A DNA stretch of 64,000 nt, taken from positions 288,001 to 352,000 of the forward strand of contig CAXXUA010000013.1 in the NCBI GenBank assembly GCA_963663765.2. Reading direction: 5' to 3'. Positions 1 to 64,000 of this stretch are shown piece after piece (position 1 is the stretch's first letter; each line of letters opens with the position of its first letter). The DNA comes from Candidatus Poribacteria bacterium. Its GTDB lineage: Bacteria > Poribacteria > WGA-4E > WGA-3G. A model generated the notes under the pieces. The model saw only the letters and a program-made list of their open reading frames with translations, ran no database searches and was not told the origin of the DNA. A program made the position numbers and the translations under genes.

Positions 1-2472
1 AATTTCTTCATCACCCATCTTCGTTTGTCTGGCGGCAACTTCAAACTCTTCTATATGGATTGAGGTGAATGTGTCGTCTTTGATAAGGGATTCACTTATC
101 AGGATTGAGTCTTCAAAATTATGTCCACCCCAAGGCATATATGCACAAAGGATATTTCTACCAAGTGCTAATTCACCACCTTCAGTAGCAGTACCATCCG
201 CAATAACATCCCCAGCTTCCACAACATCACCGATATTCACACGGGGACGTTGATGTATACATGTACCACTATTGCTCCGTTTGAAGTTCTTAAGTTTATA
301 TACATCGTATCCCATTTCACTAAAGCCATGTTCACCCTCTTCCAAATGCAGTGCTTGACCAGTTCGGATAAGCACCTCTTCCGCATCAACACTGGAAACA
401 ACACCACCACGGTGTGCAACGACCATTGCATTTGCATCCCGCGCTGCCCGGTGTTCCATACCTGTACCGACCCAAGGCGCTTCTGGACAGATTAAGGGAA
501 CTGCTTGTCGTTGGTGGTTAGCACCCATAAGCGCGCGGTTTGCATCCTCATGTTCCAAAAAAGGAACAAGTGCAGCTGAGACACCGACAATCTGTTGTGG
601 CGCTATTCCAATGTAGTCTATATCTTCGAGATCACACTCAATGATCTCCTCACCCTTTCTACTCCGAAGCGTGGATAATTTATTCCTGGGAGAAATAGCA
701 TCTGCAGGTGCGATGTGATATCTGTCTTCTGCATCTGCTGTTAGAAACTCAACATCTTTAGTTATTTTACCTTTGCGAACTGCACGATATGGAGTTTCTA
801 AGAACCCATAAGGATTTACCCTTGCAAAAGTTGCTAATGAGACTATGAGACCAATAGACGGTCCTTCAGGCGTTTCCAATGGACAGACTCGACCATAGTG
901 TGTACGGTGCACATCACGTACAGCTGCAGTAGCACGATCACGGTGCAATCCACCTGGTCCAATCGCGGAAATCCTACGTTTGTGTGTAAGTTCGTCTAAA
1001 GGATTTATCTGCTGCATAAATTGGGAAAGTTGGTTTGAACCGAAAAACTCTCGAAGTGAACTCATCAAAGGTTTCGGATTCACCAAATTCTTGGGGTTTT
1101 TCAGTTGCGCATCCGAAGTGGAACTCAATTTTTCACGTGCTGCGCGACGTATCTGCAGTAGAGCAATTCTGAATTGATTCTCAAGAAGCTCTCCGATGAC
1201 ACGTACACGACGGTTACCAAGATGGTCAAGATCATCTACCAATCTAAGTCCATTGCGTATGTCCATTAGGTGTTGTAAGGTTGCTGCAATGTCTTTGGGA
1301 CGCAGCACACGAATGTCTTCTTTTGGTATTTCTCCAGATTCATCAGGATACACAGTAGAATCACTGAGTTGTGAATTCAGTTTGTATCTACCCACGGTGC
1401 CTAAATCATAACGTGCCCCATCAAAAAAGAGACGTTCTAAACATGTAGAAGCAGATTCACGTGTGGGGGCATCACCCGGACGAAGCGTCCTAAATATCTC
1501 AAGCAGTGCACCTTCTTGTAATGTACCCCCTGCATAAGCTTTTACAGTGTCCCGAGAAAGAGTGTTTCGTAGATATCTCAATTCTTGTTCGTCTGTTTCT
1601 ACTAATACTTCAATCTTTTGTACTTTTGCTTCTGTCAGTCTGTCAAATTCTAATTCTGACAACTTCGTATTTGATTCAAGGAGTACCTCGCCAGTTTCTT
1701 TGTCTATAACAGGATCAACGATAATACGACCAATTACATCTGGAGACAGTTTCACCTCTTCAGAACTACTGAACAATCTTAGTATATCTGCGTCAGTTTC
1801 CCAACCGAGAGCCCGTAAGAGAACTGTTGCTAATATTTTCTTTTTACGATCCAATCGCACGTGAATACAGTCCTTTGAATCAAATTCAAACTCTATCCAA
1901 GCACCACGGTATGGAATAATTTGACCTGTTGGTAATTTCTGAACACTTGTTGCACTTGATTTATCAAGGAATATCACACCAGGTGATCGTTGTAACTGAT
2001 TAACAATAACACGTTCCGAACCGTTTATGATAAAAGTGCCATTTTCAGTCATCAGTGGGATATCACCCAGATAGACTTCGGATTCGGTAATGTCAAGAAC
2101 ACGTGTTTGTCCTGTGTCTTCATCTTTTTCACGTTCAACACACATCAGACGTGCTTGTAATCTTACTTGATAGTTCAACCCACGTGCCTGACAATCCATT
2201 AGGTCGTGTGTTGGAGGACTCAAAGTATAACTGACAAATTCAAGACTTGTTGTCTCTTTGAAATCATATATCGGAAAAACTTCTTTGAACAGTGCTTGCA
2301 GCCCAACTGACGCGCGTTCGTTTTCTGGAACATTACGTTGTATAAATGCGGCATAAGAACGTTTCTGAGTTTCAATAAGATTGGGCAGGTCAATTACCGA
2401 AGGGGTTTTAGAAAAGGAGACGCGCTGACGTAACGCTGCAGGTCTTCCATTCGTTGTTTTATTTTTAGGCAT
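1..2472 (-). CDS. rpoB: DNA-directed RNA polymerase beta subunit (5' part; runs off the window start)
   Basis: Manual translation: start [30 protein letters not shown]; motifs [90 protein letters not shown]. Confidence 0.98.
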   Translation of the reverse strand, partial: [824 protein letters not shown]

Positions 2473-2612
2473 AGATTTCCACCTTGCTCGGTTTGTAGAC
2501 GGTTTGAAGTTTCGCACGCTTATACTTTATTATTCGACAAGTTGATGATTCTCTTTATTAGCAAATAGTTAAGTAAAGGTTCTCGTTGTAAAAGAAATTC
2601 ACTTATTATGAT

Positions 2613-2734
2613 CAGGACTTACGCACCCAACGGTAGGCGTGCTTTGTAAGCGCGCCGGAAACCTAAAAAATGCTGAAAATTACATCGTTTTCGTCTTAAT
2701 TCTTAATTGGATCATGAAAACTGCGTAAGTCCTG
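2613..2734. mobile_element. MITE family A (terminal inverted repeat CAGGACTTACGCA), copy 1
   Basis: 13-bp TIR CAGGACTTACGCA/TGCGTAAGTCCTG; 5-bp TSD ATGAT (2608-2612 / 2735-2739). Confidence 0.9.
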
Positions 2735-3500
2735 ATGATAAAGGTATCAGTACTATTTCATTTTGCCTTAGATTACATAAACATTTTTTATCTTAGCACA
2801 GTACGGTATCATGTTGGATTGTGAGTAGCAGATGATAAACTATATCTCGCAACCAACATAAGTGGTTCATTTCACTTTGTCTTCACAAAAAATATGAATT
2901 CGTTGAAGACCGAATATTACAAATTTAAATACGGGGATTGTAATTTTTAGAGTTGACACAGTCTAATTGGGTTTGTCTTTTCCGATAACTAAATTGTCTA
3001 ACCAGTTGACAATTCGGTATCTTATGGGTTAATTCTGGTTTTAAGCAAACTATTTGTATGAATGTACTCTTCCTTGGAAATGGGTTTGATACGAATGATA
3101 ACAATAGGTAGAACATTAGACTTCTACAAACTTTCTTTGTTAACAGGAAGTCGGCGCGACAAATCACTTGACTTCACATACCCGACTGATAGGTAGATGA
3201 AGCACTTGATTACCTCCTGCACACATTAGATAATTGTGTTCACTGTTGTTATGATACAAAAACAGTTGCCTATTTTTTGAAGAAGGTGTATACTTCCATA
3301 AAAGAAATTACCATGCCTACACTTTAGCAACTACCCAAAACCTTAACGTATTATTATACATTAATACATATAGTATTGTCAAGAAAAAATGCAAAATATA
3401 TTCGTTTTTCTCAATTTCTTTACACCCTCATTCCCTATTTTCTACAAATAATTTGGAGCAATGCAAAAAACGTTTACTAAACTATCAATCTGTAAAAATT

Positions 3501-4031
3501 ATGAGTACAATTATTGAACAGTTACCTGTTAAAACGATCATCGGTGTTCTCACAGCAGAACCTAAAATCTTACCTACTGTTTATAAACAACTTACTCACC
3601 AATTTGGTCCCATTGACTACAAAAGTCCAATCATTCCATTTACATGGTCAACCTACTACGAGAAAGAAATGGGTCATGAAATAAAACGACAATTTATCAG
3701 TTTTGAGAACTTGATGCATGCAGACACTTTAGGAAAAAAGAAGCAGTTGACAATTCAGCTGGAGCAAGAATATCTGAAAGAGGGCACAACTCACAGACGC
3801 GTCAACTTGGATGTAGGTTATATTTGCATGGCAAAATTAGTACTTGCATCTACGAAAGACAACGCCCACCGAATCTATCTTAGTGATGGAATCTATGCAG
3901 AAATAACTCTCAGGTACTATAAGAAAACCTTCCAACCGTGGGAATGGACTTATCCAGATTATCGTTCCACCCAATACATAGACATTTTTAACCATATTCG
4001 CACAATCTATAGGGAGCAACTCAATACATGA
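3501..4031 (+). CDS. DUF4416 family protein
   Basis: Motifs YYEKEMG, RRVNLDVGY, LVLASTKDNAHRIYL..GIYAE, WTYPDY. Confidence 0.85.
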   Translation: MSTIIEQLPVKTIIGVLTAEPKILPTVYKQLTHQFGPIDYKSPIIPFTWSTYYEKEMGHEIKRQFISFENLMHADTLGKKKQLTIQLEQEYLKEGTTHRRVNLDVGYICMAKLVLASTKDNAHRIYLSDGIYAEITLRYYKKTFQPWEWTYPDYRSTQYIDIFNHIRTIYREQLNT

Positions 4032-5221
4032 ACATAAGTGACATAATTCACAAAATTATGAATATTAGAAAAACCACGCGCTTGATATTAAGTTCCAAAA
4101 TTATTATTGTTTTGTCATTTTGCTGTTTGCTTTCATATATCACGAATCTAACAACAGCACAGGAAGCTAAAACTGATCGTATGCGTGCCCGTGTACTGGG
4201 TATCAACATTGGCACATTGGCTACAGGAGAATTTAACGCGATCACTGATGTTGATGGAGTTAAGGTAGGTCACATAACTTTGAACGAAGGTGCGTCTATT
4301 CGCACGGGTGTAACAGCGATCCTTCCTCACGATGATATATGGAAAAAACGTTATTTCGGCGCAGCACACACTATACATGGCAACGGTGAAGCAACCGGAA
4401 TCGCACGAATAAATCAAGCAGGGTGGATTGAATCACCTATATTGCTGACAAACACCTTGAGTGTTGGGGCTGTTCACGATGGCGTTGTGCGGTATATTAT
4501 CAAGCGATATCCTAACGACAACATTATTCTACCGATTGTTACGGAATGTTATGACGGTGGGTTGAACGACATCAGCGGTTTACATGTTAAACCTGAACAT
4601 GCAATCAATGCAATAGAAAATGCAAAATCTGGCAAAGTAGCGGAAGGTTGTGTCGGTGGTGGCACAGGTATGCGTTGTTATGGATTCAAAGCAGGTATCG
4701 GTACAGCTTCACGTGTGCTCCCGCAGAATAGAGGAGGTTGGAAAGTGGGTGTATTGGTGAACTCTAACGGAGGAAGACGGCACCAATTGCGGATTGACGG
4801 CGTGCCAGTCGGAAAAGCGTTAGATGATGATCAGATGGAACAAGGCAGGGATGGTTCGTTTATTATCGTTATCGCAACTGATGCACCGATGTCACATCGC
4901 CAGTTGAAACAGTTAGCAATGCGAGCAACACACGGTCTTGCACGCACAGGAACACCTAGTACTGACAGCAGTGGTGAGTTCGTTATTGCTTTTTCCACAG
5001 CGAATGTATTTCCAAGCAGCACTGAAAACGGCACATTCCAGATACAGATGGTTGTGAACAGACAATTGAGTACGCTATTTCAAGCCGCCATTGAAGCAAC
5101 TGAGGAAGCAATTATCAACTCAATGACAATGGCAACAACCACGACAGGTCGAAACGATAGAACTATGCCAGCAATCCCGCTGGATCAGTTGAGAAAAATT
5201 ATGAAACAGTATGGACGTTGA
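4028..5221 (+). CDS. DmpA-like P1 (S58) aminopeptidase, probably exported (true start may be further downstream)
   Basis: NAITDVDGVKVGH, RTGVTAILP, EGCVGGGTGM, autoprocessing G/S in DGSFIIVIATDAP, SGEFVIAFST; hydrophobic signal-like N-terminus. Confidence 0.9.
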   Translation: MNISDIIHKIMNIRKTTRLILSSKIIIVLSFCCLLSYITNLTTAQEAKTDRMRARVLGINIGTLATGEFNAITDVDGVKVGHITLNEGASIRTGVTAILPHDDIWKKRYFGAAHTIHGNGEATGIARINQAGWIESPILLTNTLSVGAVHDGVVRYIIKRYPNDNIILPIVTECYDGGLNDISGLHVKPEHAINAIENAKSGKVAEGCVGGGTGMRCYGFKAGIGTASRVLPQNRGGWKVGVLVNSNGGRRHQLRIDGVPVGKALDDDQMEQGRDGSFIIVIATDAPMSHRQLKQLAMRATHGLARTGTPSTDSSGEFVIAFSTANVFPSSTENGTFQIQMVVNRQLSTLFQAAIEATEEAIINSMTMATTTTGRNDRTMPAIPLDQLRKIMKQYGR

Positions 5222-5287
5222 GTAAATGGTGGGAATGATTCACTCAAGTGAATGCTTGACTCAGGCTTAACATTAGTAGTAAAATAT

Positions 5288-5387
5288 ACAACCTATCTCA
5301 AGAATGATAGAAGGGGTTTCTAACCCCGATTTACAGACCCACGATCTGGTCGAATTATACAAAATCACTGTTACTTGAGATACTCTG
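5288..5387. repeat. Small repeat element (family G) carrying a REP-like GGGGTTTCTAACCCCG hairpin
   Basis: TACAACCTATCT start and AAGGG(G)TTTCTAACCCCGATTTAC core also found at 33348-33394; imperfect inverted ends. Confidence 0.55.
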
Positions 5388-5461
5388 AAGTATATTTTTG
5401 GTTAGTAAAACGCACTAACACTGCTTTCTAAGATCTTTGGTGATTAATCATTTTACTTATA

Positions 5462-5616
5462 CAGGACTTACGCACAAAACGGTAGGCGGGAATGCCTAAA
5501 TGGCATTCATACCGTTGATTTGGCACTTTGTAAGCGCGCTGGAAACAAAAAATGTTAAACATTACACCATTTTCGTCATAATTCTTGATTTAATTATGAA
5601 AACTGCGTAAGTCCTG
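5462..5616. mobile_element. MITE family A copy 2, with internal insert
   Basis: Same TIRs as copy 1; extra GAATGCCTAAATGGCATTCATACCGTTGATTTGG segment; near-TSD TTATA/TTATG. Confidence 0.88.
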
Positions 5617-5651
5617 TTATGTTTTCATTTCTTGATAGTAAAGGAGCAAAT

Positions 5652-6479
5652 ATGAAACGTTATTTTTCTCTAATTGTGATATTAGTATTTGGTTTATTGT
5701 CGTTCAATACAAGTGCGCAACTTACCAAAGGTTTACATTTCTATATGCCTTTTGAGGAAGGTGAAGGAAATATTGCTAAGGACGTTGGTCCAAAGGGTTT
5801 TGAAGCAACTTTGCATGCTACTGCGAAATTTGTTGAAGATGGTAAGTATGGAGGAGCAATTGAGTTTTCTGCGGGTTCTGCAAAGATAGCCGAACCGGGT
5901 GGAAAAAGCGAGCTTTACACTGAGCATCTCACAGTTGCTGTTTGGATATACCCTTATGAAATATCAGCTGAAGCACTCGGTACCGGACACCTCTACGGGA
6001 ATATCTTTTTTCACAAGTCTGGTTCAAGTGATGATAACGTGGAATTTGGACTCGGCAACGGTCAAGGATTGTACTGGTATATCAATGCTGGTCAAAAGGA
6101 CATGGGGCCATTTGACGGGACTGATGTTGATATAACAATTCCTTTACCTGAATTGGGGATGCAGACAGACACTTGGTATCACGTCGTTGGCACTTTTGAC
6201 AGTGACAGCCTTCGTATCTACCTTGATGGTGAATTAAAAGGAGAGAAACCTGTACCCGCAAATGGTCCTGCGATGATCTGGAATGATAACCCTATTGAAT
6301 TTGGAGGTCGTGGCACTGCTGAGAATTCTTACAAAGGGTTAATGGATGAACTGGTTGTGTACGATCGTGCAATAACTGAGGATGAAGTCGTCAGAGTAAT
6401 GAACGCAAGAGATTTCTTTGCTGTTGATGCTGGAGGTAAACTGACAACAACTTGGGCTGATTTGAAAATGGGATGGTAG
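5652..6479 (+). CDS. Exported LamG-like jellyroll domain protein with C-terminal KLTTTW motif
   Basis: RBS AAGGAG, signal peptide, YMPFEEGEG, WYHVVGTFD..YLDGEL, GLMDELVVYDRAI, ends AVDAGGKLTTTWADLKMGW. Confidence 0.88.
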   Translation: MKRYFSLIVILVFGLLSFNTSAQLTKGLHFYMPFEEGEGNIAKDVGPKGFEATLHATAKFVEDGKYGGAIEFSAGSAKIAEPGGKSELYTEHLTVAVWIYPYEISAEALGTGHLYGNIFFHKSGSSDDNVEFGLGNGQGLYWYINAGQKDMGPFDGTDVDITIPLPELGMQTDTWYHVVGTFDSDSLRIYLDGELKGEKPVPANGPAMIWNDNPIEFGGRGTAENSYKGLMDELVVYDRAITEDEVVRVMNARDFFAVDAGGKLTTTWADLKMGW

Positions 6480-6537
6480 TAATTTATTGAATCATATGCC
6501 ATATTGCAATCTTGAAATAATATCTGATTCAATTAAA

Positions 6538-6719
6538 CTCTACTTACGCAAAAACGGTAGGCGGTGAATGCCTAAAGAAGCATGCGCGTATGGCATGCTC
6601 CATGATTCATACCGTTGATTTGGTGCTTTGTAAGCGCGCTGGAAACCTATAAAAAAGCTGATAATTACACCATTTTCATCATAATTCTTGATTAAAACAA
6701 GAAAACTGCGTAAGTCCTG
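6538..6719. mobile_element. MITE family A copy 3, with doubly nested inserts
   Basis: Degenerate left TIR CTCTACTTACGCA, intact right TIR, TSD TTAAA on both sides; internal insert itself interrupted by an AGCATGC..GCATGCT hairpin. Confidence 0.85.
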
Positions 6720-6889
6720 TTAAACTCAACTAAAGTACGCTTATTGTTTAGGAATAGTGTTGCTAATAATGAAATATCCGCACTCCTTGGTGTGATTTCA
6801 TCTTGACATTCCCTTCTGTCCCTTGTATACTTACACAAGAAAAATTTCTTAGTAATTGTATCAGTAAGTACAAATTATAAGGGTATGAA

Positions 6890-8113
6890 ATGAGACAATT
6901 TACAGATTCGGAGTTGTTAGAAATAATTTCAGAGGATGAAGCAGACCGTGTTGAGTTTAAAGAGTCATTGTCTGGAGATTCTCCTGGAAAAATCAGAGAG
7001 GACATCTGTGCCTTTGCTAATGATTTACCCAATCACGAAAAACCCGGATTCGTTTTTGTAGATGTTAAGAAGGACAAAACTATCGTAGGTCTACGGGTTA
7101 CAGATGAATTGCTGCTGCAGTTAGCGGATATGAAAACTGATGGGAATATTGTGCCACCACCATCTCTTACCGTAGAAAAACGTGTGTTAGAAGGGAAAGA
7201 AGTTGCGGTTGTTAAGGTGGAACCCTCCGATTCTCCCCCAGTTCGATACAAAGGTACTATTCGTATCCGTATAGGTTCCCGTCGAGACGTTGCCACGGCA
7301 CAAGATGTAAGGATCCTCAACGAAAAACGACGATATGGAGACCGTCCGTTTGACTTGTATCCTATCCCTACTTCCAGCATTTCGGATCTAAATTTAGGAA
7401 TGTTCAATTATGAGTACTTACCCCAAGCTGTTTCTCAAGAAATATTGGAACAAAATGAGCGCACCCTGAATGAACAATTGACGGCTACAAAAATGATCAT
7501 AGCAGATGATCAACCAACACCCACTGTACTTGGAATTCTTACACTCGGGAAGAATCCACAAGATTTCTTATTTGGTGCTTACGTGCAGTTTCTAAGAATT
7601 GATGGCGATGAACTGACAGATGAAATTATTGACAGTGAGGATATCCGTGGGGCAATTTCAGACCAAATTCGGCGCTTAGATGATAAACTCATCGCGCATA
7701 ACCGGGTTGCCGTTGATATTTTGTCCGGTCCTGTTGAAAAACGCACGTCACTTTATCCGATTGAGGCATTACAGCAGATTACCCGAAATGCTATTATGCA
7801 CCGGACGTATGAAGGTACAAATGCTCCTGTCCGTGTGTACTGGTTCAACGATCGGATTGAGATAATTAGTCCCGGAGGTATATTCGGTGCTTTAACACCA
7901 GAGAAATTTGGCAAACCAGGTATTACCGACTATCGGAACCCCAATTTGGCAGAAGCGATGAGGACGCTTGGTTTTGTGCAACATTTCGGCATGGGAATAT
8001 TAATTGCGAGAAAAGTTTTGAAAGGAGCAGGTCATCCAGAACCTATATTTGAAATTGATAATGCTTATGCAATCGCTACAATAAAAACGGTGTCAAATAC
8101 CAAGAGGACATAG
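6890..8113 (+). CDS. AlbA_2/Schlafen-domain plus HATPase_c_4 (RecG-C-like) protein
   Basis: E.DRVEFKES, ICAFAND, NAIMHRTY, DRIEIISPGG, YRNPNLAEAMRTLGFVQHFGMGI. Confidence 0.85.
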   Translation: MRQFTDSELLEIISEDEADRVEFKESLSGDSPGKIREDICAFANDLPNHEKPGFVFVDVKKDKTIVGLRVTDELLLQLADMKTDGNIVPPPSLTVEKRVLEGKEVAVVKVEPSDSPPVRYKGTIRIRIGSRRDVATAQDVRILNEKRRYGDRPFDLYPIPTSSISDLNLGMFNYEYLPQAVSQEILEQNERTLNEQLTATKMIIADDQPTPTVLGILTLGKNPQDFLFGAYVQFLRIDGDELTDEIIDSEDIRGAISDQIRRLDDKLIAHNRVAVDILSGPVEKRTSLYPIEALQQITRNAIMHRTYEGTNAPVRVYWFNDRIEIISPGGIFGALTPEKFGKPGITDYRNPNLAEAMRTLGFVQHFGMGILIARKVLKGAGHPEPIFEIDNAYAIATIKTVSNTKRT

Positions 8114-8115
8114 CA

Positions 8116-9153
8116 ATGCCTGTACCAGTTCTAACTTTTTTTAACAATAAAGGTGATGTTGGTAAAACATCTCTTGTTTATCATCTTGCGTGGATGTTGT
8201 TTGATCTTGGCTATCGGGTATTGGCTTGTGACCTTGATCCGCAAGCAAATCTTACAGCAGCGTTTTTAGACGAAAAACGTTTAGAAAGCCTTTGGGATGA
8301 AAGTGAATCATCCGCTAAACTCGGAGCCACAATCTTTGAGAGTGTAAAACCGTTGACAGAAGTTGGTGACCTGCTCCCACCATATCTTCAAAAAGTTACC
8401 TCAGAGTCACATCAGTCTGAAGATTTAAATCTGATACCAGGGGACTTAGCTTTAGCGGAATTTGAGGACATACTATCCGCTGAATGGCCAAATGCAATGG
8501 GTTCAAGTAGTTTGTATCGTCCATTCAGAATTTTGACAGCATTTTCTACAATTATGCAACAAGGCGCATCCGACATGGATGCCTCAATAATCTTAGTTGA
8601 CGTTGGTCCGAATCTTGGCGCGATAAACCGTTCTTCACTCATTGCAAGTGATTATGTAGTTGTTCCTCTAGGTGCTGATCTGTTTTCATTACGCGGGTTA
8701 CAAAACTTAGGTCCAACACTTAAACGATGGCGGCAGGATTGGAAACTTAGGAAAGACAATTGGGAAAGTCCTGATTTTGCGCTTCCTATAGGGAGGATGG
8801 AACCTATCGGATATATAATGCAGCAACACGGTGTTCATCTTGGACGTCCGGTTAAAGCTTATGACAAATGGGTTAATCGAATGCCAAAAGAATATGCTCG
8901 GAACTTATTGGAAGACGTGAAAGGTCCCTATCCTAGTACCCCGGAAAAAGATCCGCAAAATGCACTTGCTACAGTCAAACACTATCGAAGTCTTGTCCCG
9001 ATAGCGCAAGAGGCACGCAAACCTATTTTTCATCTCAAACCTGCTGACGGAGCAATTGGAGCCCATGCGACTGCTGCTCACAATGCATCCTTTGCCTTCA
9101 AAATTCTGGCAGAAAAAATAATAGATAGAATTGGAATTGCAAATGTGTTATAG
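8116..9153 (+). CDS. ParA/Soj-family ATPase
   Basis: FFNNKGDVGKT deviant Walker A, DLDPQANLT, ILVDVGPNLGAINR; 2 nt after the upstream stop. Confidence 0.88.
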   Translation: MPVPVLTFFNNKGDVGKTSLVYHLAWMLFDLGYRVLACDLDPQANLTAAFLDEKRLESLWDESESSAKLGATIFESVKPLTEVGDLLPPYLQKVTSESHQSEDLNLIPGDLALAEFEDILSAEWPNAMGSSSLYRPFRILTAFSTIMQQGASDMDASIILVDVGPNLGAINRSSLIASDYVVVPLGADLFSLRGLQNLGPTLKRWRQDWKLRKDNWESPDFALPIGRMEPIGYIMQQHGVHLGRPVKAYDKWVNRMPKEYARNLLEDVKGPYPSTPEKDPQNALATVKHYRSLVPIAQEARKPIFHLKPADGAIGAHATAAHNASFAFKILAEKIIDRIGIANVL

Positions 9154-9269
9154 ATGCAAATGAAATCTTGATTGTTCTTTATGTTTATTTTGACAGGTTA
9201 TATTGGTATATCAATTCCGGACAAAGAGACAAGACAAGATTCAATAAATTTCCCCATGCCATAGAACAC

Positions 9270-9580
9270 TTATTTAACTCCGGGAAAATAAGAATCGCGC
9301 AAGAGATAGTCCATATTATTAGCGTCTAATTCACTGGATATGATATCCCTACACCAATCCCATCTCTTTTCCTTACCTTCTATCATTTCAATCACGAAAT
9401 TGTGTTCCGCATCTTCCAAAATAGTATTAGTTTCTGGATCTGTCTGAATAATGTCTACAGTAATTTTTTCATGTATCTTTTCACGAACCTTATCTATATC
9501 AGTTTTATCGTATGTGAACTCATCCAATAAATGCTCCGAGACATGATCCGAGACATGACTAAAAGGTCCGTGTCCTCCGC
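9270..9580 (-). pseudogene. Fragment of HD-domain phosphohydrolase
   Basis: GHGPFSHVS..., IISSELDANNMDYLLRDSYFPGVK (cf. LDADxxDYLxRDS); truncated at both ends, small CCGAGACATG duplication. Confidence 0.7.
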
Positions 9581-9616
9581 GCCAATCCGCGATTCAGACA
9601 GTTATTTGTTGGACTG

Positions 9617-10814
9617 CTATGCCTGCGGGGGTGTTAGCAGTGCAGCGAAATCTTCTGGTAATTGAATACCGATTTCCTATTCAAAATCTTCAACGTTTGC
9701 GTAGTCTCTACGAAACTCATTTGAAACAATATTTTCCTGTTGTTCTTTGGGAATTTTTAAGTCTTCTTTTGCCATTTGCCATTCTTGCTAGATTAAACAC
9801 ACTACACCACGATTGTAATGATATGATCCAGGATTTTGAGCGTTATCAGGTTCGCGTCTTATTGCTTCATTGTGTTACTCTATAGCACGTTCATATTCAC
9901 CTATTTTACGGTAAGCAATACCACGGTTGTTATAATATTCGTCAGCAGAATTAGGATTCAGTTCTATTGCTTTGGTAAAGTCTTGAATTGAAGTTTCATA
10001 ATCCTTCTTTTTATCACGGTAAACGACCCCGCGATGGTTATAGACACCTGCAAAATCAATTTTTCGTTCTATTGCTTTTGTAAAATTCTCGATAGCAAGG
10101 TTAAATTCCCCTTTTTTCTCGTAAATCATACCAAGATTGAAATAGGGATTAGGATTATCGGGTTTAATGTCTATCGCCTTGTTTTGGTCTTCAACCGCAC
10201 GCGTGTAATCTTCTTTCTCCATATATACGAGTCCACGATTGAGATAAGCACATACAAAATGGACTTGATTTCTATTGCTTTGGTGAAATCTTGAATTGCA
10301 AAGTCATATTTCTTTATTTTACTGTAACATTAGCTCAAATGTAATAGAGTTCAACATCGTTATGTTTGAGTTTAATCGCAGCGTTATAGTCCGTTATGGC
10401 AAAATCGTCCTGCTTATTTTCGGCATAAGCAACACCCCGATTTTTATAAGCTTGGATATAATCAGGTTTGAGTTTAATCGCATACGTATAGGCTTCTATT
10501 GCCTTGTCATATTGGTTTAACATAATCAAAACGTTACCCCGTTCAAATAACCATTTAGTCAATTCTGCATTTGGCACGTTTTCAGTAATTTATCCAACAA
10601 TTATTTGTATACCTTCAACAACATTCAGCCACCCTTTACTCTCAGGATTCCATTCGTTAATATCGTAAATTGGCTTGCCTTTATCGGGAAGAGCTTGGAA
10701 ATCACTAAGTTGATAATTTTGCTAATCACAGTGTTCTAAGGATAATTGGGATCACTCTTTTGTTTAGATTTAACGCAGCAGATAATTCATTATTGCAATT
10801 TTTAGATGCAAGAT
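9617..10814 (-). pseudogene. Degraded TIR-domain + TPR-repeat protein, 5' end removed at the IS5 boundary
   Basis: Fragments NLASKNCNNELSAALNLNKRVIPIIL / QLSDFQALPDKGKPI..W (TIR C-terminal half), TPR ORFs 10335-10577 and 9875-10222, tail GIQLPEDFAALLTPPQA*; several stops and frameshifts. Confidence 0.75.
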
Positions 10815-10816
10815 TA

Positions 10817-11681
10817 GGTAGTGTTTACATATTCTTATATTGTTATGAGAATTGATGCGAAATATACAAAACCGAGATACCGGTCTGCGTATTTATCATA
10901 ACGTGTTGCTACACGACGATACTGTTTTAATCGATGAAAGAAACGTTCTATTTTGTTTCGCCGTTTATATAACTCTTTGTCATAGGTGCGTATTTCAGTG
11001 CGATTTTTGCGCGGCGGTATTACAGCCGTCGCATTGTTGGAGACAATCTCCTCTATAAAAGCATCCGAATCGTAGGCTTTATCTCCTATCACATACTGAT
11101 AAGAATAACCTTTGATCAGCGCAGATGCTTGCGTAATATCATGGCATTGTCCTGCTGTCAAAGTAAACCTGAGAGGTATCCATTCATCGCTGAGAGATAG
11201 ATTTAGTTTCGTGGTAAATCCGCCTCGGCTCCGACCAAGTGCTTGTGTTTCTTGTCCTCCTTTTTTTTAGGTGCACCGGCTGAGCAGGAGTGGGCACGCA
11301 CTATCGTGCTATCAACGAGAATGGTAGAAATCTCACTCGCATCGTGAAAATGTTGGGGCATTGCTTGAAAAATACCCGATTCACACCATCTACCGAACCG
11401 ACGATAGATAGTGTTCCAGTATCCATAGACTTTAGGCAAAGCACGCCAGGAAGCTCCTTCTTTAGTCATCCAGACAAGTGCAGAGAGAAACCGTCTGCAG
11501 TCTTGTGGATCACCAATATAGACGTTGGGATACGCTCGGAGAAAAGGTAAAAGGCTTTTCCAAGCTGCGTCACTGATGGAATGCGGGAGTTCTTGGGATT
11601 TATCTGTTTTTTCGCTTTTCATATATACAAAATACTATAATATCTGTAAAATATCAATACAAATTAAATGTAAACACAACC
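10817..11681 (-). mobile_element. IS5-family insertion sequence (IS427/IS1031-like, split transposase)
   Basis: TIRs GGTAGTGTTTACAT / ATGTAAACACAACC, each flanked by TA; two-ORF DDE transposase. Confidence 0.9.
10835..11622 (-). CDS. IS5-family transposase, orfA+orfB joined by a -1 frameshift at the A8G run (11260-11268)
   Basis: orfA WRALPKVYGYWNTIYRRFGRW..DSTIVRAH..AGAPKK; orfB GDKAYDSD..RNKIERFFHRLKQYRRVATRYDK. Confidence 0.88.
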
Positions 11682-11861
11682 TAGTAACAATGAAAGCATG
11701 GCATCCAGGTCACGAAAAACAACAAGATGAAGCTCAAATTGAAGATAGAGAAGTACTCTCGTCTGATGATTTTGTTGACAATTAGATGACTTTACTGGAC
11801 GATGACTTGTGGAGTGCGGACAACAGTGCCACAGGTCATCGTTTATATGAGGTATTATGTT

Positions 11862-12890
11862 ATGAAAATAAAACGTAGACTCACGTTTTTGTCTGTGTTC
11901 ATGGGGCTTGCTATTTTCCTGTTTTATGCATTGAATATTGATGCCAAAATAGTATTTCAAGCGAGAATAGAACATACAGGAGATACACTTTCTCATATCT
12001 ATGCGATGGAAGATGACGGTAGTAATTTACGTAGAATAACGAGTCCACAACGCTATGATCGTGTCCCACGTTGGTTTCCTGATGGTAAACAGATAGTATT
12101 TGAAAGAGATTGGGGGTATGGGAAGCAAAACACAGGGGATACCAGGCATAGAGAATTTTTTATTATTGATGAAACAGGCATGAACGAACATAGCTTTATG
12201 GACAATCATCGTAAAGATACAGACCCTGTTCCCTCTCCTGATGGTCAATATATTCTTTTTGATAGTTATCGTGATAATAAATATCTGGATATTTATAGTT
12301 ACGATTTAGTCCGTAAAAAACTAAATCAACTGACACACAACAACACAATAGAAGATGGATTTACACAAAGGCCTACCTGGTCTCCTGACGGTAACAAGGT
12401 TGTATATCACAATGTAGGAGATACTATTTGGATAATGGATTCAGATGGAAGCAGAAAAGAACGTATTACGCCTTTTCATCAAGGGAATACATTCCTTAAT
12501 CGAGCGTATCAAAGTTGGTCGCCTTCTGGCAAATATATTATGTACTATGAATCAGAATTTGTAAATGAACCCTTAAAGGTCATAACAAATCATATTATTA
12601 TTCAGAATGTTTGGACAGACACACGTACCATACATAAATTTCCGGTAGAAGGGAGATTTACTGGGTTAGCATGGATGGGGAATGATAACTCTGTGCTGTT
12701 TGCATACAGAGAACAACGATCTGATTCACCACGTAATATTTATCGGTATGAACTAAATAGTCGTAAGATGACAAAACTTACCGATTTTCCATTAGGACAT
12801 GCTATATTTCCACATTGGGTTGAAGGCTCGCTTGCAGTATCACCACAAGATAAAATAACGACATGTTGGGGACATTTAATACAAAAGTAA
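11862..12890 (+). CDS. Exported TolB-like/PD40 beta-propeller protein with C-terminal KITTCW motif
   Basis: Signal peptide, repeats PRWFPDGKQIVF, PSPDGQYILF, PTWSPDGNKVVY, SWSPSGKYI; ends AVSPQDKITTCWGHLIQK. Confidence 0.85.
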   Translation: MKIKRRLTFLSVFMGLAIFLFYALNIDAKIVFQARIEHTGDTLSHIYAMEDDGSNLRRITSPQRYDRVPRWFPDGKQIVFERDWGYGKQNTGDTRHREFFIIDETGMNEHSFMDNHRKDTDPVPSPDGQYILFDSYRDNKYLDIYSYDLVRKKLNQLTHNNTIEDGFTQRPTWSPDGNKVVYHNVGDTIWIMDSDGSRKERITPFHQGNTFLNRAYQSWSPSGKYIMYYESEFVNEPLKVITNHIIIQNVWTDTRTIHKFPVEGRFTGLAWMGNDNSVLFAYREQRSDSPRNIYRYELNSRKMTKLTDFPLGHAIFPHWVEGSLAVSPQDKITTCWGHLIQK

Positions 12891-12926
12891 AATAACAAGC
12901 ATTTACCATAATGGACGCAATACCTT

Positions 12927-13286
12927 CAGGGTTATTCAGTTTTATAAACAGGACCTACGCAAAAACGGTAGGCGTGCTTTGTAAGCGCGCTGGAAACCCA
13001 TAAAAACGCTGATAATTGCATCATTTTCAACATAATTTTTGATTAAATCAAGAAAACTGCGTAAGTCCTGATAAATTGCAAGTCCATGAGTTTTACTAAT
13101 AGTTAGTTTTGATTGCATCAGTGCAACGTATTAGGCACACGTCGTGGGTTATCCGTGATCTAATCTAAAAACTGCACACGGCGCGTGCCTACTACCATGT
13201 CCGATTATTGATTATTATATAACCCACAATACATTCACATTTGTGATAAAATGGTTCAGGAAAAACCTAAAACTAAATACCCCTAC
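12927..13286. mobile_element. Degenerate MITE family B, containing a family A copy
   Basis: CAGGGTTATTCAGTTTT ... AAAACTAAATACCCCT, matching the ends of the 19621-19979 element and of similar length (~360 bp); no clear TSD. Confidence 0.6.
12949..13070. mobile_element. MITE family A copy 4
   Basis: TIRs CAGGACCTACGCA/TGCGTAAGTCCTG, TSD ATAAA. Confidence 0.9.
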
Positions 13287-13877
13287 TCACCAACGCATAG
13301 CGGCTTCGCGATATAACTGAATTTGTTCAATGTTGCGTGTTACTCTGCTTTGTAAAGATTTCCGCTTGCGATTTATGTCTTTTAGGACAATCGGTGCACG
13401 AAGCATATTTGCTAATGTTACAATACCTGATTCATAATAGACCCACATGCGTTGTTCGGTATAGGGATTGAGAACATAAGCAGAGTTTGGGTTTTCTGAT
13501 TGTGATACGATCTCTGCATAAGAGTCATATTTCGGATATGCTAATTCAATTGTTTTGTCATATCCTTCTAAAAACAACTGTTCAGGTGGTATTCTTGGTG
13601 TGTACCCGCTCATTTTACACTTAGTGAACTGTATGGGGGCAGAAGATTTATTTATTAGATGAAATGAAACAACGATAGCTATACGGTTATTGTCATCACG
13701 ATTTATGAACCACGAATCTTCCTGCATGATTTCTATTGTTAATCCGGGTATTTGCTTCCATCTGTGGTACACAATGGCTAACATAATAACGCAGACGAGA
13801 CCGAATATCACCCAATTTCCTGTAGGTGAAGCAAGGAAGCTTAGGAGTTGCTTAAATACCTGTTGTAGCACTTCCAC
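13287..13877 (-). CDS. Hypothetical protein with N-terminal membrane anchor
   Basis: 196-aa ORF overlapping the tsaC 3' end; one TM segment. Confidence 0.7.
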   Translation of the reverse strand: MEVLQQVFKQLLSFLASPTGNWVIFGLVCVIMLAIVYHRWKQIPGLTIEIMQEDSWFINRDDNNRIAIVVSFHLINKSSAPIQFTKCKMSGYTPRIPPEQLFLEGYDKTIELAYPKYDSYAEIVSQSENPNSAYVLNPYTEQRMWVYYESGIVTLANMLRAPIVLKDINRKRKSLQSRVTRNIEQIQLYREAAMRW

Positions 13878-14467
13878 TCCTTGTCAAGTGTTTCAGAAGG
13901 TATAACCCCCTCTCTGAGGACATTTGGAGGTGACACTGATAGGTCATAGACTGTTGATGGTATAGGACCAGGTGTTTCTCCATCATCTACAATGTAGTCT
14001 ATTCTTGAATACAAGATTTCACTGAATTCCTGTGGTGATGTTGCTGCAGGTTGTCCAGTGAGATTTGCACTTGTAATTGCTAAAGGAGCACCAAATTCGC
14101 GTATAATTTGCATTAATAACGGTTGATTTGGAATCCGTAATCCGACAGTAGTACCCTCCGCAGTCAATTGCGGCAGTAAGTTCTTTGCTTCCACAATGAT
14201 TGTGAGTCCGCCGGGCCAAAACCTTTCTGTGAGATGATAAAAGTATTCTGGTATGTTCTGAGCAACTTGATTGACATCTTCAATTGAACCAAGGACTAAA
14301 GGTATAGGTTTCTCTTCTGGTCTGCCTTTTATGGTATATAGTTTTTGAACAGCATTTGCATTAAATGGGTCAACCCCTATACCATAGACTGTGTCTGTGG
14401 GAATAGCGATAATTCCACCAGACTTTAGATAATCCACAGATGCTATAACACGAGTATCAGTTTCCAC
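13841..14467 (-). CDS. tsaC: L-threonylcarbamoyladenylate synthase (YrdC/Sua5)
   Basis: PTDTVYGI, KGRPEEKP, FWPGGLTII, TSANLTG. Confidence 0.95.
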   Translation of the reverse strand: METDTRVIASVDYLKSGGIIAIPTDTVYGIGVDPFNANAVQKLYTIKGRPEEKPIPLVLGSIEDVNQVAQNIPEYFYHLTERFWPGGLTIIVEAKNLLPQLTAEGTTVGLRIPNQPLLMQIIREFGAPLAITSANLTGQPAATSPQEFSEILYSRIDYIVDDGETPGPIPSTVYDLSVSPPNVLREGVIPSETLDKEWKCYNRYLSNS

Positions 14468-14481
14468 TAATTATTCCTTTG

Positions 14482-15504
14482 TTATACATCTACAATTGAT
14501 CCATTAGCTGCAGCATTGAGGGATAGTTCATCTCTCAATCCTTGCTGATATTTCTCAAAAGCGATTCCTGCGATCATCGCCCCGTTATCTGTACATAAGT
14601 TTATAGGTGGATAGTAGACCTCAGCTCCAATTTCTCGTGCAGCAGATTTTAAAGAGATTCGTAATTGGCTATTCGCAGCAACACCCCCTGTCAAGGTTAT
14701 GGTTTTGCATCCAGAAGTTTTCGCCGCATGTACCGTTTTTGACACAAGTACATCTACGACGGCTGCTTGAAAACTTGCAGCAATATCCTCAATTGTTATT
14801 TCACCCGCTTCAATGATTCCATCACGATCGGCTTTTTCAACATAATATCGGACAGATGTTTTGACACCACTAAAGCTGAATTGGTAATCTCCGCTCTGTA
14901 TCATCGGACGTGGAAAGTCTATTGCGGTTGGATCTCCTTTTTGTGCAAGTTCGTCAATTATTTTACCCCCAGGAAAACCGAGTCCCATATATTTTGCGAC
15001 TTTATCATAAACTTCTCCAGCAGCATCATCCTGTGTTGTTCCTAACACCTTGTATTCCCATCCTTCGTGAACTTCTACGAGCAATGTATGTCCACCTGAG
15101 ACTGTTAAGCATATATGAGGAAATGACAAGTTGTCATGCACCATATAATTAGCATAGATGTGTCCTTCTATATGATTTATACCAAGTAAAGGAAGGTTAA
15201 AGGCATAAGCAAGGCTTTTCGCTGCAGCAACACCGACAAGCAACGCCCCAATTAATCCAGGACGATTTGTAACCGCAATGGCATCTAAGTCATTGAAAGT
15301 CACTTCTGCTTCATTCAGTGCTTTGTTGACTATAAAGTTGATGGCTTCGATGTGTTTGCGCGATGCTATTTCTGGAACAACACCACCATATTCTTGATGT
15401 GCTTTTACCTGTGAAGCGACAATATTTGATAACACTTCCCGTCCATTACGAACGATTGCTGCAGCCGTTTCGTCACAGGATGTATCAATTCCAAGTATTT
15501 TCAC
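14482..15504 (-). CDS. tsaD: tRNA N6-adenosine threonylcarbamoyltransferase
   Basis: KILGIDTSCDETAAA, GGVVPEIASRKH, NHIEGH, VSGGHT, DDAAGE, CTDNGAMIA; GTG start at 15504 preferred. Confidence 0.97.
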   Translation of the reverse strand: MKILGIDTSCDETAAAIVRNGREVLSNIVASQVKAHQEYGGVVPEIASRKHIEAINFIVNKALNEAEVTFNDLDAIAVTNRPGLIGALLVGVAAAKSLAYAFNLPLLGINHIEGHIYANYMVHDNLSFPHICLTVSGGHTLLVEVHEGWEYKVLGTTQDDAAGEVYDKVAKYMGLGFPGGKIIDELAQKGDPTAIDFPRPMIQSGDYQFSFSGVKTSVRYYVEKADRDGIIEAGEITIEDIAASFQAAVVDVLVSKTVHAAKTSGCKTITLTGGVAANSQLRISLKSAAREIGAEVYYPPINLCTDNGAMIAGIAFEKYQQGLRDELSLNAAANGSIVDV

Positions 15505-15667
15505 AAATCTATCTTTTTCTTTCAATCTCACTGATAAGGTGATTGAGTGCGGATTAATAACGATAACACCTGAGAACAAAAAACACCAAAATAAGGACTT
15601 TTACACTCTAACCCAATATCAATAGCAGTAATGCTATAGGTCAAGTAGACCGTTGGCGAAACCCATA

Positions 15668-15803
15668 GGTGTCAACTTAAGGAATTTGACCTCTTGTGGG
15701 AGGGGTTTTCAACCCCGATTTGAGTGGAAATGCACTAAAAAATCGGGGTTGAAAACCCCTCCCACAAGAGAAAATGCAAACAATATTTTCTTAAGTTGAC
15801 ACC
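15668..15803. mobile_element. MITE family E (TIR GGTGTCAACTTAAG, TA target) with internal REP-like doublet
   Basis: TA|GGTGTCAACTTAAG...CTTAAGTTGACACC|TA; inverted pair CTCTTGTGGGAGGGGTTTTCAACCCCGATTT; near-identical copy at 58097-58231. Confidence 0.85.
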
Positions 15804-15831
15804 TATGGGTAGACCGTTAGCGAAACCCATA

Positions 15832-15965
15832 AACGTCAATTTAAGAAAAACTGTTGGTGTATCTCTTGTGGGAGGGGTTTTCAACCCCGAATTCACAAAA
15901 GGAATAGTACATAATCGGCGTTGAAAACCACACCCACAAGAGGTCAAAACTCTTAAATTGACGCT
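15832..15965. mobile_element. MITE family E, diverged inverted copy
   Basis: Ends AACGTCAATTTAAG / CTTAAATTGACGCT with TA flanks; same internal GTGGGAGGGGTTTTCAACCCCGA pair. Confidence 0.75.
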
Positions 15966-16083
15966 TATAGGTTACTCTTAGACTCTACCCAACCTACGGC
16001 ATAAACTTTTAGTAACACTCATCAAAGACCGGGTAAATCTGCGTCAGTCCTATAGAAGTACCATTAGCGATTTACCTCATTTG

Positions 16084-18033
16084 TTAACTTTCGTGAGTTT
16101 CGCGTCTTTCTTTAATCATACCGTATAAGACACAACCACCCATTCCTAATAGCACAATTGCAAAGGGAAATCCTGTTGCAAGTGAAGCAGCTTGTAACGC
16201 CTTTAAACCTCCTCCCAATAACAGCGCGATAGCAACCAATCCTTCAACAGTACACCAGAACACACGTTGTGGGACCGGTGCGTCAACCTTGCCACCTGCT
16301 GCAATGATGTCAATAATCAGAGAACCGGAGTCGGATGAAGTAACGAAAAAGATTATTGTCAACAGCATTGCCGCACAAGAGAGAAACAATGCCCACGGTA
16401 GTTCACCTAACATTTCGAACAGAGCGATTGGGTAATTATATTTCTCAACTTGTTCGGTTACTCCCGTGAAGTTACTAGTGAGGAATTGGTGGATAGCTGT
16501 GCCACCAAAGGCACTAAACCAGAGTAGACACAATAACGTCGGCAAAAGAAGCACGAAGATTACAAATTCGCGAACCGTCCGTCCCTTTGAAATTCGTGCA
16601 ATGAACGTACCGATGAATGGTGCCCAGGCAATCCACCATGCCCAATAGAATGTCGTCCAATCATGAAAGAAGCCAGTGTCCTCGCGTCCGACCCAGTTGC
16701 TGAGCGGTACAATATTCATCACATAGGACCCAACTCCAGCGAACATACTTTGGAAAATGTAACGTGTTGGACCAAGAACAAAAATAGCCAAGAGTAACAA
16801 AAACGCAAGAATAATGTTGAACTGGCTAAGACGTTTGATACCCACGTTAATACCTGTCATCACTGATATGAGTGCAATGCAGGTAATCCCTACAATCAGC
16901 AGGATCATTGTCAAGTTGTTTGCTGGTATCCCAAACAGATGGTCAAGACCGGTAGTTACCTGTTGCACACCTAAACCGAGTGAGGTAGCAAGACCAAAAA
17001 TACCTGCAAAAATAGCAAATGTATCAATGATGTGTCCAGTCCAACCCCATATTCTATCACCAAATATAGGGTAAAACGCGGATCGGATGAGGAGTGGAAG
17101 CCCGCGGTTATAGGCGAAAAAAGCAAGAGCGAGTCCAACGACACCGTAAATCGCCCATCCTTGTAGTCCCCAGTGAAAAACTGTTGTTGCTATTCCCAAG
17201 GAGGCTGCAGCTTGAACTTTGGTATCTATTATGTTAGGGACATCTTTAACACTGTAATCTGCCTCTGCGTCATAATTGGGATCTCCGATGTTAGGGACAT
17301 CTTCAACATTATAAATTGCATTTGCATCATAAATCGTATCTGCCCCCAACGGGGAATAGTAACCCCCTTGAAAATAGGTGACCGGTTCTGACACACCAAA
17401 GAATAGAAGCCCGATTCCCACGCCTGCAGCAAAAAGCATGGCAAGCCATGTTAAGTAGGAATACTCAGGTTTTGCATCTGCGCCACCTAACCGAATCTTA
17501 CCAAGAGGAGAAAGTGCAACAACCAGACAAAAGAGAAATACAAGATTGGTAGTGATCATGAATAACCAGTCGAGATTATTGGTAAGCCATTTCCGGAGAC
17601 CATTAAAAAGTACTGGTACCTTTGACTTAATTTTCTCATCCATAAGAGTAAATTTACCATCTTGAAGTATTTCTTCACGTATATCCTGAAGTTCATCTTC
17701 CTTAAGTATTCCCTCAAAATCATCTTTAGGACGTATTTTCAGTATTTTCAATAGATCATCATCTCGAAGTTCTTCCTGAAGTTTGACCTGAAGCTCACTT
17801 TCCTGAAGTTCACCTTCCTGTAGTATATTCTGATGTATTTCCTGAAGTTTATCTTGGAGCTTACCTTCCTGAAGATTGATATAGAATAGAGTGCCAACGA
17901 TAAATGCAACGATAGTGATACTGGAAATTATGAATACAGGAGTCAAGTAAATCTCTAAACCGAATAGTTTCCTGTACTTGCCTTCATCTACTTGATGCGG
18001 CATCTGATGGGATTGTTTTCCTTCTTCGTTCAT
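16084..18033 (-). CDS. BCCT family (betaine/choline/carnitine) transporter with two repetitive insertions
   Basis: WLAMLFAAGVGIGL, FHWGLQGWAIY, WTTFYWAWWIAWAPFIGTFIARISKGRT, FFVTSSDSGS. Confidence 0.95.
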   Translation of the reverse strand: MNEEGKQSHQMPHQVDEGKYRKLFGLEIYLTPVFIISSITIVAFIVGTLFYINLQEGKLQDKLQEIHQNILQEGELQESELQVKLQEELRDDDLLKILKIRPKDDFEGILKEDELQDIREEILQDGKFTLMDEKIKSKVPVLFNGLRKWLTNNLDWLFMITTNLVFLFCLVVALSPLGKIRLGGADAKPEYSYLTWLAMLFAAGVGIGLLFFGVSEPVTYFQGGYYSPLGADTIYDANAIYNVEDVPNIGDPNYDAEADYSVKDVPNIIDTKVQAAASLGIATTVFHWGLQGWAIYGVVGLALAFFAYNRGLPLLIRSAFYPIFGDRIWGWTGHIIDTFAIFAGIFGLATSLGLGVQQVTTGLDHLFGIPANNLTMILLIVGITCIALISVMTGINVGIKRLSQFNIILAFLLLLAIFVLGPTRYIFQSMFAGVGSYVMNIVPLSNWVGREDTGFFHDWTTFYWAWWIAWAPFIGTFIARISKGRTVREFVIFVLLLPTLLCLLWFSAFGGTAIHQFLTSNFTGVTEQVEKYNYPIALFEMLGELPWALFLSCAAMLLTIIFFVTSSDSGSLIIDIIAAGGKVDAPVPQRVFWCTVEGLVAIALLLGGGLKALQAASLATGFPFAIVLLGMGGCVLYGMIKERRETHES

Positions 18034-18099
18034 TTCAATATTCTCCTTATAGAGGTAGGCACGCTAAAAGCATGACTACCTTAGGATAGTGTGAACTGA

Positions 18100-19371
18100 T
18101 TAGAAATAGTACCCGAAGTTAAGGTTTAGTCTCCAATTCTGCTTTTTCTCATCGGTATCTTCGTTTGCAGCAAGATCACCAGCCCCATCGTTCCCAACAA
18201 AGGGATTGCCATCAGAAAGTGCAAAATCACTATAGACATATAGTGCACCGTAGAGCGTCCAACTTGCTCCGATTGTTACAAGAGTGCTTGGGTTATATTC
18301 CTCTACTGTTTTAATGATAGAGCTCCATTCCACATAAGGTGTGACACTGTCAAGCCATGAGATACCTGTTGTATCTATACCGTTGTACCGCAGCGAAATA
18401 GCGGGTATTATTCCGTTTGAAGCAACGGGGGATGCGTAATCGTAAGCTCCCATGAGAATCTGGTCTCCCGTACCCCATGGCGTTTCGTCAGCGATATTAT
18501 GGGCGTAATAGGAGAACTGTGAAAAGAGAGTAAAGTTGGCATACGAGTTTTTCATGTGCGCGGAAACAGCATACTGACTTCCGTTCTCATCGTCCCCTAC
18601 ATTTGTTGCTTTGAGTAACCCGTATTGAAGCGATACACCTACGTCTGCTATGTTCTCAACTGCATAGATTGCACGAAGGTTAAATTGATGTTGCTCATCA
18701 TATCCGTGCTCAACGTCCTCAACTTTACGTTTTACAACGTCATAAGCGTATCGAGAACTGTTGAGGCTGGAGCCGTCGGTTTGGAATTCGCTCTGTAAAT
18801 AGTAAGCGACATCATAAGTCAAATTATTAAGAGAACCACTCCAGTTTATACCCAAATCAGGATCATCTGATAGTCCGACATAAAAATGCTGGTCAAAAAA
18901 CCAGCTAGAAGAAACGCCGTAAGGTCCTGGACCAAAAGGTGCACGTACAATACCTGCTTTAAGTGTTCCCAAATCTTCGAAATTATATCCTAACCATGCA
19001 GTGTGTATCATACTGTAACCACTTGAAGCTCCAAACCACCTTGGATACCAACGGTACTCCAGTCTACCAATGATGTTATGAAAGTCAAGGTCGGCATTAA
19101 CACGGAGAATCTCAAGATCGACGTCGCCATTATCATCCCCTCTGCCATCTGTGTAAGTTCCGTATACGTAATTTGCCCGCATTGCCCCACCGATTTTTAT
19201 AGGACTTTTCTTAGGTTCTACGGTTTCAGTTGCTTCTGCGGTTTCTTCGGTGGTATCAGCGATTGCGAATGAAGTGAAAATTAGCAATAAGGCTACACCA
19301 AGACTGAAGAAATATCGATACTTCCTATTCATCATAAAAAAGCGGTTTATAATACCTATATGTAAATTCAC
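18100..19371 (-). CDS. Outer-membrane beta-barrel/porin-like protein upstream of the BCCT gene
   Basis: AAGGAGG RBS before GTG 19371, signal peptide, IGGAMRANY, terminal beta-signal RLNLNFGYYF. Confidence 0.75.
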   Translation of the reverse strand: MNLHIGIINRFFMMNRKYRYFFSLGVALLLIFTSFAIADTTEETAEATETVEPKKSPIKIGGAMRANYVYGTYTDGRGDDNGDVDLEILRVNADLDFHNIIGRLEYRWYPRWFGASSGYSMIHTAWLGYNFEDLGTLKAGIVRAPFGPGPYGVSSSWFFDQHFYVGLSDDPDLGINWSGSLNNLTYDVAYYLQSEFQTDGSSLNSSRYAYDVVKRKVEDVEHGYDEQHQFNLRAIYAVENIADVGVSLQYGLLKATNVGDDENGSQYAVSAHMKNSYANFTLFSQFSYYAHNIADETPWGTGDQILMGAYDYASPVASNGIIPAISLRYNGIDTTGISWLDSVTPYVEWSSIIKTVEEYNPSTLVTIGASWTLYGALYVYSDFALSDGNPFVGNDGAGDLAANEDTDEKKQNWRLNLNFGYYF

Positions 19372-19620
19372 CAGCTTCCTCCTTATGTAAATAATACTTT
19401 CTAAGAGGGTTTTCACTATATGACGTTGCAGATGTGACGATCCCCCTCAACCGCGCACTACCACAATTAATTTTCATATTATACCATAAACATGAAAAAA
19501 GTTAAATAAAAAACTCTCCCACGGATGTGTAAAGTTTTTGTCACAAGAATGTACTGAATACAGATCTTGCTTAGTATTAGGTAAAATGGTATCCTTCTAA
19601 CAATACCTTCGCCAATAATA

Positions 19621-19979
19621 CAGGGTTATTTAGTTTTAAGAGTTTTCTGTTATTGAGATTTACTGAAAGTTAATACCCAGGTTCGGTTTCCTAACCGAAC
19701 TTTCTGCATCAGTTTTAGATTATTGAAAAATGAACATCGCTCTTTAGTCCCGTAGGGACGATATGTTTATAGAAAACGAATACCATCCACAGTTCTTTAG
19801 TCCCGTAGGGACGATATGTTTATTCTTCTATGTCGTTCCTACGGAACTCAATTGGGGTGGAAAACATTTTCTATAAACATATCGTCCCTACGGGACTAAA
19901 GAACTGGACAAGATGGTACCCCATAAAATTAACGACATAGCAAAATAATATCAAAAATATTGAAAACTAAAAAACCCTG
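19621..19979. mobile_element. MITE family B (TIR CAGGGTTATTTAGTTTT)
   Basis: TIRs CAGGGTTATTTAGTTTT / AAAACTAAAAAACCCTG; perfect 10-bp TSD GCCAATAATA. Confidence 0.9.
19741..19902. repeat. REP-like cluster family C (GTCCCGTAGGGAC core)
   Basis: Perfect 36-bp outer inverted repeat TCTTTAGTCCCGTAGGGACGATATGTTTATAGAAAA plus an inner pair; related units at ~21596-21670, 41194-41218, 41479-41506 and 57839-57991. Confidence 0.85.
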
Positions 19980-19991
19980 GCCAATAATAGA

Positions 19992-20128
19992 CATTCTGCC
20001 AGATTGTGTGGGTAACTTTAGCACAATCTGCCAGATTGTGTGGGTAACTTTAGCACATTCTGCCAGATTGTGCGTGTAGTTGTAGCACATTCTGCCAGAT
20101 TGTGCATATAAATTATTCTGCCAGATTC
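19992..20128. repeat. Short tandem array, 5 x TCTGCCAGATT, period ~32 bp
   Basis: CA(T/A)TCTGCCAGATTGTG units separated by TGGGTAACTTTAGCA (x2), CGTGTAGTTGTAGCA and a shorter last linker. Confidence 0.85.
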
Positions 20129-20317
20129 TATCGTCAAATTAGACGCTATGATAATTAAAAATACTTCAACGAAAACCTGAAGTTATTTTTATTTATGTAA
20201 TCCTAACAATATCACAGAGCAATGGTAGATCAACACTATATACTCATTCAACTGAAGCACTCAAAAATGGCGAAGGTATCCTTCTAAAAAACACTATTTT
20301 TATCAGAGAGGATACCA

Positions 20318-21866
20318 ATGTTTAGTATATCATTAGCAAGTTGTGAAGTCAAAGAATTTAGAGAAGATGCAAACCATTTTGTAGAAAAGATCAATAATGT
20401 TTTACACACCCTTAGTTCAGACAGTCTTTATGTAGACGTTATGGAGATAATAGTCTTAGAGAGGATGCGTTCGTTAGGTCAAATGATGTTAGAAATGGGT
20501 GTTCTCAAACATTCCGTTGAACAAGTTTCTGGATCTGTTGAATGTCCACAATGTCAACAAGCGTGTCGTCCGTATCGTAAAAGAGAACGCCGTATTACGA
20601 CGCTATGTGGTGTTATTCGTGTTGACCGTTGGGTGTATCGTTGTGCTTCGGGTTATTATCATTTTCCGTGGGATACGAAAGAAAAGTTGAAAGGTCAATA
20701 CACACATCGTGTAGCTGAAGTGATGTGTCGTCTATCTGCGCGTCTTGACTTCAGGGAGGCATCAGAGGAGTTGTCTCGTCAAGGGATAGAAGTCAGTCGG
20801 ACGACCCTCAATCAAAATGTGCGTGAATGGTCAAAAGCGTTGCGGGTTTCACAACAAGTGGAAACACAAAAACTTGAGGCAAATCAGCGGTGGTATGTCA
20901 GTTGTGATGGCTGTTATACGAACTCACCGGATGGGTGGACTGAAGTGAAAGTAGGAAGTATTTATAGAGATTACCCGCACTATGGTTCTATTGCGAAAGC
21001 GAGTGTTAGAACGCCAAGTATTCGTTATGTTGCGACCCGTCATAATGCGGAAGACTTTGGTAAGGAGTTGTATGCGTTAGCCACCAACAGCGGTATCTAT
21101 CAAGAAGATATAGATACACAAGAGGTTGTCTTTATTGGCGATGGTGCTGCGTGGATTTGGAACTTAGCGGATGAATACTTCCCGAATGCCGTTGAGATTG
21201 TGGATTACATGCACGCCACATCTCATCTGTATAATGTTGCGAAACACGCCTTCGGTGAGATGGAAACAGAAGCGATAGAAGCCTGGATCAAAGCAACAGA
21301 ACCGCTCCTTTACGATGGCAACATCACAGAAGTCGTTTCAAGCATCCGTGCCTTAGCCACACAGCACCCGGAAGTTTCAGATAGTTTAGAAAGAGAAGCA
21401 AGATATTTTGAAAAACATGCAAAACGTATGCACTATAAAGTATTTAGAGAAAAAGGGTATCAGATTGGTAGTGGCGTAATTGAGAGTGCCTGTAAACATG
21501 TTATTGGACAAAGATGTAAACAAGCTTCTATGACGACTTGTGCCAGTTAATCAATTGTTTTTATAGTTATCACATATATTAGGTTTATAATGCACACATA
21601 TCGTCCCTACGGGACTAAAGAGGGTGTACTATGACGTTTTTCTATAAACATATCGTCCCTACAGGACTGAAGATCGTTACAAACTATGAAGTACACCTGC
21701 AAAACGTCATGTTTATGTGAAACAATGATTAACATATAGTTATTTAGCACAACTCGTTTCTATGAGATGGGAGAAACCGGGTATCAATGCTGTTCTAAGT
21801 TGGAGGTGTCTGTTGAAGAATAATGCCTGGGACAGATATTGGTATCCAGACACAAAAGCCGCATAA
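20318..21866 (+). pseudogene. ISKra4-like transposase interrupted near its 3' end by MITE D
   Basis: FIGDGAAWIW, VDYMHA, IGSGVIESACKH..QRCKQASM|insert|RWEKPGINAVL...DTKAA*. Confidence 0.9.
21533..21757. mobile_element. MITE family D (TIR ACGACTTGTGC)
   Basis: ACGACTTGTGC / GCACAACTCGT; 7-bp TSD TTCTATG; carries two family C palindromes. Confidence 0.9.
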
Positions 21867-21929
21867 CACTTAGTTACAAAATTTTACACACCCCTCTCCC
21901 ACAAGGTTTTGTGGGAGAGTTCTAATCTT

Positions 21930-24050
21930 TTATTGCATCGGTCCCATTCCAGACATCATCATCATAGTTTGTATCAACTGTTTGAAGTCACCAAAGGCGA
22001 TATGGAATTTTGTGCCGATTCCACCATCCTGTACTTTTGCAGAAAAACCGATGCTGTAGTTTTCAGGTACTCCCATCAACATACCCATAAACATCTGCAT
22101 TTCTGCTGCTGCGTTTGGATCAGCTCTTCCCATCATATTCACAACGCTTTTTGCAGCCGTTAAAGGAGAAAAACCCATTATAAAGTTATTATCTTTCCCC
22201 AACACTTCAATGAGTCTTTGATAACTCAAGTTAGCTGCCAGTTTGTCACCTTCTTCGGATTTACTATCCAGTGCTAACTTAATTAATTCTGGTCCACCTA
22301 AAGCAAAATATAGATGTCCATCAGAAAATGCGTAAGACCACTGCCATTCTTGCGGTATAAGCATGGCAATTTCATCAGGAAGTTCTCCCAGTGCTGAACC
22401 AAAATTGGGAAATACATAAGACTTGATCTCAACTTCGTTATGCATGATAGGTTCACCCATATACGCATTTTCATAAATGCTCAATTGAGGAGAATCACCT
22501 ATATGTTCTTTCATAAGATCAACCATAGCTTGAAGTTGCACTAATATTTTCTCATCGTAATAGGCTTTAACTTTTTCTTCATCCTTGACTTCATAGATTG
22601 TCAGATAGTCAGGGATGAGACTGTTACCAAAATTAATTGTAAAAGTCCATTCATCACCAATAGACTCATACATTTCTTTCATTGGTTGGAATATCTTTTC
22701 AAAATCTTGTAACTGTTCAGTTTGCTCGTTAAATAATGCTTTTACGAATAGCGTGCTTAAGTCGAGCAACATTGATGTATTACCTTGAAGTGCACCTGCC
22801 ATGAAACCGATATTTGGCAATTCATCTATGAGACTTAAATCTCCAGGTTTCATGTCCTTTAATAAATCATGTACTTTTCCGTCGTTCTTGAAATTTAGGT
22901 CCAGCGAGAATAGAACATCTGTTCCGTTGACCTGTATTGTTGAACCAACAGATTTCGCATCTTCAACAAACATGAGCAATTTATCAATCATGTTTTCTAA
23001 CATTGGCACTGAAGCCATTGATGCAGGATCACTTTCCATTGCATCTACAATAGACTGTTTTCCTTCAATCAACATGGCACTAAAAGGTGCTATGATGGAT
23101 TCAAGGTCGAATAAGGCATATACCTGTTCCTTTGCTTCCAATATATTGCTGAGAAATGTAGTATAATCCGTATTATTTTGGATTGAGTTCTTTGCACCTT
23201 TTTTGATATCAATGATGTTCTCACATACTTCAGGCATCTGTGAAAACACAAATATGTTTTCTAAAATAGCGAAACTTCCGCTCCCTTCAGCTGAACTCCA
23301 GTATGTAACTCCATTGTATTCTTTGGGTTCACTACCTTCAGCTTCAGCATCAATAACATCTTTTATTGCAACTGGATCCGTTAAGTGAACTATTGCAGAT
23401 AGGTTAAGTGGGTCTAAACTTGTCATGAAGACAGCAAAATCTTGGTTCAAATCAAGACCAATTTCCTCTAACTCTGACAAACTTTCAAATCCTGCACTAA
23501 ACAAACCTGCCAAAATATTAGCCAAGACCTCTTGTTCAGGTCCAGCTTGCGGCATCAGATCCTCGGCTAACCTATTTACTCTATCATTCAACTCAAGCAA
23601 GCTGGGACAATAGATGATTCCCATAGCTGATTCAGGGATGAGATTTAAAACACTTTCATCAGGTAAATCAACTTTTTCTTTTAAGACATCTGAATTTTGT
23701 TGATTGGAACTTGAGTCAACTTTTACATCTGCTGAAACAAAACTTGTTCTTACCTTCACATCAGCTTCTACGAATTGTGGTTTTACATGTTGAATTGTTT
23801 CAGGTGAACGTGGTCTGTCACGTAGGTCTGATTCAGGTGAACGGCGCAGTTGTTCTCTGAGTTCTGCTTCAGATGTATTAGATTTATTGCTTATTTCAGT
23901 TTCATTAGAAATAACTGCTTTTGTCTTTATAATACTTTCTATATGGGAAGTTTCAACTGATGAAGTAGATTCTTTTGTTCCATAAGCAATAAATACCAAC
24001 ATTGATAGTAAAACAATAGTGATAATGTTTAAATGCAAATACCTTTTCAT
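21930..24050 (-). CDS. Large exported hypothetical protein (acidic, Met-rich C-terminus)
   Basis: 706-aa ORF with RBS AGGAG and signal peptide; short N-terminal repeats RSPE x2 and FV.ADVKV x2. Confidence 0.8.
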   Translation of the reverse strand: MKRYLHLNIITIVLLSMLVFIAYGTKESTSSVETSHIESIIKTKAVISNETEISNKSNTSEAELREQLRRSPESDLRDRPRSPETIQHVKPQFVEADVKVRTSFVSADVKVDSSSNQQNSDVLKEKVDLPDESVLNLIPESAMGIIYCPSLLELNDRVNRLAEDLMPQAGPEQEVLANILAGLFSAGFESLSELEEIGLDLNQDFAVFMTSLDPLNLSAIVHLTDPVAIKDVIDAEAEGSEPKEYNGVTYWSSAEGSGSFAILENIFVFSQMPEVCENIIDIKKGAKNSIQNNTDYTTFLSNILEAKEQVYALFDLESIIAPFSAMLIEGKQSIVDAMESDPASMASVPMLENMIDKLLMFVEDAKSVGSTIQVNGTDVLFSLDLNFKNDGKVHDLLKDMKPGDLSLIDELPNIGFMAGALQGNTSMLLDLSTLFVKALFNEQTEQLQDFEKIFQPMKEMYESIGDEWTFTINFGNSLIPDYLTIYEVKDEEKVKAYYDEKILVQLQAMVDLMKEHIGDSPQLSIYENAYMGEPIMHNEVEIKSYVFPNFGSALGELPDEIAMLIPQEWQWSYAFSDGHLYFALGGPELIKLALDSKSEEGDKLAANLSYQRLIEVLGKDNNFIMGFSPLTAAKSVVNMMGRADPNAAAEMQMFMGMLMGVPENYSIGFSAKVQDGGIGTKFHIAFGDFKQLIQTMMMMSGMGPMQ

Positions 24051-24090
24051 TGGATTCTCCTATGATTGTTATTCCATTAGATTAGATGCC

Positions 24091-25212
24091 TTAATTAGAC
24101 GTATTTGATATTTTTTCTTGAATTGCGTTAATCTCATTTTTAGATGTTAACACACTAATTTCAACTTCATAATGACGACGACCGCCAGGTTCAATATGTT
24201 GTAAAGTACCGTTCTCTCTTTCAGATGCTCTTCCTTCAACTTTGCAGTTAGATGGTTCTAAACCCATCACATAAGCTCCATGACCGCACATTTTCCACTG
24301 AACAAAATTAGGGAATTGTGTTTTATGGTACCGCACGGCTATACCGATACCTTGACCTTGATTAAAACCATGATTAACAAGTGCTACACGAATATGATTA
24401 TCTACATCAGGTTCCATTTTGTGGTAGTAGACCTGTTCCTGAAAATCGACGGAAGGCGGTTCACCAAAGTTATATTTTGTGATATTATTTTTTGCATGAT
24501 CGTCACGGGGTGTTACTTGAGAAGAAGGAGCTAGCAATTCACTTCCATCTGCAAGTATTGGAAAACCAATATTGATGTGAAAAAGATACATGTGTGGACA
24601 ATCTTGATATCCAAGATTTTCAATAATGTCTTCAATATGTATTTTGTTTGATCCTAATTCTGTCCAGATGCGGCGTGTGCGACATAAATGTTCACCCAAT
24701 GCTGTGATTTCTGATACCTTACCTTGTACCCACATGATGTATCTGTTACCTTCCCATCGGGTATCAACCCAAACATTTTTCGCTGGTATGTGTGAAACTC
24801 TACCATGAAGACCGAGGTCTTCATCACCGTCAACGTTAGGTGATCCAGCTTGTATCATTCCGCATGTTGTCAACAATCCACCATAGAAACCGCGCAACCA
24901 TCCGAGTCCATTGGGATCGTAATGAGATGCTTCTACATCACCTGTTCCTGAACGCCAACATAGTGGAATTCCATTGTAATCTGCATAGGAAATGTCCAAA
25001 CCCCTGTTTGGCAACACAGTGAAGTTTAATCCTGAACCCGTGCGAAAGCCGATTGCATCTGTTCCTTTCTCATTACCATCATTAAGTTGGTAAACCTTCG
25101 CTTCTGCTACTTGGGATATATCCCCCAAGTGGCGAAGCAATTGTATTCTATCATAGTTTTCTCCATATAGATGTATCAATTCATCGTTCTCCTTAACTAT
25201 GAGATTTGTCAT
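24091..25212 (-). CDS. Aldose 1-epimerase-like (DUF4432) protein
   Basis: RTGSGLNFTVLPNRGLDI, GGLLTTCG, GLHGRVS, FHINIGFP, YVMGLEP. Confidence 0.88.
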   Translation of the reverse strand: MTNLIVKENDELIHLYGENYDRIQLLRHLGDISQVAEAKVYQLNDGNEKGTDAIGFRTGSGLNFTVLPNRGLDISYADYNGIPLCWRSGTGDVEASHYDPNGLGWLRGFYGGLLTTCGMIQAGSPNVDGDEDLGLHGRVSHIPAKNVWVDTRWEGNRYIMWVQGKVSEITALGEHLCRTRRIWTELGSNKIHIEDIIENLGYQDCPHMYLFHINIGFPILADGSELLAPSSQVTPRDDHAKNNITKYNFGEPPSVDFQEQVYYHKMEPDVDNHIRVALVNHGFNQGQGIGIAVRYHKTQFPNFVQWKMCGHGAYVMGLEPSNCKVEGRASERENGTLQHIEPGGRRHYEVEISVLTSKNEINAIQEKISNTSN

Positions 25213-25330
25213 TTAGATAAAATGTTTTTGATTTTTCGGCATTATAGCATGTTCACAAAGTAAATTCAAACAGTTATTGTATTCTAATTGATAAACTTTA
25301 ACGACAAAAGATAGACAAAGTTAACATCAC

Positions 25331-26497
25331 TTATATTTCTGATCTTAATATCTCTGCGGCTTTATATATAGTCTGTATCTTTTGTGCTGCAATATCTATA
25401 GTGTTTACTGGACGGTCAGCGAAAGTTCCAAAACCACAATCTGGATTAAGATATATCTGTTCTGGGTTGCGATGTTTTAGTAGAGGACGCACCTTTTCTA
25501 TGACAAAATCAACAGATTCAATGTTGGTTGTGCGCGGATCAACCACACCGAGTCCAATCTCTTTGTCAGACGGTAACTCGCTTAGTACTTCGGTACTTCC
25601 TGCGCGTTCTGTAGCATATTCTAACACAAATTGATTAATATTCATCCTACTAAAATAGGGAATTAGACTGTCATAAGAACCGCGCAAAAGGACATCTTCC
25701 TGTTGACTCCAGTTACCACGGCAGACATGAAGTGCGGTTTTGATGTTGCTATCTATTCCCTCAACGACACGATTCATCAGTTCCACTGCGAAATTGAGTT
25801 CTTCCTCAGGGCTGCTTTTTTCTGAAAGAGCAGCGCACATAAAGGTATGGGTTTCATGCGGTCCCGTAAATGCAACTTCGGTGAGTACAGGTTCATCAAA
25901 TTGCACAAATCCGCAGCCTGCTTCCTGTAAATCGTGCAATTCTTGGCGAAGTATTGCTACGACATCATCGCCAAGTGATTCTTTATCAGGATAAAACTCA
26001 TAAGATAACTTCTTTACCCACATTGAACGGGTCAAAAGGTAGGGACCGGGAAGGGTGACTTTGATGGGTTTTGTCGTGTGTTCTTTGAGAAAGTGGTAGT
26101 CGTTCAAGACAAGGGGTGATGTACGTTTCAGTTTACCATCAACGACCGGATTTTTTAGTGCAAATGCTGGAACATCAAGAGCGTTGAGTAGTTGTTCAAA
26201 CGCTGCTTTGTCTTCAACATAGTCAAGCATTTCTGCCAGTGTCATAAGTCTGATACCGTCAATGCATCCTGTGATGAATGAATAGAAGTTGTCACGACGT
26301 TGTTCACCATCACTAACGATGTCTACTCCATTTGCTTCTTGTAACTTGAGGCTTTCAATTACTGCTTCATCAGCAATCGTATCAAACTCTTCATCCGTGA
26401 TACGTCCTTTTTGTTTGTCGCGTAATGCCCGTGAAACTGTCTTGTATCGTGGCATGCTGCCGACAACGGTCACTGGGAATTGTGGTAAATTGTTCAC
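25331..26497 (-). CDS. Cobalamin-independent methionine synthase II family protein (catalytic MetE domain only)
   Basis: VVGSMPR, DGEQRR, KVTLPGP, QFDEP, Zn ligands LHVCRGN, LEY, NPDCGF; no N-terminal folate-binding barrel. Confidence 0.9.
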   Translation of the reverse strand: MNNLPQFPVTVVGSMPRYKTVSRALRDKQKGRITDEEFDTIADEAVIESLKLQEANGVDIVSDGEQRRDNFYSFITGCIDGIRLMTLAEMLDYVEDKAAFEQLLNALDVPAFALKNPVVDGKLKRTSPLVLNDYHFLKEHTTKPIKVTLPGPYLLTRSMWVKKLSYEFYPDKESLGDDVVAILRQELHDLQEAGCGFVQFDEPVLTEVAFTGPHETHTFMCAALSEKSSPEEELNFAVELMNRVVEGIDSNIKTALHVCRGNWSQQEDVLLRGSYDSLIPYFSRMNINQFVLEYATERAGSTEVLSELPSDKEIGLGVVDPRTTNIESVDFVIEKVRPLLKHRNPEQIYLNPDCGFGTFADRPVNTIDIAAQKIQTIYKAAEILRSEI

Positions 26498-26518
26498 TGT
26501 TCTGCTCTCCTTCTCATT

Positions 26519-26731
26519 TTATTCATCTGTTGATTCTACTAACTCTCTTTCAAAAACTATAATCACAGCGGTTGATTCACCAAAAGCTGCTGCAGGTTGA
26601 ATAACCTCACATAGTCTCCAACCTTCATTTCCTTCGCGATTTAGTGTGTCTTCAAGTTCTGGTATCTTTCTGGACTTAAAACCCCATCCCTTTTGACTTA
26701 CTCTCACAGTTTTGTATTCGTATTTTGTCAT
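26519..26731 (-). CDS. DUF4177 family small protein
   Basis: KYEYKTV...LNREGNEGWRL...IVFERE. Confidence 0.8.
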   Translation of the reverse strand: MTKYEYKTVRVSQKGWGFKSRKIPELEDTLNREGNEGWRLCEVIQPAAAFGESTAVIIVFERELVESTDE

Positions 26732-27076
26732 GACGAAATAACCTTAATCTGCTTTATATACAGGCATCAACAGAAAAATCTATGATGTATGCGGAAAGTT
26801 CTTCAATAGTCGCATCTGCGTTTCCGTTCAGTTACCCATAGGCTGCTATGAAACTTGTAGGTGTTCCATATTTTCTGCAGTTACTTCTTTGCTAAACTCA
26901 TCATCACTGATATTGTTTTGCTCAAAGAGGTCGAATAACTCAACACATGTGATGATGGAATTAACTTGGATGTTTACGCTTTGTGGTGTCATAGTTATAC
27001 CTAAAATTAAATTAATAATAATTCCTTGATAAAAACTAGATATGTTACAGTTTACAGTAATCATTGTAATTATCTG

Positions 27077-28870
27077 TTATAATGATTTATAATAGTTTTG
27101 AATCTTAGCTGATATGAGATTTCTACGCTCTTTCAAAAACTCATCATAACTTTCCACTGTTTTAGTTTCTATTTCTCGTGGTATGCAATGAGAATCTAAA
27201 TTTGCTTGTAACTGTGCATGATCACTTATTCCTCCGAATTGAGGCGTTCCGTTTTGGCACTGCTCACTTACCATCGAAAAGTATGCCGCAGGTTCTTTTG
27301 CACCAATAGCGATATTGATTTCGCTTTGCATCACAACATAGTTAGCAATCTGATTGTAACTTCCAGGTGTTAACCCATGACTCTGTAAATACTTACGTGG
27401 AAATATGTGATGAATATTAGATTGTCCTTCAAGAAGATCTCTAACTGAGATATCGCTTGAGAGAAAACCTTTATCGTTTGCCTTAACTTGGCTTGCCAGA
27501 AAAACATTAAAATAAGGACTACTTGCTACAGACGTGTCCATATTTTGTGGAAGACCAACTTCCCAGAAAGCATCAGAAAGGTCAGCTAGTTCTATTTTCT
27601 TTAGATACTGTTCTGCCCCATGTTCATTAATGTTTCGAATGTCAACGTCAAATGCAGTTTCGGGGGAACCTGTGTACCTGGCGGTCAGGATTGACATTGC
27701 AAACCACCGTCTAACCATGGTCTCTATCTTAGATGCTTCTAAGTTTTCCTTTCGTAATGTTAAATAGAGGATGTAAGCAAAATTGAGTGTGTTTTTTGAT
27801 CTTATCATTGAAGCAGTAACAAATCCTGCAGATCGCAAAATCATAATAAAACGTTTAAAGTTAGTCTCATTCATGTAACGCTGAACACCATTTTTAAGTA
27901 TGCTAAATGAATTTTCTGCTATAGATTCTTCAAAACTACGAGTTTCAAAGTTACGTCCCGATAGTAAAGCAACTAAATCACTCAAGCGTCCTCTTTTAAA
28001 TTCAGTCGTAAAGGTTACTCTAAGCATATCAGTATAGGAAGGATCATAAAGATCTTCCCTTTCATGTCTTAACCATTCCATTGTCCTGAAGTAATCAGTA
28101 TTTACAAAGCTACCATCTTGGCTTACGGTGTTATATGATTCTGGTGCGACAGCAAGATGACAAAAATAATCTATACTTTTACGTAGCAAATGACCTTCAT
28201 ATTTCTCGCTTGCAGCCATTTTGGACATTGCAAAATCTGCAGTGTTCAATGCAACACCCTGAGAATTTATACGGACAAATATCTCAGTAACTGTATTTAC
28301 ATCCAAATCAGGCTTTAATTCAATTAATCCAAGCGTATTGTTAAGGATTCCTTTTAAGCAATCAATATTGTCATCAATGGTATCTGTATCCATGTCTTTG
28401 TTGATTCTGCAGTACTCATCTACTAATTTTCGCGCTCGGGTGTCTGGATCAAAAACAACAGCAATATCTGGTATCCACTCATTACTTTTTTTATTTGCAG
28501 CGTTGGATACTTCAAAACGCCCTTCACAAGGATGAAAAGCAATCGTTATCCGTTTATGAGAATAGTCTTTGTTGAAAACCATCTGTCCTAACAAAGCTGC
28601 AAAAAGTGCCGTTACACGTTGTTGACCATCTATAAGTATACGTTTTCCGTTTGACTTTGAACCATCTTTGAGTCGGACATCTGGAGTGCGCCAAGTAATG
28701 AGATAGCCAACAGGATATCCCCGGTAGAGTGAATCAATTAAATCGCGAACTTTTGTGGAATTCCAGACAAATGGACGCTGAATTTCTGGAATAGCGATTT
28801 CATCTGAATTGTTCCAAGCAAGTATTGTTTGTATAGACTGTTGATTTACATCGTATTGATGAATTGGCAT
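27077..28870 (-). CDS. DUF262 (GmrSD-like) restriction protein with C-terminal HNH-like/DUF1524 region
   Basis: IPEIQRPFVW, LIDGQQRVT, IFVRINSQG, HHIFP..NQIAN. Confidence 0.9.
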   Translation of the reverse strand: MPIHQYDVNQQSIQTILAWNNSDEIAIPEIQRPFVWNSTKVRDLIDSLYRGYPVGYLITWRTPDVRLKDGSKSNGKRILIDGQQRVTALFAALLGQMVFNKDYSHKRITIAFHPCEGRFEVSNAANKKSNEWIPDIAVVFDPDTRARKLVDEYCRINKDMDTDTIDDNIDCLKGILNNTLGLIELKPDLDVNTVTEIFVRINSQGVALNTADFAMSKMAASEKYEGHLLRKSIDYFCHLAVAPESYNTVSQDGSFVNTDYFRTMEWLRHEREDLYDPSYTDMLRVTFTTEFKRGRLSDLVALLSGRNFETRSFEESIAENSFSILKNGVQRYMNETNFKRFIMILRSAGFVTASMIRSKNTLNFAYILYLTLRKENLEASKIETMVRRWFAMSILTARYTGSPETAFDVDIRNINEHGAEQYLKKIELADLSDAFWEVGLPQNMDTSVASSPYFNVFLASQVKANDKGFLSSDISVRDLLEGQSNIHHIFPRKYLQSHGLTPGSYNQIANYVVMQSEINIAIGAKEPAAYFSMVSEQCQNGTPQFGGISDHAQLQANLDSHCIPREIETKTVESYDEFLKERRNLISAKIQNYYKSL

Positions 28871-29019
28871 TTCGGTTCCTTCCTTGCGATAGATCGTGAT
28901 TTACAAAACTGCTTTGTATCTTTTTTAACTTCTCATATAAGTGTATTTACGAGGCGAGTCCGTGGTTTACTTTATGAAAGTATAACCAATATTGACTTCA
29001 TGAAGACATATTACAATTT

Positions 29020-29288
29020 TTAAAGTTGTTTGAGCAATTTCTCATATTCTGCATGATGACCAATCCAGAACCAATAAATGCTATTGTCTTCAAGCAAACC
29101 CAAAACATGCCAATCAATTCCGATTCGGATTGAATAAATAGGTTCTCTGGTATGCACACGTTTAAAATGAAGACTTGGGTGATTATTGTCTTCTTTCCAA
29201 AGGCGATAGTCTTACGAGCTTTTTCCTTTTTATCCTGAGGCAGCCGCCCAAAACGTGTGATAAAATTCTCTGTCAGATATGAGTTCAC
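29020..29288 (-). pseudogene. Frameshifted RelE/ParE-like toxin
   Basis: MNSYLTENF..KARK / YRLWKEDNNHPSLHFKRVH..YSIRIG..WFWIGHHAEYEKLLKQL* in two frames. Confidence 0.75.
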
Positions 29289-29502
29289 AATTCATCAATC
29301 CCCATTTGTTTCACACGACCCGCCTTAATGTCAGCACGAGCTTTTTGAGCAAGTTTAGTGAGCTGATCTTGGGATTCTGCAAAAGTCTTATCCCATCGGC
29401 GCTCATCTTCAAGTTCTTCAAGAATAATAGAAACGATGGCATCCTGCCTTTCAGGTGCGAATTTATAAATCTCAGTTCACACTTTTTCAATAGCTGCGTC
29501 AT
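29285..29502 (-). pseudogene. Frameshifted cognate antitoxin
   Basis: MTQLLKK / TEIYKFAPERQDAIVSIILEELEDERRWDKTFAESQDQLTKLAQKARADIKAGRVKQMGIDEL*, overlapping the toxin start. Confidence 0.7.
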
Positions 29503-29687
29503 TACAATGTCCCTTATATACCTTGATAACAGATATACCTTGATAACAGATATCAACAGAAACTCCAAGATATTTTCAAAAAGTCTGTCAGAAGTAACTC
29601 GTTACGAGTCTGAATAGTTCTGTCTCAGTATAAACAAAATAGCACTTTTATCATTTCGCTAAAATTACGCATTTAATAGTCTAATTG

Positions 29688-30011
29688 TTATGATTTTATA
29701 CGCACAATCTCCCTACTATTAACTGTTTTCAGTACAGCATTAACTTGAGAAATCAACGGTACAAGATCCTCAAGTCGGTTACTCTCAGCTTCCAACAATA
29801 TAATTCCAATCTCAAAATTCTCTAAGTTTTGCTGCTTAGGAATACCTTGGTCTGTTGTGATAAAAACATCAAATTCACTTGCTGCCATTGTCAACAGTTC
29901 ACCATTTTCTTTTCCCTTCCATCCACGATAACTTACTATGACTACCTCAATATCGTCCAAAATAAATCTTCGTAGTTGAAGCGGAAGATTTTCATCAAGC
30001 AACACGCGCAT
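29688..30011 (-). CDS. DUF5615 PIN-like toxin
   Basis: MRVLLDENLP, GWKGKENGELL, VFITTDQ. Confidence 0.85.
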   Translation of the reverse strand: MRVLLDENLPLQLRRFILDDIEVVIVSYRGWKGKENGELLTMAASEFDVFITTDQGIPKQQNLENFEIGIILLEAESNRLEDLVPLISQVNAVLKTVNSREIVRIKS

Positions 30012-30210
30012 CGGCAACCTCTAAAGTCATCTTTAGGTACGCAACAGCTTGCTCATGAGATACGGTCGGAAAATCGTTAAGGAAATTTTTTAGTGAATCA
30101 CCTGCAGTCAGATGTTGAATCAATACCTCAACTGGGACACGGGTCCCTGCGAAAACTAAGGCACCGTTCATTACTTTTGGGTTGTGCGAAACAATCTGTT
30201 CTTTTTTCAT
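29995..30210 (-). CDS. DUF433 antitoxin
   Basis: MNGALVFAGTRVPV..FLNDFPTV. Confidence 0.9.
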   Translation of the reverse strand: MKKEQIVSHNPKVMNGALVFAGTRVPVEVLIQHLTAGDSLKNFLNDFPTVSHEQAVAYLKMTLEVADARVA

Positions 30211-30212
30211 AA

Positions 30213-30565
30213 TTAAATCTCCGTTGAAGCCTATATCAATAGTAGCAGGTCAATGTTGATCGGCAATTGACAGTGTGATTGTCGGCACACCGTCAGCTGT
30301 GACCGTGGCGTAAATCACTTATGGCATCCCTTACGAAAATAGGTGTCATCTCCAACCCGCTGGAAAAACAATAGAGAATCCAAACCCTCTCTGTCTCTTT
30401 GTTGAACTATCGCTTGAATTGAATCGCCGAACCAAATACGGCTATATTTTGGATCTATACCGACTGTCTTTCTGATACGTTCAGAAAGATTATTTTGCTT
30501 TTGATACGTCTCCTATATCAGTTTGCTTTTTGGGAATCGGCTTCAGTCCAATTTAAGTGTTTCAT
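30213..30565 (-). pseudogene. Remnants of a small protein and a clan-AA aspartic protease gene
   Basis: MKHLNWTEADSQKA..IWFGDSI..FFQRVG fragments, then VTADGVPTITL..*PATIDIGFNGDL (cf. DTGFNG). Confidence 0.5.
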
Positions 30566-30596
30566 TTTGAAATCTCCTTATAGTGTTTTTTCCATA

Positions 30597-31337
30597 CTAA
30601 ATGACGCGCAAGTCAACATTTATATCAACATCACGTGTAAGTGTATTTGTCACTGGTGAGGCAGCAAGGGTTTCCTCCCAGAGTTGTTCTAATACATCGT
30701 CATCAGCATCCGATGCGACATAGATTGTGCCGCGCACCTCTTTAAACCCGCTATGTCCACCTTCTTCCGTTCCGAGAAATACAAAAATATTGTCTATCTG
30801 ACCGGTAAGTGAGATCTCTAATTCATCGATCTCGATTTTTTGTTGTGACGCACGAATCTGGAAACCCATCGCTAAACATGCACCGAGAGCACCGAGTACA
30901 TACTCAACGGCACTGGGTGCAGCATCGCGCACATCAAAACTTGCCGGTTGTCCAACCGACCATGAATGATTTCTACAGAAAACCTTTGCCTGCAAACCAC
31001 CGTCCCAATGGATACGAGTTTGCCATTTGTAATCTCGTGCTTGTGCATAAGCAGCATCAGCGTCTTGTTCTGCTTCTCCACGTCGTACGAAGTACTTGTT
31101 GTGTTCAGGTGCAGATCGCCATCCGATGTACGGGTTTTCAGTCATTCTACACCATGCTGGTAGGTCCTCTTTGACGCTGATTTCAGTGCTGCGAATCTCA
31201 AGCACTTCACCATCTGGCACCTGCTCCATAGATTTGCGAATCAATAGTAACAGACCGGAACCGCAGTCAAGGTTTCCGCCTTCACATATATGGGGTGTTT
31301 GTAGCGAATCCGGTGCTTGTAGGTCTTCTTTTCGCAT
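30597..31337 (-). CDS. TusA/SirA-like domain fused to an OsmC-like domain
   Basis: GGNLDCGSGLL..GEVLEI..EDLPAWC then PSAVEYVLGALGACL..SPVTNTL. Confidence 0.85.
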   Translation of the reverse strand: MRKEDLQAPDSLQTPHICEGGNLDCGSGLLLLIRKSMEQVPDGEVLEIRSTEISVKEDLPAWCRMTENPYIGWRSAPEHNKYFVRRGEAEQDADAAYAQARDYKWQTRIHWDGGLQAKVFCRNHSWSVGQPASFDVRDAAPSAVEYVLGALGACLAMGFQIRASQQKIEIDELEISLTGQIDNIFVFLGTEEGGHSGFKEVRGTIYVASDADDDVLEQLWEETLAASPVTNTLTRDVDINVDLRVI

Positions 31338-31652
31338 TTATCCATAAGTCCTTTCAGCAATCTCACATTAAATTCGGAATAAGAATCGTTGACTTTTGTT
31401 GTTTTTGAGTTGTGTTTGGAGTTTTCTTCTGTTTATTAGGTAGGTTGAAGCAATTTGAATTTTAGAAATGTGTTTTTTTATATTAGACTTTAGAAACCCT
31501 CCCTTGTAGATTACACCTTATGGTATGAATGTATGCTGTGAAATTTGAGTGAGGTAAATATACGCAAAGGGAGGGAATCTGCCATTAGACTGGGAATCCA
31601 ACCGATCCCTTATGGATGTTGCTGCAATTAGCAGAAATTCCTTTTTTAGATG

Positions 31653-32012
31653 TCAATATGTTATGCTTGAACCACCCGTGATTAGGAATTCAACAGCCTT
31701 AGCACCACCCACAATGACAGCACTATCCACCAGATTATCTTCATCAAGGTTTCGTTTCTTGAAGCATGGTGAACAGACCCAGATTATGCCTCCCACATCT
31801 GCAAAGTCAGACATAAGTTGTTTCATCGGTGCGAAACCTTCCTCGTGTATATCATCAGCGTAACCATTTTGGCAAAGATGTACACCCTCTGTGCTTAGAA
31901 ACACGACAGTTTCCACACCAGACGCTACAGAAGCATTCGCAACAACGAAACCGACAGTGGCTTTGTCGGTATTATCTTTCGCGTGTGTAATGCTTATCAT
32001 CAGTTTAGACAT
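31653..32012 (-). CDS. DsrE/DsrF-like family protein
   Basis: KATVGFVVA, VFLSTEGV, IWVCSPCFKKR. Confidence 0.88.
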   Translation of the reverse strand: MSKLMISITHAKDNTDKATVGFVVANASVASGVETVVFLSTEGVHLCQNGYADDIHEEGFAPMKQLMSDFADVGGIIWVCSPCFKKRNLDEDNLVDSAVIVGGAKAVEFLITGGSSITY

Positions 32013-32275
32013 TAAGTTTTCTCTCCTTTTTTAATGTAAAAATAGGCATTGTCTTCACCGCAACAGTCTGCGAGAAGTTCATTGCCTATCATATTGCACC
32101 ATGCCGCGATGTCCACGGGTGCTCCTGGGTCTACTGCATGGACCTGTGCAATCTGTCCTGTTTCAAGGGTTCTCATTGATTTCAAGAGTGCGATAATAAG
32201 ATCACCGCATCCAAGTTCACCTAAGTCAAAGACGGCATCAGGCTTAATTTTCGGTAAAATGTTTCGTTCTTCCAT
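32012..32275 (-). CDS. TusA/SirA-like sulfur carrier
   Basis: DLGELGCGDL, DPGAPVDIAAWC, YFYIKK; stop overlaps the DsrE start. Confidence 0.88.
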   Translation of the reverse strand: MEERNILPKIKPDAVFDLGELGCGDLIIALLKSMRTLETGQIAQVHAVDPGAPVDIAAWCNMIGNELLADCCGEDNAYFYIKKGEKT

Positions 32276-32392
32276 AATGAAAAGAATACCATATAATCAA
32301 TGAAACGTCAATGAAAATTCAGTGGTGTAATGTACAGTGCAATGTAAGGTTGGCATATAAATTCTGCTCAATTATTGATTACAGTTATACAG

Positions 32393-32424
32393 AAAAATAG
32401 GATTAGACATTAATCTAATCCTAT
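32393..32424 (-). terminator. Probable Rho-independent terminator
   Basis: 11-bp stem ATAGGATTAGA/TCTAATCCTAT followed by a U-run on the minus strand, 35 nt after the S1/P1-like gene stop. Confidence 0.6.
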
Positions 32425-32458
32425 CTGTAAACTCAAAGATAATGTATCCAAGTTCTCA

Positions 32459-33331
32459 TTAGTTACGTTCTAACCATCCAGGAAGTTTTACCTTCTCTGA
32501 TTTTTTCCACGCAGACAGAAATAAAGATGCTGTCCAACGTACTGATTCTCGTGAACGTTCTTTAGTAAATTCCTGTAACTCTTCTGAAGGTTTCTGTAAG
32601 TCTAGATAATCATTGACTAATTCATAAACACGATCTACCAATCCATGTTCAGTCTTCATCTGTTTGACAATCGCAGGCATCAACTCTCCAACGGCTTTAA
32701 CCATCTGATTCTTAGCGAGTTCAGTTGGATCAAGTTTCAAGACTTCAATTGAAGCATCAACTTTCTCATGAATTCCATCATGCAATTTTGTGCCATCCTC
32801 CTGAACGATTCCATCATAATGTACCGTGAGGTGTAAGGGTTGACACATATCCTGCGCATAGTGTGCCAAAAAACCTGCGTAGACATAACACTTATATTGA
32901 ATAATGGGATTATCGGGCCATTTCCGATATTCTGCAAATGCAATAGTGAGTCGTTCTGTCCACTCTGCTACAGAATAAGGTAGAAAACCGACTTTACTGG
33001 GTTCCAACTTCATTTCAGCACATAATTTCAAGAAAGCATCACGATCAGCAGGGACTGGATTGTCTCCAATGAGTTCAATATCAAAATAGTGCTCAGCATA
33101 TTCGGCTATCCGTGCATGTGGAAAATCACGGTTTTTTGATACATCAGGATCATAAGCACAATGTGCAATCATTTTAACAGCTTCTGCAGAACGGAAAAAC
33201 TCTGGGATTTCTTCAGGCAATGCCTTAACCGCTGCTTGTGATAGTATATCATGACCACCACCCCACCATGCACATGCAGCAGTTGTGAGAAGTGATAAGA
33301 TAAAAACAAAAACTATCTGTAAACGTTTCAT
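32459..33331 (-). CDS. Exported S1/P1 nuclease / Zn-dependent phospholipase C-like protein
   Basis: Signal peptide then WWGGGH mature N-terminus, HYFD, HYAQDMCQPLH, IHEKVD. Confidence 0.85.
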   Translation of the reverse strand: MKRLQIVFVFILSLLTTAACAWWGGGHDILSQAAVKALPEEIPEFFRSAEAVKMIAHCAYDPDVSKNRDFPHARIAEYAEHYFDIELIGDNPVPADRDAFLKLCAEMKLEPSKVGFLPYSVAEWTERLTIAFAEYRKWPDNPIIQYKCYVYAGFLAHYAQDMCQPLHLTVHYDGIVQEDGTKLHDGIHEKVDASIEVLKLDPTELAKNQMVKAVGELMPAIVKQMKTEHGLVDRVYELVNDYLDLQKPSEELQEFTKERSRESVRWTASLFLSAWKKSEKVKLPGWLERN

Positions 33332-33465
33332 AATTCTCCTTTCATAGTACAACCTATCTTATATATCGGTGGAAGGGTTTCTAACCCCGATTTACCACAT
33401 ACGCGATACAGTAATTTTGGACAAAATTGCATTTATGAGTTACGCTGTAAATTGATTGTTCCAAA

Positions 33466-34425
33466 TCAGTCTGCAGCGAGTAATGCTTCTGAATCCGTGT
33501 CTTGCCATTGAAACTGTAGTTCGGTCGTTTCATGAGGTTTAAAAGGAATTGCAACAGATTCAATAGCTGGACCAATTATCTCAATATTGTTGAGGTTTGC
33601 AGTACCGTATCCCAATTCGTTAGCATAATTGAAAAGACCGATCTCCATTGGTTCAAATCCCATTGCTTTTGATGTGACCGCGTCTGCTGCGAATACATCA
33701 CCACTTGCAACTGCAATACCGAGTGGAACAGAGTTTGTACCCCCAGGACCGTTTCCTTGCAATCCAACAGTACCGTCAACAATAGCAATATCCGGTTTCA
33801 GAAAACGTGCCAAACGTAACAAGTTGATATTAATTGTCTGTGCTTCAAGTGGTAGTTGACGGTCTGCATGCCGAAGATACCCATGCATTTTGATACGGTC
33901 AGCTTTATGTATCGTTCCCATGATCATGTTTTTCATTGCAAGCGTCACGACACCAGCATCATGCGTTTTGGCAATGGCAACAGAAATCGTGCATGGACAA
34001 TCAAGAACCGTCTTCGGCATTCGTACAGTATCTGTTTCCCGACCAGCAAGAAAAACGGTGGTTTCCACCCATTCAGTTTCTTGATGTAAGTCTACAAGTC
34101 GAATAGGTATATCGTATTCTGCCTGCAATGCATCATAACCGAATATTTGAAATGCTTCACCAGAAAAAGATTCATTTCCCCCTTCTGCTATAATAACTTC
34201 TTTCGAAGGGTGTGGTGTGCTGAGTAAGAAATCCAATGCACCACGCATGGTGTCAACATGAGACGAAGCAAGCTGATTTGTACTCGACAGGAAATTGGGT
34301 TTTAACAATACCTGTTCTTGTACTTTTGGTGCGATGTCGTTTCGTATATTGTCTAATGCTTCATATACATTAGAACGGCGTCTACCTGTCTTAGCAAGAC
34401 CTACTTTTATAGTGTTAGCAGACAT
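33466..34425 (-). CDS. DUF362 domain protein
   Basis: VLLKPNF, KTHDAGVVTLAMKN, DGTVGLQGNGP. Confidence 0.88.
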   Translation of the reverse strand: MSANTIKVGLAKTGRRRSNVYEALDNIRNDIAPKVQEQVLLKPNFLSSTNQLASSHVDTMRGALDFLLSTPHPSKEVIIAEGGNESFSGEAFQIFGYDALQAEYDIPIRLVDLHQETEWVETTVFLAGRETDTVRMPKTVLDCPCTISVAIAKTHDAGVVTLAMKNMIMGTIHKADRIKMHGYLRHADRQLPLEAQTININLLRLARFLKPDIAIVDGTVGLQGNGPGGTNSVPLGIAVASGDVFAADAVTSKAMGFEPMEIGLFNYANELGYGTANLNNIEIIGPAIESVAIPFKPHETTELQFQWQDTDSEALLAAD

Positions 34426-34485
34426 ACATTTACTCCTTTCATTAAAAACAACTTTAATATATTACAATGAACTAAAGGTTTTTTC

Positions 34486-35364
34486 TTATGATATTAATGG
34501 ACGTAAAAATCCTTGATGTTTATCTAACAAATCAACTGCTTCACATCGTTTAACATCCTTCATCAGCATAACAATTGCTATTTTTGCGCTACCTTCTGCC
34601 TCCTTTAATGTAACGTTTGCGGTCGTTTCATCAACTCCAGTAACTGTTTGAATGATTCGGATACTCCGATCAACCAATTTTGAATTAGACGTTTTCACGT
34701 CCACCATCAGGTTATCGTAGACCTTACCTAACTTGATCATTGAGATGGTCGTGAGCATGTTTAGTACTAACTTGGTTGCTGTCCCTGCTTTTAGTCTTGT
34801 AGAACCGGTAATGATCTCAGGTCCGACAATTAGTGTTATGAAATAGTCAACATACGCCTTAAGGTCTGCTGGTGGTGGTACACATGAAAGAAAAATCGTT
34901 TTGGCACCGATTTTGTGTGCTGCTTTTAGCGCACCTAAGACATACGGAGTTCGTCCACTACTTGCAATTCCGACAATTACATCTTTTTGTGTTAGGTTAT
35001 GTTCTCGTATTGCTGCTGCACCGCGTTCAGGTTTATCTTCTTCACCTTCCACAGACCTACGTAAAGCAATGTCTCCACCCGCTATTATTCCTTGTATCAT
35101 TTCTGGATCAGTGCTGAAAGTTGGTGGACATTCAGATGCATCCAACACACCCAATCTGCCGCTTGTTCCTGCCCCTATGTAAAACAGTTTACCGCCTTGA
35201 CAGAATGCATCTACGATAATCTCAATCGCAAGTGTTATCGCATCTGATTCAGCTGCGACTGCTTCTACTACTCTGCGGTCTTCCTGCTGAAATATCTCAA
35301 CTATCTCAGATATTGATTTCAAATCAATATCAGTAGAGTTTGGGTTTTGCTGTTCGGTAATCAC
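34486..35364 (-). CDS. murQ: N-acetylmuramic acid 6-phosphate etherase
   Basis: GAGTSGRLGVLDASECPPTF, ASSGRTPYV, GPEIITGSTRLKAGTATK, NLMVDV. Confidence 0.96.
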   Translation of the reverse strand: MITEQQNPNSTDIDLKSISEIVEIFQQEDRRVVEAVAAESDAITLAIEIIVDAFCQGGKLFYIGAGTSGRLGVLDASECPPTFSTDPEMIQGIIAGGDIALRRSVEGEEDKPERGAAAIREHNLTQKDVIVGIASSGRTPYVLGALKAAHKIGAKTIFLSCVPPPADLKAYVDYFITLIVGPEIITGSTRLKAGTATKLVLNMLTTISMIKLGKVYDNLMVDVKTSNSKLVDRSIRIIQTVTGVDETTANVTLKEAEGSAKIAIVMLMKDVKRCEAVDLLDKHQGFLRPLIS

Positions 35365-35406
35365 TGGATGATATGGTTACATTCCCGTGTCTAATAGTTT
35401 GATTGG

Positions 35407-36315
35407 TTATAGTCTTTCCATTGCCAATAACACTGCTCCGTATACTGGTTCATGTTTTGGATACCTCACCGTTGCATCCGTTATTCTTCCTTCAATCAGC
35501 ATCCGTAGTTTATCTGCATATAAGGGTTGATTTACTAAGTTCCCACCAGAAAAAACAATGTCAATGGGTATGGTAAATTCTAACTGCGTGACTACGGTCT
35601 CAATTGCACATACCAACTCACCAACAGCGATATCAATTATCCGTGTTGCTTGTGTATCACCACGGTCTGAAGCGGTAAACATAACATCAGACATTTGTGC
35701 AATTTCGTCTCTGCTTGCAGCGTGTGTCCAGCGAATCAAATCATTTGGTTCATTTAGTGAAAGTCTCTTTAGAATCAGTTGTGTTATTTGTGTTGCAGGT
35801 TCGCGCTGATCAGCAGCACGTGCCACTGCCTGTAGACCCTTGACAGCAATATCATAACCGCTGCCTTCATCACCCAGTATATAACCCCAACCCCCGGCGC
35901 GTACTTCTCTGCCGTGTTCATTGATACCGTACACAATTGACCCCGTACCAGATATAACGATGACACCTGACTGTTTACCAGTACCACTTACTAATCCGAT
36001 ATGTGCATCATGTGTTAGAATCCTATTTTTACTTATACCGATTTCATCACATATTTGTCCAATTATTTCTCTGTCCTCTTCACGTCCCAAACCTGCCATA
36101 CCGATACAGCAAAGGATGGAATCCAAGTCTGTATTTGGGACTTGCAGTTTTAGTTGACTAATGATTTCAGTTAGGACGTTTTTTGTTTGTTCTATCCCCA
36201 CGACATGGTAATTTGATGGACCTGTTTGGGTTTTGGCAATTGTTTGCCCATCCTTTGTAGCTAATAACCCTACTGTTTTTGTTCCACCACCATCAATACC
36301 AATGATATACTTCAT
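35407..36315 (-). CDS. BadF/BadG/BcrA/BcrD-type GlcNAc/MurNAc kinase
   Basis: GIDGGGTKT, ISGTGSI, GGWGYILGDEGSGY; directly upstream of murQ. Confidence 0.9.
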   Translation of the reverse strand: MKYIIGIDGGGTKTVGLLATKDGQTIAKTQTGPSNYHVVGIEQTKNVLTEIISQLKLQVPNTDLDSILCCIGMAGLGREEDREIIGQICDEIGISKNRILTHDAHIGLVSGTGKQSGVIVISGTGSIVYGINEHGREVRAGGWGYILGDEGSGYDIAVKGLQAVARAADQREPATQITQLILKRLSLNEPNDLIRWTHAASRDEIAQMSDVMFTASDRGDTQATRIIDIAVGELVCAIETVVTQLEFTIPIDIVFSGGNLVNQPLYADKLRMLIEGRITDATVRYPKHEPVYGAVLLAMERL

Positions 36316-36460
36316 TTTATTCCATAATATGTAGCATAGAGTTTATAGAGACTGAGTACAAGGATGAAAATTAATATCTATTGACATACCTGAAGAAATA
36401 GATTACAGTAATTTATCACAATTCTATTTAGAACGCAATTATTTTCATTAGGAGTTGTTC

Positions 36461-37405
36461 ATGCTTAAGAAATTATCTCTAATTATAACTCTCCTTACTC
36501 TAATCTGTTTGGGTTGTGCAGATGATAATTCTCAAGTTGAATGGGAAGTAGTACAAAGTGGAACAGATGCACATCTTTTTGGTGTTTATTTTATTGATGC
36601 AAAGAAGGGATGGGCAGTCGGTTCAAGTGCTACTGTTTTATCCTCAAAAGATGGAGGAAAAACTTGGATACAATCAGTGGATGAATCACTAAACAATGAT
36701 ACATTGACAGAAGTTAGTTTTGCGACACCAACAAATGGTTGGCTTGTTAGCATAGGGAAAGTGCATTATACTGGTAGCGGTGGTAACTCGTGGTCGGTTC
36801 AACATCAAGCACGCGCGCTGACAGATAAACCTCCAGGTATTTTGGATCTGTATTTTGTTGACACTGCTGAAGGTTGGGCAGTTGGTGGAACAGGGACAAT
36901 ACTGCATACATTGAATGGCGGTAGCAAATGGGAGACAAGAAATTCTCCATCAGAAAAACATCTGTGGGGTGTTCATTTTGTTGACTCTAAACACGGTTGG
37001 ATTGTGGGTGAAGATGGTGAAATACTTCATACAAGTGACGGTGGTAAACGGTGGGATAGACAGAACAGTAATGCAGAACAACCTTTATTTGCTGTTTATT
37101 TTATAAATCAAAAGACTGGTTGGATTGTCGGATCAAACGGATTAATTTTACACACAACGAATGGTGGGCAGACTTGGCATCAACAGAATAATCCGATGAA
37201 ACAGAGTTTGCGATCTGTTGCATTTCAAAATGAAAAAAAGGGTTGGGCAATCGGTGAAGAAGGACTCATTTTACATACAATAGATAGCGGGACAACTTGG
37301 AATCAATCTACTTCACCGACGACAAAAAATCTGCAAGACATTATGCTGTTAAAAAAGTCGGGTTGGATTGTTGGAGAAAAAGGCACAATTTTACGAATGG
37401 ACTAA
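36461..37405 (+). CDS. YCF48/BNR-repeat beta-propeller lipoprotein
   Basis: Lipobox CLGC; repeats GWxVGxxGxILHTxDGGxxW. Confidence 0.88.
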   Translation: MLKKLSLIITLLTLICLGCADDNSQVEWEVVQSGTDAHLFGVYFIDAKKGWAVGSSATVLSSKDGGKTWIQSVDESLNNDTLTEVSFATPTNGWLVSIGKVHYTGSGGNSWSVQHQARALTDKPPGILDLYFVDTAEGWAVGGTGTILHTLNGGSKWETRNSPSEKHLWGVHFVDSKHGWIVGEDGEILHTSDGGKRWDRQNSNAEQPLFAVYFINQKTGWIVGSNGLILHTTNGGQTWHQQNNPMKQSLRSVAFQNEKKGWAIGEEGLILHTIDSGTTWNQSTSPTTKNLQDIMLLKKSGWIVGEKGTILRMD

Positions 37406-37433
37406 TACAGATGTGTCTTTGAAACCAACAGTC

Positions 37434-37829
37434 TTACCAAAAAATATGCTTAACCTTCATCATCCAAACAGACAAACATATTACAATACCTAAAATACCT
37501 ATAAGATTACGTGTATTTGCAGAAAAACGGGACCAAGTGTTAGTTATGTGATTTGGAAAGAATGCTATACCAACGGCTAATCCAACTATCATATACGAGA
37601 AAGGATGGTAGTACCAAGCATCTTTGAAATTTACTTGTGTTATAGCAATGCAGGCACGTGTCATTCCACATCCTGGACAAGGCACATTGGTAACCGTATG
37701 AAAAGGACATGGCAATAGTGATACCTCGTCTGGTGCACTTTGCACTATTCTTGTGAAGATACCTATCCCAACTAAACCAATTAAGAATAATCGGGATAGC
37801 ATAACATGATTAAACATCAGATGAATCAC
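37434..37829 (-). CDS. DUF2752 membrane protein
   Basis: CPFHTVTNVPCPGCGMTRA. Confidence 0.88.
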   Translation of the reverse strand: MIHLMFNHVMLSRLFLIGLVGIGIFTRIVQSAPDEVSLLPCPFHTVTNVPCPGCGMTRACIAITQVNFKDAWYYHPFSYMIVGLAVGIAFFPNHITNTWSRFSANTRNLIGILGIVICLSVWMMKVKHIFW

Positions 37830-38205
37830 CGTAGAGTTTGTTAATCTGGTATTGCTGAATAGCTAAGGAAGCTATACCAATTCCAAATATTGCCAATAGC
37901 ACACAAATTATAGGTAAATTTGGATCATAGTGCATATCATTCTCACGTTGAATCTCATTGATACCATTTGCCATCTTGTATTCATAAAATATACCGAAGA
38001 TACCACAAGTGAGAATTGAGAGAAAGAACCATAACCAAAAAGAGTACTCGCGTTTCCCTAACCAACCATTAAGTGTGTCCATTTGTTTGTATTGCCAATA
38101 GAGTCCGTATATTCCACAAGTGATGAGTGAAATAATTATTCCAAACGCTATACTACGTTTTGCATCTTCTACTGGATAGGGATATTGATTAAGCATATAT
38201 GTCAC
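37810..38205 (-). CDS. DUF4234 membrane protein
   Basis: LITCGIYGLYWQYK, ILTCGIF, IQQYQIN. Confidence 0.85.
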   Translation of the reverse strand: MTYMLNQYPYPVEDAKRSIAFGIIISLITCGIYGLYWQYKQMDTLNGWLGKREYSFWLWFFLSILTCGIFGIFYEYKMANGINEIQRENDMHYDPNLPIICVLLAIFGIGIASLAIQQYQINKLYGDSSDV

Positions 38206-38301
38206 CTCTTACTTTTAAAATAAGTTTGAATGTACTGGAAATTAGTTACAATTTTTATGCATCGTTCAGAATCAGATAATTTATAGATGTGATGTATAAA
38301 T

Positions 38302-40021
38302 CCTACACTCCGCAGTTGTTTAATCAGATTTTAAGTATTTATGTTATACTCTTTATATCTTTATATAAGGAGTATAACATCATCACTCAATCTACTTTTA
38401 CAACACAACGTTTAGATCACCTCGGCATAGTAGCTGGTGTATGTGATCGTATTGACTTGATAAACACTATTGATACTTTTATTTCCCCAACGAAACGGAA
38501 AGTTTCAGTGGGTGAATCTGTTGTTGCTATGATCTTGAATGCTTTAGGCTTTGTCTCACGCCCACTCTACTTGACACCTGAGTTTTTTTCAAATAAACCG
38601 GTGGATCTATTGATACGCCCTCATCTCTGTGCTGCCGATTTCACGGACGATTGTCTTGGGCGTGCTTTAGATACACTTTATGAAAATGGTGTTACCGAAC
38701 TTTTTGCGACAGTTGCTTCTAAAGCATTATCAACTTATGAGATTGACCATCGTTTTGTTCATCTGGATAGCACCACGTTTAGTTTTCAGGGGAACTATGA
38801 TACCGAAACAGTTGATGAACAGGCTATTCACATTACCCACGGGTATAGTCGTGATCAGCGTCCGGATCTCAAACAAGTGGTAGTTCAACTTCTCTGTTCT
38901 TATCGGTCTCAGTTCCCTGTATGGTTCAAAGCACTTGATGGAAATCAGTCTGATAAAACAAGTTTTCCCAACACGATCCGAGAATATTTGTCTCAACTGC
39001 GTGGCAGTGATGCCCCTTATTTTGTAGCGGATAGTGCGCTTTATACAGCACAAAACATTGCGAAGCTGCGTGATGTGCGTTTTATTACGCGTGTGCCGGA
39101 AACACTCAAAGCTGTCAAAGAACTCTACCAAACTATTTCGACTGAAGATATGCAGCCAGCATCTCTTGATGGATATAGTTATCTATCAGTAGATAGCACC
39201 TATGCGGATGTTCCACAAAGGTGGTTAGTTGTTTATTCACAAGCTGCGTATCATCGTGAAGTGGCAACTTTAGTAAAAAAGATTGCCAAAGCACAGACAG
39301 CCGCACAAACATCTCTCAATCGTTTACAAAATAAAACGTATGAGACCGATACAGCTGCGGCAGCTGCGGCAACAGTCCTTGCCAAGTCATGGAAATATCA
39401 TAAACTTCGTTTCTCCATTATTTCTGTTCCACATTACACCACATCGGGACGCCCCAAAAAGACAGATAAACCGACACATTTTCGTTATCGGGTTGAAGGT
39501 GAAGTTATTGATGATATAGAAACGATTGAAAAACTCAAACGCAGCAAAGGCCGATTTGTCTTAGCTACCAATGAACTTGATACAACTTTACTTGACGATG
39601 CGACTATCCTTGAAGCATATAAAGCACAGAACGTGTCTGTAGAACGCGGTTTTCGGTTTTTGAAAGACCCCTTATTCTTTGCCGATAGTCTATATCTTGA
39701 AAAACCCCAGCGGATTATGGCATTACTGATGGTGATGGGACTTTCTTTACTTGTATACGCTCTTGCCGAACGATGGGTTCGGCAAGAGCTAAAAAAACAA
39801 GAACAAACAATACCCAACCAAGTTGGTAAACCCACGCAAAAACCAACACTCAGGCGTATTTTTCAAATGTTTGAAGGCGTTGATGTATTATTGATAGAAC
39901 AAAACGAACATATACAACGGTCTATTGTAAATTTAAATGAAATACACACACAAATCATCAACATTTTAGGCATAGAAGTAAAAAATGTCTATTTTCCAGA
40001 TCCATAACTGCGGAGTGTAGG
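38302..40021 (+). mobile_element. IS1634-family insertion sequence
   Basis: Perfect 16-bp TIR CCTACACTCCGCAGTT/AACTGCGGAGTGTAGG; 6-bp TSD ATAAAT. Confidence 0.93.
38379..40007 (+). CDS. IS1634-family transposase (start uncertain; ATC after AAGGAG)
   Basis: LDHLGIVAG, HLDSTTF, GYSRDQRPDLKQ, VADSALY, VERGFRFLKDP. Confidence 0.9.
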   Translation: MITQSTFTTQRLDHLGIVAGVCDRIDLINTIDTFISPTKRKVSVGESVVAMILNALGFVSRPLYLTPEFFSNKPVDLLIRPHLCAADFTDDCLGRALDTLYENGVTELFATVASKALSTYEIDHRFVHLDSTTFSFQGNYDTETVDEQAIHITHGYSRDQRPDLKQVVVQLLCSYRSQFPVWFKALDGNQSDKTSFPNTIREYLSQLRGSDAPYFVADSALYTAQNIAKLRDVRFITRVPETLKAVKELYQTISTEDMQPASLDGYSYLSVDSTYADVPQRWLVVYSQAAYHREVATLVKKIAKAQTAAQTSLNRLQNKTYETDTAAAAAATVLAKSWKYHKLRFSIISVPHYTTSGRPKKTDKPTHFRYRVEGEVIDDIETIEKLKRSKGRFVLATNELDTTLLDDATILEAYKAQNVSVERGFRFLKDPLFFADSLYLEKPQRIMALLMVMGLSLLVYALAERWVRQELKKQEQTIPNQVGKPTQKPTLRRIFQMFEGVDVLLIEQNEHIQRSIVNLNEIHTQIINILGIEVKNVYFPDP

Positions 40022-40069
40022 ATAAATGTATTATACAGGTGTTAACTGTAAAATACATTTATACAATAG

Positions 40070-41107
40070 CTACTCGCGTGGTAGTGTAATCTTATCGGGG
40101 ACGACAATCTCACCAGCGATGATTTGTGCTTTCAACGATTCAACTCTCTCAATAATCTCATCGGACAGAACAGATCGGTTGTGTTCATCAACGACATAAC
40201 TCACGTCACCATCTGCCAATCCAAAGTCACGGAGACCGGGTGTAAATTCCCCTTCCACGGTTTCTTGTATGATGCGATGCACAGAAGTAGAAATCTCTTT
40301 CGTCATACTCGTCAGGACTAATCCTGGTGCAAGATGATTTCCATTAGAGTCAACCCAAATGATAAACTTATTCTGTTCTTGTGCTGCTTCAAGAACACCG
40401 TGTCCAGCACCCCCTGCAGCAGCGTAAATGACATCAACTCCATCTGCATATTGCGCTAAGGCTAACTCTTTCGCTTTTTCTGGTTGATTGAAACCTGTTG
40501 CATCAAGACTAATATAGTCAACCGAAACTTCTGCTTCAGGATTTATCTGTTGGATTCCAGCGATATATCCTGCTTCAAATTCGTGTAATTTTGGAACATC
40601 CGCACCACCAATATATCCAATTTTTCCTGTCTCTGTCTTCAATGCAGCGATTGCCCCAACAAGGAACGAACCTTCATTATCTTTATAGTTCACAGATGTC
40701 ACATTATGGTTATCAATGACAGAGTCAAAAATAGCAAATTTAACTTCAGAAAACTCTGGGGCTATTTGAGCAAGAACATTTCCCATCTGGTATCCAGCTG
40801 TCAAAACAAGGTCTGAATTTTGTGCTGCATCCCTAAAGATTATCTCTGTAGCTTCAAGATCGTTTTCCATACCGTTTACTTCTGTTAGGACTATACCAAG
40901 TTCCGCTTCCGCAGCCCTTACTCCTATATGGAACGCAATACAATAAGTCGAATCGACAACACAATCACTGGGATAAACCATAGTTACGCGAATCGGATCG
41001 TCTGTAGAATCCGTATGCGTCACCTTCTCAATCGTTTCACAACCACAAATTAATAGTATTCCTAATACTAAAAATGTAAGAATATTTGTCAAGGAAATTC
41101 TATTCAT
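40070..41107 (-). CDS. BMP family (nucleoside-binding) ABC substrate-binding lipoprotein
   Basis: Lipobox ICGC, NEGSFLVGAIAA, GYIGG, GVDVIYAAAGGAGHGV. Confidence 0.9.
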   Translation of the reverse strand: MNRISLTNILTFLVLGILLICGCETIEKVTHTDSTDDPIRVTMVYPSDCVVDSTYCIAFHIGVRAAEAELGIVLTEVNGMENDLEATEIIFRDAAQNSDLVLTAGYQMGNVLAQIAPEFSEVKFAIFDSVIDNHNVTSVNYKDNEGSFLVGAIAALKTETGKIGYIGGADVPKLHEFEAGYIAGIQQINPEAEVSVDYISLDATGFNQPEKAKELALAQYADGVDVIYAAAGGAGHGVLEAAQEQNKFIIWVDSNGNHLAPGLVLTSMTKEISTSVHRIIQETVEGEFTPGLRDFGLADGDVSYVVDEHNRSVLSDEIIERVESLKAQIIAGEIVVPDKITLPRE

Positions 41108-41650
41108 ATATACTCCTTATAGCTAAAGTTAACGACTTGTGCCAGTTAACTAAATGTTTATACTAAATTCACATATATTGGGTATGGTATATAACATTTC
41201 GTCCCTACGGGACTAAAGATCATCCAAAGCAAAAGAAGGACGGTTAAATCCTCTTGTCTATGTGAAGTAATTTTTAATAAATAGTTATTTAGCACAAGTC
41301 GCTACTTTCAGGCAATTGGTAATTTTTTCTGTACACGAATCTTGTCTATGACTGGGTTTTTCCGAAGAAAAAATTACCAATTTTACCAATTAGTAATTTA
41401 GCGTAAATTGAGCAATATCCTGATTTGTGCCAGTTAACTAAATGTTTATACTAAATTCACATATGTTGGGTATGATATATAAACATTTAGTCCCTACAGG
41501 ACTGAAGATCGTTTCAACCTATTAGGGACACCTGCAATTAGGGACACCTGCAAAACGTTATGCTTATGTGAAACAATGGTTTACATAAAGTCATTTAGTA
41601 CAACTCGTATATATTAGTACTTAGTCAAGTGTTTATTGATGGGTCTAAAT

Positions 41651-42240
41651 AGTAGTCGGGAATCGGAGTTCCCTCCTACAATACACACAATACACAAGAC
41701 TTCTGTAGGAGCAATCTACGAATCTCAACTGAACGCCTTGATAGTCGGGAATCGGAGTTCCCTCCTACAATACACAAGACTTCTGTAGGAGCAATCTACG
41801 AATCTCAACTGAACGCCTTGATAGTCGGGAATCGGAGTTCCCTCCTACAATACACAAGACTTCTGTAGGAGCAATCTACGAATCACAAATGAACGCCTTG
41901 ATAGTCGGGAATCGGAGTTCCCTCCTACAATACACAAGACTTCTGTAGGAGCAATCTACGAATCTCAACTGAACGCCTTGATAGTCGGGAATCGGAGTTC
42001 CCTCCTACAATACACAAGACTTCTGTAGGAGCAATCTACGAATCTCAACTGAACGCCTTGATAGTCGGGAATCGGAGTTCCCTCCTACAATACACACAAT
42101 ACACAAGACACAAGACTTCTGTAGGAGCAATCTACGAATCTCAACTGAACGCCTTGATAGTCGGGAATCGGAGTTCCCTCCTACAATACACACAATACAC
42201 AAGACTTCTGTAGGACCGATCTCCGAATCTCGACCTACAA
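41651..42240. repeat. Tandem array of ~7 x 80-bp REP-doublet (BIME/REPIN-like) units
   Basis: Unit ATAGTCGGGAATCGGAGTTCCCTCCTACAATACACAAGACTTCTGTAGGAGCAATCTACGAATCTCAACTGAACGCCTTG; GTAG-initiated palindromes in alternating orientation. Confidence 0.92.
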
Positions 42241-42382
42241 TAGTATGTTGACTCAACATTAGTTTTATAAGGCACACATATCGTCCCTAATGAAGTTTAA
42301 ATTATTAAACGGGTAATCTAATATTTACCTTAGGTGTGAATTTAATGAAATAACCTCATACACATTGTAGTGCGAAATCAAG

Positions 42383-42499
42383 AAATCAACGGTATGAATG
42401 CCTTTTGGCATTCCCCGGGTATGAATGCCATTTAGGCATTCCTCGGGTATGAATGCGCTTGGGTGAATACGCCAAATCAACGGTATGAATGCATTATGG
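42383..42499. repeat. Cluster of GGTATGAATGC hairpin repeats
   Basis: Four GGTATGAATGC units; reverse complement of the insert inside MITE A copies 2 and 3. Confidence 0.8.
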
Positions 42500-42762
42500 T
42501 ATTTCCTGGGTCTCTGTGCCCCGCCATATCTGATGAGCAAAAACAAAGGCGAGGCACAGAGATCCCACCCTACAATAGGTGAAGGACATGTTGCATAAAT
42601 AGACTCCTATTATGGATAAGTAGAATTACTGAATTTATTTTATAATCTTTATACGTGATTAAAGAAGAAATCAACTCATGAAAAAACTAATAAAACGTCT
42701 ACAATTGTAAAATAGTGTATTACAATTAGTTATTTAGCACAAGTCGTAAAGTTAATTATTTT

Positions 42763-43044
42763 TTAATTCTTTGAAAAACCTTCACAGAAATGATACCATT
42801 TTAGTTGCAGTATCAACTTTTTTCTATTAACCTTACCTACAAGAAGTCGTTTACTATCCATTTCTAGTACAGGGATAAGATATTTATACTGAGTAAACAG
42901 TCTCAAATTTTCAGTTATGTCAATATCTTCAATCACAATAAAAGGCAGTTTCTTTTTGATTTCTTGTAACACAGATTTTGCTTCGTCACATAGTTGACAA
43001 TCAGGTTTCGTATAGAAATGCAATTTGATTGGTGCTTTGTTCAT
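42763..43044 (-). CDS. Glutaredoxin-like protein (DUF836)
   Basis: FYTKPDCQLCDEAK, DIT..YKYLIPVL. Confidence 0.88.
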   Translation of the reverse strand: MNKAPIKLHFYTKPDCQLCDEAKSVLQEIKKKLPFIVIEDIDITENLRLFTQYKYLIPVLEMDSKRLLVGKVNRKKLILQLKWYHFCEGFSKN

Positions 43045-43080
43045 TTATATTATACGAAAAACAGAATCAGATACTATGGA

Positions 43081-44520
43081 TTACGTTAATATATCGCGGA
43101 CAACATGTCCATGAACATCTGTGAGTCGGAAATCTCGTCCTTGGAATCGGTATGTCAGTTTTTCATGGTCAATACCTAATACATGGAGCATTGTTGCATG
43201 GAAGTCATGCACATGCACGATGTTTTCGACAGCATTGTATCCAAGTTCATCTGTATTCCCATAACTGATTCCACCTTTGATGCCGCCGCCAGCCATCCAC
43301 ATAGAGAAACCCTTTATGTGATGATCACGACCACTGCCTTGTGCCATTGGGGTACGACCGAATTCTCCACCCCAGATAACTAAGGTTTCATCTAACATCC
43401 CACGTTGTTTCAAGTCGTTCACAAGTGCTGCCGTTGCCTTATCAACATAACCTGAAGTAGTCTTGATAGCGTTCTCAATGCCACCGTGATGGTCCCAACC
43501 GCGATGGTAGAGTTGAATAAATCTGACACCGCGTTCAGCCAACCGTCTTGCCAGTAGACAGTTAGATGCATAGGAACCATCACCCGGTTTGGCACCGTAC
43601 ATATCAAGAATGTTTTGCGGTTCTTTGGAAATATCGGTCAATTCAGGGACACTGGTTTGCATTCGGAATGCCATCTCATATTGATTGATGCGTGTAGAGA
43701 TTGTAGGGTCGTCTACAGTTTCATCTAAGATGCCATTTAAGGACTGTACCGCTCCAACCACGTCCTGTTGCTGTTCCTGACTAACACCGTCAGGACTTGA
43801 GACATAATGTACAGGATCACCTTTAGAATGGAATTGGACACCCTGAAATTGTCCCGGTAGAAATCCGCTATGCCATTGGCGTGTAGCGATCGGTTGGTCC
43901 TGTCCACCTCCAGAGGATATAAGGACGACATAACCGGGCAGGTTCTCGTTTTCGCTACCGAGTCCATATAACAGCCATGACCCCATACTCGGTCTACCCG
44001 AAATAGCAGTACCTGTATTCATAAACGTATGTGCGGGGTCGTGATTTATCTGTTCAGTTTTCAAAGATCGTACAATGCAGATGTCATCAGCGAGACTACC
44101 TATATTTGGAAACGTAGAACTCATTTCCTGTCCTGATTCACCATATTTTTCAAATGGATGTGTTGGACCAAGACATTTGAGTGCGTTTGCTTGCCCCTGC
44201 AGCTGCGCTATCGGCTGTCCTTTCGTGTATGACTGTGGCATCGGTTTGCCGTGCATTTCTGCAAGTTTCGGTTTGTAGTCCAATGTCTCTAAATGTGAGG
44301 GACCACCTGCCATACAGAGATGTATCACACGTTTTGCCTTCGGTAACACGTGTGGTTCGGTGATTATACCAGACCATCTTTCTATCTTCGGTGCAGCATT
44401 CAGCAACGACGGTGTGAGTAATGATGCAAGTGCAAGTGATCCAATACCTTGCGCTGATTTTCCTAAGAATGTTCGCCTTGTCAAGCGAAGTTTGGTTTCT
44501 TCATTTATATCTTTAGACAT
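43081..44520 (-). CDS. DUF1501 domain protein (Tat signal)
   Basis: TRRTFLG, MAGGPSHLETLDYKP, ARRLAERGVRF, GWDHH, WGGEFGRTP, RLTDVHG. Confidence 0.93.
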   Translation of the reverse strand: MSKDINEETKLRLTRRTFLGKSAQGIGSLALASLLTPSLLNAAPKIERWSGIITEPHVLPKAKRVIHLCMAGGPSHLETLDYKPKLAEMHGKPMPQSYTKGQPIAQLQGQANALKCLGPTHPFEKYGESGQEMSSTFPNIGSLADDICIVRSLKTEQINHDPAHTFMNTGTAISGRPSMGSWLLYGLGSENENLPGYVVLISSGGGQDQPIATRQWHSGFLPGQFQGVQFHSKGDPVHYVSSPDGVSQEQQQDVVGAVQSLNGILDETVDDPTISTRINQYEMAFRMQTSVPELTDISKEPQNILDMYGAKPGDGSYASNCLLARRLAERGVRFIQLYHRGWDHHGGIENAIKTTSGYVDKATAALVNDLKQRGMLDETLVIWGGEFGRTPMAQGSGRDHHIKGFSMWMAGGGIKGGISYGNTDELGYNAVENIVHVHDFHATMLHVLGIDHEKLTYRFQGRDFRLTDVHGHVVRDILT

Positions 44521-44595
44521 TCTTGATCCCGCCTTTTTTCTTAAAATTACAGAATTGTAGTGTATTTTGAACTATGTTCCTAACTTGTAAATCCC

Positions 44596-44958
44596 TTAAT
44601 AACAAAGAGTACTGCATAGTAAATTGGCCATTGAATAATAAAATATATTAACCACACAAATCCTAAAAATACTGTAGCAAAACCAAAAAAAAACCTTTTT
44701 TGGATTCTTAAAATATTTCTGTTCATCATCATCATCATCTTTGTCAACAAGTTTTCCCTTTATAGCAAGTAATGCGAAAATACTACCTATTACGACAGCA
44801 CCAACGATTGAGATAATAACAGCAATTCTGAATAACCCTTTTTTCCAATTTATCGTGTTACTTTCTGCAGCAGAATCATCAAAAAATTCAAAATAGACTC
44901 CACTTCCAATTCCGAATAGGATACATAAAATCATTATAATCAGTATCAGAGATTTCAT
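44596..44958 (-). CDS. Hypothetical membrane protein
   Basis: Hydrophobic AT-rich ORF between the DUF1553 and DUF1501 genes. Confidence 0.5.
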   Translation of the reverse strand: MKSLILIIMILCILFGIGSGVYFEFFDDSAAESNTINWKKGLFRIAVIISIVGAVVIGSIFALLAIKGKLVDKDDDDDEQKYFKNPKKVFFWFCYSIFRICVVNIFYYSMANLLCSTLCY

Positions 44959-44973
44959 TTTATGAATACCTTT

Positions 44974-47900
44974 TTAATATCTTGTAATAGTTTCATGCAA
45001 GTTCAGTATCACACGTGCAATGGAAATCCATGCTGCGTGTTCTGTTGGTTCAATTCCGTTTGAAACATGGGCTTGACCGACAGACACCAAACGTTTTGCT
45101 GCTTCCGGATTGTTGGTGTATTCAGTCTTATGCTTTTGAAACAGATCAGACATAACTTGTAACTCTTTTTCTTGTGGCAATCGTGATAAAGCTTGACGGT
45201 AAGCCCAACTGATACGATCTTCAGCAGTTTTTCCACCTTCCTTAACAATACGTGAAGCAAAGACACGTGCGGCTTCAACATAAGTTGGGTCGTTGAGCAG
45301 TGTTAGTGCTTGCATCGGTGTGTTAGAAGTTGACCTTTCTGCGGTACATTCCTGCCGACTTGGTGCATCAAACGCCATCATACTTGGATGCAAAAAGGTA
45401 CGTTGCCAGTGCGTGTACAGCCCACGTCGATATTGACTTTCACCAGTGTCGTGCACATATTTGCGTTTAGGAAAATTCAAGTTTGAATAGTATCCAACAG
45501 GCTGATACGGTCTCACACTCGGTCCTCCGATATTCTGAACGAGAAGACTACTCAATAGCAAAGCGTTATCACGCACAATTTCTGCATCTAATCTCCAACG
45601 AGATTGTCGCGCTATTTGTCTATTGTATGGGTCTTTTTCATGTAATACTTCATTCGGTTTTGACGATTGCCGGTATGCGTTGGAGGATACAATTAGTTTG
45701 ACCATGTGTTTGACATTCCAACCACTATCCATAAACTCTACAGCAAGCCAATCAAGTAATTCACTATGTACAGGAGGTTCACCTTGTGCACCTAAATCAT
45801 CTAAGACACGTGAAATACCGGTACCAAAATACAGTGCCCACAAGCGATTTACAAGAGTTCGCGCTGTCAGTGGGTTATTCCTTGATACTACCCATCTTGC
45901 TAAGTCTAATCGGGTCGGTCGCCGGTCATTGACCCCAAGATTACCAAGAAACTCTGGAATCATCGGATCAACGATTTCCCCTGAATCGTCCAACCAGTTA
46001 CCTCTTGGTAGTATTCGGGTAGTACGAGGTGATACGGATACTGACGTGAGCGAATACGGACTTTTTGATATTATTTCATTTTTACGTTTTTCCAGTTCCG
46101 AAATTTGATGACGGATTCCATCAAGCGCAGGTGCGATCTGTCGATAATAATCGGTTATCTGTTTACGATGATTTGTCGTTCTTATTGCCGGATCAACTTG
46201 AATTGCATTGATGACAGAAGCGTTATGTGAGTTCTTTGTTACCATACCGAGTGTCGTTTCCACACCTGCGACATCCCAATATGCTTTTCCACCAAATTGT
46301 GTAAATGCCATACCGTTTAGCACACTACCCGTTTTCAATCCTACCAGTGTAGGATCTACTTCAAGTCGGACCCATTCCCCTAATATTGGCAGCTCACCCA
46401 TCGGTTTGTGTGCAGGAGTATCATTACCAATCTCACCATAAGTGATTTTATCTTCACCCCAGAATGCACGGTGCTCCCAACTACCATCGTTCCACTGCAG
46501 CATAATTGTCTGTGGTGGATTATCTGGATCTAACCACACATAAGCAAAGAGTTTATCACCATCAGCCAAAGTAATTTTTCTATTTGCACCGTGGAATGTA
46601 TGCTGTATAAGTTGATTTGGGGCAGCAGTCTGAACACGTGAACGTTCATTGCTAAAAACAGGTCCCTCATTTTTGCCAATAAATCTCCATGTACCTTCCG
46701 TTTTACCTCCGTTGGATTGTGCATCGTCAACCCATGCAAATTCAGCAGGTTCTGTTGAATTGATGAGGGAACGTATCTCCTCTTCCCACTTCTTCTGTTC
46801 TGCTTGCAAACCGGGGGATGACAATTCAAACACTCTGCGTAATTTCTCTAACTCATCCTCAATTTCTCTCATCTCAGTCTGATGTTCGGATGATGGCAAC
46901 ATAACCACAGGATCCCATTTGCTTCCGCCTCTGTATACCCCGGGTCCTTGTAAATCGGCGAAGAATGCAGCGAAACTATAAAAGTCCTTAGCAGTATATG
47001 GATCAAATTTATGATCGTGACATTGTGCACAACCCAGTGTAGCACCTAACCACACGGAGGCTGTAGTACGTACGCGATCCGCTGCGTAAATTGACAGATA
47101 TTCTTTCGCTTGTGCACCACCTTCAGCAGTCGTCTGATTAAGTCGGTTATATCCTGATGCCACTTTTTGCTCTAACGATGCGTTGGGGAGTAGATCACCT
47201 GCAAGGTTTTCCAACGTAAACTGATCATAAGGCATGTTGTCATTAAACGCTTTAATCACATAGTCCCTATAGGGATAAACACTCACATTCTCATCTGAAT
47301 GGTAACCGCTTGTATCAGCATATCGCACCAAATCCAGCCAATAAATTGCAAGTCTTTCACCAAACTGTGGTTTTGACAGGAGACGATTGAGCAGTTCATC
47401 ATAAGCATCAGGACGTTTGTCACTGACAAAATAGTCCACTTCAGCGGGAGTTGGAAGTAAACCCGTCAAATCAAAGTGTAGTCGTCGAATCAGTGTGCGT
47501 TTATCGGCTACAGATGATGGCTCAAGTCCTTCCTTCTCTAACCTTGCAAGGATGAACTGATCTATTGGATTATGAATCCATTCCTTTTTTTTCACTTCCG
47601 GCGGAGCAACGCGTTTCGGTTGCTTGTATGCCCAATGTTCCTCCCATTCAGCACCTTCAGCAATCCATTGAGTCAATAGGTCAATTTCTGCTTGCGTAGG
47701 TTGGCGATGTGAGGTTTGCGGTGGCATACGTCTATCAATGTCTTCGTGTGTGATGCGTAGCACTAATTCACTGTTTTCAGGTTCCCTGGGAACAATTATC
47801 GGAAATCCACTCGGATCTGAGAACGCACTCTCTTTGATATCAAACCGAAGTTCTGCTTGACGCGTTGCAGGATCCGGTCCGTGACACGCATAGCATTTGT

Positions 47901-48060
47901 CAGACAGAATTGGACGAATGTCGCGGTCAAATTGGATCTTCTCTGCATCTGCTTTATGTGCCAGGGTAGACAACAACACAATTGAAAATAACAGACACAG
48001 AATTGCGTTATGAAAGGGTAACAACAATGATAACTTTCTTTTTATGTTTATCCTAAACAT
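44974..48060 (-). CDS. Planctomycete cytochrome c + DUF1549/DUF1553 (PSCyt) protein
   Basis: IRPILSDKCYACHGPD, NPIDQFI, WLDLVRYADT, CAQCHDHKFDP, NPLTARTLVNRLW, NTPMQALTLLN. Confidence 0.93.
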   Translation of the reverse strand: MFRINIKRKLSLLLPFHNAILCLLFSIVLLSTLAHKADAEKIQFDRDIRPILSDKCYACHGPDPATRQAELRFDIKESAFSDPSGFPIIVPREPENSELVLRITHEDIDRRMPPQTSHRQPTQAEIDLLTQWIAEGAEWEEHWAYKQPKRVAPPEVKKKEWIHNPIDQFILARLEKEGLEPSSVADKRTLIRRLHFDLTGLLPTPAEVDYFVSDKRPDAYDELLNRLLSKPQFGERLAIYWLDLVRYADTSGYHSDENVSVYPYRDYVIKAFNDNMPYDQFTLENLAGDLLPNASLEQKVASGYNRLNQTTAEGGAQAKEYLSIYAADRVRTTASVWLGATLGCAQCHDHKFDPYTAKDFYSFAAFFADLQGPGVYRGGSKWDPVVMLPSSEHQTEMREIEDELEKLRRVFELSSPGLQAEQKKWEEEIRSLINSTEPAEFAWVDDAQSNGGKTEGTWRFIGKNEGPVFSNERSRVQTAAPNQLIQHTFHGANRKITLADGDKLFAYVWLDPDNPPQTIMLQWNDGSWEHRAFWGEDKITYGEIGNDTPAHKPMGELPILGEWVRLEVDPTLVGLKTGSVLNGMAFTQFGGKAYWDVAGVETTLGMVTKNSHNASVINAIQVDPAIRTTNHRKQITDYYRQIAPALDGIRHQISELEKRKNEIISKSPYSLTSVSVSPRTTRILPRGNWLDDSGEIVDPMIPEFLGNLGVNDRRPTRLDLARWVVSRNNPLTARTLVNRLWALYFGTGISRVLDDLGAQGEPPVHSELLDWLAVEFMDSGWNVKHMVKLIVSSNAYRQSSKPNEVLHEKDPYNRQIARQSRWRLDAEIVRDNALLLSSLLVQNIGGPSVRPYQPVGYYSNLNFPKRKYVHDTGESQYRRGLYTHWQRTFLHPSMMAFDAPSRQECTAERSTSNTPMQALTLLNDPTYVEAARVFASRIVKEGGKTAEDRISWAYRQALSRLPQEKELQVMSDLFQKHKTEYTNNPEAAKRLVSVGQAHVSNGIEPTEHAAWISIARVILNLHETITRY

Positions 48061-48669
48061 TGTGGAATATCTCCTCCCCACTTGAAATGCATTATTGTGT
48101 GAAATTTCTACAAGGTATTGTATGTCAAGTAATTTAGCATAATAATTAAAAATGTGCAAACCAAAACTTGAAAAATCCAAAGTAATCAGAGACGTTATAT
48201 TGTTGAAATGTACTCTTATTGTAGGAGTTTTTCATCCCCGACTTTCTCTATTTCTATAGGTGGGAAATTATTTTAGTTGTTTTTTTGGGGTTTTTACCTT
48301 TTTTTCAAAAGTATTCTCGATCCTTTCGTGGTATGGGTTTATGTCGATTTTCAATTTTTACGAAATTTTGAAAAAAACAACTAAATGGCTTTTTAGTTGA
48401 TTTTTTGTGTTATTGATTTGTACATATCAGAGATTATAACGTTTTCTAATTGTGCTACAAAATGTCCAATTAATTATATGTTTTTTATAAAACCCAATGG
48501 AGATCTATTGGAAATTCCAATAAACAGACACCCAAAAAACTACAAAACCCACAAAAAATCATATATAATATATACAAAAGAAAAGCACACTACAAATACA
48601 CTATGCAAAATCAACTCCCAAACACGAAAAAACACAAATTAAAAATCCGTACCAAAATCTGAAAATTAA

Positions 48670-48790
48670 CAGGACTTACGCAGTTTTCATGATTTGATGA
48701 AGAATTATGACAAAAATGGTGTAATTTTCAGCATTTTTTCGGTTTCCAGCGCGCTTACAAAGCACGCCTACCGTTTTTGCGTAAGTCCTG
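48670..48790. mobile_element. MITE family A copy 5 (inverted orientation)
   Basis: TIRs CAGGACTTACGCA/TGCGTAAGTCCTG, TSD ATTAA. Confidence 0.9.
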
Positions 48791-49036
48791 ATTAATTTAG
48801 ACAAAAAGTGTATCGAAACCCCGAGAAAGCCTTATATATACTGGACGCATTACATGTTTCCAAAACCGTACCACAAACCGAATAAACCGTACCGTACGGT
48901 ACGGTTTAATAGAAGCAAATTCTTATGAAATCTTAAGAAATACACATTGAATTTGCATTGATTCCTCACATAAAAAAGAGTAATACAACAGACAACCTCA
49001 CCAGATAAGGGTGTGCTCAGTTTTTTGCATGGCGTT

Positions 49037-49192
49037 ATACCAATTCAGATAAATCTTGTCTCATTAAGGAATTCTACTGTTTACTGGCAGAGGGTTACTC
49101 TCTTCGGTAGGAGCGACCTCCCGGTCACGACCGGGAGGTCGCTCCTACTAGATTTCCGCTGCTAATGAGACATTATCACATGAAAATGGTAT
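49037..49192. repeat. Small element with ATACC(A/T)..TTC ends enclosing a perfect REP hairpin
   Basis: ATACCAATTC / GAAAATGGTAT; inner TGTCTCATTA/TAATGAGACA; 20-bp perfect IR GTAGGAGCGACCTCCCGGTC-AC-GACCGGGAGGTCGCTCCTAC (49107-49148). Confidence 0.75.
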
Positions 49193-49424
49193 TATTTGAA
49201 TTGTTGGGTTAATCAGAATCACGGAATACGCAGATGACACGGATTACACAGAAAAACCACCTGAGGTAGTATTGCTTAGTTAGAGCTGAACTCATGTCAT
49301 GCCTGCTAATGCAGCTGTCTTATACGCGAAATCCGTGAAATCCGCAATTCTGGTCTCGAAAAACTTTACACACCAATATAAAAATGCTATAATGCGTAAG
49401 ATAAAAATTCCATAGGAGATAAAT

Positions 49425-50237
49425 ATGCTTACCCAAACCCAAGTTGACACGTTTCGTGAGAAGGGTTTTCTTCTCGGCAACCGTGTTCTAACGGATGAAC
49501 AGGTAGAAGAATTAAGGACTGAATTAGCACGCGTCATTGATGATTACGAGAAAACCGATGTACAGCAACCCGTCCGAATAGCAAACCTCGGTGGACGAGA
49601 AGAAAGTCCTGTCTGGCAAATCGTAAATATTTGGGAGGCAAGTTCCGCCTACCACAGACTTATTTACAATCCCATCATCGTTGAAGAAATTGGACAACTC
49701 ACAGCAGCAACCGAGGTGCGTGTGTGGCACGACCAAATACAATACAAACCTCCCAAGATTGGCGGCATCAATAAGTGGCATCAAGATTCACCATTGTGGG
49801 GAATTCTTATGCCGAAAACAAGTCAAGTTACCGCTTGGGTTGCATTAGACGATGTTGACGAAAGCAATGGTTGTATGCGGATGGTACCCGGCTCCTATCA
49901 TTGGGGACCTCAGATGAAATTTTTAGGTTCAGTGAGAGACATCCATACGATGCATGATCACTTTGAAGAAAACAAACTCTCCGTAGAACTTTGTCCAGTG
50001 CCAAAAGGGCATGTGCATTTTCATCATTCTTTGACATGGCACGGTTCACACGACAATTCCAGTGACGCCGCTCGACGTGCTATCGCAGTGCACTATATGA
50101 CCGATGAAACCGTCTATTTTGAAAGTGGAAATCATCTCATGAAACAATTTGTTAATGTCAATGATGGAGAAAAATTAACAGGGGAACATTTCCCAATTGT
50201 CATGGATTCTGGAGTACCGACAAACCCAACTGCTTAG
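49425..50237 (+). CDS. Phytanoyl-CoA dioxygenase (PhyH) family protein
   Basis: WHQD, WVALDDVDESNGCMRMVPGS, HHSLTWHGS..N.S..RRA. Confidence 0.92.
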   Translation: MLTQTQVDTFREKGFLLGNRVLTDEQVEELRTELARVIDDYEKTDVQQPVRIANLGGREESPVWQIVNIWEASSAYHRLIYNPIIVEEIGQLTAATEVRVWHDQIQYKPPKIGGINKWHQDSPLWGILMPKTSQVTAWVALDDVDESNGCMRMVPGSYHWGPQMKFLGSVRDIHTMHDHFEENKLSVELCPVPKGHVHFHHSLTWHGSHDNSSDAARRAIAVHYMTDETVYFESGNHLMKQFVNVNDGEKLTGEHFPIVMDSGVPTNPTA

Positions 50238-50307
50238 TCCATAAGCATCAATATGCTGGAATATATAGTTACTAATCCTGCGAGAACATAAGCATTAGGA
50301 GACAAAT

Positions 50308-51114
50308 ATGCTAAACCAAGTCCAAATCAACGCATTTCAAGAAAAGGGATTCCTTCTTGGAAGTTGTGTTTTGATCGATGAACAGGTTGATGAACTACGT
50401 TCAGAATTGGCACGTGTCATTGATGACTACGAAAAGGACGATATTCCGCAACCGGTACATATCGCCAACCTTGGAGGTCGAGCAGAAACACCTGTCTGGC
50501 AAATTGTGAATATCTGGGAGGCAAGTTCCGCCTATCGCAAACTGGTTCATAACCCTATCATCGTTGAAGAAATTGGACAACTCACAGCAGCAACCGAGGT
50601 GCGGGTGTGGCACGACCAAATACAATACAAACCACCAGAAATAGGTGGTGTGAATATGTGGCATCAAGATTCACCATACTGGCCAATTCTTACACCGAAA
50701 ACCAGCCAAGTAACCGCTTGGGTCGCATTGGATGATGTTGACGAAAGCAATGGATGTATGCGGATGGTACCTGGGTCATACCACTGGGGTAATCAGATTG
50801 CTTTTCTACATTCTGTCAAGGACATCCATTCTATGCCAGCTCGCTTTGAAGAAAATGAATTAGATGTTGAATTATGTCCTGTGCCAAAAGGTTATGTGCA
50901 TTTTCATCATTCCTTGACATGGCACGGTTCCCATGCCAACAGCAGTGGTCAACCGCGCCGCGCCATAGCGGTGCATTATATGACAAGTGATACCCTTTAC
51001 GATGCAAATGGAAACCATGTTATGAAACGGTTTGTTACAGTCAATGACGGTGACAAATTAGCTGGTGATAGTTTTCCGCTTGTGATGGACGCGGGAAGTC
51101 CTACCATCCCATAG
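50308..51114 (+). CDS. PhyH family protein (tandem paralogue)
   Basis: Same motifs; closely similar to the upstream gene. Confidence 0.92.
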   Translation: MLNQVQINAFQEKGFLLGSCVLIDEQVDELRSELARVIDDYEKDDIPQPVHIANLGGRAETPVWQIVNIWEASSAYRKLVHNPIIVEEIGQLTAATEVRVWHDQIQYKPPEIGGVNMWHQDSPYWPILTPKTSQVTAWVALDDVDESNGCMRMVPGSYHWGNQIAFLHSVKDIHSMPARFEENELDVELCPVPKGYVHFHHSLTWHGSHANSSGQPRRAIAVHYMTSDTLYDANGNHVMKRFVTVNDGDKLAGDSFPLVMDAGSPTIP

Positions 51115-51123
51115 GAGATATTT

Positions 51124-52758
51124 ATGAAAGTTGTTGATGCAGTCGCCAAAGTCCTAAAGACAGAGGGAGTGGAATACCTGTTTGCGTATCCAGTCAACCC
51201 GATTATTGAAGCAGCTGCAAAAGTAGACATCCGCACCGTCATTGTACGTCAAGAACGAATTGGGCTGCACATGGCAGACGGGATGAGTAGGATGACCTCC
51301 GGACAACAAATTGGCGTGTTCTGCATGCAAAGCGGACCGGGTTCAGAAAACGCATTCGGAGGTGTTGCACAAGCTTATGGGGATTCAGCACCCATACTCG
51401 TTTTACCGATGGGATATGCGCGACCATTGACCCAAATCCAACCGAACTTCAATTCGGCACTTAACTATCGGCATGTGACAAAGTCCTGCGAACAACTCAC
51501 GGTACCAGAAGCACTGCCAGAAGTGATGCGACGTGCCTTCACACAAGTCCGAAATGGCAGACCCAGACCCGCACTCGTCGAAATCCCTACTGATTTAATG
51601 TCACAAGAAGTTCCTGAACCCTTTGAACCGACACCCGTTCCACAAGTTCGATACGCTCCAAGCAGTGCAGAAATTGAATCGGTCGCAGATGCGTTAATCA
51701 ATGCTGAATGTCCTGTCATATACGCTGGACAAGGTGTCCACTACGCACAAGCATGGAATGCTTTGCAGGACCTCTCTGAACTCCTCGCAGCACCTGTCAC
51801 GACGAGTTTAGGGGGCAAAAGTGCTTTTCCAGAAAACCATCCGTTATCACTCGGATCAGGGGGTCGGTCCATTCCAAAACCGGTGCATCATTTCCTTCAA
51901 AAGACAGATCTGCTTTTTGGGATAGGATGTAGTTTCAGTAGGACACATTTTGGGATTACGATTCCTAAAGGTAAACGCGTCATCCATGCTACGTTAGACC
52001 CCGCGGACATCAACAAAGATGTTCCTGTGGATGCTGCCCTCGTCGGTGATGCGCAGTTAATTTTGGAAGGATTGGTGGAAGCCGTAAGAGACCGTATAGA
52101 TGACAAATTTGAAACAAAAAAGACTGCTGTTGTTGAAGAGATCCGCACAGTAAAAGCAGAATGGTTGGAACAGTGGAAACCAAAACTTACATCTGAGGAA
52201 GTGCCGTTAACTCCCTATCGCGTTATCTGGGATCTCCTCCATACCGTTGATGTTAAAAACACGATTATCACGCACGACGCAGGGAGTCCGCGCGACCAAC
52301 TTTCCCCATTTTGGCAATGTGAAAACCCGCTTACATACATCGGTTGGGGGAAAACGACTCAACTCGGATACGGACTCGGTCTGGCGATGGGAGCGAAACT
52401 TGCAAAACCGGACGCTCTCTGCATAAACGTCTGGGGTGACGCTGCTATCGGATTTACGGGTATGGACTTTGAAACCGCTGTACGAGAAAGAATACCGATA
52501 CTCTCTGTGCTTTTCAACAACTTCTCTATGGCAATTGAGATTCCAATTATGCCTGTTTCAACTGAAAAATACCGCAGTACAGATATCTCAGGTAACTACG
52601 CAGATATGGCTAAAGCATTCGGTGGTTATGGCGAACGCGTTGAAACTCCAGAACAGATTATACCTGCGATCAAGCGCGGTATCCAAAAAACAAATGAAGG
52701 AACGCCTGCACTATTGGAATTCATCACCGCAAAGGAAATCCAAATTTCAAAATTCTAA
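51124..52758 (+). CDS. Thiamine pyrophosphate-dependent enzyme (acetolactate synthase-like family)
   Basis: RQERIGLHMADG, GPGSEN, WGDAAIG..FNN TPP-binding motif. Confidence 0.92.
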   Translation: MKVVDAVAKVLKTEGVEYLFAYPVNPIIEAAAKVDIRTVIVRQERIGLHMADGMSRMTSGQQIGVFCMQSGPGSENAFGGVAQAYGDSAPILVLPMGYARPLTQIQPNFNSALNYRHVTKSCEQLTVPEALPEVMRRAFTQVRNGRPRPALVEIPTDLMSQEVPEPFEPTPVPQVRYAPSSAEIESVADALINAECPVIYAGQGVHYAQAWNALQDLSELLAAPVTTSLGGKSAFPENHPLSLGSGGRSIPKPVHHFLQKTDLLFGIGCSFSRTHFGITIPKGKRVIHATLDPADINKDVPVDAALVGDAQLILEGLVEAVRDRIDDKFETKKTAVVEEIRTVKAEWLEQWKPKLTSEEVPLTPYRVIWDLLHTVDVKNTIITHDAGSPRDQLSPFWQCENPLTYIGWGKTTQLGYGLGLAMGAKLAKPDALCINVWGDAAIGFTGMDFETAVRERIPILSVLFNNFSMAIEIPIMPVSTEKYRSTDISGNYADMAKAFGGYGERVETPEQIIPAIKRGIQKTNEGTPALLEFITAKEIQISKF

Positions 52759-52845
52759 CGCTGTGCATTATTTACAGAGTTGTTTGACTGTCTGTAGAAA
52801 ACAGATTAGGTCAACTAGCACAAAAATACTATAAAGGAGTTTGAA

Positions 52846-53613
52846 ATGAAATTATTTACAACTATTCTCATATTTGTTCTTATCTGCAGTGTCATCAATA
52901 CCTGGGCACTAAAAGATGACAAGGCACTTGTATTATATCTCCCTTTTGATGAGGGCAATGGCGATACGGCAATGGATGCAAGCGAAAGTAATCTGGAAGC
53001 AACCCTAAATGGCGCTACATGGTCTACAGATGGTAAAATTGATGGATGTATTCACTTGGAAACTACAGAACATTATGTAGAAATTGAAGACGTTGACGAA
53101 CTTGACATCACCGGCGAAATAACGATTCAAACATGGTTTTTCCCAAAACAATCCCAAGGTGATTCAAACCTAATGGGACGGAGAACATCAGAAAACAAAG
53201 GAGGTTATGTTCTTCAGTGGAGTGCAGAGTTTACAGGTACACCACAAATTGAAACATGGATTGACATTGCAGGATATAAAGGGACACGCAACAAACAAAC
53301 GATTAAACCTGAGTTAGAGGAATGGCATCATGTCGCTTCTACCTATGATGGTGAAAAGGTTCGTCAATATATTGATGGTGAATTAGATGTTGAAATCGAT
53401 GCACCAGCTGGAAACATCACCAGCGTTGATGCTGTCTTCCGCATCGGTAAATCCCAAACGCCTCTCGGTGGTGCAATAGGTTATGTAGACGAGGTAGCCA
53501 TCTACAACCGGGCACTCTCTGATGATGAAATCAAACAGGATATGAACCAAGGGGTGCTGTTTGATGTTACTCCTAATGGTAAACTGGCTACAACATGGGC
53601 AAAGGGTGTGTAA
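52846..53613 (+). CDS. Exported LamG domain protein; last codons replaced by the IS insertion
   Basis: LYLPFDEGNG, WHHVASTYDG, VDEVAIYNRALS, VTPNGKLATTWA|KGV*; original tail NLKLFIK* lies after the IS. Confidence 0.88.
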   Translation: MKLFTTILIFVLICSVINTWALKDDKALVLYLPFDEGNGDTAMDASESNLEATLNGATWSTDGKIDGCIHLETTEHYVEIEDVDELDITGEITIQTWFFPKQSQGDSNLMGRRTSENKGGYVLQWSAEFTGTPQIETWIDIAGYKGTRNKQTIKPELEEWHHVASTYDGEKVRQYIDGELDVEIDAPAGNITSVDAVFRIGKSQTPLGGAIGYVDEVAIYNRALSDDEIKQDMNQGVLFDVTPNGKLATTWAKGV

Positions 53614-55061
53614 AGTTTTTGTCACAAGAATGTACTGAATACAGATCTTGCTTAGTATTAGGTTAAATGGTATCCTTCTAAAAAACACTTTTTTATCAGA
53701 GAGGATACCAATGTTTAGTATATCATTAGCAAGTTGTGAAGTCGAAGAGTTTAGAGAAGATGCAATCCATTTTGTAGAAAAGATCAATAATGTTTTACAC
53801 ACCCTTAGTTCAGACAGTCTTTATGTAGACGCTATGGAGATAATAGCCTTAGAGACGATGCGTTCGTTAGGTCAAATGATGTTAGAAATGGGTGTTCTCA
53901 AACATTCCGTTGAACAAGTTTCTGGATCTGTTGAATGTCCACAATGTCAACAAGCGTGTCGTCCGTATCGTAAAAGAGAACGCCGTATTACGACGCTATG
54001 TGGTGTTATTCGTGTTGACCGTTGGGTGTATCGTTGTGCTTCGGGTCATTATCATTTTCCGTGGGATACGAAAGAAAAGTTGAAAGGTCAATACACACAT
54101 CGTGTAGCTGAAGTGATGTGTCGTATGTCTGCGCGTCTTGACTTCAGGGAGGCAGCAGAGGAGTTGTTTCGTCAAGGGATAGAAGTCAGTCATACGACCC
54201 TCAATCAAAATGTGCGTGAATGGTCAAAAGCGTTGCGGGATTCACAACAAGTGGAAACACAAAAACTTGAGGCAAATCAGCGTTGGTATGTGAGTTGTGA
54301 TGGATGCCACACCAACTCACAAGAGGGGTGGAAAGAAACCAAAGTTGGTTGTATTTATAGAGATTATCCACAACCTCCAAATAGTTCTGGTGCGACACCG
54401 AGTGCGAGAACACCAAGCATTCGTTATGTTGCGGAGCGTGAGAATGCTGCTCATTTCGGTAAAGCGTTGTATAAGTTAGCAACGCAGAGCGGCATCTATC
54501 AAGAAGATATAGGCACGCAAGAGGTCGTGTTTATCGGAGATGGAGCGGCGTGGATATGGAACTTAGCGGCTGAATACTTCCCGAATGCTGTAGAGATTGT
54601 GGATTACATGCATGCCAAATCACATCTTTATGATGTGGCTAAAGTTGCCTTTGGTGAGACAGAAACAGAAGACGTAGAAACTTGGGTCACAGAGACAGAA
54701 CCCTTTCTTTTTGATGGCAACATTCCAGAAGTTGTCTCACGTATCCGTGCTTTAGCCACACAGCACCCAGACGTTTGTGAGATTTTAGTAAGAGAAACAG
54801 GTTATTTTGAAAAACACGCGAAACGGATGCAATATAAAACGTTTAGAGATAAGGGGTATCAGGTTGGGAGTGGTGTGATTGAGAGTGCGTGTAAACATGT
54901 TGTGGGACAAAGGTGTAAACAAGCTTCTATGAGATGGGAGAAACCGGGTATTAATGCTGTTCTAAGTTGGAGATGTCTGTTGAAGAATAATGCCTGGGAC
55001 AGATATTGGTATCCAGACACAAAAGCCGCATAACACTTAGTGACAAAAACTTTACACACCC
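53604..55061 (+). mobile_element. ISKra4-like (UPF0236) IS copy 2, intact
   Basis: 22-bp TIR GGGTGTGTAAAGTTTTTGTCAC; 8-bp TSD TGGGCAAA. Confidence 0.93.
53711..55033 (+). CDS. ISKra4-like transposase
   Basis: CPQC Zn motif, SCDG, FIGDGAAWIW, VDYMHA, VGSGVIESACK; RBS GAGG. Confidence 0.9.
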   Translation: MFSISLASCEVEEFREDAIHFVEKINNVLHTLSSDSLYVDAMEIIALETMRSLGQMMLEMGVLKHSVEQVSGSVECPQCQQACRPYRKRERRITTLCGVIRVDRWVYRCASGHYHFPWDTKEKLKGQYTHRVAEVMCRMSARLDFREAAEELFRQGIEVSHTTLNQNVREWSKALRDSQQVETQKLEANQRWYVSCDGCHTNSQEGWKETKVGCIYRDYPQPPNSSGATPSARTPSIRYVAERENAAHFGKALYKLATQSGIYQEDIGTQEVVFIGDGAAWIWNLAAEYFPNAVEIVDYMHAKSHLYDVAKVAFGETETEDVETWVTETEPFLFDGNIPEVVSRIRALATQHPDVCEILVRETGYFEKHAKRMQYKTFRDKGYQVGSGVIESACKHVVGQRCKQASMRWEKPGINAVLSWRCLLKNNAWDRYWYPDTKAA

Positions 55062-55100
55062 TGGGCAAACCTTAAATTGTTTATAAAATAATAATTGAAT

Positions 55101-55736
55101 ATGAAAAACACATGTGCTATTTTCGATCTTGACGGTACACTAATACGACGTTCTTCAGAACGAGTCTTTCTCAGGCATTTGTTGAAACAAGGTGAGATTC
55201 CAATATCAAATTTGCTTGCATGGACCTCCTATTATCTAAAGGTCAGGTCTTTTGGCAAAGCAAAATCAAACAAAGTACACCTGCGTGGCTTAGAAGCAAA
55301 CCACCTTATTAACCTTGCGAGAGACTGCTTTATCAATTCACTTCGTGCAAGCATTGTTCCTCAGATATCAACACTCATACGTACCCACCGCAATGCGGGA
55401 CGTGCGGTTATCATAATGTCCGGTTCGCTGTCAATTTTGGTTGAACACTTTCACAATCACTTCGAAACAGATATTATGGTCGCAGACGAACTGGAGGTGT
55501 CAAACGGAAGATTTACTGGGAATCGTGTTGGTTTGCGACCTTACGCACAGAACAAAGCAGCATTGGCAAGAGAACTTGCAACAACACATGGATTTGATCT
55601 CAGTGCTTCTTTTGCGTATGGTAATCATCACTCAGATGTCTATAAACTGGAATTATTCGGAAATCCTGTCGCTGTAAATCCTGATCGTGAACTCCGTAGG
55701 ATAGCAATGGAAAGAAATTGGAAAATAGAATCGTAG
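55101..55736 (+). CDS. HAD-IB family hydrolase
   Basis: IFDLDGTL, MSGS, SFAYGNHHSD..VAVNPD. Confidence 0.88.
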   Translation: MKNTCAIFDLDGTLIRRSSERVFLRHLLKQGEIPISNLLAWTSYYLKVRSFGKAKSNKVHLRGLEANHLINLARDCFINSLRASIVPQISTLIRTHRNAGRAVIIMSGSLSILVEHFHNHFETDIMVADELEVSNGRFTGNRVGLRPYAQNKAALARELATTHGFDLSASFAYGNHHSDVYKLELFGNPVAVNPDRELRRIAMERNWKIES

Positions 55737-55755
55737 TCATGGATGGTGAACAGTC

Positions 55756-56502
55756 GTGCGTCTTGAAAAATATATCGCTTCCGCAGGTATAGCATCGCGG
55801 CGCGCAGTCAAGCGAGCCATTCGTGAGGGATACGCCTCTGTTAACGGCACAACAATCCGCATTCCCGGACATCCGATTGATATGGAAAACGATTGTATTC
55901 TGTTTGAAGGAAAAGTGGTTGAACCCCTCGCTGAACGAGTTTATATCATGTTGAACAAACCAGCAGGTTATATAACTACCCGGCATGACGAACGTGGACG
56001 ACCAACAGTGATGGACTTGCTAACAGAATTACCGAAATCCATCTATCCAGTAGGACGTTTAGATTTGGAGACAGAAGGTCTCCTACTATTTACCAACGAT
56101 GGTGAGTTCGCTTATCAGTTGATGCATCCCAGTCATGAGATAGATAAGACTTACATTGCTTGGGTAAATGGTGTTTTGGGTAAACCCGCACTTGAACACC
56201 TACGCAACGGAGTGGACATAACAGGGGGGAAAACAGCACCTGCAAAAATAAAACAGCTTGATGTGAAAAACGAACTTAAAAAAGTTGTTAAAAAGAAAAC
56301 GAACAAATTCGGATTAGTAGCAAAATATAGGGTAATTATACATGAAGGGAAAAAACGGCAAATTCGTCTGATGTTTAAAGCGGTGGGACACCGAGTGACA
56401 CGTTTGAAACGGATACGTATCGGCACGTTGCAATTGGGCAATCTTCCACAGGGGCAATATCGATTTCTTACCCCCGCAGAAGTTGCTGATTTACAAAATT
56501 AG
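55756..56502 (+). CDS. rluB: rRNA pseudouridine synthase, RsuA/RluB family
   Basis: S4 domain RLEKYIASAGIASRR, NKPAGY, VGRLDLETEGLLLFTNDG, HEGKKRQIR. Confidence 0.85.
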   Translation: MRLEKYIASAGIASRRAVKRAIREGYASVNGTTIRIPGHPIDMENDCILFEGKVVEPLAERVYIMLNKPAGYITTRHDERGRPTVMDLLTELPKSIYPVGRLDLETEGLLLFTNDGEFAYQLMHPSHEIDKTYIAWVNGVLGKPALEHLRNGVDITGGKTAPAKIKQLDVKNELKKVVKKKTNKFGLVAKYRVIIHEGKKRQIRLMFKAVGHRVTRLKRIRIGTLQLGNLPQGQYRFLTPAEVADLQN

Positions 56503-57638
56503 TTATCGGTTTTGCCTTCTGCAGCTAACTGCTCAAGACGTTGTAGTACAGTATTCGCTCTGAGTTTAATCTGTTCACTGGTCGTGTGATTGACTAACTT
56601 CTCAAGTACTTCTGTTGCTTTATCATATTGCTTACTGAGCATATATGTAACACCCAGAAAATATTGAGCATCTTCATATTCGTCACTCTTCGGATACATG
56701 TCAACCACTTTTTTGAAGTGCATTTCAGCGTTTTTGACAAGATTTGCATCATCAGGTTTACGTTGAAGTTGCATTGCATAAGCGAGCCCGAATTGGGTGT
56801 GTAATTTTGGCAGCAGTCCCGATTCGTTTTCAGGGTCTTTTGCCATGACCTTTTCACTGAACGTGAGTGCATCTTTTATATTTGCTTTTTTCAGGTATAC
56901 TAAAGCAAATTCAGTGTTTAACTCAACATCATCAGGCATCATCTCACTGATCTTGAGTGCTTTTTTCATTTGATCTTTGCCGAGATAGTAGATACCAAAT
57001 GCGCGGTTCAGATCAACATCATCGGGCATCTTTTCACTGATTGGCATTGCTTTATCAAGTTGTTGACGTTGCAAATAGAAAATGGCAATCTGACTGTTCA
57101 GTTTCGGATCGTCAGGCATCTTCTTTAATTTCGTCAATACTTCTTGGAATGCTTTCTCTTTTTTCAGAACATCTTCCATTTCCGGCAAGAATAGATCTGG
57201 TGGTTTGTAACCAGAGACATTCTTGATAACACCACCATCGGGGGCGATGAATAGGATTGCGGGAAACCCCTTAACACCGTATTTTTTCTGCGCTTCAGCA
57301 TTTTCGGGGTGTTCTTTAAGTTCGGGATTAACCTTTACGGGAACGAAGTTCTCTGCGATAGTAACTATACGTTCATCGGTGAATGTGTCGGCGTCCAGCC
57401 GCTTACACCATCCTCACCACTCCGTGTAGAAGTCCATCATAATCGGTTTACCCGTTTCAACGGACATTTTGGTTGCTTCCTCAATAGACATGCCCCATAC
57501 GACTTGTTTGACTTCAGTTGCGTCTTGTTTGGCTTCCCCTTCACCTTCTGCAAAGACAGGCATTGATACCGTCAGTAACAAAAGAACGCAGAAACCTGCC
57601 AGACAGGGAACGTATCGGTGAAAAACAGAATTAATCAT
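56499..57638 (-). CDS. Exported thioredoxin-like (UxxC) + TPR selenoprotein; in-frame UGA at 57414-57416
   Basis: ORFs 57414-57638 and 56499-57188 are one frame: KPIMMDFYTEW-UGA-GWCKRLDADTF...FVPVKVNP...YGVKGFPAILF...TPRs; 379 aa. Confidence 0.88.
57381..57413 (-). promoter_or_regulatory. Putative bacterial SECIS element
   Basis: Immediately 3' of the UGA: GGAUGGUGU-AAG-CGGC-UGGAC-GCCG-ACACAUUC; apical loop begins 16 nt after the UGA with G at loop position 2. Confidence 0.72.
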
Positions 57639-57790
57639 TAATTCTCTCCTTATTTTTACTTATGCGATCAATTAGGTACGAACCTAAATTTTTGTGTTAA
57701 GCAGAAACTCCACAAAACAGCGAAATCGCTTTATTAGTTGACAACATAATATCACATTTAAAATAGTCTGTCCAGAACAAATTTTATTTT

Positions 57791-58302
57791 GGGTGTGTAA
57801 AGTTTTTGCACAGAGGTACAAACTTTTGTTCTCTTTATTCCCGTAGGGACGCAATGTTTATAGATAGGTGTAATCACCCTCTCTTGAGTTCCGTAGGAAC
57901 GACATAGAAGAATAAACATATCGTCCCTACGGGACTAAAGAACTGGGAAGGGTACTTGTTTTCTATAAACATTTCGTCCCTACGGGACTGAAGAGTATGG
58001 TTGATATTAACAATATTTCCTTATATTGACACCTATGGGTCTCTGTGCCCGCAATCTCTCATTTAATCAGTTGCGGCGGGGCACAGAGACCCTATAGGTG
58101 TCAACTTAAGGATTTAACCTCTTGTGGGAGGGGTTTTCAACCCCGATTTTTTAGTGCATTTCCGCTCAAATCGGGGTTGAAAACCCCTCCCACAAGAGAA
58201 AATGCAAACAATATTTTCTTAAGTTGACACCTATACGGCGGGGCACAGAGACCCCGCTCTACAATGGAGAATGTGCAGTTTGTGCAAAAACTTTACACAC
58301 CC
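57791..58302. mobile_element. MITE using ISKra4-like ends, filled with other repeats
   Basis: TIR GGGTGTGTAAAGTTTTTGCACA on both ends; 9-bp TSD TTTTATTTT; contains a family C cluster, GGGTCTCTGTGCCC hairpins and a family E MITE. Confidence 0.9.
58097..58231. mobile_element. MITE family E copy
   Basis: TA|GGTGTCAACTTAAG...CTTAAGTTGACACC|TA, nearly identical to 15668-15803. Confidence 0.85.
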
Positions 58303-58515
58303 TTTTATTTTCATGTATGTACTTAAAAAAATTGATGGTATATAACCTATTTTCCTGACGGTAGATGTGGTTTCTCAATAAATACGAGACGCGTATCATT
58401 AGATTGAAATCATAAAATCTGGTAATAAGTTTGAATTACACCGTATCTTATTAAAGGTTGCATTTGCGAAAAACATGTATGTGAACATGACAAACGTATT
58501 GTGTTTAGATTGCGT

Positions 58516-59907
58516 TTACTTGCCTATACAAAACTGTGAGAATATACGATCAAGTATGTCTTCAGTGGTTGTTTTGCCTACAATGTCGCCAAGGGCATCA
58601 AGACTTATGCGTAGGTCAACAGAAACAAGGTCTGGCGGCATCTCGTTTTCTAAACTTGATATTACGTCCTCAAGTGCTTCGTGAGTACGACGCAGGGCAT
58701 CTTGATGGCGACTGTTGGTTATAATCGGGGATTCCCCCATGATAAAATCACCACCGAGTAGTTCCTCACGGATAGCAGTTTTCAGTGAATCAATACCGAT
58801 GTCTTCGGTGATTGCTGTCTGAACAACACGTGCTTTAGAACAGTGATTAGACAATATCCCCGGTTGGACAATTGTGGGAAGATCAATCTTATTCAATATA
58901 AGGATAGCACGGTGAGAATTAGCAATCTGCAATAGATCAATATCAGATTCATTTAGGGGGTGTGATGCATCAAACATAAGGAGTAGAAGTTCTGCTGTAT
59001 TGAGAACATCTTTGCTTCTCTGAACACCCTCTTGTTCAACGATATCATCTGTGTTTCGGATGCCGGCAGTATCAACGAGGTTGATGGGAATTCCACGGAT
59101 GTTTATTGTCTCCTCAATTGTGTCGCGCGTGGTACCTGGGATTTCAGTTACAATTGCACGTGCTGTGGTAACCAGTGCATTGAACAAGCTTGACTTTCCG
59201 ACATTGGGTTTACCCAAAATGCCGACGTTGACCCCTTCCTTGATAATTCGTCCTTCCGTAGCAGTTTCTAACAGAAATGTTAATTCTGTCTGGACAGAAC
59301 GGGCAGTTTGAAGTTGTGCTTCAACCTTCATAAAGTCAAGGTCTTCGTCTGGAAAATCAATGGATGCCTCAATTTCCGCAAGCAGATCTGCGAGTCTATC
59401 ACTAAGCGTATTAACGGTTTCTGAGAGTTTTCCCGAAAGTGCATCAATTGCAATTTTACTGCTGAGTTCTGTTTTGGCACTGATGAGATCAGCAACTGCC
59501 TCAGCTTGCGCAAGGTCAAGTCTACCGTTGAGAAAGGCACGTTTGGTGAACTCACCGGGTTCACCAAGTCTTGCTCCTGCCTTTACTACTAAGTCGAGGA
59601 CGTTAATTAGTGGGACGATACCACCGTGGCAATTGAATTCAACAATATCTTCAGTGGTATATGTATGCGGGGCACGCATTATACCGAGAAGCACTTCATC
59701 TACGACTTCATCGGATGCGGAGGTATCTTCTATAACATACCCATGTGTAAGTGTGTGGGTAGCGAGTTTGTCAATTTCAACTGGACGTGAGGGACGAAAC
59801 AACTGACATGCGATTGGAATAGCGAGTGAACCACTGACCCGCACTATCCCTATGCCGCCTTCACCTTTCGGTGTTGCTATGGCTGCGATGGTATCCTCAT
59901 ATTTCAT
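58516..59907 (-). CDS. mnmE: tRNA modification GTPase MnmE
   Basis: DTIAAIATP.GEGGIGIVRVSG, GEFTKRAFLNG, GKPNVGKSS, GTTRD, DTAG, NKID, FCIGK. Confidence 0.98.
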   Translation of the reverse strand: MKYEDTIAAIATPKGEGGIGIVRVSGSLAIPIACQLFRPSRPVEIDKLATHTLTHGYVIEDTSASDEVVDEVLLGIMRAPHTYTTEDIVEFNCHGGIVPLINVLDLVVKAGARLGEPGEFTKRAFLNGRLDLAQAEAVADLISAKTELSSKIAIDALSGKLSETVNTLSDRLADLLAEIEASIDFPDEDLDFMKVEAQLQTARSVQTELTFLLETATEGRIIKEGVNVGILGKPNVGKSSLFNALVTTARAIVTEIPGTTRDTIEETINIRGIPINLVDTAGIRNTDDIVEQEGVQRSKDVLNTAELLLLMFDASHPLNESDIDLLQIANSHRAILILNKIDLPTIVQPGILSNHCSKARVVQTAITEDIGIDSLKTAIREELLGGDFIMGESPIITNSRHQDALRRTHEALEDVISSLENEMPPDLVSVDLRISLDALGDIVGKTTTEDILDRIFSQFCIGK

Positions 59908-60004
59908 GTCACAATTCCTGTTCCACGAATGTACAGGACGAGGTAAATGGGGTTATCTCTTGGTAATATTGTTTACACCTGAATATGTTGAACCAATCTC
60001 TGAG

Positions 60005-60631
60005 TCAATAATTATCTTGTCTTGTAATTACTATGCGACGCATATCACCTTCTCCTTGACTGAAGGTAGTAACGGAATCGTCTGATTGTAAGGTAATATG
60101 AATTATTCTACGGTCTTTAGCAGACATAGGTGAAAGAACAACATCCTGTCTGGTGCGTCTGACCTTTGCTGCAACCTGATGAGCGAGGTCAACGAGCATA
60201 TTCTCACGACGTTCACGGTAGCCTTCAGTATCAACAAAAACTTTTCTTTTAGCGAGTGCGTTTTTATTTATGATACAGTTGAGTATCCGTTCAATTGCAT
60301 CAAGCGTTTGCCCGTGCTTGCCGATTAGCAGGGCAGGTGAGTCGCTAACCATATTGAGGTGTAAACTACCATCACTAAAGTCGGATTCAATCTCACCATC
60401 TATTCCGATTCGCTTGAGTATTTCATTCAAAACGGTTTCAGGAGCGTTGGAAATATCTTCCTTTAGCGTGGCACGGACTTTTGCGGGTTTCGCGCCAAAA
60501 CTCAATATACCTTTTGTCGGTTCGTTAATAATGATTATGTTGACTTGTTCTCGGGTTGTATCAAGTTCGGAGAGAGCAATTTCAATTGCTTCTTCAACAG
60601 TTTCTGCTTCAGATTCAATATAATTTTGCAA
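60005..60631 (-). CDS. jag: Jag/EloR/KhpB RNA-binding protein
   Basis: Jag_N TVEEAIE, KH LIGKHGQTL, R3H RRIIH..SQGEG. Confidence 0.93.
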   Translation of the reverse strand: MQNYIESEAETVEEAIEIALSELDTTREQVNIIIINEPTKGILSFGAKPAKVRATLKEDISNAPETVLNEILKRIGIDGEIESDFSDGSLHLNMVSDSPALLIGKHGQTLDAIERILNCIINKNALAKRKVFVDTEGYRERRENMLVDLAHQVAAKVRRTRQDVVLSPMSAKDRRIIHITLQSDDSVTTFSQGEGDMRRIVITRQDNY

Positions 60632-60718
60632 GAGGCACCACTCCTTTTGTCCGTTGAAAGATAATGTCTGTAAGTCAAAAAAATGTTAGTTGGACAATAT
60701 TTTTGTAATTTATTTTAA

Positions 60719-62572
60719 TTATCGTTTTTGTTTGTTTTCCTCTATTGTAACGGTATCATCATCATGGAAATACTTTGTTTGTATTAATTGTTGAGCCACA
60801 GTAAAGACATTATTACATAACCAGTATAACACAAAACCAGATGCCCAGTTATAGAACATGAAAACAAAAATAAGTGGCAAAAACTGCATGATTTTCATCT
60901 GTGTGCTTGAAGTTGCTGGTGCAGCGGACATTCCTCCTACAAATTTTTGTTGTAACCATGACGTCAATCCATTTAGTAACGGTAAGAACCGTATAGCATC
61001 TATGTCTAAAAAGAATAAAGGTATGGTAAATGGGAGTTCAAACAGTACATCTGGTGCCGATAAGTCGTTTATCCAAAAGAGGAATGGTGCCCCACGGAAT
61101 TCAACCGCAGTTCCAAGCAGTGCAAAGAGTGCCCAGAAAATGGGTATCTGAGGTAGCCACGGAATACACCCACTCAATGGGTTTACACCATTTTCTTTAT
61201 ATATCCGCATTGTCGCTTTATTCAGTTTTTGCGGGTCATCCCGGAATTTTTCTTTCAGTTCAAGCAATTGCGGTTGAAGTTGCTGCATCTTTTTCATAGA
61301 TACATGTGCTTTACGTGTGAGTGGAAAAGAGACTACCTTTACTAACGCGGTCAAAATGATGATTGAGATACCATAGTTTCCAAATACAGTGTGTAGCATA
61401 TTAACTAACCACAACATTGCCCATGCCAAAGGACCGAAAAAACCGAAATCAATGACTTTGGTTAGGTTGATAGGTTTTTCAAGATCATTTGGAGGGGTAA
61501 TTTCCTTCAACAGTGTATCGTCCTTAGGCCCCAAGTAGATACGAAACGAATGCGTTTGCTTTTTCTGTGATGGAAGTTGAAAATTTGGTATTGTCAGGAC
61601 AGCGGTTTCGGTAGGTGCTATAATGAATATATCTGGAGGTGTTTTTGGTTCTGGATTTTCCAATCTATATGTTGCTTGAAGTACTGGGTCCGGAATTATA
61701 AATGCACCGAAGTATTGGTTACTTAACCCTGCCCAGAGTATTGTTTCGTTTGCAAATTCACCTTTCAACTCTTTTTTTGGTTTTCCTGTACCGATATATG
61801 TTTTAGCTCCTACTTTTTTCGGGTCGAAACGTCCGCGCTTTCCAGAATCTTTTTCGTGTATAAGCAGGTCAGCATTTATCCCTTGTCCCCACAGCAGTTC
61901 GTAACCATCGGGGGTATCATTTCCTCCGATACTTATCGGTTCTGAATCATCAGTAAGGTTTTCAAAAGTCATACTCAAATCAACTGTGTAACTCTTGTTG
62001 TTATAGAAAGTCAACTTTTTCTGGACTTTCAATTTCTCACCAATTGTTGTCGTGAAAGTCATTGTGTCCTGCGGTTTAGCATCAGAAAGTTCAATGCCTT
62101 TTTTATCAGCTTCCCAGGTAGCAAGGCGATAATCTAAATCGTTTTGTAAATTCTCATTTCCCAGTCTTAGTGCAAGACATCTAAATGCTGTTTCGGGAAT
62201 CAGGTTAAACGGTATGTCATTAGCAGTGTTAGATCTGTCTGGAAATCGAAAATTACCATTTTCTCGTTTTTCCACCAATTCCCATTTCTTTGCAATCGCC
62301 AGTTTCTCATTAAAAGTAATGTCGTAAGTATCCGTTTTGACATGCACCATTTTGTCATCTGGACTGTCTTGCAGTATTATGGAAGGTTCAGTATTATTTG
62401 GTTCTTCTCCCTGATCTTCGGTGTCTATTTCATCGGGTGTTCCATCTTGTGGTGTTTGTTGAGATGTTGGAGGTTCATCCTGTTCTGGCATGAAACGATC
62501 ACCGACTAACAGAGTCCAAGTGATCATTACAGCAATCATCAGGACGAGTGCGAGAATATAACGTGCTCCCAT
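60719..62572 (-). CDS. yidC: Membrane protein insertase YidC
   Basis: NYGISIIILT, MQQLQP, NPLSGC.P, WINDLSAPD, LYWLCNN. Confidence 0.96.
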   Translation of the reverse strand: MGARYILALVLMIAVMITWTLLVGDRFMPEQDEPPTSQQTPQDGTPDEIDTEDQGEEPNNTEPSIILQDSPDDKMVHVKTDTYDITFNEKLAIAKKWELVEKRENGNFRFPDRSNTANDIPFNLIPETAFRCLALRLGNENLQNDLDYRLATWEADKKGIELSDAKPQDTMTFTTTIGEKLKVQKKLTFYNNKSYTVDLSMTFENLTDDSEPISIGGNDTPDGYELLWGQGINADLLIHEKDSGKRGRFDPKKVGAKTYIGTGKPKKELKGEFANETILWAGLSNQYFGAFIIPDPVLQATYRLENPEPKTPPDIFIIAPTETAVLTIPNFQLPSQKKQTHSFRIYLGPKDDTLLKEITPPNDLEKPINLTKVIDFGFFGPLAWAMLWLVNMLHTVFGNYGISIIILTALVKVVSFPLTRKAHVSMKKMQQLQPQLLELKEKFRDDPQKLNKATMRIYKENGVNPLSGCIPWLPQIPIFWALFALLGTAVEFRGAPFLFWINDLSAPDVLFELPFTIPLFFLDIDAIRFLPLLNGLTSWLQQKFVGGMSAAPATSSTQMKIMQFLPLIFVFMFYNWASGFVLYWLCNNVFTVAQQLIQTKYFHDDDTVTIEENKQKR

Positions 62573-62667
62573 TTAAATTTAGGTACTCCTCTTTTCTTTA
62601 CTATTATAAGCGCGAATTCCAAGTGTTTTCTTTACAGTGTATGTTGTAGATAAGTTTCATTGTTCTG

Positions 62668-62877
62668 CTATTGAAGCGGGTCAAACCCTCCTGGATGATA
62701 AGGGTGGCATTTTATCAGTCGTTTAATAGTTAACCAGATGCCTTTGAGGATACCATACTTTTCAAAAGCTTGTTGTGCATATTGTGAACAAGTCGGATAG
62801 AAGCGACACGTTGGTGGAAAAAGTGGAGAGATAAAGCGGCGATACCCGCGGATAACGTACAGAATGATGCGGTTCAT
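62668..62877 (-). CDS. yidD: Membrane protein insertion efficiency factor
   Basis: [29 protein letters not shown]. Confidence 0.96.
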
Positions 62878-62994
62878 TATTATTATTCAATATCGCGCAC
62901 TTGAGGAAGTTTATATAAACCCTAATACACCATTAAGGTACAATCGTCTGTGAGAACTTAGTCCTCATCACAGAGTTTCAATCCGAATATTCTA

Positions 62995-63357
62995 TTATTC
63001 GTCCGTTTCACTGCTTGTGAAACTTGATGCTCTACGGAACAATCTTTGCAGGCTTGCGTGTGCTTGCTGTCCTGAAAGACCGTAGGCAGCGGGTCTACCT
63101 ACCACTACAATATCGTAGCGGGGTTGGAGTTTTGACTTTAACGAGCGAAACGCTTCACGAATAAGCCGTTTGACACGATTCCTCTGAACACTATTACCTA
63201 CTTTTTTACTCACTGTAATACCTAACCGAGTTTGGTGCAGCTGCGTTTGACAGACATAGATTACGAAGTAGGTATCCCAGTACTTCTTCCCCTTCTTATA
63301 CGTTCTTTGAAATTCCCATGACTTTTTCAGTCTTTCCGGATGTTGTTGATAGGACAT
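62995..63357 (-). CDS. rnpA: Ribonuclease P protein component
   Basis: RLKKSWEF, RLGITVSKKVGNSVQRNRVKRLIRE. Confidence 0.96.
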   Translation of the reverse strand: MSYQQHPERLKKSWEFQRTYKKGKKYWDTYFVIYVCQTQLHQTRLGITVSKKVGNSVQRNRVKRLIREAFRSLKSKLQPRYDIVVVGRPAAYGLSGQQAHASLQRLFRRASSFTSSETDE

Positions 63358-63472
63358 AACGTCAAGACACATTCATTTCATTGTCACCTTCTTCGTTGCG
63401 AACACAACGTAAGAATACGTCATCTCTTTCCGTCATCAATTGTGTATGAGATATAGAAGTTACTCTACCATT

Positions 63473-63985
63473 TCAGTTTATATATAGGTACTTTTTCCAA
63501 GATGGATGGTACCCTCTGAAATGACGGTTGAGTTGCAAATACGTCAGAATTGAAGGCGTTTTCGGTAAACGTTTCAACTTGAATTGTGTTTCATCCAGCA
63601 TCCGACTGCCTTTTTTGTTGTTGCATCTTTTGCATGCTGTTACAACATTATCCCATGTGGTTTTCCCACCCTTTGAGATGGGGACGACATGGTCAAGTGT
63701 GAGAAGAGATGCAGACAAGTTTTGATGGCAATACTGACACGTATGCTGGTCGCGCGCAAGAACGTTCTTACGGGAAAACTTGACAACACTACGCGGAACA
63801 TGGACGTAATTTACCAAACGGATAACATGCGGTACTTTGAACGCAGTTGATGGTGACTGTATCTCCGTATCAGACATTTCTTCTGTCTGAGCCGTACCTT
63901 TGAATACCATCTTCAAGGCACGTCTTAGGTTGCAAACATTGATTGCTTCGTAACTTGCGTTTAGTACCAAAACGGTGACTTCCAC
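63473..63985 (-). CDS. HNH endonuclease
   Basis: VLVLNASYE, RDQHTCQYC, TLDHVVP, WDNVVTACKRCNNKKG. Confidence 0.92.
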   Translation of the reverse strand: MEVTVLVLNASYEAINVCNLRRALKMVFKGTAQTEEMSDTEIQSPSTAFKVPHVIRLVNYVHVPRSVVKFSRKNVLARDQHTCQYCHQNLSASLLTLDHVVPISKGGKTTWDNVVTACKRCNNKKGSRMLDETQFKLKRLPKTPSILTYLQLNRHFRGYHPSWKKYLYIN

Positions 63986-64000
63986 TCGCCTGTCCTCCTA

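Follow-up and report, generated by a model that had tools for sequence, protein, structure and literature searches.

We found that the two apparent fragments which an open-reading-frame list had placed on the minus strand of this window (the whole stretch of 64,000 nucleotides of Candidatus Poribacteria DNA that was analysed) are almost certainly one intact gene, which by its sequence would encode an exported selenoprotein. The translation of the region gave 379 codons followed by TAA, with the TGA of codon 75 as the sole internal stop. The 74-aa and 229-aa reading frames on its two sides were indeed in the same frame, as the initial annotation had stated, and the interruption between them lay at the first Cys position of the thioredoxin WCGWC motif, in the context DFYTEW-*-GWCKRLDA. 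The segments FVPVKVN and GFPAILF, the latter previously assigned to the cis-Pro loop, were likewise found in frame downstream of the TGA. The coordinates of the gene and its parts are given in Table 1.

Table 1. Features of the gene and its upstream region (positions are those of the window).
Feature	Position	Strand	Basis
Whole gene, TGA read as Sec, TAA stop	56499..57638	-	single frame conserved in homologues
Predicted cleavable signal peptide, residues 1-30, ending V-F-A	57549..57638	-	by eye
Acidic variable linker, residues 31-43	57510..57548	-	low confidence; length varies in the alignment
Thioredoxin-fold domain, residues 44-160, DsbD-gamma/DsbH-like	57159..57509	-	Pfam and fold matches
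TGA codon 75, predicted selenocysteine, first position of U-G-W-C	57414..57416	-	aligns with Cys of WCGWC homologues
Cys78, resolving cysteine	57405..57407	-	invariant in the alignment
Predicted SECIS core, CGGC/GCCG 4-bp stem, 5-nt loop UGGAC (57397-57393), encoding R-L-D-A	57389..57401	-	codon fixation, TGA/Cys contrast, compensatory changes
Full hairpin with lower stem GUGU/ACAC	57385..57408	-	pair probabilities >0.9 in the window copy
Pro126, cis-Pro loop G-F-P	57261..57263	-	invariant column; cis geometry presumed from the fold family
Three tandem 30-residue two-helix repeats, residues 172-261	56856..57125	-	sequence, alignment, model
C-terminal TPR helices, residues 262-379	56502..56855	-	TPR_19, 52.6 bits against a cut-off of 25
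Ribosome-binding site AGGAG before ATG	57646..57650	-	read from the sequence
Sigma-70-like promoter candidate TGGACA-17-TATTAT with TG extension	57746..57774	-	weak: 8 sites against 5.2 expected by chance

The N-terminus has a hydrophobic core with a mean hydropathy of 2.95 over 11 residues, and similar cores are present in most of the homologues; together with the V-F-A at its end, this suggests that the protein is exported. The thioredoxin domain was matched by PF13098 with 53.6 bits against a cut-off of 27, and also by PF13899, PF03190, and PF00085, while the Pfam TPR models matched residues 161-355. The redox residues of the mature protein are Sec75 and Cys78, the latter being its sole cysteine. 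An AlphaFold2 model based on a 38-sequence alignment was a single confident chain (pLDDT 93.8, pTM 0.83), in which the thioredoxin fold is followed by a long linking helix and then by a series of paired helices; pLDDT fell to <50 over the first 11 residues of the mature chain. The tandem repeat seen in the initial annotation proved to be real but larger than claimed, with three 30-residue units starting at residues 172, 202, and 232. Among the 58 loci, duplicates included, the copies step by 30 residues, one unit being present in 15 loci, two in 2, three in 34, and four in 3, with 4 loci unscored. A weak promoter-like candidate lies about 110 nt upstream of the gene.

The contig of the public run X2 corresponds to positions 56400-57647 with 0 differences, which rules out an assembly or sequencing error as the source of the TGA. 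The contigs of two RNA runs bridge codon 75, and no difference was seen there among the contigs listed; we take the RNA-run contigs over the gene as a weak sign of expression. It should be noted that the public protein sets contain mostly C-terminal fragments of this protein, titled 'hypothetical' or 'TPR protein'.

The initial annotation implied that the organism uses Sec. This was borne out by the genome, which is 97.8% complete and in which selA (620.8 bits), selB (361.6 bits), selC, and selD all scored over the cut-off. The tRNA-Sec gene lies directly behind selB, and selD has its own in-frame TGA. We also considered whether TGA is reassigned in the whole genome to Trp (code 4) or Gly (code 25), the motif then being read as W-W-G-W-C. 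W does stand at the position of codon 75 in five database proteins (P0001, P0044, P0050, P0053, and P0057), presumably since the gene caller picked code 4. This reading is contradicted by the presence of release factor 2 (499 bits), by TGA being the stop of 359 of the 1959 long ORFs (>=350 codons), and by the Sec tRNA being the sole tRNA with a TCA anticodon at default stringency. Because release factor 2 is present and TGA ends many ORFs, and with the same column being Cys in other homologues, we give genome-wide reassignment next to no probability.

The 359 long ORFs ended by TGA agree with a different reading, in which the TGA is a true stop and the region is a pseudogene or encodes two separate proteins; gene callers do split the gene, and the databases carry its C-terminal fragment. 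However, a chain cut at codon 75 would split the thioredoxin fold, there is no other stop or frameshift in the gene, the hairpin behind the TGA is conserved and covarying, and homologues from two phyla, some with as little as 25-40% identity, have the TGA in the column of the catalytic Cys. A true stop is thus extremely improbable.

To compare relatives, 59 loci were examined, and the alignment check gave a uniform answer: TGA is present in all of the 58 that span codon 75, a set which includes the window copy and duplicates, and in 50/50 of the non-redundant close homologues. When 60 related genomes were searched, the best match had one TGA in 58 of them, and the remaining two gave distant matches only. 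Candidatus Poribacteria is the source of 27 of the 29 named related loci. The exact pattern TGA-N6-TGY-N3-CGGCTGGAYGC was detected in 137 of the 176 genomes of the phylum (the reversed control gave 0), namely in 136/158 relatives belonging to four families of the window's order and in 0/17 genomes outside it. Eight pattern-negative genomes of this order were searched and all eight have the gene with one TGA. Outside the order, one genome of the 17 has the gene, also with TGA, and the other 16 gave no match at E 1e-18 with one query. The gene is mostly single-copy and is kept across one whole order.

Two records from outside Poribacteria, L085 and L086, share both the TGA and the hairpin, and their genomes have selA. 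The phylum of L086 is titled Fidelibacterota, which we take to be the same as Marinisomatota. Among 151 Fidelibacterota genomes drawn, 69 matched at E <1e-25 over the catalytic region, 56 of them with TGA and 13 without a stop. In the 30 Fidelibacterota loci that were fetched, the column holds TGA in 22 and a Cys codon in 8. Loss of the Sec machinery was rejected as the origin of the Cys forms: 42 of the 43 Fidelibacterota genomes tested, among them each of the 12 without a stop, have selA over the cut-off. The N-termini of several Fidelibacterota forms resemble those of lipoproteins. Some Poribacteria have an additional Sec copy that lacks the signal and is preceded by a ribosome-binding site of its own; in L065 it lies in tandem with the exported copy. 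The signal-less paralogues indicate that the fold is not tied to the envelope, a point against the envelope function proposed below.

The initial annotation described a two-tier hairpin with a UGGAC loop starting 16 nt after the UGA. The position of the loop was correct, and the conserved core is CGGC-UGGAY-GCCG, but this register is not the minimum-energy fold of the window copy. There, the best register is GCG/CGC with a 6-nt loop (-13.5 kcal/mol, pair probability 0.76), and the conserved one (-12.7 kcal/mol, probability 0.24) is 0.8 kcal/mol less stable than this shifted register. The lower tier is probable in the window copy but absent from the family consensus fold, in which RNAalifold kept only three upper pairs. 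The folding energy against shuffles was not decisive, as the hairpin alone was barely above chance (z -1.9 for 42 nt, with 9/200 shuffles scoring as well, and z -0.2 to -0.9 for longer stretches).

The bSECIS model, in the portion of its description available to us, calls for a loop of 3-9 nt, a stem of 4-16 bp, a G in loop positions 1-2, a distance of 16-37 nt from the UGA, and an energy of <= -7.5 kcal/mol (PMC13188914). The hairpin has a 5-nt loop with G at position 2, a 4-bp stem, a distance of 16 nt, and an energy of -12.7 kcal/mol, so that its stem length and spacing are the lower bounds of that model. SelD of the same genome has the same geometry, with a 4-bp stem and a 5-nt loop 16 nt from its UGA.

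Meanwhile, the comparison across homologues settles decisively what the energy does not, and argues for a SECIS element in the register originally claimed, which is the one conserved in the homologues. Codons +5, +6, and +8 are CGG in 50/50, CTG in 50/50, and GCC in 49/50 of the non-redundant homologues, whereas these codons make up 13%, 15%, and 13% of the usage in the rest of the same genes. Because the peptide encoded across the hairpin is the same in Sec and Cys forms, selection at the RNA level can be read directly. For this, 147 non-redundant loci (75 TGA and 72 Cys) were used, and among those encoding RLDA the codons CGG-CTG-GAY-GCY occurred in 74/74 TGA forms versus 3/64 Cys forms; the metagenome Cys set was picked by an RLDA-containing pattern and includes many shorter non-orthologous sequences, and related loci are not independent. 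In Fidelibacterota, the 4-bp stem was present in 21/21 TGA forms among those listed and in 0/8 Cys forms, although the genomes of these eight have selA. TGA forms thus retain the hairpin, which most Cys forms lack.

The first pair count showed no covariation in the upper stem, because this stem is nearly invariant in that set. In nine pattern-negative loci, the second stem pair G-C is replaced by A-U in four and by U-A in two, swaps which change Arg to Gln or Leu; two of the remaining loci have a stem mismatch (L204 and L205) and one lacks the closing pair. L209, which belongs to another order, keeps CTG-GAT, and its canonical stem is missing. In a variant-enriched alignment, 5 cells among 21 distinct rows were changed on both sides of the stem, a value reached by 0/500 shuffles; these two-sided changes perhaps represent two or three events. 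The initial annotation had named three outcomes that would count against it, namely a genome without Sec machinery, a TGA unique to this assembly, and an unconserved hairpin, and the opposite was found in each case. Its reading of the gene as encoding a signal-peptide-bearing Sec redox protein with a TPR domain is therefore supported.

It had also suggested a survey of the genome for other TGA-containing ORFs with such a hairpin. A motif-only scan for UxxC/CxxU read-throughs was dominated by chance matches and was rejected in favour of a hairpin-plus-coding filter. The loose hairpin filter was passed by 319 of the 19,731 TGA read-through candidates (1.6%), and 17 of these also look coding on both sides, including the studied gene, SelD, and a formate-dehydrogenase-like protein. 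Export-like N-termini were seen by eye in 12/17 other Sec candidates listed. The exact hairpin geometry was found in 1/19,731 candidates, a figure of no test value since the criterion was set after the hairpin had been seen.

The relationship between the Sec and Cys forms was analysed using a quick tree of 146 domains and a careful, unrooted tree of 47 domains (LG+G4, without L209), from which the Sec-to-RLDA columns were removed; the groups tested were named after the first tree. The Sec forms of Poribacteria formed one group (100/97), which was nested together with seven Cys proteins in a larger group (99/99); the Sec and Cys forms of Fidelibacterota were intermixed in a separate group (97/83). 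A single clade of all Sec forms was rejected (p-AU 0.00034), in part owing to Cys forms that fall among the Sec forms of Fidelibacterota. Joining the Sec forms of Poribacteria to the entire group of Fidelibacterota was rejected more weakly (p-AU 0.013). These results would agree either with two Sec origins with the same hairpin, or with an old Sec form that often reverted, or with a short cassette that moved between lineages. Thiol redox proteins have been reported to convert repeatedly from Cys to Sec, according to the part of that study consulted (PMC1794560).

For the function, we propose a DsbD-fed enzyme that reduces or repairs proteins of the cell envelope and holds its clients with the TPR arm, a mechanism which, taken as a whole, has in our judgement about an even chance of being right. 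SelB with Sec-tRNA would bind the CGGC-UGGAY-GCCG hairpin and UGA75 would be read as Sec, a step strongly supported by the comparison of homologues. The chain would be exported and, judging from its N-terminus, cleaved after Ala30. By the established chemistry of thioredoxins, the selenolate of Sec75 would attack a disulfide or an oxidised thiol or selenol of the client, and Cys78 would resolve the bond to the client, giving a selenenylsulfide. The enzyme would probably be re-reduced by the N-terminal domain of DsbD, of which the genome has one full version with N-terminal, membrane, and gamma domains. The helical arm may bind damaged or specific envelope proteins beside the active site, as CnoX analogy suggests; this holdase step is an analogy only, because CnoX is cytoplasmic and fits the model poorly. 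Likely clients would be the other exported Sec proteins (peroxiredoxin-like and metal-binding) and envelope cysteines. The ScsB-TlpA-PprX chain, as described in the available part of its report, is a precedent for such envelope reduction (PMC3322552).

We favour a reducing role because the nearest folds are DsbD-gamma and DsbH, a source of reductant is present, and no known source of oxidant was found: DsbB and VKOR were not found in the 97.8% complete genome, and its DsbA-like matches are weak. The residues between Sec and Cys vary widely (GW, GF, GS, GH, SW, YW, and PA), a variation that speaks against fine tuning of the potential and does not favour either direction.

The selenoprotein might instead be a PDI-like disulfide isomerase or catalyst of oxidative folding, in which the TPR arm replaces the peptide-binding domain and which might possibly serve proteins newly inserted by YidC. 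PDI domains are indeed among the high-ranking hits when solved structures are searched by sequence, the cis-Pro is preceded by F or Y in line with the alignments to them, and G-H stands between Sec and Cys in some homologues. The TPR part matches the envelope TPR proteins YfgM and YbgF (for the YbgF TPR, 2xev, Z 15.0 and rmsd 1.9 over 121 residues). Furthermore, mnmE precedes the gene in the same orientation in 40/58 loci, and in 23/28 loci with 5-kb flanks the gene lies behind what we take to be yidC and jag, mnmE being named from Pfam and the other two judged from their sequences. Yet the yidC-jag-mnmE block is a general housekeeping cluster, mnmE is unrelated to the envelope, the gene has its own promoter candidate, and in L060, L063, and several other loci it sits elsewhere. 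With the lack of a known oxidant source also against it, we regard the PDI-like role as possible, though unlikely.

A further alternative is one dedicated partner, for example in cytochrome c maturation or metal handling, with the TPR arm as a specific docking module instead of a general holdase. The catalytic domain gave fold matches to 3f9u (Z 16.6), 2ju5 (Z 16.6), and 1vrs (Z 16.3), and the top match, 3f9u, comes from a putative exported protein related to cytochrome c biogenesis, of which it is the C-terminal domain; the retention of a mostly single-copy gene across one whole order would also be in line with such a partner. However, the neighbour analysis of the loci revealed no recurrent redox or cytochrome gene, and the arm ranges from one to four repeats among close relatives, so that it is a poor fit with one fixed interface. 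We consider a dedicated partner quite unlikely.

If the reducing function proposed above holds, the protein would offer a model, soluble and monomeric-looking, for selenium chemistry beyond the cytoplasm, and a hint to how exported selenoproteins stay reduced. More speculatively, it may be an envelope 'chaperedoxin' with Sec, the reducing hub for a selenoproteome that is mostly exported. Sec in this protein would have been gained two or more times (in Poribacteria and in Fidelibacterota), and an identical 12-base SECIS would have been reached solely by synonymous codons in a CKRLDA peptide already present in the Cys ancestors. This combined picture is tentative and we think it doubtful; if true, it would be a clean natural case of a coding-region SECIS arising at no protein cost.

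The literature searches returned no paper on the studied protein or on a TPR-fused selenothioredoxin, and the one paper found on Poribacteria and Sec concerns hydrogenases in the part available (PMC13582414). The enzyme type is a catalogued class of bacterial selenoprotein; the TPR-fused form was not found in the catalogues searched, that is, in the accessible portions of PMC13188914, PMC9312934, PMC2398784, PMC12013277, PMC5029168, and PMC13326102 (BSepDB). Poribacteria are not mentioned in the available text of part of the same set, including PMC13188914 and PMC13326102. The supplement of BSepDB, as far as it was accessible, indicates that Marinisomatota genomes were screened (PMC13326102), so one of its existing families may already include the Fidelibacterota genes. 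The present analysis repairs the annotation of a gene which is kept across a whole Poribacteria order, is common in Fidelibacterota, and has been filed as TPR fragments. It also adds to the selenoprotein lists a thioredoxin-TPR architecture without a family model over the cut-off, and provides SECIS studies with an unusually clean control in the peptide that Sec and Cys forms have in common, with a minimal stem of 4 bp and the shortest spacing that the model allows.

No NCBIfam model reached its cut-off among the 25 matches listed of 33. DsbH of chlamydiae and the gamma domain of DsbD have the folds closest to the catalytic domain, and DsbH is described, in the part of the source available, as a reducing periplasmic oxidoreductase (PMC5193440). 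Unlike DsbH (NF043050; 42 bits against a cut-off of 190), the studied protein has a TPR arm and Sec. It differs from DsbD (NF001419; 53.7 against 330 bits) in that the match is limited to the gamma-like domain and there is no membrane domain, and the match to TsoB (NF045694; 69.6 against 805 bits) is similarly limited to the gamma-like domain. The models of the Trx7/PDZ (seleno)proteins NF041199 (CxxU) and NF041382/3 (VPGU, VPGUxxT) gave about 23 bits against 275-350.

CnoX/YbbN (E. coli 3qou; Caulobacter CnoX), the top Foldseek hit, shares the order of an N-terminal thioredoxin and a C-terminal TPR part, and Caulobacter CnoX is reported to join reductase and holdase activity, according to the accessible part of that work (PMC6282202). 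In contrast to the studied protein with its signal peptide and Sec, CnoX is cytoplasmic and passes clients to GroEL and DnaK, a location that the signal-like N-terminus does not match and only the signal-less paralogues fit. The whole-model fit was TM 0.22-0.27 with an rmsd of 21.7, and in the sequence search of the thioredoxin domain against solved structures 3qou did not appear in the best 60 of 137 matches.

In the available parts of PMC13188914, PMC9312934, and PMC2398784, UxxC selenoproteins with a PF13098 domain are listed under the name 'thiol:disulfide interchange protein', with WP_011366075.1 as an exemplar, and as 'Trx-like 2', cd02953, in the GOS survey. The studied protein resembles this family in its best Pfam match, its U-G-W-C motif, and its DsbD-gamma-like fold, but differs from it, as the catalogues describe it, by its signal peptide and its TPR arm of 220 residues. 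The same signal-thioredoxin-TPR layout occurs in exported, uncharacterised Cys-type thioredoxin-TPR proteins (P0062, P0086, P0088, and many others), for which the libraries searched gave no function. These proteins are widespread, with 1082 representatives at E <1e-30, and they often have the same WCGWCKRLDA peptide, but with Cys in place of Sec and with the hairpin codons absent.

In the genome carrying the window (G000), the tRNA-Sec lies immediately after selB, and selA is found on the opposite strand approximately 10 kb from this pair. At least 17 Sec candidates besides the exported thioredoxin-TPR gene are present, and 12 of the 17 listed were judged by eye to have export-like N-termini. 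Two of the candidates, both on contig C5, are copies with an identical start and Sec context.

Five loci matching the thioredoxin-TPR gene (L065, L040, L041, L042, and L044) encode Sec paralogues that lack a signal peptide, have their own ribosome-binding site, and are longer at the C-terminus. The paralogue in L065 is located in tandem upstream of an exported copy. The divergent database proteins P0072 and P0074 have an N-terminus of the Poribacteria type, and their protein sequences show the active sites C-D-T-C and S-R-W-C, respectively. The tree places P0074 within the Sec forms of the genus, and a loss of Sec in these paralogues is possible.

Short high-copy repeats are stacked between mnmE and the thioredoxin-TPR gene, where blastn against the genome itself gave up to ~480 matches per position. 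Since a contig of the sequencing run X6 lacks 521 bases of this repeat block, we conclude that the block is strain-specific.

Elsewhere in the window, the tandem ORF pair is presumably dioxygenase-like, and a LamG-domain protein is also encoded. The Pfam search returned no match for the 461-aa ORF, which, judging by its appearance, may be a transposase.

Coordinates of the features described
Feature	Location	Strand
selB/tRNA-Sec	G000:C4:284343-286385	
Sec candidate, rhodanese-like	G000 C15:337999	
Sec candidate	G000 C14:7140	
Sec candidates, two copies	G000 C5:1756676 and C5:1760398	
Signal-less Sec paralogue	L065:3293-4603	
Repeat block	window 57780-58300	
Two similar tandem ORFs, ~270 aa, and LamG-domain protein	window 49425-51114 and 52846-53613	+
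ORF, 461 aa	window 53648-55033	+
Weak match L056	G000:C4:83625-83897	
Weak match L051	G000 C5:1441445-1441738	
Distant thioredoxin-domain match	G037:C27:33535-33864	
Distant thioredoxin-domain match	G233:C1:390270-390662	
Distant thioredoxin-domain match	G010:C35:27192-27584	

Of the weak matches, L056 contains two TGA codons and L051 a TAG and a TAA. The distant matches in three other genomes lie in long frames containing a TGA, and these could be Sec forms of DsbD.
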